IMG/VR virus record: IMGVR_UViG_2671181064_000003 | Source of the DNA: a virus | Lineage: Duplodnaviria; Heunggongvirae; Uroviricota; Caudoviricetes | Length of the DNA: 24,754 nucleotides | Direction: 5' to 3' (one strand) | Shown here: positions 1 through 24,754 of the stretch, piece by piece | Numbering within the stretch: the stretch's first letter is position 1 | How the letters are laid out: every line of letters begins with the position of its first letter | Notes under the pieces: generated by a model | The model's database searches: none | Seen by the model: only the letters and a program-made list of their open reading frames with translations | What the model was told of the DNA's origin: nothing | Translations under genes and position numbers: made by a program

Positions 1-83
1 AGGGACAGCTGATAGAAACAGAAGCCACTGGAGCACCTCAAAAACACCATCATACACTAAATCAGTAAGTTGGCAGCATCACC
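1..83 (-). mobile_element. IS1: IS1 terminal fragment (left inverted-repeat end), element continues off the window to the left
   Basis: Reverse complement of 1-83 reads GGTGATGCTGCCAACTTACTGATTTAGTGTATGATGGTGTTTTTGAGGTGCTCCAGTGGCTTCTGTTTCTATCAGCTGTCCCT, which I recognise as the IS1 left end including its terminal inverted repeat (61-83). GC content drops sharply from position 84. Confidence 0.85.
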
Positions 84-402
84 AGCCTTCTTGAGGCTAC
101 CACCTGTTTTCAGGTGTCATTCAGACGTGATTTGCCCCAGATTGGGAAAGCACGCTTTTTTCTCAGCTATCGTCCTCTTATTTTGCCGTTACATTTCTTT
201 TTGCATTCTAATGATTAATTTACAATAATAATATCGGTAATTATTGAGTAATAATAAATTAATTATTGCAAATGTAATTTAATTCCATCTTCGCGTTATA
301 TTCCAATCTTTAATCTCCGCATGGAACAAGTTGCATGCGTGACTATATTAAGACGACTTATAACCACCAAAACATTTGCTTTGCAAGCAAAAACAGTGAC
401 CA

Positions 403-431
403 TTGACTCTAAGAAAATTCCGATCTATTGT
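403..431 (+). promoter_or_regulatory. Candidate sigma70 promoter (TTGACT-N17-TATTGT) upstream of the small ORF
   Basis: TTGACT at 403-408, 17-nt spacer, TATTGT at 426-431. The region is AT-rich, so a chance match is plausible. Confidence 0.2.
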
Positions 432-465
432 TAGGGTCATCAAAGTTACTTAACAGTATTCCGAA

Positions 466-567
466 ATGAAAATACAAAGCAAGCTAATTGTCTTATTAAA
501 CATTATTATTGCATTTATATTATTTGAGCTTTTAGCTCAAAAATTTGGTTTGAGTACATTATTTTAA
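466..567 (+). CDS. Hypothetical 33-aa hydrophobic peptide (MKIQSKLIVLLNIIIAFILFELLAQKFGLSTLF), possible small membrane protein
   Basis: ATG at 466, TAA at 565-567, translated by hand. One predicted transmembrane-like hydrophobic stretch. No convincing Shine-Dalgarno sequence. Below the 60-aa cutoff of the ORF track. Confidence 0.2.
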   Translation: MKIQSKLIVLLNIIIAFILFELLAQKFGLSTLF

Positions 568-713
568 AGCAAGATAAACAATATCGGGCACTCTAGTTTT
601 TATAATTAACAATTAAACGTCCATAAAATGTTATTTACTTTTCTTCGCTATTGTCATATCTTAATATAGTGGCTTACGCCACTCTACTTTCATCACATTT
701 TGTACGTTTATGT

Positions 714-746
714 ACTCGCCATGAAGCTCTTTCATGGCGATTTTTT
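714..746 (+). terminator. Rho-independent terminator candidate, plus-strand orientation
   Basis: Perfect 10-bp stem TCGCCATGAA (716-725), loop GCTCT, stem TTCATGGCGA (731-740), followed by TTTTTT (741-746). Confidence 0.6.
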
Positions 747-832
747 ATTCTTAATCCAAGAACATACTCCCTACCTATAGCAAAATCACTTTTTTAACAA
801 AAGAATAACGTATTTAGGTAATCATTACGAAT

Positions 833-1414
833 TTACCCTATAGGTGCTACTGGCCATTCAATATCCGGTGCAGTTGATGTATCAACACGGTTCAGCAACA
901 CCCGATACTTTTTCCAAGCTTCCAGCAACAAGGTTTCTTTCTCCGTTGCGATCTCCAGATCCACAGCATCCTGAAGCGGCGCTATATGCTCACTGGCTAC
1001 CTGCATCAGGCTGTTTTTTGTTTCTTCCGCCTCCCGGATCCGGAACAGTTTTTCTGCTTCCGTATCCTTCACCCAGGCTGTGCCGTTCCACTTCTGAAAC
1101 TCCCCTTCCGGGGATAACCAGGTGACATTTTCCGGTAATGAGCCGAGTTCAGAAATAAATAACGCGTCGCCGGAAGCCACGTCATAAACCGTTTTACCCC
1201 GATGATCTTCAACGAGATGCCACGATGACTCATCACTGTTGAAAACAGCCACGAAACCAGCCGGAATATCTGGCGGTGCAATATCGGTACTGTTTGCAGG
1301 CAGACCTGTATGAGGCGGAATATATGCGTCACCTTCACCAATAAATTCATTAGTTCCGGCCAGCAGGTTATAAATTTTTATGGTCCGTGCTTGTTCACTC
1401 ATTCTGAATGCCAT
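833..1414 (-). CDS. tfa: Tail fiber assembly protein Tfa
   Basis: 193-aa ORF ([24 protein letters not shown]...) near-identical to lambda Tfa as I recall it. Start overlaps the stf stop (TAATG). Confidence 0.93.
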
Positions 1415-4270
1415 TATGCGAGCCTCACAATATAGTTAAATGCGATGTTTTTGACGGTGTTTTCCGCGTTACCAGCAGCGTTAACGGTGATGGTGTGTCC
1501 ATGTGAACCAATCGCAACAGAGTGCGTATGAGCACCAATACCGACAGTATGCGCGTGTGCACCCGCAGATGCTGCTGTGCCGGACAGTGAGTGTGTATGG
1601 TTTCCTTCTGAAGATGATTTACCTACCCATTGGGAGGTGCCACTGGTTAATGAGCCACTGATACCAACCTGATTAGTCCCGCTAACTTGAGTACTCCCTG
1701 CCGGAAACATTCCAGTAGGTTGACTCCCGCTATTCGTTCTGGGCCCAGTCTGACTATGTTGGTGGGCCCCAGCTGAACTTGTAGAGCCGCTCAGACTGTG
1801 CGTATGCGCCCCGGTGTTATTCGTGGATTTAGTGCCGTAATCAAACGACGATGTGGTTTTCGTCCCCAAATCCGTACTGGATGCGCTGGCGCTGTGGGTG
1901 TGCGATTTAATGCCATCCTGTTCCTGAGACAATACGGCACGACCACTGGCGGGCTTGCCCTTAATCGTCCAGCCACGCATATCAGGGATCACGCCTGACG
2001 GATAAGCGGCTGCAAGTTTCGGGTAAGCAGATTTGTCAAAAGTCTGCCCCTGCATCAGGGCATAACCAGACGGAACGGTATCTGATGGCCACGGGATTGG
2101 TGCACCGACTGGATAAAACTCTGCAGGAGGATGAGCCGAGGTGTAAAGCTGCGCCCACGGCGACCAGTTTGCGTCGGTCGTATCCCGTCGTGAACGAATA
2201 AATGCCGGAGCATGAGCACCGCTTGTACCACTCCAGCCGATGAGTAACTCACCTTCGCCAACGGCTGTCATCCCTTTCAGGTGAATGATATTTCCATACG
2301 CTGTTGGATATCCGTTGTTATACACCTCGTATAACTCAAGACCTGCTGCCCCCTGCGTATTGTCTGTCAGCGCGGCTACCCGACCTTTTGAAGCCAGATT
2401 AACTGATGATACTGCTGTTCCACCTGACGGTAGCGCCCCGATCTCTGATGCCGTTGGCTTATTTCTGGAGTTATAGTCCCTTCGCCAGCCAGGTGAATAA
2501 TCTGTTCCGTGATTAATATAGGTAAACTGGGCGTTGGTTGTTCCGCCACCGCTGGATGTGGTCGGAGTGGTAATGCGGATCGTCATCGCTGACTTTATCC
2601 CCATTACTTCAATGACAGCTCCGGCGAGATGAATATTACCGCAGCCAGTATCAGTAATGATTTTATTATTGCCATAAGACCAGGAACCCTTGCACATCCA
2701 GTATGGATGGTTAAATGCTCCCTGAGAATCCAGCCACTCGATAAACTGTGCAGTCGTCCAGTTTCCTGTTGTTGTGCTTACTGACCCACCGAAGGCACGG
2801 CAGGCACCAATATTTTTCGTAAAGGTGTCTTTGCCAGGGATATCCGCACCGTTCTGATCTTTCTGCAGACGTTTCTCAGCATTGTCATTGGCTGCTTTTA
2901 CTGCCTTTGGCGTTGCCGCCAGCGTTTCAGACGTGCTGTTGGTCGCGCTGCTTAGCTGGATTATCCCTTTCTGTGCTGTCGTTGCATCCTGTGCGGTGTA
3001 TTTCCCGTTAGCCAGGTCATACGCGGCCTTAACGGCTTTTNNNNNNNNNNNCTGCTGACGCCTGTCTGGTCGCCTCATCTTTTGAAGCAGACGCCGATGA
3101 TGCCGATGACGCCGCCGAACTGGCGGACGATGCGGCAGCCGTTTTTGAGGATTCTGCACGGGTTTCCGACGCTTTCGCGTTCGTTTCGGATGTCTTCGCT
3201 GCGGAAGCTGACCTCGCTGCTGCCGTGGCCTGCTCAGTGGCTTCGCCAGCCTTCGTTGTGGCTGTTGAAGCGGATGATGCGGCGCTTTCTGCCGATTTTC
3301 CGGCGGCGGTGGCACTGGCTGAGGCCTGCCCGGCACTTGTTGACGCGGCGCTGGCAGACGACGCAGCCGCTGTTTTTGAGCCTGCCGCAGCTGAGGCACT
3401 CTGTCCCGCTGCCGTTTCAGAAGACCTGGCGTTCGTCTCGGACGTTTTGGCCGCCTTCGCAGAATTTGCAGCCGCCGTCGCCGAGGAAGCTGCGCTACTG
3501 GCGCTTGATGATGCGTTCGTTTCTGATGATTTTGCCGCCTCTTTTGAAGCCGACGCATCCCGGGCTGAGGTGGCAGCTTCTGACGCTTTCGTGGTCGCGG
3601 TGGATGCAGAAGTGGCTGCTGATTGTTGTGACGCTGCCGCATTCGTTTCTAACGTTTTCGCCGCACCGGCACTGGTAGCCGCCGCGCTTTTTGAGGACTC
3701 TGCAGCGGCAGCACTTTTTGAGGCTTCAGTGGCCTTTGTTGATGCCGTTCCTGCGCTGGAAGACGCTGACTGAGCCGACGAAGCGGCCTGTCCGGCTGAC
3801 GTGCTGGCTGCACGTGCTGAATCTGCAGCATCAGTCGCATGGGTTGCCGCCTCACGGGCTGATGTGCTGGCATCGCTGGCTGATTTCTTCGCGGCTGCCG
3901 TGTTCTGTGCCACCGCGGACGCGTTACGCGCCACCTCTTCCACCATCAGCTCAAAACGGCGCAGTGCCTCCGGACGGGCATCATCCTCCGTCATGGCACC
4001 GAGAAAATCATTCAGCGTACCGGGTCGGGAATCTTCATACACGGTGATGGTCCCGGCATGTGACGGCGGGAATCCTTCCACCAACAGAATAACGCTGTAC
4101 TGACCGTACTCAACGTCCATGCTGTAACGCCCGGCTTCATCCGGATTTTCTGAGGCCAGCGTGTTCACCACCACCGTGGTGCTGTTACGTTTTGCTTTCA
4201 GCTGGATTGTGCAGTTCTGTACCGGTTTTCCTGTGCCGTCTTTCAGTACACCTGAAATCTTTACTGCCAT
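1414..4270 (-). CDS. stf: Side tail fiber protein Stf, interrupted by an assembly gap at 3041-3051
   Basis: N-terminal part (ORF 3029..4276, [20 protein letters not shown]...) and C-terminal part (lower portion of ORF 1414..3642, ending ...[38 protein letters not shown]) both match lambda Stf. ATG at 4268-4270 preceded by GGGGTG. The apparent frame change across the N-run is attributed to the gap. Confidence 0.85.
3041..3051. other. Assembly gap (11 N) inside stf
   Basis: Run of N in the sequence. Confidence 1.
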
Positions 4271-4281
4271 ATTCACCCCAC

Positions 4282-4308
4282 AAAAAAGCCCGCCTGAACC
4301 GGCGGGCT
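4282..4308 (-). terminator. Rho-independent terminator downstream of lom
   Basis: On the minus strand: stem AGCCCGCC, loop GGTTCA, stem GGCGGGCT, then TTTTTT. Sits between the lom stop and the stf start. Confidence 0.65.
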
Positions 4309-4334
4309 GTCATAACACTGTGTTACCTGGCTAA

Positions 4335-4792
4335 TCAGAATTTATAACCGACACCCACGATGAAACCGTCAGTGCGCCAGAGACGTGTTGCTGTGGCGAC
4401 CGTCATCACTTCCGGTCAGCACATCGTGCGTTTTCCCCTTATTGTCAGTTACGCGGATATAATCCCCGGAAAAAGTCGACACACGGCTGTAAGCCACACC
4501 CGCCATCGCATACGCGCTGAACCATTCATTCACGCGCACAGACGGCCCCGCCATCACGCTGAACCAGCGGTTACGCACGGAATCTTCATGCCAGCGGGTA
4601 TCGCTGTAACGGGTCAGCTGGCGATTCTTGTCTCCTGCATAGCTGAATGACGTCACCAGCCCCAGCGTATCCGTAAACTCATAACGGTATTTCACGTTAA
4701 TCCCGTTCAGATCATCACTGCCGGGAACGTTGGTCCGGGCATGAAGATACCCCGCGCTCAGCGTGGACTGATGTTCAGACGCCCATGCAGGC
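4335..4792 (-). pseudogene. lom: Lom/Ail-family outer-membrane protein gene, 5' end lost in the gap and reading frame broken near the 3' end
   Basis: Frame of ORF 4369..4695 reads ...GINVKYRYEFTDTLG...SAYAMAGVAYSRV... (Lom-like) and stays open up to the N-run. The conserved C-terminus WRTDGFIVGVGYKF-stop (ending 4335) is in a different frame, and the gene is about 27 codons shorter than lambda lom between those two segments. Confidence 0.6.
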
Positions 4793-4838
4793 NNNNNNNN
4801 NNNNNNNNNNNNNNNNNNNNNNNNNNNNNNNNNNNNNN
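4793..4838. other. Assembly gap (46 N) spanning the J 3' end, the J-lom intergenic region and the lom 5' end
   Basis: Run of N. By collinearity with lambda roughly 400 bp are expected here. Confidence 1.
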
Positions 4839-7800
4839 AAAAATAATGGGCGGAATAATAATCTGGCGGTCAAAGTTATGATCATCGCTTATGGTGACTG
4901 TAACCGTCCCGTTTGGTGTTTCCGTGTTACCCCACGTACCAGCCTGTTTCGGAAATGATTTGGATACAGCTTTAACGAAGTCACCTCTGACCTGAGTCGC
5001 CTCCAGCATGCCCTTAATCGTACAGTTTTCATTTACCGTGACATTGTTGAGCGTCCCGGCGTTCGCATTCACACTGCCACTGATATCCGCATTTTTAGCG
5101 GTCAGCTTTCCGTCCGGAGTCAGGGAAAATGCCGATGGATTTCCACCGCTGGTAATGGTGGGGGCCGTCAGGCGTTTCAGGAACACGTCGTTCATGAATA
5201 TCTGATCGCCCTGACCAACAAACATCGGTTTTGTGTTGCCATTCGCAGGATTAACCATCGCAATCCTGTCCGCCGCCAGCAGCACCTGACTCTGCATGCC
5301 GTCAGGGGTGTTCTCAATACCGGCACCAATACCCGCGATATAAAGGCGTCCGTCCTGCATCTGCTGCAGCTTCACAGCCCACATGCTGTTCAGGTTATTA
5401 TTTGTATCAACCTGAACCTTCTGTATCTGCTGAATTGCCGCACTCTGGTCTTCCAGTTTCTTATTGACGGTCTGCGTGATTTCATTGCTGACATCCGTAA
5501 TGGACGTCCTGATTTCAGCCAGGTCAGGCGCAAGCTGACCGTTATCAATCTGCGTCCACAGCTCCTGAGCCAGATGGGTTTTCCCTATCTCGCCTTTGAA
5601 AAAATCCAGATAACCGGATGCATCATCACTCGGCTGACCAACAGCCTCCACGAATGCCGATTTGCCAACGGTGTTCACACTGCGGATATAAAAGTAATAA
5701 TCATGGCCCGGTTTGATATTGATACTGGCGGCTATCCAGTACAGCGCCGTGCCAAGATAGCGTGCTGTGGTTTCAACCTGCCTGATATCCGCAATCCGCT
5801 TTTCCGAGAACCAGAACTCAAACTGTACCGTCGGATCATAAACCGCAAGATGCGGCGTGGCGGTTATCTGAAAATAGCCCGGCGTCAGCTCAATCCGCGA
5901 CAGCGCTGCCGGTGCGGCAATCCGGAACGATACCGACGCCGGATCGCCCTGCTGCCCCCACGCATTTACTGCCCGGACTGTCAGCCTGTAGTTCCCCAGC
6001 GCCAGTTGTGTGAAGCGGTAAGTGGTTTCCGTCGTCCGGGCCGTGCTGACCAGCCGCTCACTGCCGTCATCCGCTGTTACGGTCAGACGGAGCAGGAAGC
6101 TCACGCCCTTCACCACCTTCGGCGTGTCCCAGCGCGCCAGCACCTGATATTCCCCGCTGTCTGCGGTGACTTCGGCAGTCAGGTGCTGCACCGCTGGCGG
6201 CGTGACACCATTCACCGTGCCGCTCTGGTCGCCGTCAAAGTGCGCCCCGTTATCCACGATGGCTTCTTTTTCCGGCACATGCTGCACGGCGGTGATGGCA
6301 TACGTGCCGTCGTCGTTCTCACGGATACTCACGCAGCGGAACAATCGCTGGTGCAGCGTCGGCAGCTTCAGCCCCCACACGCTGTATTCAGCAACACCGT
6401 CAGGAACACGGCTCACTTTTACCTTCACGCCGTCGGTGACGGACTGGACCTCCACGCTGACCGGATTCCCCTGCCCGTCAACCAGGCTTATCAGCGTGGT
6501 GCCGGAGGATGGCAGCGTGATTTCACGGTCGAGCGTCAGCGTCCGGGTCTGGCTGTTCACCGCCAGCACGCGCCCGCCGGTGCGGATACCGGCATAGTCA
6601 TCATCGCAGATTTCAATGACATCGCCCGGTACATGACGAAGCCCTTCAGCACCCACGCTGAAATCCACGGTCTGCGTCTCCAGCAGTTCCGTTTTAATCA
6701 GCCACAGCCCGGCGCGGTGTGCCTGCCCCCGGCTGGTACAGCCAAAGGCATCCATCTTCGTGACGTTACGACCGTAACGGGCAATGGCCTGCGTATCCTC
6801 CACAAGCTCTGTCGCCGTCTCCCAGCCGTTATCCGGGTCAATCCAGTTCACCTCAACGGCATTATGGCGGTCTTTCAGGGCGCTGAAACTGTAGCGGAAC
6901 GGCGCGCCATCATCCGGCATCACCACATTACTGCGGTTATAGGCCCACACCTTATCCGACTGTCGGTCCTGCACGAACGTCNNNNNNNNNNNNNNNNNNN
7001 NNNNNNNNNNNNNNNNNNNNNNNGCGTCTGCCCGTTCCATACCGGCATACAGCGCATCGCCGAGCAGAAATCACTGAGCACATCCCACGCCTTGCGCTGT
7101 GTGGTCAGCCAGGCATTACAGGTGATGCGCGGCTCCGTGCTGCCAAAGCCGTCCGGCACCGACTGGTCACAGTACTGGCCGATGACATACAGCGCCCATT
7201 TATCCACATCTGCCGCACCAAGACGTTTCCCCATGCCATAGCGCGGATGGGTCAGCATATCCCACAGACACCAGGCCATGTTGTTGCTGTATGCCGGTTT
7301 TAACGTTCCGTCCCAGATACCGCTGTATTGCCGCGTCTGCGGATTATAGTTCGACGGCACCTGCAGAATGCGCCCGCGAAGATGATAATTACGGCTCACC
7401 TGCTGGCTGCCGAACTGCTCCGAATCCACCTGTACGCCGACCAGTGCCGTGTTCGGGTAGCACTGTTTCACATCGATGATTTCGGTGTATGACGACCAGA
7501 GCGTTTTGTTCTGCAGCTGGTCTGTGGTGCTGTCCGGCGTCATTCTGCGCATCCGGATATTAAACGGGCGCGGCGGCAGGTTATCCACCACCACCGAGGC
7601 CAGATACTGCGAGGTGGTTTTGCCCTTAATGGTGATGTCTTTTTCCGTCACCCAGCCACCGTTACGCTGTATCTGAACCAGCAGGCGAACTTCAGACGGA
7701 TTCCTGTCTCCCTTTGAGGTGGTTTCCACCAGTGCCTGTACACCGAAGGTAAAACGCAGTCGGTCAATGTTTGCCGACGTGATGGTCCGGGTGATCGGCG

Positions 7801-8092
7801 TGTCATATTTCACTTCCGTACCCAGCACCGTCTCGGAGCCGGAGGATTCAAATCCCTCCGGCGGTGACTGCTCCTGCTCACCTGCCCGGAACACCACCGT
7901 GACGCCGGAGATGTTGGTATTCCCCTCACTGTCCAGCACCGGCGTACTGTTCAGCAGCACGCTTTTTAATCCATCCACCGGACCTTCAACCGGCCCTTCG
8001 CTGATGGCATCGATCACACTCAGCAGCTGCGTGGACTTCAGGTTGTCCTTCGCTTCGCGCGGGGTATGCCCCTTACTGCTGCCTTTACCCAT
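4839..8092 (-). CDS. J: Tail tip / host specificity protein J, partial: 3' end in the gap, internal gap at 6983-7023
   Basis: ORF 6920..8092 starts [34 protein letters not shown]... and ORF 4758..7040 continues [32 protein letters not shown]... through ...[13 protein letters not shown]. Both match lambda J. Confidence 0.92.
6983..7023. other. Assembly gap (41 N) inside J
   Basis: Run of N. The flanking peptides WNGQT and TFVQDR are separated by a single residue in lambda J, so the N-run length does not reflect the missing sequence. Confidence 1.
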
Positions 8093-8152
8093 TCGTCATG
8101 CTCCATAAACGATAAAACCGCCCGGAGGCGATTTCACATAAAACATTTTGCA

Positions 8153-8824
8153 TCAGCGACCAATCACCACAACCTGACCACCGTCCCCTTCGTCTGCCGT
8201 GCTGATCTCCTGAGATACCACACGTGACCCCACGCGCATTTCACCATACAGAACAGGCATAACATTGCCCTGGGCAACCATGTTATCCAGTGAGGAGAAA
8301 TAGGTGTTCTGCTTACCGTTATCCGTTGTCTGTGTGCGGGGAGTTCTGGCTTTCGGTGCCAGCATCTGAGCCACACCGCCGAGCACCATACTGGCACCGA
8401 GAGAAAACAGAATGCCGGTCATACCACCGGCACCAATGGCAGCCCCCCATGCTGCAAGGGTGGCTCCGGCGGTAAAGAATGATCCGGCAATGGCGGCTGC
8501 TCCCAGGACAATCTGGAATACACCACCTGACTTGGCCCCGGCGACTCTGGGAACAATATGAATCACAGCGCCGTCAGGCAGAGCCTCATGTAACTGTGCC
8601 GTTAATCCGGACGTGCTAACATCCTGCCCGGCAATACGCACCTGATACCAGCCGTCGCTCAGCTTCTGACGAAACGCAGGGAGCTGTGTGGCCATCGCCC
8701 GGATGGCTTCGGCACCCGTTTTCACACGAAGGTCGATGCGGCGGCCAAATCGTTGCAAATCCCCGTAAAGGCAGATGCGTGCCATGCCCGGTGACGCCAG
8801 AGGGAGTGTGTGCGTCGCTGCCAT
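8153..8824 (-). CDS. I: Tail assembly protein I
   Basis: 223-aa ORF MAATHTLPLASPGMARICLYGDLQRFGRRIDL... matching lambda gpI. Overlaps the K 3' end by 103 nt as in lambda. Confidence 0.93.
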   Translation of the reverse strand: MAATHTLPLASPGMARICLYGDLQRFGRRIDLRVKTGAEAIRAMATQLPAFRQKLSDGWYQVRIAGQDVSTSGLTAQLHEALPDGAVIHIVPRVAGAKSGGVFQIVLGAAAIAGSFFTAGATLAAWGAAIGAGGMTGILFSLGASMVLGGVAQMLAPKARTPRTQTTDNGKQNTYFSSLDNMVAQGNVMPVLYGEMRVGSRVVSQEISTADEGDGGQVVVIGR

Positions 8825-9465
8825 TTGTCGGTGTACCTCTCTCGTTTACTCAGTTGTTCAGGAATATGGTGCAGCAGCTCGCCGTCACCACAGTAAATGG
8901 CGGCATGATTCGGCACCGATGAACCAAAACAGCACAGCAGCACATCGCCCGGCTGCGCCGCTGACAACGGCACCTGATACAGCCCTGTGGCCTCCAGATT
9001 ATCCAGATAGAGATTCTGACCGTGACGCCACCAGTCATCCTCACGATGAAAATCCGGCATCTCAATCCCCGCCAGATGGTAAGCATCCCGGAACAGCGTG
9101 TAACAGTCCGTCACCCCGTGCTCAAAGCGCCGCCCGGTAAGATGTGGCACACAGCGGAACTTGTGAATCGCCCCCCGGCAGACCAGCCACCACGGCAAAT
9201 CACTCTGCACCTGCAGCCGCCGGTCGGCCTCACTCAGCCAGGGCAGACCACCGGGGTGGCTGTGGACCAGTGCCACAATCTCACCCTGCATCTCTGCCTG
9301 CAGCCAGTCTTCCGGCGACATACGGAAATACGCCTCCGGCTCACCGGAGATATTCACGCAGGGGAAATATCTTTCCCCCTCCGGCGTTCTTACCACGAAG
9401 CCGCACGACTCCGCTGGAGCACATCGCCGGGCGTGCGCCAGAATCGCTGATTCTGTCTCTGTCAT
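8722..9465 (-). CDS. K: Tail tip assembly protein K (JAMM/MPN plus NlpC/P60-like); long ORF shown, lambda-style internal start would give 8722..9321
   Basis: 247-aa ORF MTETESAILAHARRCAPAESCGFVV... containing a JAMM motif HSHPGGLPWLSEAD (HxHx7Sx2D). The ATG at 9463-9465 lies 5 nt after the L stop. An internal Met at 9319-9321 gives a 199-aa product. Confidence 0.88.
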   Translation of the reverse strand: MTETESAILAHARRCAPAESCGFVVRTPEGERYFPCVNISGEPEAYFRMSPEDWLQAEMQGEIVALVHSHPGGLPWLSEADRRLQVQSDLPWWLVCRGAIHKFRCVPHLTGRRFEHGVTDCYTLFRDAYHLAGIEMPDFHREDDWWRHGQNLYLDNLEATGLYQVPLSAAQPGDVLLCCFGSSVPNHAAIYCGDGELLHHIPEQLSKRERYTDKWQRRTHSLWRHRAWHASAFTGICNDLAAASTFV

Positions 9466-9470
9466 GGGAT

Positions 9471-10169
9471 TTACTGCGAAAGTTTGTTAATGGAAAGGAA
9501 GCCGCCAAAGTTGCCGACGTTATTGCGAAACTTACAGCCACTCAGGCATTTGCTGCATTTATCCTTCGTGATGTCGGACGTTGGCTGGTCATATTCATCC
9601 GCGACCGCCGGACCGTGATAACCGCACTCATCGCCGCGATAGGTCCAGGTGCAGGTGTTGGCCAGCATGATACGTCCCGGAAAAACAGCGCCATCTGTTT
9701 CCGTCGGCGTGGACAGTACAAAAGAGGCACTCACCGCGCTCAGTTCGCTGCACTGCTCAATGCGCCAGCGGCTGATCACCTCCTGCTCCGGATCGGCGTC
9801 ACTGTTTCCGTTGACGAAGTTCACCGCATCCAGAAAACGGGCGTAAACCTTACGCCGGACCACCGTTCCGCCGACCAGACTCTGTAGATCTTCCGCCATC
9901 CCGGTGACCATACCGTACAGGTTAGAAACCATCAGCGTGGGGCGCGTACTGGTGCCTTTGCCATTCAGTTCAAAACCACTCCCCTGAATGGGATACGGCT
10001 GATACTGTCGCCCCTGCCAGGTGACCGGCTCACCTTTTTCGTTCTGCTCATTACAGAAAAAATAACGTTCTCCACCGACCTCTGTCAGATCGATTTCCCA
10101 GAGCACCACGCTGGCCGACTGCTCCGCACGGGTGCATTCATTCAGTGTTTCCTGCCGGATATCCTGCAT
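9471..10169 (-). CDS. L: Minor tail protein L
   Basis: 232-aa ORF MQDIRQETLNECTRAEQSASVVLWEIDLTEVGGERYFFCNEQ... matching lambda gpL. Confidence 0.93.
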   Translation of the reverse strand: MQDIRQETLNECTRAEQSASVVLWEIDLTEVGGERYFFCNEQNEKGEPVTWQGRQYQPYPIQGSGFELNGKGTSTRPTLMVSNLYGMVTGMAEDLQSLVGGTVVRRKVYARFLDAVNFVNGNSDADPEQEVISRWRIEQCSELSAVSASFVLSTPTETDGAVFPGRIMLANTCTWTYRGDECGYHGPAVADEYDQPTSDITKDKCSKCLSGCKFRNNVGNFGGFLSINKLSQ

Positions 10170-10498
10170 CAGTTCACCACCTGTTCAAACTCTGCGCTGA
10201 ACTCAACACGCAGCATACTGACCCGCGACGACCATTTTGCGCAGGTCACCTTTATCTGCCGCCACTCATAAGGCGGCGTCCACAGAAAGGCTTTCCAGCC
10301 CCCGTGCTCTTCCAGAAACGACTCCAGTACCATGGCCTCCTCACGGGGGACAGAAAGCGTCACGCTGTACGTTTTCAGGTTGGCATTCAGCCCGGCAGGC
10401 GCTCGCTGGGAATAGCCATCACCAAAGCGCACCTTTCTTACAGAAGGGGCCGAAGCCACATCCATACCGGGTTTCACTTTCCAGCGGAAGGTTTTCAT
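10169..10498 (-). CDS. M: Minor tail protein M
   Basis: 109-aa ORF MKTFRWKVKPGMDVASAPSVRKVRFGDGYSQRAP... matching lambda gpM. Confidence 0.93.
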   Translation of the reverse strand: MKTFRWKVKPGMDVASAPSVRKVRFGDGYSQRAPAGLNANLKTYSVTLSVPREEAMVLESFLEEHGGWKAFLWTPPYEWRQIKVTCAKWSSRVSMLRVEFSAEFEQVVN

Positions 10499-13056
10499 CG
10501 TCCACCTCCGGAGAACAGGCCACCATCACGCATCTGTGTCTGAATTTCATCACGGGCACCCTTGCGGGCCATGTCATACACGGCCTTCATCATCTGTGGA
10601 CCTGGCAGACCATTCGTACCGTCGTTCTGAATCACCACGTGATTGTTCTGATTAAAATTAATGCCTTCAGCCCGCCGCATCTGCGCCGGACTTCCGGCAC
10701 CGCCCACATAACCACCTTCCGCATAGCCGCGCATCAGCCGGTAGAGATTCCCCACGCCAATCCGGCTGGTTGCCTCCTTCGTGAAGACAAATTCACCACG
10801 GTGAACAATCCCCGCTGGCTCATATTTGCCGCCGGTTCCCGTAAATCCCCCGGTTGCAAAATGGAATTTCACCGCAGCGGCCTGAATGGCTGTACCACCT
10901 GACGCGGATGCGCCGCCACCAACAGCCCCGCCAATGGCGCTGCCGATACTCCCGACAATCCCCACCATTGCCTGCTTAAGCAGAATTTCTGTCATCATGG
11001 ACAGCACGGAGCGGGTGAAGCTGCGCCAGTTCTGTTCACTGCCGGTCAGCATCGCCGCCATATTCTGTGCAATACCATCAAAGGTCTGCGTGGCTGCACT
11101 TTTAACCTGTGACATACTGTCCGTGGCGCTCTCTTCCCACTCACTCCAGCCGGACTTCAGGCCTGCCATCCAGCTCCCGCGAAGCTGGTCTTCAGCCGCC
11201 CAGGTCTTTTTCTGCTCTGACATGACGTTATTCAGCGCCAGAGGATTATCGCCATACTGTTCCTTCAGGCGCTGTTCCGTGGCTTCCCGCGCTGCCTGCC
11301 GGTCAGTCAGCCCCCGGTTTTTCGCATCAATGGCTGCCCGTTTTGCCCGTTGCTGCTGTGCGAATTTATCCGCCTGCTGCGCCAGCGCATTCAGGTGCTC
11401 CTGATACGTAACCTTGTCACCAAGTGCAGCCAGCTGGCGTTTGTACTCCAGCGTCTCGTCTTTATGCGCCAGCAGGGATTTCTCCTGTGCGGACAGCTGG
11501 CGACGTTGTGCCGCCTCCTCCAGTACCGCGAACTGACTTTCTGCCTTCCACAAATCCCGGCGCTGCTGGCTGATTTTCTCATTCGCTCCGGCATGCTTCT
11601 CCAGCGTCCGGAGTTCTGCCTGAAGCGTCAGCAGGGCCGCATGAGCACTGTCTTCCTGACGATCGCCCGCATACACCTTCACGCCGGACTGTTTCGGCTT
11701 TTTCAGCGTCGCTTCATAATCCTTTTTCGCCGCCGCCATCAGCGTGTTGTAATCTGCCTGCAGGATTTTTCCGTCTTTCAGTGCCTTGTTCAGTTCTTCC
11801 TGACGGGCGGTATATTTCTCCAGCGGCGTCTGCAGCCGTTCGTAAGCCTTCTGCGCCTCTTCGGTATATTTCAGCCGTGACGCTTCGGTATCGCTCTGCT
11901 GCTGCGCATTTTTGTCCTGTTGACGCTGTTGATCTACCCTCTTTTGGGCTGCATCCCGCTCCAGGCGTTTTTTTTCACGATCATCCCAGTAACGCGCCCG
12001 TGCTTCATCGTTAACGAAATAATCATCCTTGCGCAGATTCCAGATGTCGTCTGCTTTCTTAAACGCAGCCTCTGCCTTAATCAGCATCTCCTGCGCGGTA
12101 TCAGGACGACCAATATCCAGCACCGCATCCCACATGGATTTGAATGCACGTGCAGTCCTGTCTGCCCAGGTCTCCAGCGTGCCCATGTTCTCTTTCAGGC
12201 GGCGGGTCTGGTCATCAAACCCTTTCGTTGCGGCCTCGTTCGCCGCCTGCAATGCCCCGGCTTCATCGCCGGAACGCTGCAACTGAGCAACATACGCAAT
12301 CTGCTCCGCCGTCACGTTATGGAACTGGCGTGCCATCGCCGTCAGCCCCGACGTCGGGTCTGTGGTCAGCTTCCCGAAGGCTTCAGCGACCTTGTCCACC
12401 TCCACGCCGGATGCATAGGAGAAACGCGCCACACTCTGGCTGATGGACGCAATCTGAGCCTCACCGCTTACCCCCGCCTTAACCAGTGCGCTGAGTGACT
12501 CGCTGGTCTGGTTAAACGTCAGCCCTGCCGCCTGCCCGGCTCTGGACAGGACCAGCATACGATCTGCCGTCAGTCCCGCCTGATTACCGGAAAGGACCAG
12601 CGTTTTGTTGAAATCGGACAGGGTTGAGTTGCCCTGATACCAGGCATACGCCAGCGCACCGGTCGCCACCGCCAGCGAGGTGGCCCCCACCATCGGCAGG
12701 GTGATCGCGCCGGCAAGCCCCCTGAACATGGGGATCATCCCGCCGAAGGAGTCCTTAACCTGACCACCCTGTTGCAGCAGGATCAGCCAGGGATTCTGCC
12801 CCCCTGCAAGCTGCGTGGCCACGTCGGTGAACTGTGCAGGCAGCATACGCATGGCGGCTTTATACTGCCCGACGGAAATCCCCGCTTTCTGTGCAGCCAG
12901 CGCCTGTCGGCTCAGCGACTGTTCAACGACTGCCGCTGTTTTTTTCGCATCACTTTCCGTACCGGAAAAATGACGCCTGACTCTGGCCATCTGCTCGTCA
13001 AATCTGGCCGCATCCAGACTCAAATCAACGACCAGATCGCCTACCGGTTCAGCCAT
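10495..13056 (-). CDS. H: Tail tape measure protein H
   Basis: 853-aa ORF, same length as lambda gpH, with coiled-coil-rich middle and Gly-rich C-terminus. Position is between GT and M. Confidence 0.93.
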   Translation of the reverse strand: MAEPVGDLVVDLSLDAARFDEQMARVRRHFSGTESDAKKTAAVVEQSLSRQALAAQKAGISVGQYKAAMRMLPAQFTDVATQLAGGQNPWLILLQQGGQVKDSFGGMIPMFRGLAGAITLPMVGATSLAVATGALAYAWYQGNSTLSDFNKTLVLSGNQAGLTADRMLVLSRAGQAAGLTFNQTSESLSALVKAGVSGEAQIASISQSVARFSYASGVEVDKVAEAFGKLTTDPTSGLTAMARQFHNVTAEQIAYVAQLQRSGDEAGALQAANEAATKGFDDQTRRLKENMGTLETWADRTARAFKSMWDAVLDIGRPDTAQEMLIKAEAAFKKADDIWNLRKDDYFVNDEARARYWDDREKKRLERDAAQKRVDQQRQQDKNAQQQSDTEASRLKYTEEAQKAYERLQTPLEKYTARQEELNKALKDGKILQADYNTLMAAAKKDYEATLKKPKQSGVKVYAGDRQEDSAHAALLTLQAELRTLEKHAGANEKISQQRRDLWKAESQFAVLEEAAQRRQLSAQEKSLLAHKDETLEYKRQLAALGDKVTYQEHLNALAQQADKFAQQQRAKRAAIDAKNRGLTDRQAAREATEQRLKEQYGDNPLALNNVMSEQKKTWAAEDQLRGSWMAGLKSGWSEWEESATDSMSQVKSAATQTFDGIAQNMAAMLTGSEQNWRSFTRSVLSMMTEILLKQAMVGIVGSIGSAIGGAVGGGASASGGTAIQAAAVKFHFATGGFTGTGGKYEPAGIVHRGEFVFTKEATSRIGVGNLYRLMRGYAEGGYVGGAGSPAQMRRAEGINFNQNNHVVIQNDGTNGLPGPQMMKAVYDMARKGARDEIQTQMRDGGLFSGGGR

Positions 13057-13887
13057 ACCGGACTCCTCCTGCGATCCCTTCTGATACTGTCATCAGCATT
13101 ACGTCATCCTCCGTCATGTCCGCCACATCCGGGGAAGCGGGGATAACTTCATTCCCGTCCGGGCCAAAGCGGACACCTCCGGCAAGCCCTGCCGCTTTCT
13201 GCATCAGCACATCATCTTCAGGCTCTTCGTCAGCCTCGCGCCGGTTCAGCAGACTGAAATCCAGCGGATGCATCTCCGGATCGCTGAAAAACAGGCTGAG
13301 CACGGTGTACGTCAGCCCGGAAAAGTGCATATCCAGCAGAACATCATGAAAATAATGGGTACTGTAAAAGCGGTGCCAGTCGGCATACTCCGTGGATGAC
13401 ATCCCGGCAAGCATGGCGCGCCAGTCGGGTCGCCCCATCTCACGCGCCAGTTTCAGGGCAAAACTCAGCTCACCGTCGAACACTTTCCCGCAGAAACAGG
13501 CTCTGCAGGCCCGGCGTCCTCTGCCTGTTCAGGAGCATCATTCACCACAAACTCATACATACCGGACAGCCGGTACACCACGTTTTCAGCATGAGAAATT
13601 GCCTCTGTGGGCCAGGTGGTAAGCACTTCCTGCTCAATCTGTTTAACGGCTTCATTCATGGACGGCATCTGCGTCTTCTTCGGATGGTTATGCCACAGGG
13701 ACATCGCAACCACAAAAGCGCCGGTTCTGATGGCGTCTTCCACAGTAAACTTCCGGTTGCTGTCTGACTCCGCCTGTTCTGCCTGCCGTTTCATCAGGTC
13801 GAGATGCTCAATACGCTGCAGGGCTGACAGTTCAGAAAGCGTGACGGTCACACCGTTATGTTCAAATGATTCGGTTTTCAGGAACAT
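13049..13887 (-). CDS. T: Tail assembly chaperone GT fusion product, made by -1 programmed ribosomal frameshift from G into T
   Basis: T-frame ORF 13049..13483 (MFDGELSFALKLAREMGRPDWRAMLAGMSS...) overlaps the 3' end of G. The slippery heptamer GGGAAAG (reverse complement of 13483-13489) is at the overlap, as in lambda G/GT. Confidence 0.85.
13465..13887 (-). CDS. G: Tail assembly chaperone G
   Basis: 140-aa ORF MFLKTESFEHNGVTVTLSELSALQRIEHLDLMKRQAEQ... matching lambda gpG. Confidence 0.93.
   Translation of the reverse strand: MFLKTESFEHNGVTVTLSELSALQRIEHLDLMKRQAEQAESDSNRKFTVEDAIRTGAFVVAMSLWHNHPKKTQMPSMNEAVKQIEQEVLTTWPTEAISHAENVVYRLSGMYEFVVNDAPEQAEDAGPAEPVSAGKCSTVS
13483..13489 (-). promoter_or_regulatory. 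-1 programmed ribosomal frameshift slippery site (G GGA AAG) for G to GT
   Basis: Plus strand reads CTTTCCC at 13483-13489, reverse complement GGGAAAG, at the G/T overlap. Confidence 0.8.
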
Positions 13888-13902
13888 CGCTGACTCTCCG
13901 GA

Positions 13903-14643
13903 TTAACTGGCGGTGACGTTGATTTCTGCAACCGCAGCAAACTCACCATTACCAGATACGACCGGAATGTTGACCTTGCCTGCAGCAACACCTTTCACGG
14001 TGATGGTCATACCACTGACCGACACGGTGGCTTTTGTTTTATCCGCAGACACCGCACGGAAGCTCTTGTCGGTTGCGCCATCCGGCTGGAATGCCACGGT
14101 CAGCGTGGTGCTCTGCCCTTTCACTACGGAAGCACTGGCGGGTGTCACCGTCATGCCGGTCGTCGCCGTCACCGTGCTGCGATCTTCTGCCATCGACGGA
14201 CGTCCCACATTGGTGACCTTCACCGTGCGGGTAATCACCTCCTTCGCCGTCACCGCCTTACCGATACTGCTGACCCAGCCACGGAACACATCGACCGTGC
14301 CGTTCGGGAAGCGGATTTTATAGGCACGGGTATCACCTTCATTAAACCACGCCAGCAGCGCCTGCTGCCCCTGCTCTCCGGGCATCCACGCCAGCGTGAA
14401 GCTGGTATCTCCGGCAGATTTCTGCCCCTGCCCGGTCGCAGTCCAGTCTGCATCTTCATCATCGAGATAGCTGTCGTCATAGGACTCAGCGGTCAGTTCG
14501 CCGGGCGTCAGGTCTTTAACTTTTGCCAGACGCGACCAGTCAACGTCTGAAAGCGGGTTCGCATAAGGGTCACCGCTCCCCTTATAAACCCACAGGGTGG
14601 TCCCGGCACCTTTCACCGGCATTGTAGGATTTGGTACAGGCAT
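13903..14643 (-). CDS. V: Major tail tube protein V
   Basis: ORF 13903..14673 contains [36 protein letters not shown]... Start placed at the ATG (14641-14643) matching the lambda gpV N-terminus (246 aa). Confidence 0.93.
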
Positions 14644-14650
14644 AGCGTCC

Positions 14651-15046
14651 TCACATTTCATAGATAATGACATAAGTCAGATCGGCTGAACTCCACAGGC
14701 CCGCATCATCGTCGCGCCGGTAGTCATAGCCGCTGGCCACCATACTGGTGATCAAATCTGACAGTGCCGGGATATCGCTCATCACAGGATAAATCCGGGA
14801 CTCCATCCACGAATCCAGCTCTGAATCCGGCACCTGAGCAGGCAGGAAAACTTCAATATGCAGCTCCGCCTGCCAGGTATCGCTGTCCAGCTCTTCGCCC
14901 GTGTATTCAGCGCCGGTGAGATAAACGGCAATTGCCGGAAAATCTTCCTCATCAAAAACAGCGGGGCGACCATCAAAAAGCGTCGCCCCGGTGTCATGCT
15001 TCTCCAGTGCATCCAGTACGGCTGCACGGAGTTCAGTATGTTTCAT
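14651..15046 (-). CDS. U: Tail terminator protein U
   Basis: 131-aa [40 protein letters not shown]... matching lambda gpU. Confidence 0.93.
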
Positions 15047-15621
15047 CGCTTTATTACCATTCTCAGTTGATGCTGCAGCGCATAGCCCAGCTCTTTCGGA
15101 AGACGTTCACGCCGTATCCGTTCAATATTCTGTTTAAACGCCGTGGTCAGCGGCACCGCCATCGGGATTTTCACCACATCAATGGGGTAACGGTTTTTCC
15201 CGGCCACACGCTGCATAACATGCCACCGGCCGTTTTTCAGTTGCTGAATAAACGCGCCGGGAATACGACGGTTACCCACCACAAGCACGCTGCCGCCACC
15301 TTTCAGGGATGAACGCTGCCCCTTTTTATGACGCCTGCGGCGGGACAGGACAACCCGCGCATTACCCAGCTTGATTACGGGCAAATCCCCCCGGTTAACT
15401 TTGATTCTGGCCTGCGGATTTTTGACCGTGGCCCTTTTCAGCCTGGCCCTTTCCTTTACCAGTTTCCGGCGTACCTTTGTCTCACGGGCAACCTGTGACG
15501 CAGACTGCGATATCGCGGATGAAGCAACGCGGTTAATGGCCATTGCGGCGGCACCGGGCACCGCCGTTTTGCTGATACGGCTGAGGTTTTCAACGGCCTG
15601 CTCAAGACCTTTTATGGCCAT
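15043..15621 (-). CDS. Z: Tail completion protein Z
   Basis: 192-aa ORF MAIKGLEQAVENLSRISKTAVPGAAAMAINRVASS... matching lambda gpZ. Confidence 0.92.
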   Translation of the reverse strand: MAIKGLEQAVENLSRISKTAVPGAAAMAINRVASSAISQSASQVARETKVRRKLVKERARLKRATVKNPQARIKVNRGDLPVIKLGNARVVLSRRRRHKKGQRSSLKGGGSVLVVGNRRIPGAFIQQLKNGRWHVMQRVAGKNRYPIDVVKIPMAVPLTTAFKQNIERIRRERLPKELGYALQHQLRMVIKR

Positions 15622-15632
15622 ACATCCCCCTT

Positions 15633-15986
15633 TCAGCGGCGACGGTTAACGGCAGGCGGTACGCCCCGTCCAAGCCAGAGATGACAACTTCCGCCATCAT
15701 CCGGCGAAACCCGATCTACCCAGAAATTTTCCTCACCGATGGTCAGCGTGTCTCCACGCCGCAGCTGCCGCACCTCATCAGTCCGGACAAACAGGGACGG
15801 GCTGGAGCCTTCAACGCGCACGCCCTGTCCGGCATAGCTGATATTTTCAGGGTCATCAAAAACACCACGTATCACCTCACCTGACTGCTCACCGGATGTC
15901 ATGGTGGCTGACGTTCCCATGTACCCGCGTATCGTTTCATCGGCGCGGGCAATGGCAGCATCGAACAGGTTATCGAAATCAGCCAC
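15633..15986 (-). CDS. FII: Head-tail joining protein FII
   Basis: 117-aa ORF MADFDNLFDAAIARADETIRGYMGTSATMTSGEQ... matching lambda gpFII. Confidence 0.92.
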   Translation of the reverse strand: MADFDNLFDAAIARADETIRGYMGTSATMTSGEQSGEVIRGVFDDPENISYAGQGVRVEGSSPSLFVRTDEVRQLRRGDTLTIGEENFWVDRVSPDDGGSCHLWLGRGVPPAVNRRR

Positions 15987-15997
15987 AGCGCCTCCCG

Positions 15998-16396
15998 TTA
16001 TTGCATTCTGGCCAGGCCGCGCTCTGTCATTTCGGCTGCCACACCGGCAGAGACACGAAACGCCGTTCCCGGCAGCACAAATGCCACAGGTTTATCCCGC
16101 GTGGCGTGAAGTGCATCAGTATGCAGCGTCACCAGTGCCACGACCGTGACCAGTTCAGCCGTATCCTGAATCACGGTATCCGGCTGCGCTGATACCACCT
16201 CATTTTCATGCCCGGTCAGCACATTTTCCCGGCTGAGAGGGGTGTCCTGACCGGCAGTTTCATCCGTGTCATCAAGCTCTTCTTCCAGCTCTGCCACACG
16301 AAGCGCCAGTTCTTCTTTCGTTCCCGTCAAACTGACATCGCGGTTCAATTGCTCACCCAGCTCCTGAAGACGGGCAATCAGTTCATCTTTCGTCAT
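15998..16396 (-). CDS. FI: DNA packaging protein FI
   Basis: ORF 15998..16435 contains MTKDELIARLQELGEQLNRDVSLTGTKEELALRVAELEE... Start placed at the ATG (16394-16396) matching lambda gpFI (132 aa). Confidence 0.9.
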   Translation of the reverse strand: MTKDELIARLQELGEQLNRDVSLTGTKEELALRVAELEEELDDTDETAGQDTPLSRENVLTGHENEVVSAQPDTVIQDTAELVTVVALVTLHTDALHATRDKPVAFVLPGTAFRVSAGVAAEMTERGLARMQ

Positions 16397-16437
16397 GAAC
16401 TCCTCCACAGAGAGAAAATGGCCCCGAAGGGCCATGA

Positions 16438-17463
16438 TTACGCCAGTTGAACGGACACGAACTCATCAGGATCAGCCAGCAGCATCAGCGGTGCTGACTG
16501 AATCATGGTGAACTCACGCGCCGGATCGCCGGTGGTCACCCAGTTTTTCGGGTAACGGGCAGAAGCGTTAATGCCTTCGCGCTGTGCGTCCGCATCCTGA
16601 ATGCAGCCATAGGTGCGCAGACCGCGAGCCTGAGTGTTCCCCAGCACCATCGTGTTGTCCGGCAGGAAGTTCTTTTTGACGCCGTTTTCCACGTACTGTC
16701 CGGAATACACGACGATGGCCACATCGCCATACATTCCCTTATAGGACACCGCTTTGCCCAGGTCTTTTACCGCTGTCTCCAGCTCGGAATGAGAGCCGCG
16801 ACGGGTATCCAGCTTCTCCTTGACGGCTTTGAAGGAACGGAACAGCGCCCAGCCTTTCGGGTCAAACACGATGATATTCACCACACCGCTGGCGTTCAGC
16901 GCGTAGGCTTCGATATCGTCGGTCGGGTCATACGTGGACTTGTCACGCTTGCTCCACTCCGTGACGCCGGACTGTGTGATGTTGTTCGCCGCACTGCGGC
17001 CCATATCCACCTCAACCGGATCGAAGGCTTCACCGGTCATGGTGTATTTGCCCTTGAGCACGGCAGAAACTGCCTGCATCTCTTCGACCTGAGCAATGGC
17101 CAGCTCTTCGTCACGCATGTTCTGCATGATGATGCGACGGCGGCGGTAAGCCGGGTCCGCCAGATTCTGCGGATCTTCATCCGGCAGGCGACGCAGGGTC
17201 ATCTGCGGATTCACCTCATGCTTGGGTTTGACATATCCCGGCGTAAATTCAGAGGTGGAGCCGCCACGGGAACGGATAACCTCACCGGAAACAATCGGCG
17301 AAACGTACAGCGCCATGTTTACCAGTCCCGGAATTTGTGAGAGATAGACTTTCTCCGTAGTGAAGGGATAGCTCTCACGGAAAAAGAGACGCAGAAACAG
17401 CGGATCAAACTTAAATTTCTGCTCATTTGCCGCCAGCAGCTGGGCGGTTGTGTACATCGACAT
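16438..17463 (-). CDS. E: Major capsid protein E
   Basis: ORF contains MSMYTTAQLLAANEQKFKFDPLFLRLFFRESYPFTTEKVYLSQIPGLVNMA... Start at the ATG (17461-17463) gives 341 aa as in lambda gpE. Confidence 0.95.
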   Translation of the reverse strand: MSMYTTAQLLAANEQKFKFDPLFLRLFFRESYPFTTEKVYLSQIPGLVNMALYVSPIVSGEVIRSRGGSTSEFTPGYVKPKHEVNPQMTLRRLPDEDPQNLADPAYRRRRIIMQNMRDEELAIAQVEEMQAVSAVLKGKYTMTGEAFDPVEVDMGRSAANNITQSGVTEWSKRDKSTYDPTDDIEAYALNASGVVNIIVFDPKGWALFRSFKAVKEKLDTRRGSHSELETAVKDLGKAVSYKGMYGDVAIVVYSGQYVENGVKKNFLPDNTMVLGNTQARGLRTYGCIQDADAQREGINASARYPKNWVTTGDPAREFTMIQSAPLMLLADPDEFVSVQLA

Positions 17464-17518
17464 AAAAAAATCCCGTAAAAAAAGCCACACAGGCGGCCTT
17501 TAGTGATGAAGGGTAAAG

Positions 17519-17851
17519 TTAAACGATGCTGATTGCCGTTCCGGCAAACACGGTCCGTTTTTTCGTCTCGTCGCTGGCAGCCTCCGGCCAGAGCACATCC
17601 TCATAACGGAACGTGCCGGACTTGTAGAACGTCAGTGTGGTGCTGGTCTGGTCAGCAGCAACCGCAAGAATGCCAACGGCAGCACCGTCGGTGGTGCCAT
17701 CCCACGCAACCAGCTTACGGGTGGAGGTGTCCAGCATCAGCGGGGTCATTGCAGGCGCTTTCGCACTCAATCCGCCGGGCGCGGTTGCGGTATGAGCCGG
17801 GTCACTATTGCCCAGCGGCTGGTAATGGGTAAAGGTTTCTTTGCTCGTCAT
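17519..17851 (-). CDS. D: Head decoration protein D
   Basis: ORF contains [43 protein letters not shown]... Start at the ATG (17849-17851) gives 110 aa as in lambda gpD. Confidence 0.93.
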
Positions 17852-17860
17852 AAACATCCC

Positions 17861-18466
17861 TTACACTGGTGTGTTCAGCAAATCGTTAACGGCATCAGAT
17901 GCCGGGTTACCTGCAGCCAGCGGTGCCGGTGCCCCCTGCATCAGACGATCCAGCGCAGTGTCACTGCGCGTCTGTGCACTCTGTGGTGCTGCGGCCAGAA
18001 TACGGCGGGCCGTTTCCACGGTCATACCGGGGGTTTCGGCCAGCACGCGTGCCTGTTCTTCGCGTCCGTGAGCCTCCTCACAGTTGAGGATCCCCATAAT
18101 GCGACTGTTTTCTGCCGCAACCGCTGCGGTGATCTGCGCGTTCACGTCCGGCTGCGCCGCGCTGGCGTTCTCGCCCTCCGTCGCTTGCACCACGCCAGTA
18201 ACGTCAGCCTGCGAAGCAGTGGCTGAAACAGTTGTTGATTGAGTCTCTTTGGTCATTCGCCCTCCTGAGAGACGGGATTTACGTGCATCCAGTGCATCAC
18301 GCATGACGGTGATCGCATCGGTACTGTTAACAAGTTCATCAGCCAGTCCGGCATCAATGGCCTCCTGACCGCTGTACACTGCAGCCTCGGTATCCAGCAC
18401 AGCCTGCACGGACAGGCCGGTATATGCCGACACCTTCTGTGCAAACATCCGGCGGGTTGCATCCAT
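17861..18466 (-). CDS. Nu3: Scaffolding protein Nu3, translated in-frame from an internal start within C
   Basis: Internal ATG at 18464-18466 (MDATRRMFAQKVSAYTGLSVQ...) in the C frame, collinear with the lambda Nu3 position. Boundary taken by homology only. Confidence 0.7.
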   Translation of the reverse strand: MDATRRMFAQKVSAYTGLSVQAVLDTEAAVYSGQEAIDAGLADELVNSTDAITVMRDALDARKSRLSGGRMTKETQSTTVSATASQADVTGVVQATEGENASAAQPDVNAQITAAVAAENSRIMGILNCEEAHGREEQARVLAETPGMTVETARRILAAAPQSAQTRSDTALDRLMQGAPAPLAAGNPASDAVNDLLNTPV

Positions 18467-19160
18467 CCGGGACTGCAATGTTTCCCGGACATCATCCGGT
18501 AGATGGCTGTAGGGGTTGCCATCCACCTTATGGCTGCCGCTGTAAATCAGCGTGATTTCCACGCCCTGTTTCTCCAGTGCAGCGCCGTAATTACTGTGAG
18601 CCATCATGACGCCGATGGAGCCTGTCCGGGCGGTCTGCGTGACCAGACGCCGGGAGGCGGCACTGGCAAGCAGCTGACCTGCGCTGCAGTTCATGTCATT
18701 GGCCAGCGCCCATACCGGCTTTATGTCACGCACACGGGCGATGATGTCAGCGCAGTCAAATGCTCCCGCCACCATTCCGCCCGGTGTGTCCATATCGAGC
18801 AGAATGCCGTCCACCATCGGGTCGCTGGCAGCCTGTTGCAGACGGGCGATAATGCCGTTGTAACCGGTCATCCCCGAGTACGGCTGCAGCGCCCGCGTCC
18901 GGCTGACCAGCGTGCCGGACACCGGCAGCACGGCGATGCCGTTCATTACCTGATAACTGCGGGCCTGTCGTGGTCCGTCATCATCACCGGATAACGCCAG
19001 CGCCGCGGGTGCCTCTCCGGCAGTCAGGCTGTCGCCGGATACTGCATCCGTCAGGCAGCTGATCCCAAGCTGGCCTGCAAGCGCACAAAAGAAAACCCGC
19101 GCATAGGCGGGTTCAAGCATCAGCGGCTCATTAAAAGCCATGCTGGCAATATGCGGGAGA

Positions 19161-19180
<20 letters not shown>
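17861..19180 (-). CDS. C: Head maturation protease / scaffold protein C
   Basis: ORF contains VTAELRNLPHIASMAFNEPLMLEPAYARVFFCALAGQLGIS... matching lambda gpC (439 aa). The start appears to be GTG at 19178-19180, preceded by AGGAGG. Confidence 0.9.
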
Positions 19181-22861
<3,681 letters not shown>

Positions 22862-22887
<26 letters not shown>

Positions 22888-23407
22888 TCAGCAACCCCGG
22901 TATCAGTTCATCCAGCGCGGCTGCTTTGTTCATGGCTTTGATGATATCCCGTTTCAGGAAATCAACATGTCGGTTTTCCAGTTCCGGAAAACGCCGCTGC
23001 ACCGACAGGGGGATCCCGTCGAGAATACTGGCAATTTCACCTGCGATCCGCGACAGCACGAAAGTACAGAATGCGGTTTCCACCACTTCAGCGGAGTCTC
23101 TGGCATTTTTCAGCTCCTGTGCGTCGGCCTGCGCACGCGTAAGTCGATGGCGTTCGTACTCAATAGTCCCTGGCTGGAGATCTGTCTCGCTGGCCTGCCG
23201 CAGTTCTTCAACTTCCCGGCGCAGCTTTTCGTTCTCAATTTCAGCATCCCTTTCGGCATACCATCTTATAACGGCGGCAGAGTCATAAAGCACCTCATTA
23301 CCCTTGCCACCGCCTCGCAGAACGGGCATTCCCTGTTCCTGCCAGTTCTGAATGGTACGGATACTCGCACCGAAAATGTCAGCCAGCTGCTTTTTGTTGA
23401 CTTCCAT
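22862..23407 (-). CDS. Nu1: Terminase small subunit Nu1
   Basis: 181-aa ORF MEVNKKQLADIFGASIRTIQNWQEQGMPVLRGGGKGNEVLYDSAAVIRWYAERDAEIENEKLRREVEELRQ... matching lambda gpNu1. 3' end overlaps the A start. Confidence 0.95.
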
Positions 23408-23584
23408 TGTTCATTCCACGGACAAAAACAGAGAAAGGAAACGACAGAGGCCAAAAAGCCCGTTTTCAGCACCTGTCGTTTCCTTTCTTTTCAGGGGGTG
23501 TTTTAAATAAAAACATTAGGTTACGGCGAAGAAGAACGGAAACGCCTTAAACCGGAAAATTGTCATAAATAGCGAAAACCCGCG
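23408..23584 (-). promoter_or_regulatory. cosB region (terminase R-element and IHF-binding region) between cosN and Nu1
   Basis: Reverse complement is nearly identical to the lambda left end as I recall it (…CGCGGGTTTTCGCTATTTATGA…GGCGTTTCCGTTCTTCTTCG…GAAAGGAAACGACAGGTGCTG…CTGTCGTTTCCTTTCTCTG…), including the GTTTCC-type repeats. Confidence 0.7.
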
Positions 23585-23596
23585 CGCCTTCCGCCC
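23585..23596 (-). other. cosN (cohesive-end site), placed by homology; predicted 12-nt overhang GGGCGGAAGGCG versus lambda GGGCGGCGACCT
   Basis: Flanks align base-for-base with lambda (…CAGGTTACG | cohesive end | CGCGGGTTTTCGC…). Gene coordinates from Nu1 to I map to lambda coordinates with a constant offset that places lambda position 1 at window 23596. Confidence 0.65.
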
Positions 23597-23632
23597 CGTA
23601 ACCTGTCGGATCGCCGGAAAGGACCCGCAAAA

Positions 23633-23647
23633 TGATAATAATTATCA
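23633..23647. promoter_or_regulatory. Perfect 7-1-7 palindrome TGATAAT-A-ATTATCA, Fur-box-like candidate operator
   Basis: 15-bp perfect inverted repeat read directly from the sequence. It matches the 7-1-7 description of Fur sites (TGATAATnATTATCA). Lies ~150 bp upstream of the RHH-like ORF and ~40 bp from cosN. Confidence 0.35.
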
Positions 23648-23795
23648 TCTACATGTCACAACGTGCATCTACGCCATCAAACCACGTCAAATAATCAATT
23701 ATGACGCAGGTATCGTATTAATTGATCTGCATCAACTTAACGTAAAAACAACTTCAGACAATACAAATCAGCGACACTGAATACAGGGCAACCTC

Positions 23796-24029
23796 ATGTC
23801 AACGAAGAACAGAACCCGCAGAACAACAACCCGCAACATCCGCTTTCCTAACCAAATGATTGAACAAATTAACATCGCTCTTGTTCAAAAAGGGTCCGGG
23901 AATTTCTCAGCCTGGGTCATTGAAGCCTGCCGCCGGAGACTGTGCTCAGAAAAAAGAGTTTCGCCTGAAGCAAACAAAGAAAAGAGTGACATTACTGAAT
24001 TGCTCAGAAAACAGGTTAGACCAGATTGA
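23796..24029 (+). CDS. Small basic protein with a ribbon-helix-helix-like (Arc/MetJ/CopG-type) motif, unknown function
   Basis: 77-aa ORF MSTKNRTRRTTTRNIRFPNQMIEQINIALVQKGSGNFSAWVIEACRRRL... The segment RNIRFPNQMIEQINIALVQKGSGNFSAWVIEACRR fits the strand-helix-helix pattern. Weak ribosome-binding site. Confidence 0.55.
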   Translation: MSTKNRTRRTTTRNIRFPNQMIEQINIALVQKGSGNFSAWVIEACRRRLCSEKRVSPEANKEKSDITELLRKQVRPD

Positions 24030-24086
24030 AGCAATTTAGATAATCGTGCAGACTACGCCCCCTCATATCACATGGAAGGTACTACA

Positions 24087-24497
24087 ATGGCTCAGGTTGC
24101 CATTTTTAAACAAATATTCGATAAAGTGCGAAATAATTTAAACTATCACTGGTTTTATTCTGAACTAAAACGTCACAATGTCTCACATTACATTTACTAT
24201 TTAGCCACAGAGAATATTCATCTTGTTCTTGAAAACGATAATACGGTTTTAATAAAAGGACAGGGTAAGGTTGTAAATGTAAGATTTTCAAAAAATAAAT
24301 GCCTTATAGAAGCCACCTTAAAAGGATTCAAATCAGGAGAGTTATCATTTTACGAATACAGGAAAAATCTTGCTACAGCAGGGGTTTTCAGATGGATTAC
24401 AAATATCCACGAAAACAAAAGGTATTACTATACCTTTGATAATTCATTACTCTTTACTGAGAACATACAGAACACTACACAAATATTTCCGCACTAA
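24087..24497 (+). CDS. YbcV-like protein (DUF1398 family), unknown function
   Basis: ORF 24072..24497 contains [58 protein letters not shown]...[26 protein letters not shown], which resembles E. coli DLP12 YbcV as I recall it. Start placed at the internal ATG (24087) giving 136 aa. Confidence 0.65.
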
Positions 24498-24754
24498 ATC
24501 ATAACGTCCGGTTTCTTCCGTGCCAGAACCGGACTCGCTGGCATGATGAAATATGTGTACCCGGTAACCCCGGTGTGCATCGTTTTTGATTATTCCCGCA
24601 CACTCGCGCAGAAGGAGTTCCCCGTCGGGCTACGGTCTCTGTTAATACGGGAATACGGCGACGATTGGATTTGCCCCTATATTTCCAGACATCTGTTATC
24701 ACTTAACCCATTACAAGCCCGCTGCCGCAGATATTCCCGTGGCGAGCGATAACC

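Follow-up and report, generated by a model that had tools for sequence, protein, structure and literature searches.

A low-GC accessory cassette beside the tail fibre assembly gene of Escherichia coli lambdoid prophages, with a small conserved reading frame related to yncL

The window analysed here is a 24,754-nucleotide stretch of tailed-phage DNA (Caudoviricetes; IMG/VR record IMGVR_UViG_2671181064_000003). Near its left end lies an AT-rich stretch (positions 84-832) that is a composite of three parts, 84-168, 169-254, and approximately 255-832. With moderate confidence, we interpret the third and largest part as a self-contained cassette of the moron type, which would encode an inner-membrane peptide resembling the host protein YncL and which continues into a structured 3' region and a terminator.

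The earlier note on this DNA had described a sharp drop in GC content between an insertion sequence and tfa, and the drop is borne out: GC is 0.315 in 84-832 versus 0.555 in the rest of the window. No segment of 749 bp in the sequence is poorer in GC; elsewhere the lowest value is 0.368, near 23.7 kb. GC also varies inside the stretch, from 0.48 in 84-168 down to 0.21 in 169-285 and 466-567. The flanks are likewise as described, with the end of an IS1 element on the left (1-83; the annotation of the match to window positions 1-1500 includes an IS1A-family transposase) and tfa on the right (833-1414, minus strand). The latter, a 193-aa ORF for tail fibre assembly, closes the late operon and is the cassette's constant right neighbour; every related record labels it tail fiber assembly protein. 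It is also correct that the stretch contains no ORF of 60 aa or more; the longest ORF wholly inside it has 48 aa, and a 52-aa ORF at 70-228 begins within IS1. This absence is uninformative because base composition predicts it, 73% of mononucleotide shuffles of 84-832 also being free of such ORFs. The stretch had further been called the only sizeable part of the window that the lambda morphogenesis map does not explain, but a second low-GC stretch, with non-structural ORFs, lies beyond Nu1, at approximately 23.5-24.75 kb.

The left part of the stretch reflects insertion and prophage-end history. The IS1 copy is inserted in the spacer that separates tfa from a gene for an AraC-family regulator. 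The identical junction is present in many genomes, the TUM9757 locus has the same spacer uninterrupted by IS1, and 84-832 has been hit by IS1 repeatedly. Alignment of copies identified 84-168 as the right-hand 85 bp of a module of approximately 200-330 bp that was cut by IS1. Copies of the module lie towards the outer ends of other lambdoid prophages, beside a tRNA-Ser-like 3' fragment (at 5832-5883 of the TUM9757 locus), and near uspF and zinT in two other loci; about 500 genomes carry the 84-168 piece alone. Within this piece are two short hairpins (AGCCT..AGGCT and CACCTG..CAGGTG), and it is probably the relic of an attachment-site arm, a prophage-end module. A 55-aa ORF annotated over it in phage ev099 is not conserved because the copies vary between runs of six and seven T, which shifts the frame. 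The adjoining 169-254 (GC approximately 0.21) is lineage-specific AT-rich filler, not common to the other cassette lineages, and is the DNA that IS1 inserted into.

Genome comparison defines the remainder, approximately 255-832, as a conserved accessory cassette on the plus strand, convergent with tfa. At 77-99.7% identity, 831 of the 5426 complete E. coli genomes searched (about 15%) have it, and the tfa 3' end comes next in 134 of the 136 loci compared. Its left neighbour differs by locus and may be the AraC regulator, sitABCD, or ydfJ; in lineages B and E, a second tfa 3' fragment of 95 bp brackets the cassette on the left. More than 600 genomes retain the cassette at the ydfJ site, although the prophages there are strongly degraded. 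Five lineages are known, all in E. coli and of low diversity, and lineage D is a recombinant of C and E with its breakpoint beside the terminator. The 48-50 IMG/VR contigs that carry the cassette, together with JGI metagenomes, contain the same five lineages only, and GTDB species representatives yielded no more distant relatives.

The earlier note had offered two alternatives for the origin of the stretch, conserved lambda b-region sequence or strain-specific DNA. Neither fits, as it is absent from lambda yet common to between 831 and 1343 of the 5426 complete E. coli genomes. The nucleotide search that the note had proposed against lambda and other lambdoid phages found no match to a lambda spacer: blastn with 11-base words matched 4 of 50,697 phage records, namely mEp332, PhiR70_1, and ev099 (two accessions). 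The resemblance to the lambda b region downstream of stf/tfa is one of position, accessory DNA between tail fibre genes and attachment site, without sequence similarity. All BLAST matches are single collinear pieces and no invertase gene is nearby, and we therefore rejected an invertible segment between inverted repeats. The cassette has two features by which morons are recognized: it is extra DNA at a gene or operon boundary in some related phages only, and its base composition deviates (GC 0.21-0.38 versus 0.555 in the structural genes). Morons also have a promoter and terminator of their own, which let the repressed prophage express them; here the candidates are a promoter-like site at 403-431 and a terminator at 716-748.

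Regulatory RNAs, toxin-like small peptides, and H-NS-silenced promoters had been proposed as possible contents of the stretch, and it is the small peptide for which comparative evidence (a conserved open frame, purifying selection, and YncL homology) speaks. The 33-aa ORF (466-567, plus strand; MKIQSKLIVLLNIIIAFILFELLAQKFGLSTLF) is predicted to encode a YncL-like single-pass membrane peptide, and its frame keeps 33 codons across all five lineages. The lineage of 77% identity differs from the window's ORF by 11 synonymous and 7 non-synonymous changes (pN/pS 0.16) and the 90% lineage by 5 and 1 (pN/pS 0.05); in the other two frames there are stop codons, or the ratio exceeds 0.3. When substitutions were placed at random, an open frame with as few amino acid changes arose in 0.065% of trials for the 77% lineage and 1.6% for the 90% lineage; these tests are not fully independent because some substitutions are common to several lineages. 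Judged by these substitution patterns, the predicted ORF is under purifying selection (pN/pS 0.05-0.16). No Shine-Dalgarno sequence precedes it, and in one metagenomic copy the start codon is changed from ATG to ATA.

Small membrane proteins are systematically overlooked by annotation. Gene finders called this peptide just twice, unnamed, among 15 billion predicted proteins, and none of the RefSeq records examined has the ORF annotated, NCBI's pipeline having passed over it throughout. A tblastn search of phages and plasmids with the peptide gave no match even in phages that carry it, a blank that we ascribe to low-complexity filtering. The peptide has no match among Pfam, PHROG, or PADLOC families, and a full-text literature search returned no match for either the peptide or the RNA sequences. 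Two other ORFs in the cassette were rejected as genes. The ORF at 321-434, annotated in PhiR70_1, lacks its start codon in every other lineage. All six changes observed in a minus-strand ORF at 661-735 are non-synonymous, and that frame remains open because the region is nearly invariant.

YncL (b4598) is an inner-membrane protein of 31 aa that E. coli K-12 makes under stress, heat and stationary phase being the inducing conditions ascribed to the family. The NCBIfam profile NF000537 (YncL) matched residues 1-28 of two variants of the prophage peptide with 25.0 and 23.5 bits (E = 1.3e-5 and 3.7e-5). K-12 YncL itself scored 68.6 bits, and the reversed sequence and seven shuffles gave no match. 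The peptide falls below the curated cut-off of the profile (25 versus 35 bits), so that score does not place it within the equivalog. An ungapped alignment of peptide and YncL from Met1 scored 60 versus 20 +/- 4 for shuffles, a value reached by none of 20,000 (z approximately 10). The two align end to end over about 30 aa with one hydrophobic span, at 35% identity and with 10 invariant columns, among them S5, N12, L19-F20, and F27-G28. Shared features include a short basic N terminus, a hydrophobic span of 18-19 residues, and a [KR]FG motif. From these comparisons, the predicted peptide is a diverged homologue of YncL. It is two residues longer at the C terminus and has an acidic or basic residue at position 21. 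Both genes sit on a short, monocistronic-looking unit, but the loci differ: the prophage copy lies beside tfa whereas K-12 yncL lies between patD and ortT, and the RNA flanks of the two are unrelated. K-12 yncL, unlike the prophage ORF, has a Shine-Dalgarno sequence. Production of YncL depolarizes the membrane and condenses the nucleoid (PMC12542507), and the yncL transcript was first catalogued in Salmonella as the small RNA STnc1110 (PMC5437024).

Upstream of the ORF, a consensus scan identified a predicted promoter-like site on the plus strand (403-431; TTGACT, a 17-nt spacer, and TATTGT, with a C immediately upstream of the -10 hexamer), from which transcription would start near 438. Its -35 hexamer is invariant and its -10 hexamer is TATTGT or TATCGT in all lineages. 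Promoter calls across the region are no commoner than in shuffles (6 versus 4.8 +/- 2.3). Downstream of the ORF, at 601-606, the plus strand carries a -10-like hexamer, TATAAT, read from the sequence and alignments. It is TACAAT in the most divergent lineage and lacks a convincing -35 hexamer; it could drive a separate transcript of approximately 135 nt (613-748).

The plus-strand region 613-748 is the best-conserved part of the cassette, with 5-20% of positions variable in 666-745 versus 40-70% in the flanks, and it is strongly structured (fold z = -6.6). In the predicted fold, 614-631 pairs with 695-710 as a closing stem, 669-682 forms a local hairpin (GUGGC-UUAC-GCCAC), and the conserved sequence CUCUACUUUCAUCA is unpaired. 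The region ends in an intrinsic terminator predicted on the plus strand only (716-748), an 11-bp stem TCGCCATGAAG..CTTTCATGGCGA followed by a run of T; the stem is invariant except at its apical position, which is G-U or A-U. Three one-sided changes occur in the 3' stems, and all of them stay paired via G-U on the plus strand. Covariation in the structure of 613-748 is not significant, as 277 of 500 shuffles did as well. With Rfam 15 at the gathering threshold, nothing was found in 84-832 and the sole match in the window was IS009, inside tfa. At a permissive threshold the stretch gave noise only (MicC, 22.8 versus 90 bits; Esr41, 15.6 versus 102 bits; and a snoRNA).

Under the favored interpretation, the cassette, which some E. 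coli lambdoid prophages carry at the far end of their tail fibre operon, would be transcribed towards tfa by the lysogen from its own promoter, either the 403-431 site or one near 280. The transcript would comprise the ORF and then approximately 180 nt of conserved, strongly structured 3' region closed by the strong plus-strand terminator. The peptide may enter the inner membrane and there either lower the membrane potential, as YncL does, or keep incoming phage DNA out, in the manner of the HK97 gp15/YebO moron; in either case the lysogen would gain a stress or phage-exclusion phenotype. Stability or translation of the mRNA may be controlled by the 3' region together with its complementarity to a 5' island, or the region may yield a separate small RNA.

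The closest precedent for such a cassette is the HK97 moron encoding gp15, a small inner-membrane protein derived from host YebO that excludes superinfecting phage (Cumby et al. 2012; reviewed in PMC3594210). Like gp15, the cassette peptide is a small, predicted single-pass inner-membrane protein from a host family of small membrane proteins (YebO for gp15, YncL here), and its gene is inserted in a lambdoid tail-gene region with a GC content different from the surroundings and with its own, in this case predicted, transcription signals. Unlike gp15, it lies after the last tail fibre gene, in convergent orientation, rather than inside the tail operon, and the peptide has no sequence relation to gp15 or YebO. 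Superinfection exclusion is demonstrated for gp15 and hypothetical for the cassette peptide.

A small RNA from 613-748 is plausible on sequence grounds, and it is possible, though we hold this only tentatively, that such a regulatory RNA of approximately 135 nt is the main product of the locus. It would act on host or phage mRNAs via the unpaired CUCUACUUUCAUCA, and would either have its own promoter, with the 601-606 hexamer, or be processed from the 3' UTR, the peptide being secondary or the transcript dual-function; this reading is compatible with a peptide cassette. Conservation argues for it, as the segment diverges by approximately 4-5% in the 77% lineage versus 18% for the ORF. So do the closing stem, which begins exactly at the predicted 5' end of the RNA, the G-U changes that keep the stems paired on the plus strand, and the terminator hairpin with its U tail, like those of Hfq-dependent small RNAs. 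The -10 hexamer is retained amid an otherwise diverged stretch, and the precedent of yncL, also listed first as a small RNA, points the same way. The element resembles terminator-bearing enterobacterial small RNAs, including 3'-UTR-derived and dual-function ones, in its conserved unpaired stretch, hairpin, and terminator and in its location in a horizontally acquired AT-rich island. It differs from them in that its Rfam scores are far under the gathering thresholds. The lack of a convincing -35 hexamer, of a matching Rfam family, and of significant covariation counts against the reading, and pairing of the 3' element with the start region of the ORF was no better than in shuffles (127 of 500).

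The 3' region also takes part in a long-range complementarity. A repeat search, duplex energies, and pair counts identified a conserved 5' island (322-353, assigned to the plus strand) that is complementary over 28-30 positions to 659-692, so that the two flank the ORF. The predicted duplex has -17 to -27 kcal/mol in every lineage versus -12 +/- 3 in shuffles, with 90.5% of cells paired. Both partners are altered at two pairs: G-C becomes A-U at 339/673, and a mismatch at 335/677 becomes G-C or A-U by lineage. Its covariation score was reached by none of 500 shuffles, though kinship alone can make related sequences outscore every shuffle without real structure. Either strand would give an equally stable duplex, and random placement of substitutions, a weak test of maintenance, preserves that stability in 6-81% of trials, depending on lineage. 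Because the 3' arm overlaps the local hairpin, the two structures would be mutually exclusive. Overall, the complementarity is suggestive only.

This fold-back brings up an alternative that we consider unlikely, namely that the cassette resembles a type I toxin-antitoxin module or encodes a toxin on a self-locking mRNA like that of hok. In that case the hydrophobic peptide would be toxic to the membrane, and pairing of 322-353 with 659-692, or a small RNA carrying one arm, would hold the mRNA inert. Type I loci (Hok, Ldr, Ibs, TisB, and ZorO) do encode small hydrophobic peptides with long, structured untranslated flanks, the homologue YncL depolarizes membranes, and an accessible Shine-Dalgarno sequence is absent here. 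A 5'-3' fold-back, in this case predicted from sequence, would recall the fbi element of hok mRNA, and the stability of the duplex and its two both-sided changes favor such a fold. For the fold to form, transcription must start upstream of 322, where no promoter is consistent across all lineages, and the equal stability on the minus strand and the outcome of random substitution weaken the case further. Unlike hok/sok-type loci, the cassette showed no antisense or divergent antitoxin RNA: we found no conserved antisense promoter and terminator pair overlapping or flanking the ORF, and one minus-strand candidate (promoter 657-628, weak hairpin 375-391) is not conserved in the divergent lineage. 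The peptide has no match to Hok or other toxin families. An extended version of these ideas, in which a YncL-like depolarizing or exclusion effector is gated by a hok-like fold-back and the 3' segment is a trans-acting small RNA that rewires host expression, seems to us quite unlikely. If true, it would be a small toxin or exclusion module of a new kind that travels with tail fibre genes and has reached about 15% of E. coli genomes.

It is improbable that the stretch is non-functional AT-rich DNA, an H-NS-bound spacer or recombination joint between mosaic modules in which the frame and islands arose by chance or recent recombination. Such a reading would account for the composition, the lack of long ORFs, the recurrent targeting by IS1, and the recombinant lineage with its breakpoint next to the terminator, and 84-254 does resemble relic plus filler. 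For the cassette, the excess of synonymous changes in a preserved frame and the specific end-to-end homology to YncL speak against it, as does retention in the degraded prophages at ydfJ, and an 80-nt near-identical island within such variable flanks would require two very close crossovers. Least probable of all is that the structures serve the minus-strand late transcript, with read-through from tfa folding into the duplex and hairpins as an RNase III processing site or 3'-end stabilizer of tail fibre mRNA, comparable in principle to lambda sib retroregulation, and the ORF incidental: the constant junction with the tfa 3' end, the fact that no minus-strand terminator separates the tfa stop codon from the cassette, and the equal minus-strand duplex stability would fit, but codon-level selection on the plus-strand ORF would go unexplained, the terminator is predicted to function in the plus direction only, the one-sided hairpin changes become A-C mismatches on the minus strand, and the cassette is not needed for tail fibre expression, since most lambdoid phages, including lambda, are without it.

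The peptide-encoding cassette that we favor marks an annotation gap, as the peptide gene is present in about 15% of complete E. coli genomes (831 of 5426) and in the inducible phages mEp332, PhiR70_1, and ev099. The predicted peptide is the first phage-borne relative of YncL that we have come across, and would repeat the pattern of HK97 gp15 and YebO, the capture of host small membrane proteins by phages. As a diverged copy under selection in prophages, it may serve as a natural experiment on what YncL-type peptides do, whether depolarization, dormancy, or phage exclusion. Post-transcriptional control is a candidate role for the RNA flanks, which are unusually conserved, and lysogens in which they could be tested already exist.

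The AT-rich stretch between an IS1 end and tfa (window 84-832) has a GC content of 0.315, versus 0.555 elsewhere in the window, and is the lowest-GC 749-bp window of the sequence, so the sharp drop described in an earlier note is borne out. That note also reported no ORF of 60 aa or more, and we found the same: the longest complete ORF inside the stretch has 48 aa, and a further ORF of 52 aa begins within IS1. The missing long ORF is uninformative, because 73% of shuffles of the same composition likewise lack one. The IS1 end occupies window 1-83; many E. coli genomes that match window 1-1500 have an "IS1-like element IS1A family transposase" annotated under the first part of the match. On the other flank, tfa is a 193-aa ORF on the minus strand (833-1414). 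An Rfam match to IS009 (RF02111; 218 bits, 873-1071, minus) falls wholly within its coding sequence, and this "candidate sRNA" family was apparently modelled on tail-fibre-assembly gene sequence. The stretch had been considered the only sizeable part of the window left unexplained, which is not so. A second low-GC, non-structural region (0.37; window ~23500-24754) lies beyond Nu1 (22862-23407, minus) and has two ORFs on the plus strand, one of 77 aa (23796-24029) and one of 141 aa (24072-24497). Elsewhere, masked N runs at 3041-3051, 4793-4838, and 6982-7023 break the stf and J frames, giving split or out-of-frame ORFs such as that of 742 aa at 1414-3642, whose N-terminal half is implausible.

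Part of the stretch is a cassette, from ~255 (~290 in one lineage) to 832, that is common to five sequence lineages in E. coli prophages. Identity to the window is ~99% in lineage A, ~95.5% in B, ~90% in C, ~85% in D, and ~77% in E, and conservation along the cassette is uneven. The 3' end of an opposite-strand tfa follows 90-140 bp after the cassette terminator in 134 of the 136 loci compared. The left neighbour is variable (an AraC regulator, sitABCD, or ydfJ); the ydfJ context is a heavily degraded Qin-like prophage in >600 genomes. Lineages B and E have, to the left of the cassette, an additional tfa 3' fragment of about 95 bp in the same orientation, so that the cassette is bracketed by tfa 3' ends; this hints at how it may move between tail-fibre modules.

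Within the cassette we identified a small ORF (MKIQSKLIVLLNIIIAFILFELLAQKFGLSTLF, window 466-567, plus strand) with 33 codons in every lineage. Compared with lineage E it has 18 substitutions, distributed 7/1/10 over codon positions 1/2/3, of which 11 are synonymous and 7 non-synonymous (pN/pS 0.16); compared with lineage C, 5 are synonymous and 1 non-synonymous (pN/pS 0.05). The other two frames have stops or higher ratios. When the same substitutions were placed at random, an open frame with equally few amino acid changes resulted in 0.065% (E) and 1.6% (C) of trials. These patterns are evidence for purifying selection on the ORF. The remaining small ORFs of the stretch failed the conservation test and were rejected.

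Against NCBIfam NF000537 (stress response membrane protein YncL), the peptide gives a match over residues 1-28 with E = 1.3e-5, at a score of 25 bits that is below the 35-bit cut-off. Reversed and shuffled peptides gave no match, and K-12 YncL scored 68.6 bits. An ungapped alignment to YncL from Met1 scores 60, versus 20 +/- 4 for shuffles (0 of 20,000 as high), and has ten invariant columns; the scores of ten further small membrane peptides of E. coli are 13-29. Unlike K-12 yncL, whose flanks are unrelated, the ORF is prophage-borne, and it has no Shine-Dalgarno sequence. From these comparisons we conclude that 466-567 is a real gene, a diverged YncL paralogue rather than an orthologue. Pfam, PHROG, and PADLOC have no family for the peptide, which occurs exactly, and unnamed, twice among 15 billion predicted proteins, and full-text literature searches with the sequences found no paper. 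One metagenome copy has ATA in place of the ATG start codon, and in another a G-to-A change leaves a mismatch in the stem of the terminator; both alleles are rare and possibly decaying.

Upstream of the ORF, a promoter-like site at 403-431 is conserved in all lineages (TTGACT and TATTGT, 17 nt apart); a C directly precedes the -10 hexamer, as is often seen at sigma-S promoters. A strong terminator at 716-748, composed of an 11-bp stem and a T run, is predicted to work only in the plus direction. Between it and the ORF there is no other terminator, so the ORF transcript must take in the 180-nt 3' region. The best-conserved part of the cassette is 666-745, with 5-20% variable positions versus 40-70% on either side; the most divergent copies came from BLAST and not from the pattern used for some loci. 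The 613-748 region is predicted to fold (z = -6.6); the structure comprises a closing stem, a local hairpin, and the terminator. Stem changes there are few and all G-U compatible on the plus strand, and covariation is no better than in shuffles, diversity being very low. A -10-like hexamer at 601-606, kept in the divergent lineage, could drive a separate ~135-nt RNA. An sRNA as the main product, which would be compatible with the peptide gene, is a possible if doubtful reading.

A 5' island (322-353) is complementary to a 3' island (659-692), and both are conserved. The duplex has -17 to -27 kcal/mol in all lineages, versus about -12 +/- 3 for shuffles; over 28 pairs tested, 90.5% of cells are paired, two pairs changed on both sides, and the covariation score was attained by 0 of 500 shuffles. 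Because the minus-strand duplex is equally stable, and random placement of the observed substitutions gives as stable a duplex in 6-81% of trials, depending on lineage, a fold-back of the islands is only suggestive.

The stretch as a whole is composite. In the uninterrupted relative TUM9757 the prophage occupies the lambda attachment site beside ybhB and bio, in the order tfa, 1505 unannotated bp, AraC-family regulator, IS remnants, ybhB; in the window, IS1 cuts the spacer between tfa and the regulator. The regulator (TUM9757 4501-5244, minus) is a cargo gene beyond the spacer, also present in phages mEp332, PhiR70_1, and ev099, and IS1 parts it from the cassette in the window. The identical IS1 junction is common to many genomes, and MDR_56 has the same insertion and has lost ~550 bp. 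IS1 entered the spacer at least twice independently, at window 83/84 and at ~711, just upstream of the terminator stem (IMG/VR contig 2563366948_000001). In STEC409, IS1 connects the prophage end to htrE, indicating IS1-mediated rearrangement. Window 84-168 represents the right-hand end of a module, roughly 200-330 bp long, that in other genomes occurs near the outer end of unrelated prophages, beside uspF or zinT, and whose left side abuts a tRNA-Ser-like 3' fragment; we read it as a relic of an attachment-site arm. A 55-aa ORF annotated over it in the ev099 record was rejected, as a T6/T7 length difference breaks the frame in other copies. In TUM9757 a tRNA-Ser-like 3' half lies at 5832-5883, ~115 bp to the left of the equivalent of window 84. 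It matches RF04351, a plastid family that we take to be antisense to trnS, at 40.9 bits (threshold 68), and ARAGORN made no call. Such a half points to a fossil attachment site, left by a tRNA-Ser-integrating phage, inside a prophage now at the lambda attachment site. The filler at 169-254 (GC 0.21) is confined to this lineage.

The proposal that the stretch might be lambda b-region sequence is excluded: sensitive blastn against 50,697 phage records matched only mEp332, PhiR70_1, and ev099 (two accessions). The whole 749 bp is present at >=98.7% identity in 280 of 5426 complete E. coli genomes and 255-832 at 77-99.7% identity in 831; the first 85 bp alone occur in ~500 more. NCBI annotation of the matching genomes has no feature under any match. 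All cassette copies are from E. coli, with none in GTDB representatives of other species and no lineage beyond the known five in metagenome and virome scans, so statistical power is low. Among E. coli prophages the feature is widespread, and it lends itself readily to testing.

In its anatomy the cassette resembles a phage moron as defined in PMC3594210: it is extra DNA at an operon boundary, deviates in GC, is patchily distributed, and has predicted transcription signals of its own. Functionally, its nearest precedent is the moron of HK97 that encodes gp15, a small inner-membrane protein derived from the YebO family of the host, which keeps the DNA of superinfecting phages from entering (PMC3594210). 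Producing YncL depolarises the membrane sub-lethally, condenses the nucleoid, and lowers protein synthesis (PMC12542507); the protease RseP has YncL among its substrates (PMC10470546). The yncL transcript of Salmonella, which is expressed in a sigma-S-dependent manner, entered the catalogues first as the sRNA STnc1110 (PMC5437024). The contents proposed in the earlier note are partly supported: a toxin-like small peptide gene is present, and an sRNA is possible. A type I or hok-like toxin module, also compatible with a YncL-type moron, shares the small membrane peptide and structured RNA and seems unlikely. Plain junk, at odds with the selection on the ORF, is improbable, and a processing structure serving the late transcript of tfa, against which the plus-only terminator speaks, even more so.

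Our best explanation is a YncL-like moron: the lysogen would make a membrane peptide that may change the energetics of the membrane or the entry of phage, and the conserved RNA flanks would govern its synthesis or serve as an sRNA. RIL-seq has shown that the Rac-prophage sRNA KilS pairs with host yncL mRNA, which connects YncL with prophages by a second, independent route (PMC8175672). The feature is new and unannotated, and it belongs to two known kinds: small membrane proteins of the YncL type, and phage morons.

Follow-up and report, generated by a model that had tools for sequence, protein, structure and literature searches.

A probable gene for a YncL-like membrane peptide beside the tail-fiber assembly gene of lambdoid Escherichia coli prophages

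The AT-rich module beside tfa and its 33-codon reading frame

The window analyzed here is the whole of a 24,754-nt stretch of viral DNA (Caudoviricetes; IMG/VR record IMGVR_UViG_2671181064_000003). At positions 255–833 on the plus strand it carries an AT-rich module that, in lambdoid prophages, is always found just past the end of tfa, the tail-fiber assembly gene. In the window, tfa (193 aa; annotated as such in related records) occupies 833–1414 on the minus strand and is convergent with the small reading frame described below, while beyond it on the minus strand lie the tail fiber gene and then other ORFs. The left edge of the module falls at 255 in one set of relatives and at ~287 in another, and GC content across 200–800 is 27–37%, compared with ~45–55% in tfa and stf. 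Elsewhere in the window, runs of N (masked bases) at 3041–3051, 4793–4838, and 6982–7023 interrupt the translations of the tail-fiber and neighboring large ORFs. Positions 873–1071 on the minus strand, wholly inside tfa, score 218 bits (E 1e-53) over the full length of IS009, an Rfam "sRNA" family that may simply describe conserved coding sequence.

Within the module, a plus-strand ORF of 33 codons runs from an ATG at 466 to a TAA ending at 567, in the place given by a preliminary description made from the same DNA, and its product would be MKIQSKLIVLLNIIIAFILFELLAQKFGLSTLF. An in-frame TAA at 451–453 rules out a longer 5′ version. The peptide has a predicted transmembrane helix at approximately residues 7–25 that includes Asn12, followed by K-F-G at 26–28. 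Its highest 19-residue Kyte–Doolittle mean is 2.54, starting from residue 7, in agreement with the single hydrophobic, helix-like core that had been noted before; the corresponding value for YncL of E. coli K-12, a small membrane protein to which we return below, is 2.15, also from residue 7. The weak ribosome-binding site and AT-rich context pointed out earlier were likewise borne out. There is no Shine–Dalgarno sequence before 466, the best anti-Shine–Dalgarno duplex in the −20 to −1 interval having a free energy of +0.1 kcal/mol (−7.2 for K-12 yncL), and the GC content of the ORF is 21.6%, against 31.5% for 84–833. When 84–833 was shuffled with dinucleotide composition preserved, at least one ATG-initiated ORF of at least 33 aa appeared in 82% of shuffles (mean 1.6; observed 3). 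Similarly, six promoter-like sites were counted in 1–1500, as opposed to 4.8 in shuffled sequence, i.e., no excess. Since neither the ORF nor the promoter-like features of the window by themselves exceed chance, the case for a gene has to come from the comparison of related copies and from homology only.

The ORF has largely passed unseen by annotation. No PGAP feature lay on it among the matches listed for the core region (roughly 100), and no gene is called there in the phage records mEp332 and ev099. Among ~15 billion proteins, the intact peptide had been picked up by gene callers on just two contigs, and a phmmer search of 1.84 billion representative proteins returned only the peptide itself and a frameshifted variant of it. 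A full-text literature search with peptide and DNA strings found no paper.

We then examined the distribution of the module. Its core (400–780) is carried by 828 of 5426 complete E. coli genomes (~15%), amounting to 942 copies, with no more than four per genome and all of them chromosomal. It is also present in four phage records, including mEp332, PhiR70_1, and ev099, and identical copies of the peptide ORF exist among phage records, one of them in mEp332. The prophages that carry it sit at several attachment sites, beside ybhB, ydfJ, sitD, and yodB. Outside E. coli, a search of 185,579 species-representative genomes with a noncoding anchor from the module gave nothing, and a loose peptide pattern matched nothing beyond chance occurrences in unrelated phyla.

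Among E. coli prophages, the module occurs as three lineages: the window type, the L007 type (~94% identity), and the L005 type (~79% identity; ~21 genomes). In the last of these, a short tfa pseudogene fragment also flanks the module at its other end (2245–2344 in L005 and 1306–1405 in L127–L129), so that the module is bracketed by tfa sequence, which suggests that it moves by recombination within tfa. Locus L149 and its relatives (haplotype h4) are mosaic, with an L007-like ORF region and an L005-like segment at 740–833; thus, recombination between lineages occurs inside the module.

Positions 1–83 of the window are the end of an IS1 element (left inverted repeat, reversed), inserted ~380 bp upstream of the ORF in place of the sequence that relatives have there, and positions 1–99, comprising the IS1 junction and the adjacent 16 nt, are matched at 100% in several genomes. 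The next 69 nt (100–168) recur at 95–100% identity in several hundred E. coli genomes without the rest of the module, some of these matches lying under "capsid protein" annotations, and this appears to be a separate repeated segment. On the related sequence L001, a tRNA-Ser-like fragment (recognized by eye) lies in reverse orientation at 2812–2870, ~90 bp to the left of the position to which the first base of the window would map, which would suggest an old attachment-site remnant. Farther left on L001 are an AraC-family regulator gene and IS fragments, and the region as a whole points to layered insertions in the cargo region of a prophage.

Predicted transcription signals and the 3′ untranslated region

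Upstream of the ORF, a plus-strand promoter-like site at 403–431 consists of TTGACT (403–408), a 17-nt spacer, and TATTGT (426–431), with 9 of 12 consensus matches and a C at −13. This is the TTGACT-N17-TATTGT arrangement of the preliminary description, and its promoter function is judged from sequence. The site reads TTGACT-17-TATCGT in L005 and TTGACT-17-TATTGT in L007, and it is the only promoter-like site common to the three lineages; in L005, it is the sole one within 700 bp. Its core (401–432) has accumulated 3 changes in 32 nt in L005, as compared with 19 in 76 across 389–465. The C preceding the −10 element is found likewise in K-12 yncL. Since a C at this place is seen in many sigma-S promoters, sigma-S dependence of the 403–431 site is a lead worth noting. 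Transcription would start at approximately 438–439, leaving an AU-rich 5′ untranslated region of ~28 nt (438–465; the length follows from the promoter position) that contains no Shine–Dalgarno sequence.

An intrinsic terminator occupies 716–748, with a stem of 10–11 bp (716–740), a CUC(UU) loop, and a U6 tail, and it is a terminator on the plus strand only. It begins 149 nt past the stop codon, so the strong terminator placed ~150 bp downstream by the preliminary description was indeed found (716–745). It is kept in both L005 and L007, where it is the only terminator-like site common to the three lineages, and the substitution G726A lengthens its stem. The earlier suggestion of a short plus-strand transcription unit fits these observations, as the 403–431 site and this terminator, alone among such signals, are shared by all three lineages. 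A further hairpin, at 523–541 inside the ORF, was considered as a terminator or attenuator and discarded, since substitutions in L005 (G526A and G528A) and in L007 (C536A) disrupt it and are not compensated.

Between the stop codon and the terminator, the 3′ untranslated region falls into two parts. The first (568–650, plus strand) is variable, with many substitutions and several indels between lineages; over this part, L005 shows 23 differences in 81 aligned positions together with 10 gap columns. The second (651–715), which the preliminary description had missed along with the YncL-like identity of the peptide, is conserved and comprises a hairpin at 668–683 (AGUGGC-UUAC-GCCACU), a near-invariant unpaired stretch at 684–701, and a small hairpin at 702–715. 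Taken with the terminator, the interval 651–745 is conserved better than any other part of the module (10 differences in 95 nt, as against 52 in 168 in its flanks; Fisher P = 1.4e-4), and it is always coinherited with the ORF. This region folds as hairpin, single strand, small hairpin, and terminator with U tail (z = −5.2), and the stem substitutions C673U and A681G retain pairing only if the RNA is read from the plus strand. The conserved segment probably stabilizes the mRNA or acts as an RNA in its own right, and 651–745 may be a 3′ UTR-derived small RNA. Candidates for a separate promoter of such an RNA (TATAAT at 601–606 and TAAAAT at 624–629) were discarded because they are not conserved. 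On the opposite strand, we found no terminator between tfa and the ORF, and late phage transcription would thus run antisense through the peptide unit.

Frame conservation and kinship with YncL

To assess whether the frame is under selection, we gathered related sequences from E. coli genomes, phage records, IMG/VR, and metagenomes, 87 in all and comprising 54 haplotypes. Those from metagenomes were recruited with a 3′ UTR anchor that lies outside the ORF and were therefore unbiased towards an intact ORF. In 86 of the sequences, the ORF was 33 codons long; the remaining one, a metagenome contig (locus L135), has ATA in place of the ATG. No indel fell within 466–565, with indels present at 465, 566–570, 597, and 616. 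A defective allele, in which an additional A in the A5 run at 539–543 shifts the frame, replaces the last seven residues and yields a 43-aa variant; it was found in two independent assemblies (loci L161 and L162).

The substitutions follow the coding frame. Variable sites in the ORF are distributed over codon positions 1, 2, and 3 as 8 : 2 : 13. Between L005 and the window, 18 substitutions alter 12 codons and result in only five amino-acid changes (V9I, I15F, F17L, E21K, and S30Y), all conservative; when the same substitutions were placed at random, the mean was 11 changes, with a 45% chance of a stop codon (P = 2e-4 to 4e-4). For L007, six substitutions lead to one amino-acid change (P ~0.013–0.015 by simulation). 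The corresponding dN/dS values (NG86) are 0.09 for L005 and 0.04 for L007, in tests that draw on ~24 substitutions among three deep lineages only, with signs of recombination between them. The deficit of replacements is confined to the coding frame of 466–567 and is seen in none of the other five frames. The preliminary description had held that frame-breaking indels or a pattern of neutral drift would speak against a gene; what we found was a frame free of indels over 466–565 and a shortage of replacements.

Other ORFs of 22–48 aa in the module behave differently, most of them being broken in one third to two thirds of the haplotypes, and two short minus-strand ORFs are unbroken but vary freely in sequence. 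Rival ORFs (321–434, 651–797, 700–780, and those on the minus strand) were accordingly set aside, each being either broken in many haplotypes or intact yet freely varying. Because only this frame departs from random substitution and neighboring ORFs decay, we take 466–567 to be a selected gene: it is very probably a genuine, unannotated protein-coding gene, a judgment made from sequence comparison.

We then asked which known protein the peptide resembles. Searches of Pfam, PHROGs, and PADLOC yielded no significant hit, and in NCBIfam the peptide matched YncL alone (NF000537, "stress response membrane protein YncL"). The three variants of the peptide scored 25.0, 23.5, and 22.5 bits against this model (E 1.3e-5, 3.7e-5, and 7.5e-5), the match placing peptide residues 1–28 on profile positions 1–28 of 30. 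These scores do not reach the 35-bit equivalog cut-off, whereas K-12 YncL scores 68.6 bits, which makes the prophage peptide a divergent homologue of YncL rather than an ortholog-grade match. The product of K-12 yncL, read from the K-12 record, is MNVSSRTVVLINFFAAVGLFTLISMRFGWFI, and BLASTP aligned the two without gaps from Met1, with 11 of 28 residues identical (39%), 18 of 28 positive, and an E value of 2e-7. The local alignment score of 60 was higher than that of any of 20,000 composition-preserving shuffles (20.3 ± 4.1); six other small membrane peptides scored 13–29 against the prophage peptide. The positions in common are S5, a basic residue at 6, V/I-V-L-L/I-N at 8–12, A16, L19-F20, L22, and basic-F-G at 26–28. 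As a control, YohP, a 27-aa small membrane protein of E. coli that is not homologous and whose alignment score is at background, matched only its own NCBIfam model and not the YncL profile. A degenerate DNA motif of the YncL type, run over 2.9 million viral contigs, recovered only the family of the prophage peptide and one true yncL. At 8490–8585 of an IMG/VR "viral" contig (L160) lies a true yncL with one substitution (F14V) and an IS1 directly after its stop codon, probably a host flank inside a prophage prediction.

The two genes are alike in some respects and differ in others. YncL (b4598) has 31 aa and the prophage peptide 33, the hydrophobic core lies in the same position (residues 7–25) in both, and each is encoded in a short unit of its own. 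However, K-12 yncL is located between patD and ortT, while the prophage gene is found beside tfa at several attachment sites; yncL has a strong Shine–Dalgarno sequence, and the prophage gene has none. The prophage gene is also far more AT-rich, encodes two extra C-terminal residues, and is followed by a 3′ UTR of ~180 nt with a conserved element and a canonical terminator.

YncL itself has been studied in E. coli and Salmonella. The passages of PMC12542507 that cite Hemm et al. 2008 and 2010 describe a 31-aa small membrane protein that is up in minimal medium, heat shock, and stationary phase. When produced from a plasmid, YncL causes a partial loss of membrane potential and lowers viability, the depolarization being connected with a phage-shock response, a condensed nucleoid, and less protein synthesis, and its production increases sensitivity to pore-forming peptides (PMC12542507). 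The stress-induced YohP is reported to have the same effects, i.e., depolarization and nucleoid condensation (PMC12542507). Furthermore, YncL is among the candidate substrates of the membrane protease RseP (PMC10470546). In Salmonella, yncL lies within the short transcript STnc1110, initially catalogued as a noncoding sRNA; the tagged protein was undetected, but a translational lacZ fusion was expressed and required sigma-S (PMC5437024).

Competing readings and the probable role of the peptide

We consider it likely, from the sequence evidence taken as a whole, that 466–567 is a moron, i.e., an add-on gene of phages, at the far end of the tail-fiber region of lambdoid E. coli prophages, encoding a YncL-like single-pass inner-membrane peptide. 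Three other explanations were weighed against this one. If the ORF were a chance product of a noncoding AT-rich spacer, its persistence would reflect recent ancestry and its likeness to YncL would reflect hydrophobic composition. ORFs of such length are indeed expected by chance, as the shuffles above show, and the missing Shine–Dalgarno sequence, the near-complete lack of annotation, and the existence of a start-loss and a frameshift allele would all agree with this; a chance ORF was a possibility that the preliminary description had itself allowed. Against it, random substitution is rejected in this frame and in no other, the neighboring ORFs decay while this one does not, composition-preserving shuffles never attain the alignment score to YncL, and the YncL profile fails to match YohP, another hydrophobic small protein. 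A chance origin is therefore very unlikely, and frame-specific purifying selection together with the YncL homology instead backs the small membrane-peptide shape recognized at the outset. A regulatory RNA of the Hfq type might alternatively be the main product, either as the whole ~310-nt transcript or as a ~95-nt 3′ fragment (651–748), with the peptide secondary, as in a dual-function RNA, or irrelevant. The nucleotide conservation and stable fold of 651–745, as well as the plus-strand-specific retention of stem pairing, speak for an RNA, as does the history of the Salmonella yncL transcript, first catalogued as an sRNA (PMC5437024). Rfam at gathering thresholds found nothing over 1–833, and at permissive thresholds there were only weak, terminator-driven matches far under the gathering scores, to MicC (22.8 of 90 bits, E 0.82) and Esr41 (15.6 of 102 bits). 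Moreover, no conserved promoter lies just upstream of 651, both candidate −10 elements there being altered in L005; the low divergence could be a recombination tract, L007 sharing derived bases with L005 at 696, 726, and 744; and an RNA alone leaves the codon-position pattern in 466–564 unexplained. We regard RNA as the main product as unlikely.

The preliminary description had also likened the peptide to type I toxins, and the locus could accordingly be a type I toxin–antitoxin pair, in which the mRNA for a membrane toxin is repressed by a small RNA from the same module, either antisense or partly complementary to it. The peptide is small, hydrophobic, and located on a mobile element, much as the toxins Hok, Ldr, TisB, ShoB, ZorO, and DinQ are likewise short, single-helix hydrophobic peptides often found on mobile DNA. 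In addition, the 3′ UTR is unusually long and structured, and the mRNA has a fold more stable than shuffles (z = −4.4); the start-codon region pairs with 639–654 in the minimum-energy fold of the window transcript; and the homologue YncL, when made from a plasmid, depolarizes the membrane and lowers viability (PMC12542507). On closer comparison, these likenesses do not extend to sequence or to regulation. The alignment scores of the peptide with such toxins (18–29) are at the shuffle background, so there is no sequence kinship, and there is no toxin-family match in Pfam, NCBIfam, or PADLOC. A search for signals of an antisense RNA across the start, which had been proposed earlier, revealed that the three lineages have no promoter-like or terminator-like site in common on the minus strand, in consensus scans that an atypical promoter could escape; the minus-strand promoter-like site at 657–628 is destroyed in L005 and altered in L007 and was thus rejected. 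Nor was a long complementary segment found that could act in trans, the best inverted repeats being AT-rich, 25–26 nt long, and 73–76% complementary. The pairing of the start region, which shows one double compensatory change (A453-U654 to G-C), nevertheless loses 3 of 15 pairs in L005 and has a different partner in each lineage, and so it was dropped as a conserved feature. The prophage module thus differs from type I toxin loci in having neither conserved antisense signals nor a conserved fold that sequesters the start codon. No antitoxin is known for YncL. With no support for an antisense RNA, the toxin–antitoxin reading is unsupported, and we rate it as improbable. Of the initial proposal, a small-peptide gene in a short plus-strand unit therefore stands, while the type I toxin does not.

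The preferred explanation, a moron encoding a YncL-like peptide, also agrees with the setting of the gene. Phage morons and membrane-acting lysogen genes are known among or beside tail genes (lambda lom and bor, HK97 gp15, and cor of phi80 and N15), and spots beside tail-fiber genes often hold genes that block receptors or DNA entry. The prophage module resembles morons in being a small insert of differing base composition next to a tail-fiber gene, with a promoter-like site and a terminator of its own around a small gene and a GC content unlike that of the neighboring phage genes. The peptide itself has no sequence similarity to the products of lom, bor, gp15, or cor and is far smaller.

Under this explanation, a plus-strand transcript of ~310 nt, extending roughly from 438 to 748, would converge on tfa. 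The peptide would be translated without a Shine–Dalgarno sequence from the AU-rich leader and would insert into the inner membrane. By analogy with plasmid-made YncL, it might then cause a partial, sublethal loss of membrane potential and a phage-shock response, and, to the extent that effects carry over from a homologue that is 39% identical, it may also lower protein synthesis and condense the nucleoid. The peptide would thereby be a membrane or stress modulator expressed by the lysogen and toxic only in excess, as opposed to one half of a toxin–antitoxin pair.

A bolder extension, which we put forward as speculation and hold to be doubtful, is that a phage-captured and diverged YncL tunes the membrane potential or the phage-shock (psp) state of the lysogen from a dual-function RNA, with late transcription of tfa running antisense and switching the unit off in the lytic phase. 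Were this true, the peptide might keep the DNA of superinfecting phages from entering or make cells more prone to dormancy, and the same transcript would also yield the conserved 3′ UTR-derived small RNA.

YncL is known as a verified small protein; what is new is its unannotated, prophage-carried relative, as judged from sequence. The practical value is modest, in that the peptide is a candidate lysogen-expressed membrane factor beside cargo such as sitABCD and an AraC-type regulator. The gene at 466–567 would nonetheless be a clear example of a conserved small gene overlooked by standard annotation. A second, naturally diverged sequence should also help to find the key residues of YncL, the shared ones including N12, L19-F20, and basic-F-G at 26–28. 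Finally, a phage-carried, selectively maintained relative of YncL in ~15% of complete E. coli genomes would suggest that this helix is useful enough to have been mobilized by phages.

Follow-up and report, generated by a model that had tools for sequence, protein, structure and literature searches.

The side tail fibre locus

The window analysed here, a stretch of 24,754 nucleotides of viral DNA (Caudoviricetes; IMG/VR record IMGVR_UViG_2671181064_000003), carries on its ORF map the gene order J–lom–stf–tfa. This order is the same in complete genomes and phages, and the locus is syntenic with that of the relatives L001, L002 and L005. According to the ORF calls, stf begins with an ATG at 4270 and ends with a stop codon at 1416–1414 on the minus strand. 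The stop codon of stf and the start codon of tfa share one base (TAATG, read from the sequence), making the two genes translationally coupled; the tfa product is 93% identical to lambda Tfa. Beside stf, lom bears a frameshifting deletion of about 78 bp, which may mean that the prophage is decaying. Neither a Gin/Cin/Pin-type serine invertase nor an inverted alternative fibre/chaperone segment was found, no such ORF being present in positions 1–832 downstream of tfa; the stretch beyond tfa is AT-rich and devoid of ORFs, whereas L001 and L002 carry a Pin-type recombinase at that place. D108 is equipped with gin plus S/U and S′/U′. We are highly confident that the gene encodes an ordinary side tail fibre (Stf) of a lambda-like E. 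coli or Shigella prophage, with the tfa chaperone gene next to it. All of its modules have been described before, in phages lambda, P2/Mu/P1, and T4. The features are as follows.

4270..1414, minus strand: stf, side tail fibre gene (from ORFs and sequence), with an 11-N scaffold gap inside; reconstructed product of about 1027 aa
3968..4270, minus strand: N-terminal tail-attachment domain, aa 1–101, part of Pfam PF08400; 93% identical to lambda Stf
3052..3967, minus strand: visible Ala/Ser heptad coiled-coil rod, aa 102–406, running on into the gap to about aa 465
3041..3051, no strand: scaffold gap of 11 N, hiding at least 238 bp (rod end and first 44-aa Phage_fiber_2 unit)
2842..3040, minus strand: tail of the preceding 44-aa unit ([23 protein letters not shown]) and last complete Phage_fiber_2 repeat (PF03406)
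2428..2841, minus strand: Cys-containing globular knob of P2 H / Mu S′ / P1 S′ type, reconstructed aa 553–690
2119..2427, minus strand: second beta-rich shaft module, aa 691–793; 62% identical to Gifsy-2 Stf aa 527–625
1810..2118, minus strand: collar domain and needle start, aa 794–896, of T4 gp37 / lambda type; Pfam Collar PF07484, 2.8e-12
1573..1809, minus strand: distal tip region, aa 897–975, with HxH motifs 2–4 and variable loop
1417..1572, minus strand: C-terminal return strand of the needle, aa 976–1027, with HxH motifs 5–7
833..1414, minus strand: tfa, tail fibre assembly chaperone; Pfam Caudo_TAP PF02413, 4.6e-44

The scaffold gap and the length of the protein

The halves of stf flanking the gap encode an N-terminal part of 406 aa and a C-terminal part of 541 aa, both free of internal stops, so that the length of roughly 950 aa given in the first-pass annotation is right for the visible part (about 947 residues). 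The two halves, separated by the 11 Ns, are in different reading frames. The ORF of the window is not contiguous across 3041–3051, a point counted against reading the gene as an intact Stf. In the PhiR68_2 gene the sequences flanking the gap align at positions 1219 and 1457, i.e., 238 bp apart. Filling the gap with these 238 bp from PhiR68_2 restores the frame exactly and yields a protein of 1027 aa (lambda Stf: 774 aa), a figure that rests on the fill taken from relatives—near-identical phage and E. coli genes—and not on the window's own sequence across 3041–3051. The actual protein probably has 1027 aa or more. A segment-by-segment identity map bears out the description of the gene as a mosaic longer than lambda stf. 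Misassembly does not explain the extra length, as contiguous genes of 983–1029 aa with the same architecture are present in complete genomes and phages.

A reading of the N runs as length-preserving masking was rejected: a run of 46 N stands for about 414 bp, a run of 42 N for about 1 bp, and the 11-N run shifts the frame. The gap had been said to coincide with the repeat tract; it does matter, but it sits at the C-terminal end of the Ala/Ser tract and not inside it, where the tract meets a 44-aa fibre-repeat unit of variable copy number. Collapse of the Ala/Ser tract itself during assembly was likewise rejected, since Tandem Repeats Finder (TRF) detected no strong DNA tandem repeats in the tract and its direct DNA repeats are just 60–88% identical. 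More probably the gap arose where the tract adjoins the 132-bp fibre-repeat unit, the multi-copy nature of prophage stf genes contributing to it. As it stands, the draft assembly leaves stf at least 238 bp short and out of frame, so that an annotator would call a pseudogene or two genes.

Modules from the tail tip to the receptor-facing end

The match of the N-terminus to lambda Stf holds at 93% identity. Pfam PF08400 was scored at 1.4e-71 on the PhiR68_2 protein, whose residues 1–101 are 100% identical to those of the window; in Ur-lambda Stf, residues 1–94 form a collar round the gpV/gpM junction (PMC12617516). An NCBIfam scan assigned no family to any part of the protein.

The Ala/Ser tract that follows is real and longer than its lambda counterpart, as originally noted. 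It is, however, a strict, unbroken heptad coiled coil rather than the loose low-complexity sequence for which it had been taken. Ala, Ser, and Thr make up 75% of residues 114–406 (window positions about 3053–3931), and the composition follows the heptad register: Ala accounts for 98% of the residues at one position and for 69% at another, Ser for 79% at yet another. The power of the tract at period 3.5 is 8.1, compared with a maximum of 2.0 among 5000 shuffles, none of which reached the observed value, and the listed top lags of its autocorrelation are all multiples of 7. The short DNA repeats in the rod are spaced by multiples of 21 bp or 3 bp and are thus in frame, mostly in heptad register. 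The tract measures 352 aa versus 247 aa in lambda, an excess of 105 aa or exactly 15 heptads; these 105 residues (aa 304–408) have no counterpart in lambda. A matching proximal fibre rod spans residues 102–393 of Ur-lambda Stf (PMC12617516). Of 5426 complete E. coli genomes, 3554 cover at least 80% of the N-terminal half with the long rod, some of the genes being named stfR; among E. coli prophages the long rod predominates. Lambda and Gifsy-2 have the short form.

At 2842..3040 lies a recombination junction between the lambda-type and the P2-type part of the gene. The product of this segment is 88.5% identical to residues 262–348 of a P2-type H protein, and PF03406 matches residues 20–60 of the C-terminal part at 1e-22. 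The 132-bp unit occurs in one, two, or three copies in relatives, and adjacent copies in the array of S. flexneri match at 91%. A scan of genome contigs for exact copies of the gap flank hit an S. flexneri relative only. At the protein level, one 44-aa unit is present in Z1323HEC0016 and MLI023K1, two in PhiR68_2 and A20, and at least two in the window gene, part of the array being hidden by the gap. An engineered lambda-P2 STF chimera was joined at the same motif, lambda R393 being fused to P2 H 251 (PMC11338833); STF chimeras of lambda built for DNA delivery thus share their fusion site with the natural junction, which lies at the Phage_fiber_2 motif.

A distinct central Cys-containing domain had been described, and it is indeed present at about 2428–2841 and absent from lambda Stf. 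It is not new: it is the known P2 H / Mu S′ / P1 S′ module, for which the structure of a homologue has been solved (PDB 8JU3). A phmmer search of PDB sequences retrieved 8JU3, the Mu tail fibre S′, with an E-value of 5.9e-87. Aligned with other fibres by tblastn, as had been proposed, the knob is 72–74% identical to Mu, SfMu, and P1 and 80–87% identical to P2 and Yersinia P2-like phages. The structure prediction proposed at the same time agrees: the AF2 model of the knob—a monomer, reliable for the knob only—has a pLDDT of 80–91, and a Foldseek search against the PDB returned 8JU3 as the sole significant match (E 7e-20). Pfam reports no family at threshold for the central 250 aa, knob included. 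One candidate, Gp34_trimer (PF21446), was rejected, having reached just 18.4 bits (E 0.003) across 60 residues, against a gathering threshold of 27 bits. The second shaft module is also found by tblastn in Vibrio and other phage fibres, and AF2 models it with low confidence (pLDDT about 50–74).

The distal end is of the T4 gp37 type. PDB 2XGF (T4 gp37) matches residues 308–541 of the C-terminal part with an E-value of 1.2e-82, and the relative positions of its seven HxH motifs are those of T4 gp37. The His-rich tip had been said to match lambda Stf. This is true of the HxH scaffold (collar region 84% identical, C-terminal end 80%) but not of the loop between HxH 3 and 4, where the distal tip is only 44% identical to lambda. 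In this region identity is 49% to PhiR68_2 and MLI023K1 and 100% to E. coli Z1323HEC0016 and A20, while the return strand is 100% identical in all four of these relatives. At the DNA level the tip allele occurs in 25 of the 5426 complete E. coli genomes, and the best match within the phage collection searched, at 62%, is to the long tail fibres of T-even phages. In T4 gp37, specificity maps to the region between HxH 3 and 4 (PMC9659904). By analogy, the loop of about 50 aa between these motifs likely sets receptor specificity in the window protein. A receptor specificity different from that of lambda, which the first-pass annotation had raised as a possibility, is plausible on sequence grounds by way of this tip loop and not by way of the central domain. 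Host-range prediction should thus target the loop between HxH 3 and 4 rather than the conserved knob.

Alternative explanations

An origin of the two halves, the conserved N-terminal and the variable C-terminal one, from different prophages of one genome, joined across the N gap into a chimeric scaffold, is improbable. It would account for the arbitrary lengths of the N runs given above and for the frame shift at the 11-N run; stf-like sequence is moreover multi-copy, at a median of three and up to 17 places in genomes with any match, and the best-matching genomes differ for the N-terminal and C-terminal halves. Yet PhiR68_2 and E. coli A20 have contiguous genes with the same join, one and the same prophage of E. 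coli MLI023K1 is syntenic with the window to either side of the gap (AT-rich flank–tfa–stf–lom–J), and the right flank begins within the fibre-repeat unit that normally comes after this rod. The unlike frames on the two sides of the gap could also be taken as the mark of a genuine pseudogene in a decaying cryptic prophage, disrupted by deletion or frameshift where the rod meets the fibre repeats. The deletion in the adjoining lom is in keeping with such decay, as is the degraded stf of S. flexneri SFBU0723, in which the sole long ORF runs from the rod end onward. This reading has little likelihood, however, given that the N runs of the window do not mirror true lengths, that 406 and 541 codons are free of stops in the two halves, and that the 238-bp fill brings the frame back exactly.

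The remaining alternative holds, as the first-pass annotation had implied, that the knob itself is a receptor-binding, host-range domain, e.g., for LPS, which would make for a two-receptor fibre. In Mu/D108 S′ and P1 S′ the module does lie in the variable parts that switch host range, it is also present in P2 H, and a lambda-P2 chimera containing the knob targets K-12 LPS (PMC11338833). Against this, the homologous stretch of Mu S′ (8JU3 chain, 488 aa) spans residues 178–330 or so and is followed by about 150 residues, its equivalent in a P2-type H occupies residues 349–483 of 736, and the module is thus mid-shaft every time; in the window protein, 337 residues lie beyond the knob and end with a complete gp37-type tip. 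The knob is also 72–100% conserved across fibres with differing tips, the opposite of the pattern of a specificity determinant. We regard such a role as improbable; since it sits mid-fibre, the knob is probably not the principal part that binds the receptor. The reading preferred here is that of a mosaic Stf with a putative receptor-binding loop on the gp37-type tip.

Proposed architecture and function of the fibre

By homology, the fibre would be a homotrimer whose N-terminal domain (residues 1 to about 100) docks on the tail tip. An Ala/Ser-core coiled coil of about 50 heptads would form the proximal rod, its 15 heptads beyond those of lambda adding an estimated 15 nm or so. One or more 44-aa fibre-repeat units would make up the junction, and the hinge and distal coiled coil of lambda would be replaced by the P2 H / Mu S′-type knob and the Gifsy-2-type beta module. 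The fibre would end in a collar, needle, and head of T4 gp37 type, presumably held together by metal bound at the seven HxH sites, with the putative receptor-binding loop on this tip. Tfa may aid the folding of the gp37-type tip part. The assembled fibre is expected to bind an outer-membrane receptor in the initial, reversible step of adsorption, with specificity set mainly by the loop of about 50 aa between HxH motifs 3 and 4. The architecture of Ur-lambda Stf and its binding to OmpC have been described (PMC12617516), and modular STF chimeras are functional (PMC11338833).

A more tentative suggestion, which we consider possible though doubtful, is that the rare tip allele recognizes a receptor other than the OmpC of lambda Stf and that the variable 44-aa units and the 15-heptad extension tune the reach or the hinge behaviour of the fibre. 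If true, both readings would add new details within a well-known kind of protein. The case exemplifies the long-known modular exchange among lambdoid, P2/Mu/P1, and T-even tail fibre genes and offers little beyond annotation.

Comparison with known fibres

The closest relatives are alike in architecture from end to end: PhiR68_2 (PV340576), PhiR26_1, mEp460_ev081, and E. coli prophage genes named stfR or 'prophage tail fiber N-terminal domain-containing protein'. The whole gene is found at a coverage of at least 80% in 630 of the 5426 complete E. coli genomes and in seven sequenced phages. PhiR68_2, PhiR26_1, and mEp460_ev081 are 97–98% identical and annotated as side tail fiber; at the protein level, the genes of PhiR68_2, A20, and Z1323HEC0016 are 94–96% identical to the window protein. 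Over the whole gene, identity peaks at 95–98%; among the complete genomes and phages searched, none has precisely this combination at more than 99%. The literature searched yielded no useful paper on the ECOR-derived PhiR phages and no useful classification of Stf types. These phages and E. coli prophages share with the window the placement of lom upstream and tfa downstream of the gene. They differ from it in that several have a Pin-type recombinase beyond tfa in place of the ORF-less stretch, and the tip loop is unlike that of PhiR68_2 while being identical to those of Z1323HEC0016 and A20.

Ur-lambda Stf (774 aa, OmpC-binding) resembles the window protein in its N-terminal attachment domain (93%), heptad Ala/Ser rod (81–85%), collar and HxH needle scaffold (80–84%), Tfa (93%), and genome position. 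For comparison, Gifsy-1 Stf is about 51% identical to Ur-lambda Stf (Gifsy-1 paper). The window protein departs from Ur-lambda Stf in its 15 additional heptads, in its tip loop, and in having seven HxH motifs instead of eight; where Ur-lambda has a hinge and a distal coiled coil (aa ~394–525), the window has fibre-repeat units, the P2/Mu-type knob, and the Gifsy-2-type module. Mu/D108 S′ (gp52, PDB 8JU3), P1 S′, and P2 gpH share the fibre-repeat units and the Cys knob at 72–88% identity, and the predicted fold matches 8JU3. These are, however, myovirus fibres with other N-terminal baseplate-attachment parts and other distal tips, and in Mu and P1 the module resides within a Gin/Cin-invertible segment, whereas the window has neither invertase nor alternative segment. 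The tip of T4 gp37 (PDB 2XGF) shares with the window protein a collar domain and seven HxH motifs, which correspond in position, and its C-terminal strand is nearly identical. Differences lie in the head loop between HxH 3 and 4, which comprises 52 residues in the window gene and 34 of unrelated sequence in T4, and in the chaperone, which is Tfa in the window and gp38/gp57A in T4.

Organization of the stf locus

The window constitutes the late region of a lambda-like prophage (24.7 kb, terminase to tfa) and is about 97% identical to prophages of many complete E. coli genomes. The side tail fiber gene, stf, lies near one end of it.

Features of the tail fiber region
Upstream of stf, minus strand: J and lom
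4270..1414, minus strand: stf, with its ATG at 4270 and its stop codon at 1416-1414
3041-3051: run of 11 Ns, splitting the stf ORF
1414..833, minus strand: tfa, encoding the Stf chaperone (193 aa, Pfam Caudo_TAP, 93% identical to lambda Tfa)

As delineated from the ORF map and the sequence, stf encodes 406 aa before and 541 aa after the N run, both stop-free but in different frames relative to it; the tfa ATG shares one base with the stf stop codon. In the interval from lom to the stf start codon, an 8-pair GC-rich hairpin with a T run after it (4287-4308, minus strand) resembles an intrinsic terminator directly preceding stf. Downstream of tfa, positions 1-832 are AT-rich (33% GC vs 55% for the window) and contain no convincing ORF. 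E. coli MLI023K1 carries the same stretch after tfa, where it abuts IS1, whereas other relatives encode a Pin-type serine recombinase there. Some relatives (E. coli A20, locus L004 6087-6989; C8; MFDS1006657) carry an insertion between stf and tfa: a gene whose product contains a macro domain and which may be a moron involved in ADP-ribose metabolism or counter-defense.

The assembly gap

The flanks of the 11-N run match positions 1219 and 1457 of the PhiR68_2 stf gene; therefore, at least 238 bp are missing from the window. Filling in these 238 bp from PhiR68_2 yields a single frame of 1027 codons, which provides the residue numbering used here. Comparison with MLI023K1 revealed that N-run lengths in the window are not preserved: the 46-N run at 4793-4838, where J has its variable receptor-binding end and lom its start, corresponds to about 414 bp, and the 42-N run at 6982-7023 within J to about 1 bp, with the J frame differing on its two sides. 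The N runs are scaffold gaps, and the central fiber gene J is hence also incomplete in this assembly. Besides losing its 5′ end in the 46-N gap, lom (4338-4792, minus strand) lacks about 78 bp of the MLI023K1 gene, with residues 160-185 absent and the last 14 codons frame-shifted; it probably represents either a pseudogene or an error of assembly.

The stf gap falls exactly at a 132-bp (44-aa) fiber-repeat unit of variable copy number, present once in lambda, E. coli Z1323HEC0016, and MLI023K1, twice in PhiR68_2 and A20, and three times in tandem in S. flexneri SFBU0723, with 91% matches and an exact 53-bp stretch shared between neighboring copies. Since the right flank of the gap starts within such a unit, the real gene has at least two. 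[quoted passage not shown] The gap is also the meeting point of a conserved N-terminal half, found at ≥80% coverage in 3554 of 5426 complete genomes (median, two copies per genome), and a variable C-terminal half, found at this coverage in 810.

The Ala/Ser-rich tract

Ala, Ser, and Thr account for 75% of residues 114-406, the part of the tract visible in the window. The tract is strictly heptad-periodic, the strongest self-similarity lags listed all being multiples of 7. One position of the heptad holds Ala in 98% of cases, the position three residues on Ser in 79%, and the one after that Ala in 69%. At period 3.5, Ala has a spectral power of 8.1, whereas 5000 shuffles reached no more than 2.0. 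At the DNA level, only short repeats of 60-88% identity occur, spaced mostly by multiples of 21 bp and otherwise of 3 bp, and TRF detected no strong array. In Ur-lambda, the corresponding region (residues 102-393) forms a trimeric coiled coil, the proximal one of the side fiber (PMC12617516). The full tract comprises 352 aa in close relatives vs 247 aa in lambda; the surplus (aa 304-408, 105 aa) equals exactly 15 heptads, so that the heptad register is preserved. With a rise of about 0.15 nm per residue, the rod would be roughly 15 nm longer than that of lambda. Gifsy-2 Stf has the short form, like lambda, which suggests that the long form is derived in E. coli, where it is the majority form and some such genes are named stfR. 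The expansion noticed in the first-pass annotation is genuine, and the tract is a coiled-coil rod in its common long form.

Central domain, tip, and receptor specificity

Pfam returned no family above threshold for the 250 residues following the fiber repeats. The first ~140 of these, containing three cysteines (the knob, window 2428-2841), match the Mu S′ fiber structure 8JU3 (E 6e-87). By tblastn, the knob shows 72-74% identity with fibers of Mu, SfMu, and P1 and 80-87% with those of P2 and Yersinia P2-like phages; its AlphaFold2 model (pLDDT 80-91) has 8JU3 as sole significant Foldseek match in the PDB (E 7e-20). The Cys-containing domain described initially is present but not new, being a known P2 H/Mu S′/P1 S′ module with a solved homologue. 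Across homologues, its Cys56 and Cys73 change together (C/C to M/V) and the first cysteine is freely replaced; this pattern is compatible with Cys56 and Cys73 being contacting residues, which may form a disulfide or a packed pair. The ~100 residues after the knob match Gifsy-2 Stf at 62% and also resemble fibers of Vibrio and other phages.

The C-terminal residues 794-1027 include the Pfam Collar domain and have a match in 2XGF, the structure of the T4 gp37 tip (E 1e-82). They contain seven HxH motifs (putative metal sites) whose relative positions agree with those in gp37; lambda Stf has eight. Identity to lambda is 80-84% in the scaffold flanking the tip loop but falls to 44% in the stretch with the loop between HxH motifs 3 and 4, which shares just 49% with PhiR68_2 and MLI023K1. 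In gp37, receptor specificity has been mapped to the region matching this loop (PMC9659904). By analogy, the gp37-type tip loop is likely the specificity determinant. The alternative, that the knob chiefly determines specificity, is disfavored by comparison of homologues: it lies mid-fiber in every protein carrying it and is conserved across fibers with differing tips, which argues against such a role. The different receptor specificity proposed for this fiber is plausible on account of the diverged tip loop, not of the central domain. Of 5426 complete E. coli genomes, 25 carry the tip allele at ≥80% coverage (24 at ≥99% identity); no sequenced phage exceeds 62% to it, the best matches being T-even long tail fibers.

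Comparison with known fibers

Coverage of the whole gene reaches ≥80% in 630 of 5426 complete E. coli genomes as well as in seven sequenced phages, whose annotations read side tail fiber or tail fiber protein. Uninterrupted versions encoding 983-1029 aa are known, so that the length in excess of lambda is real and not a product of assembly. The initial observation of a mosaic, longer-than-lambda Stf with an Ala/Ser tract and a gap is borne out, and its interpretation in part.

Segment map of the reconstructed Stf
Residues 1-465: lambda/Rac type
Residues 466-690: P2 H/Mu S′ type
Residues 691-793: Gifsy-2 type
Residues 794-1027: gp37/lambda type, with its own tip loop

The first junction falls within the conserved Phage_fiber_2 motif, the same place at which a working lambda-P2 STF chimera has been engineered (PMC11338833). 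The stf gene of the window is a typical, previously sequenced mosaic allele and not novel in kind.

Follow-up and report, generated by a model that had tools for sequence, protein, structure and literature searches.

The palindrome TGATAATAATTATCA at positions 23633-23647 of the window, the 24,754-nucleotide stretch of prophage DNA that was analyzed here, is very probably a genuine Fur-binding site. It belongs to the cos/terminase module of lambda-type phages, and not to the DUF3950/DUF1398/bor genes on its other side. It is the orthologue of the long-known nohA and nohB/nohD Fur sites of Escherichia coli K-12, and as a Fur site it is already known. As to its function, there is in our judgment about an even chance that Fur, bound at this operator, holds back ordinary transcription into cos and the terminase/head operon in an iron-dependent manner.

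The palindrome and its surroundings at cos

The 24.7-kb window is the structural half of a lambda-type prophage, with its orientation reversed relative to the lambda map. It is ~96% identical to Lambdavirus-like phages across ~90% of its length, and its terminase and structural gene set looks intact. The features around the palindrome are the following.

20962-22887, minus strand: terminase large subunit gene A
22862-23407, minus strand: Nu1, the terminase small subunit gene (Pfam Phage_Nu1, E 2.4e-101), orthologue of K-12 nohA/nohD
23408-23584 (limits approximate), minus strand: cosB region, with terminase small-subunit and IHF sites, between cosN and the Nu1 start
23585-23596, minus strand: 12-nt cohesive end of cosN, GGGCGGAAGGCG
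23620-23626, minus strand: cosQ, AGGACCC (GGGTCCT on the minus strand), identical to lambda 48473-48479
23628-23653, unstranded: probable extended Fur cluster, composed of the 19-mer 23628-23646 together with another half-site, displaced by +6 bp and ending in TCTACA (23648-23653)
23632-23659, minus strand, facing cos and Nu1: sigma-70-like promoter candidate, -35 GTGACA (23659-23654), 16-nt spacer, -10 TATCAT (23637-23632), 10/12 matches
23633-23647, unstranded: probable core Fur operator, the perfect 7-1-7 palindrome, with orthologues at lambda 48452-48466 and at centers 580601 (DLP12) and 1636600 (Qin) of K-12 (NC_000913.3)
23796-24029, plus strand: DUF3950 (YlcI/YnfO family) gene, E 2e-20
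24072-24497, plus strand: DUF1398 gene, E 3.3e-43, orthologue of ybcV/ydfO

Homology of the window to linear phage genomes stops at 23597, which is the cosN cut and the mature right DNA end. The palindrome lies 36-50 bp from this cut and 6 bp from cosQ, the packaging-termination signal, a conserved 7-bp site (PMC4669245) that is annotated in the phage 434 and phage 21 records. On the other side, its end is 148 bp from the DUF3950 ATG (23796), with no intervening gene. An earlier note on this DNA had placed the palindrome in an intergenic region of ~200 bp between cos and the small plus-strand genes; it does lie between them, but it adjoins cosQ and is not midway in free intergenic space. Nu1, the first gene downstream of the palindrome in the direction of the promoter-like element, has its ATG (23407) 233 bp from the palindrome center (23640). 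The cosB region contains R-type repeats and is ~96% identical to the regions upstream of K-12 nohA and nohD, and its subsites can be assigned provisionally from the published structure of lambda cos. A bor gene was not found within the window; in DLP12 and phage 434, bor comes after the DUF3950/DUF1398-type genes.

Two further observations concern the sequences flanking the palindrome. The cohesive end GGGCGGAAGGCG differs from that of lambda, GGGCGGCGACCT, at five positions, all of them within bp 7-12 (minus strand). This variant is rare, being found in ~4 of 124 surveyed cos regions, and variation at bp 7-12 is common and tolerated according to the literature on lambda-type cos. At 23694-23726 there is an inverted repeat (ATCAATTATGACG / CGTATTAATTGAT) with 13-nt arms that are 85% complementary and have 7 nt between them. 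It falls in a stretch of ~107 bp (23681-23787) just upstream of the DUF3950 gene that is identical among the window, K-12 Qin, K-12 DLP12, and phage 434, and it could be an operator or promoter element of the DUF3950 gene.

The perfect 7-1-7 inverted repeat described in the earlier note was found at exactly 23633-23647. It is the sole match in the window even when two mismatches are allowed, with a mean of 0.04 matches in dinucleotide-preserving shuffles. The palindrome matches all 14 of the specified bases of the 7-1-7 motif TGATAATnATTATCA, and the 19-mer 23628-23646 agrees with the classical Fur consensus GATAATGATAATCATTATC in 16 of its 19 bases. This is the top-scoring 19-mer of the whole window, and its score was reached by no shuffle. 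IHF site I2 was also considered as an identity for the palindrome, but I2 is situated across the cut, between cosN and cosB, which rules this out.

Fur binding at orthologous copies

The intergenic region from Nu1 to the DUF3950 gene has two counterparts of ~96% identity in K-12, nohA-ynfO of the Qin prophage and nohD-ylcI of the DLP12 prophage. The distance from the palindrome center to the ATG is 233 bp in all three, measured to Nu1 in the window, to nohA (1636367), and to nohD (580834). The DLP12 copy is identical to the window in both the 15-mer and the 19-bp core. The 15-mers of Qin and lambda differ from it at the central base only, and the Qin copy also has a few differences in flanking bases. 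The region is present in 4713 of 5426 complete E. coli genomes (~87%).

Fur binding to these copies has been reported before. Upstream of nohA, the Qin copy was described as a pair of Fur sites that overlap, one of 22.3 bits at 1634624 and one of 12.6 bits at 1634630 in older coordinates (Chen et al. 2007, PMC2189734). The nohA start is 1634391 in those coordinates, so the published site is again at +233. An oligonucleotide with the Qin site was gel-shifted by 150 nM purified Fur, and the DLP12 (nohB) site, at 25.3 bits, is third in the genome-wide table of strongest clusters (Chen et al. 2007, PMC2189734). As cited in the same paper, Vassinova and Kozyrev (2000) recovered the Qin fragment in vivo as Fur-binding DNA. 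Later papers name nohB among Fur-regulated genes.

Binding in cells was also reported for a more distant copy. In the nine-strain study of Gao et al. (2023, PMC10164565), Fur ChIP-exo of strain CFT073 gave peak P53 (1424699-1424711) in iron-replete cells only. The locus under P53 is a phage-21-type cos, and it carries a degenerate motif copy, CGAGAATAATTATCA, at 1424694-1424708, which is overlapped by the peak, adjoins cosQ, and lies ~230 bp upstream of the small terminase gene. In the MG1655 and W3110 Fur ChIP-exo tables of the same study, neither K-12 copy has a listed peak. Reads that map to both DLP12 and Qin might account for this, but that would be a partial excuse at most, because several bases within 50 bp distinguish the two copies.

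The reading of the palindrome as a Fur box, which the earlier note had made from the letters alone, is supported by the consensus match and by these experiments on orthologous copies (gel shift and in vivo selection for Qin, ChIP-exo for CFT073). Our high confidence that Fur binds the palindrome rests on its being the orthologue of experimentally bound sites and on a conservation pattern, described below, that follows Fur recognition. We note that an FNR ChIP-seq summit at 1634625 (U00096.2), which was grouped with known Fur-bound sites (Myers et al. 2013), falls exactly on the Qin palindrome, at the position orthologous to 23640 of the window; nine other known Fur sites carry such a summit as well. 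The Qin palindrome sequence is not an FNR site (TTGAT-N4-ATCAA), and the summit may reflect co-occupancy, or the behavior of the antibody or of ChIP at Fur-bound DNA.

Co-inheritance of the motif with cosQ

In an unbiased survey, IMG/VR was searched by the cosN flank and cosQ only (CCGTAAC-N13-GGAAAGGACCC), and the sequence after cosQ was then inspected. The sample comprised 120 IMG/VR loci, with 124 cos regions that had enough flank. The motif was called when at least 11 of the 14 positions matched the 7-1-7 motif and the match started 3-8 bp after cosQ. By this measure, 95 of the 124 cos regions (77%) carry the motif, against a background of 0.4% in the same loci. The gap between cosQ and the motif among these 95 is 6 bp in 56, 5 bp in 19, 7 bp in 10, and 4 bp in 7, with a range of 3-8 bp. 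When the regions were sorted by the 50 bp that follow the motif on its right, 29 unrelated contexts emerged, 18 with the motif and 11 without it.

The motif is found next to cosQ in lambda, 434, 21, phi80, and N15, and it is kept there in phages where the DUF3950/DUF1398-type genes are swapped for unrelated genes. In phi80 and N15, the annotated neighbor gene runs towards cos and has its stop codon at or inside the motif, and there is no divergent gene at that place. Homology of the window to phi80, 21, N15, HK225, and Stx1 phages repeatedly ends at query position 107-114, which is no more than 6 bp from the palindrome's right edge. The motif is a part of the cos/terminase module, and not of the DUF3950/DUF1398/bor genes, since 18 of the 29 right-hand contexts, which are unrelated to one another, have it. 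Relatives carry iron-related accessory genes by cos: a TonB C-terminal-domain protein is encoded near cos in phage 21 (locus L003, 764-1090) and in the CFT073 prophage (locus L007, 455-781), and phi80 has a gene annotated as "putative Fur-regulated protein" near cos (locus L002, 961-1191).

Across 17 distinct motif-bearing contexts, the bases G2, A3, A5, T11, A12, T13, and C14 are invariant, and the spacer between cosQ and the motif is variable in sequence and length. The motif itself appears to be under selection, because its core is invariant while the adjoining spacer has diverged. The flank from +17 to +21, which was unused in picking the sequences, is conserved as TTrCA in the 17 unrelated contexts, with C at +20 in 14 of 17 (binomial P ~1e-5) and A at +21 in 13 of 17 (P ~1e-4). 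This flank fits a second Fur half-site shifted by 6 bp, as with the Qin sites 1634624 and 1634630 of Chen et al. 2007.

Although it is linked to cos, the palindrome falls short of a cos sub-site, being neither universal nor at a fixed spacing: 11 of the 29 contexts have an intact cosN flank and cosQ without the motif, and the distance to cosN and cosQ changes with the gap of 3-8 bp. The earlier note had offered a packaging signal near cosQ as an alternative. The linkage to cosQ agrees with that suggestion, but the absence of the motif from 11 of 29 cos contexts and its position outside the published 7-bp cosQ do not. In the largest class of cos regions without the motif, the same position is taken by a hairpin, GCCGGA and TCCGGC around GAAA, followed by seven T and facing cos (-13.6 kcal/mol). 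This element (GCCGGAGAAATCCGGC + T7; for example in loci L108, L106, and L017) is a rho-independent terminator against transcription heading into cos. The exchange suggests that the Fur motif and the terminator, at the same position, both limit transcription into cos.

Possible roles of Fur at cos and comparison with known systems

The -10 hexamer TATCAT of the cos-facing promoter-like site lies within the palindrome. This is the sole promoter-like site on either strand of 23560-23800, and no sigma-70-like promoter facing the DUF3950 gene was found in that interval. A promoter-like site overlaps the motif in 4 of 16 contexts only, so it is not co-conserved with the motif, and none overlapping the motif was found in the CFT073 context, where derepression occurs. 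The promoter match may be incidental, because Fur boxes resemble -10 hexamers anyway, and we treat it as weak evidence.

Expression data were taken, like the ChIP-exo data, from the supplementary tables of one study (Gao et al. 2023). The RNA-seq measure is log2 (fur deletion / wild type) in iron-replete medium, and the positive controls entC and fepA stand at +6 to +10. In CFT073, the Fur pan-regulon table gives +1.34 for the large terminase gene and +2.13 for a downstream head-region gene. Two small genes across the peak from the terminase, C_RS07340 and C_RS26755, which have been dropped from the current CFT073 annotation, have values of +2.33 and +2.95. Two minus-strand ORFs start ~30 bp from the motif in this strain, and the motif could exert divergent control in the CFT073 context.

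K-12, where the context is like that of the window, gives a different result. In the MG1655 fur deletion, nohD, nohA (under the name nohQ), ybcV, and ydfO show almost no expression and no change, and borD is at -1.2. In the W3110 fur deletion, with low counts, the values are -5.1 for ynfO, -2.0 for ydfO, -3.9 for ylcI, -3.7 for ybcV, -5.3 for ybcW, and -2.8 for nohD. We note that this 4- to 40-fold fall, which is seen in W3110 only, is the opposite of Fur repression. There is no derepression of nohA/nohD, ynfO/ylcI, ydfO/ybcV, or borD in the K-12 fur deletions, and the K-12 RNA-seq dataset contains no further transcription unit named nohA, nohD, ynfO, ylcI, ydfO, or ybcV.

We infer both the direction and the physiological purpose of Fur control at the palindrome. 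When iron is plentiful, Fe-Fur would most likely bind as overlapping dimers over ~23628-23653. The bound protein would dampen ordinary, non-antiterminated transcription that starts at or crosses the palindrome and would otherwise continue past cos into Nu1-A and the head genes; in the lambda-type context of the window, it would cover the -10 of the weak cos-facing promoter. Low iron or loss of Fur would lift this block. We consider such a brake to have about equal chances of being right and wrong. In its favor are the linkage of the motif to the cos module, the promoter-like element pointing at cos, the presence of a terminator in place of the motif in sister phages, the lack of a constant distance to cosQ, and the derepression in CFT073. 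Counting against it are the lack of nohA/nohD derepression in K-12 (unchanged in MG1655, lower in W3110), the lack of a K-12 ChIP-exo peak, and the unconserved promoter. The motif is in any case dispensable, because 11 of the 29 cos contexts do without it.

The site may instead bind Fur without significant function, as a strong decoy that is carried along with the cos module and has effects too small to matter. We regard this as rather improbable. It would account for the unchanged expression in K-12, for the absence of called ChIP-exo peaks at the K-12 copies, and for the many cos regions without the motif, and it would be in line with the many predicted or bound Fur sites for which no regulatory effect can be detected (as discussed by Chen et al. 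2007, PMC2189734). However, a motif core that is invariant in 17 contexts despite a diverged cosQ spacer argues for selection on the motif. The conservation also tracks the layout of two overlapping Fur dimers beyond the bases used for picking the sequences, and in CFT073 there is iron-dependent occupancy together with derepressed flanking genes.

Fur could also be a host factor with an architectural part at cos, comparable to IHF at I1, aiding the termination of packaging or protecting or organizing the right end, which enters the cell first. This would make phage assembly or infection dependent on iron status. The tight linkage of the motif to cosQ in the five named phages and in most of the 124 cos regions, whatever the neighbors, is consistent with this, as is the fact that promoter elements are not conserved together with the motif. 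According to the literature, the cosQ-bearing right end is nuclease-exposed, unlike the terminase-bound left end, and the standard 238-bp cos fragment of packaging studies (lambda 48446-182) contains the palindrome. On the other hand, the gap to cosQ differs by as much as 5 bp among cos regions, a shift of roughly half a helical turn that is hard to square with protein-protein contacts of fixed geometry. An architectural role is likewise difficult to reconcile with the 11 motif-less contexts and with a published cosQ of 7 bp for which a requirement for flanking sequence is not mentioned (PMC4669245), and no paper in the searched literature links Fur and cosQ. Taken together, we think this role unlikely.

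It is just as doubtful that the site is the operator of a rightward promoter, through which iron limitation would turn on the DUF3950 (RHH-like) gene, the DUF1398 gene, and possibly bor as a lysogenic-conversion unit. This had been the main proposal of the earlier note. The short, gene-free distance to the DUF3950 start speaks for it, and so do the 5- to 8-fold increase of the two small genes on the non-terminase side in the CFT073 fur deletion, where the nearby minus-strand ORFs would permit divergent control, and the iron-related genes beside cos in relatives (the TonB-domain protein of phage 21 and CFT073 and the "putative Fur-regulated protein" of phi80). In the published K-12 fur-deletion RNA-seq, no derepression was seen: the orthologues ynfO, ydfO, ylcI, and ybcV, together with ybcW, are unchanged (MG1655) or lower (W3110), and borD is ~2-fold lower, the opposite of derepression. 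There is also no promoter-like site towards the DUF3950/DUF1398 genes in 23560-23800. Moreover, the motif stays at cosQ where these genes and bor are absent, and the phi80 and N15 neighbors run towards cos and end at or within it. The proposal is not upheld by these data, and our analysis cautions against assuming that the site controls the bor-region genes.

Finally, although the region is rich in A and T and the palindrome is only 15 bp long, a chance palindrome without a specific binding protein, an alternative raised by the earlier note, can be practically discarded given an expectation of 0.04 per window, a motif frequency of 77% in independently chosen cos regions against 0.4% in the background, and the experimentally shown Fur binding at orthologues.

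The Fur site itself adds nothing new, as its K-12 counterpart came out of an in vivo screen published in 2000 and was gel-shifted in 2007. What may be unreported is that a Fur box conserved across lambda-type phages, lambda included, accompanies cosQ. In the searched literature, there was no paper with both cosQ and Fur, and nothing on cosQ together with a palindrome or on a Fur box together with terminase and prophage. We put forward only tentatively, as a rather improbable possibility, that a conserved and selected Fur operator at the boundary of the lambda-type cos/late-gene module (lambda, 434, 21, phi80, N15) is an unremarked iron input, which either insulates the terminase/head operon in lysogens or acts in packaging termination or right-end protection. 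Should the site function in lysogens, by keeping the terminase and head genes silent, or in packaging, host iron status would be tied to phage assembly, and the recurrence of nohA and nohB in Fur regulon lists would be explained.

Compared with known systems, the palindrome is closest to the Fur sites of nohA (Qin) and nohB/nohD (DLP12), with which it shares the ~96% identical intergenic region, the 233-bp spacing, and, for DLP12, an identical 15-mer. The K-12 copies are in decayed cryptic prophages, whereas the copy in the window is in a prophage with intact-looking terminase and structural genes, and the right half of cosN in the window differs from that of the Qin and DLP12 copies. With respect to cosQ, the palindrome is 6 bp away and co-inherited, and the 55-bp feature named "cosQ; aka R4 region" in the phi80 record spans it. 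However, cosQ proper is a 7-bp site that is essentially invariant and needed for packaging termination, while the palindrome is outside it, has a variable spacing, and is absent in 11 of 29 contexts. The palindrome resembles IHF site I1 in cosB in that both are recognition sites for host proteins conserved in or at the edge of the packaging region. I1, between the terminase binding sites R3 and R2, has a demonstrated DNA-bending role for terminase, whereas Fur is a metal-dependent repressor and not a constitutive bending protein. With the classical Fur-repressed promoters (fepA-fes, entC, fhuA), the palindrome shares the consensus, the layout of overlapping dimers, and an operator that contains a -10-like hexamer. 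Those promoters are derepressed 30- to 1000-fold in a fur deletion, but the genes by the cos site show no change in K-12 and a 2.5- to 8-fold increase in CFT073.

Follow-up and report, generated by a model that had tools for sequence, protein, structure and literature searches.

Two small genes lie side by side next to the cos site of the lambda-like prophage sequence analysed here (the window, a stretch of 24,754 nucleotides), and the question that they raise is what their products do and whether the two genes work together. The original prediction described a co-oriented pair, a ribbon-helix-helix (RHH)-like gene and a DUF1398 gene, transcribed opposite to the structural operon on the cargo side of cos, and suggested that they could form a regulator/effector pair expressed in the lysogen. 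Both open reading frames are present on the plus strand at the predicted place, antisense to the genes of Nu1 and of the large terminase and on the cargo side of cos, so the described arrangement holds. The features discussed in the text are collected in Table 1.

Table 1. Position and strand of the features of the window, with the grounds for each assignment.
Feature	Position	Strand	Remarks
Large terminase gene	20962-22887	-	
Nu1-type small terminase subunit gene	22862-23407	-	Divergent from the gene pair across cos
cosN 12-mer	23585-23596		Minus-strand reading is GGGCGGAAGGCG
Inverted repeat ATCAATTATGACG / CGTATTAATTGAT	23694-23726		70-100 bp upstream of the DUF3950 gene
ynfO/ylcI-like gene, 77 aa, DUF3950	23796-24029	+	ORF list, profile matches
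Candidate PdhR box AACAGGTTAGACCAGAT	24010-24026		Counterpart of the Qin site; within the last codons of the DUF3950 gene
Sigma-70-like promoter match TAGACC-16-GATAAT	24017-24044	+	9/12; overlaps the candidate PdhR box
ydfO/ybcV-like gene, 136 aa, DUF1398	24087-24497	+	ORF list, profiles, similarity to PDB 2HH8
IS2 copy, end	24666-24754		100% identity to IS2 transposase regions

Comparison with known phages and genomes indicates that the pair is the accessory module that lambda-like prophages typically have at their right end, here in the order seen in Qin (ynfO, then ydfO, without ybcW). The module is already known, and the window holds a near-identical copy of a common module, with nothing new in itself. 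Of 5426 complete E. coli genomes, 5211 have matches to the module region, with a median of 4 matching places. Functional temperate phages isolated from ECOR strains, PhiR49_1 among them, share 98-99% identity with the 1.3-kb region, and alignments to phage lambda, HK629/HK630 and DE3 cover about 90% of the region at an identity of about 88%. The layout in lambda and DLP12 is Nu1/nohD, cos, ylcI (+), ybcW/lambdap79 (-), ybcV/lambdap78 (+) and bor, while in Qin ynfO and ydfO are directly adjacent; no ybcW or bor homologue was found in the window. These results agree with the earlier view that the families are not new and that their role is uncharacterised: a 2024 y-ome review lists both ynfO and ydfO as uncharacterised, and our full-text literature searches found no functional study of DUF1398, of DUF3950 or of their named genes. 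One of the retrieved loci (L130) is a degraded Qin copy and was uninformative, and deposits of lambda control DNA under the names of unrelated organisms, as their genomes or plasmids, were recognised as database artefacts.

The cosN sequence of the window is a minority variant of lambda's GGGCGGCGACCT, carried by 8 of 78 loci, and lies 200 bp from the first ATG, that of the DUF3950 gene. The DUF3950 and DUF1398 genes are separated by 57 bp. No terminator-like site was found after either gene, the predicted RNA folds of the two 3' regions and the upstream palindrome were not significant (z -0.6 to -1.6), and an Rfam search gave only chance microRNA-like matches, located on the cosB hairpin. The GC content is 41-45% in the DUF3950 gene, 28-35% in the DUF1398 gene and 52-58% in the terminase genes; both small genes have a base composition atypical of the phage backbone, as is characteristic of morons. 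The similarity to intact phages ends at position 24665, and the IS2 insertion lies 170 bp downstream of the DUF1398 gene.

The first gene encodes a member of the DUF3950 (YlcI/YnfO) family, since its product scores above the curated cut-offs of Pfam DUF3950 (PF13132; E = 2e-20, 72.8 bits, cut-off 25) and NCBIfam YlcI_YnfO_N (NF041551; 35.2 bits, cut-off 30); it also matches phrog_949 (E = 6e-33). The family is narrow, with only 108 clusters among 1.84 billion cluster representatives matching the protein at E <= 1e-3. The conserved core comprises residues 1-50, and the sequence beyond about residue 50 is mosaic, the same core carrying at least six unrelated C-terminal tails. The window protein has the family motif, which consists of a basic N-terminal arm, IRFP, a helix and NFSAWV(I/L)(E/D)AC. 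Among 20-21 DUF3950 members, down to 28% identity, I15, I25, F37, W40 and C45 are invariant, and R16, F17, S38, V41 and A44 reach a conservation of 90% or more. The isoelectric point is 10.9 for the whole protein and 11.8 for its core. No second domain or defence-related match was found with PADLOC, NCBIfam or Pfam, and PADLOC-DB 2.0 in particular gave no match for this protein. A tblastn match in Pasteurella phage Pmp7 was set aside, as it lies antisense within an annotated repressor gene.

The original prediction had made itself depend on the conservation of the coding frame among related prophages, and both frames turned out to be conserved. Over 52 codons of the DUF3950 core, compared with Stx-phage and other diverged copies, dN/dS is 0.04-0.13 at dS of 0.76-1.7, values that point to strong purifying selection on the core. 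For the DUF1398 gene, dN/dS is 0.19-0.35, with the chromosomal paralogue ycgX among the comparisons.

The call of the first protein as RHH-like stood in part. An AlphaFold2 model, built on an alignment of 21 sequences, reaches a pLDDT of 74-86 over residues 11-50 and shows the plausible topology of an N-terminal strand, two helices and a tight turn (extended segment 14-18, helix 19-32, turn 33-36 with the sequence GSGN, helix 37-54). DSSP assigns no strand to the model, as expected for a monomer without its partner strand. The best structural neighbours in the PDB are Arc/Mnt/CopG-type RHH repressors and the RHH antitoxins RelB, ParD and TacA, with local superpositions of 2.2-2.6 A over 39-44 residues; a Foldseek search with the model, however, gave nothing significant. 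The sequence profiles did not relate DUF3950 to an RHH family either: none of the 21 members matched an RHH Pfam family even with E values of up to 10 allowed, and an hmmsearch of PDB sequences returned no RHH chain. The hhalign comparison with Arc was insignificant (probability 1.8%), and its alignment paired residues 12-33 with Arc 9-30, which is the register to be expected. In this register N14 and R16 of the window protein fall on N11 and R13 of Arc, which we take to be base-contacting residues. Because of the predicted topology and the pI of the whole protein, we consider it likely, though not proven, that the protein is an RHH protein and binds DNA.

The identification of the second product as a DUF1398-type protein was fully borne out. 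It matches Pfam PF07166 with E = 3e-43 and 147 bits (cut-off 22), covering profile positions 1-119 of 119, and along its full length it shares 80% identity with E. coli YdfO, whose structure was solved by NMR (PDB 2HH8; phmmer E = 2.9e-67 over residues 1-135). Profile coverage and kinship to a solved structure thus both place it in the DUF1398/YdfO-like family. An AlphaFold2 model of the protein had a pLDDT of 50, too poor for an independent confirmation of the fold. The start at ATG 24087 (136 aa) is likelier than that at 24072 (141 aa), because it is preceded by a GGAAGG Shine-Dalgarno sequence at 24074-24079 and because near-identical records, including an E. coli record of 98% identity, have the gene annotated by PGAP with 136 aa; no Shine-Dalgarno sequence was found at the alternative start. 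No toxin family matched the protein, and its sole match in PADLOC-DB 2.0, Csx23 (E = 0.025), is at chance level. Labels of 'head protein' or 'envelope protein' attached to this gene proved to be without support.

Published observations on the homologues bear on dispensability and toxicity. The DUF1398 gene of lambda, lambdap78, was non-essential in a CRISPRi study of the phage, and the standard Keio strains include a ybcV deletion. Over-expression of ybcV from the ASKA library produced a glycogen phenotype, therefore the over-expressing clone is viable. We left unused the claim that over-expressed YdfO increases resistance to oxidative stress (PMC4077768), as it probably stems from a confusion of ydfO with yfdO of CPS-53.

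The distribution of the two genes shows how separable they are. DUF3950 occurs in 153 and DUF1398 in only 43 of 50,697 phage records; about 110 of the 153 records with DUF3950 have no DUF1398, and in Stx-converting phages DUF3950 occurs on its own. We used a profile of distant DUF3950 members to retrieve 80 diverse IMG/VR loci and classified them; 46 are lambdoid prophages in which the large and small terminase genes run leftward, DUF3950 rightward, and the Rz and lysozyme genes leftward again. The small terminase beside DUF3950 in these prophages is either of the Nu1 type or of an unrelated type with HNH plus Terminase_2, and in the HNH-type phages the DUF3950 gene adjoins the HNH gene and not cos. 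DUF1398 is present in only 17 of the 46 prophage loci and missing in 29. The chromosomal DUF1398 genes of the ycgX type have no DUF3950 within 4 kb (9/9 loci), whereas every prophage-type DUF1398 gene examined (at least 70% identity) lies downstream of a DUF3950 gene. Genes with the 77-aa tail variant have a DUF1398 gene immediately next to them, and DUF1398 variants sharing only 76% identity occur beside one and the same 77-aa protein.

The two open reading frames of the window are in the same frame, and we considered and rejected a fusion or a programmed TGA read-through between them. Two clusters of apparent fusion proteins, P0134 (233 aa) and P0130, have a tryptophan at a codon that is TGA in the four contigs checked (4/4), and are therefore artefacts of gene calling with genetic code 4. 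In other loci 290 or 292 nt separate the starts of the two genes, and the common frame is therefore not a conserved feature.

Several data from K-12 bear on the expression of these genes. Genomic SELEX identified PdhR sites between ybcV and ybcW and between ynfO and ydfO of Qin (the latter AAcaGGTcagACCAgaT), and the ybcV mRNA was 10-fold lower in a pdhR mutant (PMC7660256). The candidate PdhR box of the window differs from the Qin site by one base, confined to the unspecified central spacer. It matches the PdhR consensus AATTGGTnnnACCAATT at 10 of the 14 specified bases, which is not above chance in the window alone; a consensus scan allowing up to 3 mismatches did not recover it and returned only another site, at chance level, inside the DUF3950 gene. 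The overlapping promoter-like match is a candidate for a promoter of the DUF1398 gene's own, although matches of 9/12 occur in the region at chance frequency. In our view the DUF1398 gene is probably, at least in part, under PdhR control. Co-transcription of both genes in the Qin-type layout is also possible, because the gap between them is short and no terminator was found. In MG1655, ybcW and ylcI form a convergent excludon in at least 50% of the RNA-seq samples, therefore ylcI is transcribed from the resident cryptic prophage. In addition, published K-12 data show that ydfO is strongly induced by ionic liquid, and the gene responds strongly to DicC induction. The earlier proposal of expression from the resident prophage is thus in line with the published data on the K-12 orthologues, namely the excludon, the pdhR dependence of ybcV and the response of ydfO to ionic liquid.

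The inverted repeat upstream of the DUF3950 gene had been put forward as a possible binding site of the RHH-like protein. It overlaps the conserved ATTAATTGATCTGCATCAA, and in one locus (L280) one change is present on both arms, so that the symmetry is kept. In another (L285) the left arm is lost, and the motif was not found in the HNH-type phages, whose DUF3950 strand residues are identical. Given this loss and this absence, the palindrome is not established as an operator.

The remaining 34 of the 80 loci are satellite-like (resembling PICIs) and show a different arrangement, in which a leftward block extending from a primase gene to a small phrog_6196 'repressor' gene is followed by DUF3950 in the rightward direction and then by leftward AlpA-like and integrase genes. 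Upstream of the satellite DUF3950 genes there are palindromes of 10-15 bp in two or three copies, 20-49 bp apart, and these operator arrays could belong to the neighbouring phrog_6196 repressor instead of DUF3950. The satellite operator TGGTACGTACCA was not found in the window, and no DNA motif common to the phage and satellite copies was found. The satellite proteins share no more than 28-45% identity with that of the window, some of them are fused to a Terminase_2 N-terminal HTH (E = 1.6e-11), and in one locus a satellite and a prophage copy stand side by side. A recent survey lists YlcI/YnfO proteins in capsid-forming PICIs (cf-PICIs). The phage copies always occupy the lysis/terminase boundary, and the satellite copies the regulatory switch, with the HTH fusions in some of them. 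DUF3950 might accordingly be a single family of small RHH regulators common to lambdoid helpers and PICI-like satellites, and the phage copy could take part in helper-satellite cross-talk or in control of the packaging operon, an idea that we hold to be rather improbable. If it were true, the phage DUF3950 protein might act, for example, through mixed dimers or shared operators, and not on DUF1398. The link to PICI-like satellites is positional and may merit testing.

Taken together, the two genes look like neighbours that modular phage architecture has brought together and can separate, and not like an obligate regulator/effector or toxin-antitoxin pair. We are inclined, with little more than even confidence, to explain the module as a dimeric RHH DNA-binding repressor or autoregulator accompanied by a separable, AT-rich and partly PdhR-linked cargo gene. 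In this explanation the DUF3950 protein, the conserved element of the module, would adopt the predicted RHH fold with residues 13-54 and dimerise, and its N-terminal beta-ribbon (T12, N14 and R16 in 'TRNIRFP') and basic arm would enter the DNA, so that it may serve as a small repressor of transcription or as an autoregulator. Its expression would take place in the resident prophage, from the strand antisense to the late operon. The DUF1398 gene would be a separately acquired AT-rich cargo, its product soluble and presumably neither a head nor an envelope protein. Its expression would come at least partly from its own promoter, overlapping a host PdhR site in the 3' end of the DUF3950 gene, which would permit independent transcription of DUF1398 in the Qin-type layout. 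Our analysis contributes to this explanation the family membership, coding constraint, fold topology, gene order, distribution and composition, and the published studies contribute the PdhR binding and dependence, the transcription in K-12 and the dispensability in lambda.

A dedicated operon would account for the locus differently: the RHH protein would control a promoter through the upstream palindrome, and the co-transcribed DUF1398 product would be an effector in the lysogen. The two genes are co-oriented, and the absence of a terminator-like site or stable hairpin from the short gap between them makes a shared transcript, and therefore functional coupling, conceivable; the position of all examined prophage-type DUF1398 genes downstream of a DUF3950 gene and the symmetry-preserving change in L280 are further points in its favour. 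We nevertheless consider it unlikely, and the dedicated regulator/effector pair is the one claim of the original prediction that our data do not support. DUF1398 is so often missing beside DUF3950, in phage records and prophage loci alike, and the ycgX type does without DUF3950 altogether; in lambda and DLP12 an opposed gene (ybcW) stands between the two, and ylcI there forms its convergent excludon with it. The PdhR site and PdhR-dependent expression published for the DUF1398 homologues, the differing GC content of the two genes and the absence of the palindrome from the HNH-type phages argue in the same sense. Separability also weighs against a type II toxin-antitoxin system, in which the C-terminal tail of an RHH antitoxin would neutralise a DUF1398 toxin. 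The order of an RHH gene first and a larger gene second would suit such a system, as would the gene sizes, a weak PHROG match of the first protein to HicB-like proteins (E = 0.055) and the association of the 77-aa tail variant with a directly adjacent DUF1398 gene. However, the genes part in both directions, without obligate co-occurrence or adjacency, and are split by the opposed gene in lambda and DLP12, while an identical 77-aa protein tolerates the diverged DUF1398 variants described above. As neither a PADLOC match nor a toxin family was found, and as the ybcV over-expression clone is viable and the deletion a standard strain, we judge this reading highly implausible.

The position of the DUF3950 gene has also to be weighed. 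The RHH protein might act at the packaging boundary or in satellite cross-talk, by way of terminase read-through, cos binding or mixed dimers, and DUF1398 would then be irrelevant cargo. The slot beside the small terminase or HNH gene is kept across unrelated terminase families, and the adjacent Nu1 ranges from 37% to 100% identity while the DUF3950 protein stays 97-100% identical. The occurrence of DUF3950 at the satellite switch region, the fusions to the Terminase_2 HTH, the locus with adjacent satellite and prophage copies and the cf-PICI survey are consistent with this role as well. All these supports are purely positional, however; the phage and satellite copies share no DNA motif that we could find, the satellite proteins are distant from that of the window, the gene adjoins HNH instead of cos in the HNH-type phages, and our literature searches found no experimental link. 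We therefore regard a role at the packaging boundary as doubtful, and retain the repressor or autoregulator with separable cargo as our preferred explanation. Although phage lambda and almost every E. coli genome contain these genes, they have no assigned function, and setting out which claims are supported and which are not helps to aim experiments. Additionally, the false fusion proteins and the misdeposited lambda control DNA could mislead users of databases.

The predicted DUF3950 protein resembles the Arc/Mnt/CopG repressors and the RHH antitoxins in its strand-helix-turn-helix order, its G-x-x-N/S turn and its basic N-terminal arm; unlike the antitoxins RelB, ParD and TacA, it has no evident cognate toxin. 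As small cargo of atypical GC content, antisense to or independent of the late operon, dispensable for lytic growth (as seen for lambdap78 by CRISPRi) and transcribed from resident prophages, the window genes are similar to the morons bor and lom. They differ from these in that no moron-type terminator was found at them and in that the products and phenotypes of bor and lom are known, whereas the window genes have no signal peptide, lipobox or assigned phenotype.

Among the known copies of the module, lambda and DLP12 share with the window the position of both genes beside cos and opposite to late transcription. Their DUF3950 gene is homologous to that of the window, with a core 96% identical, and their DUF1398 gene is 76-78% identical. 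Unlike the window, they have bor downstream and, oppositely oriented between the two genes, ybcW/lambdap79 with 68 aa, and lambda YlcI, with 64 aa, has a tail unlike that of the 77-aa window protein. In Qin the gene order, orientation and place beside the Nu1-like nohA are the same as in the window, neither has ybcW between the genes, and the sequence of the PdhR box is shared except for the one spacer base. E. coli YlcI/YnfO proteins share 96% identity with the DUF3950 protein of the window, and the DUF1398 protein of the window shows to YdfO of Qin the identity given above. Unlike Qin, the window prophage has an apparently full lambda-like morphogenesis region, a variant cosN and a downstream IS2. 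The two layouts are also connected by published work, in which lambdap79 (ybcW) was recently reported as an activator of the Vulcan NADase defence system, and lambda escapers from Vulcan drop lambdap79 through recombination with Qin, which results in the gene order of the window.

Analysis of the IMG/VR loci L004–L083, which compared the region equivalent to window 22862-23800, revealed that the identity of Nu1, the small terminase subunit gene, ranges from 37% to 100% while the adjoining DUF3950 gene (gene 1) holds 97–100%. The DUF1398 gene falls in these loci into two identity classes, about 100% or about 76%. It follows that mosaic joints are located at cos and between the DUF3950 and DUF1398 genes.

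The cosN 12-mer of the window differs from that of lambda (GGGCGGCGACCT) at 5 of 12 bases, all within one half. Of 78 related loci that share the flanks, 8 have the window variant and 70 the lambda form. The near-palindrome upstream of gene 1 resembles a Fur box by eye (~14/19 positions); lambda has GATAATGATTATCATC in its place.

Coordinates of features in the window and in the compared DNA loci (L-numbers)
Feature	Location	Remarks
cosN 12-mer	window 23585-23596	GGGCGGAAGGCG
Near-palindrome	window 23634-23649	GATAATAATTATCATC; between cosQ/cosN and gene 1
IS2 end	window 24666-24754	100% identical to IS2 copies elsewhere
ybcW/lambdap79	L001 748-954; L002 3756-3962	opposed gene between the pair in lambda/DLP12
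DUF3950 fused to Terminase_2-type small-terminase N-terminal HTH	L136 4714-5103; L138 6001-6363	PICI-like satellites
Further DUF3950 genes	L138 5590-5772 and 9576-9776	
Palindrome arrays	L138 5545-5592 and 5892-5944; L136 4592-4646; L142 286-429	
Palindrome arrays	L223, L237, L250 about 4890-4975	
DUF3950 gene in non-phage surroundings	L143 6001-6180	59 aa, 54% identical

DUF3950 genes were also found in satellites, where the Terminase_2-type HTH part of the fusion was recognized by Pfam with E = 1.6e-11. In L138 the satellite adjoins a prophage with its own DUF3950 gene, located next to HNH and a truncated small terminase gene. Upstream of the satellite DUF3950 genes there are arrays of two to three near-perfect palindromes of 10–15 bp with a spacing of 20–49 bp (for example TGGTACGTACCA, TGTTTAACAC, GTGCACAAACAC and GTGTGCGCACA), and their sequences vary from one element to another. 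These arrays look like candidate operators, either for DUF3950 or for the divergent phrog_6196 repressor. The DUF3950 gene in the non-phage surroundings of L143 is directly preceded by cytochrome bd-type oxidase subunit genes, and a DUF2474 gene follows it.

In the window, gene 1 and the DUF1398 ORF at 24087-24497 lie in one frame, with a single TGA and 19 sense codons between them (24027-24086); other loci do not conserve this common frame. Two public protein clusters, P0134 (233 aa, 761 members) and P0130, present a DUF3950-DUF1398 "fusion" in which W stands in place of the TGA. The codon is TGA in the DNA of all four contigs checked (L132–L135), and we therefore rejected the fusion as a genetic-code-4 gene-calling artefact.

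The lambda region with both genes was also found in "genomes" and ~3.5-kb "plasmids" of unrelated organisms (loci L092–L128, e.g. L097 = CP136411.1, L096 and L094; proteins P0015, P0027, P0059 and P0082), assigned to Arcanobacterium, Brevibacillus, Kitasatospora, Staphylococcus, Bacillus and a spider. These records, in which frameshift noise occurs commonly, most likely represent sequencing-kit lambda control DNA deposited within assemblies; such DNA makes the host range of both families look wider than it is. Many records, including the RefSeq phages NC_001416 and NC_019711, label the DUF1398 gene "head protein", a label originating from phrog_413, or "putative envelope protein"; our analysis found no support for either label.

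The IS2 end breaks the prophage 170 bp beyond the DUF1398 gene. In intact relatives, small ORFs, KilA-N and the lysis cassette follow at this place. The ybcW/lambdap79 gene is absent from the window. Activation of the Vulcan NADase defence system by lambdap79 was recently reported, and the reported lambda escapers of Vulcan have the same gene layout as the window.
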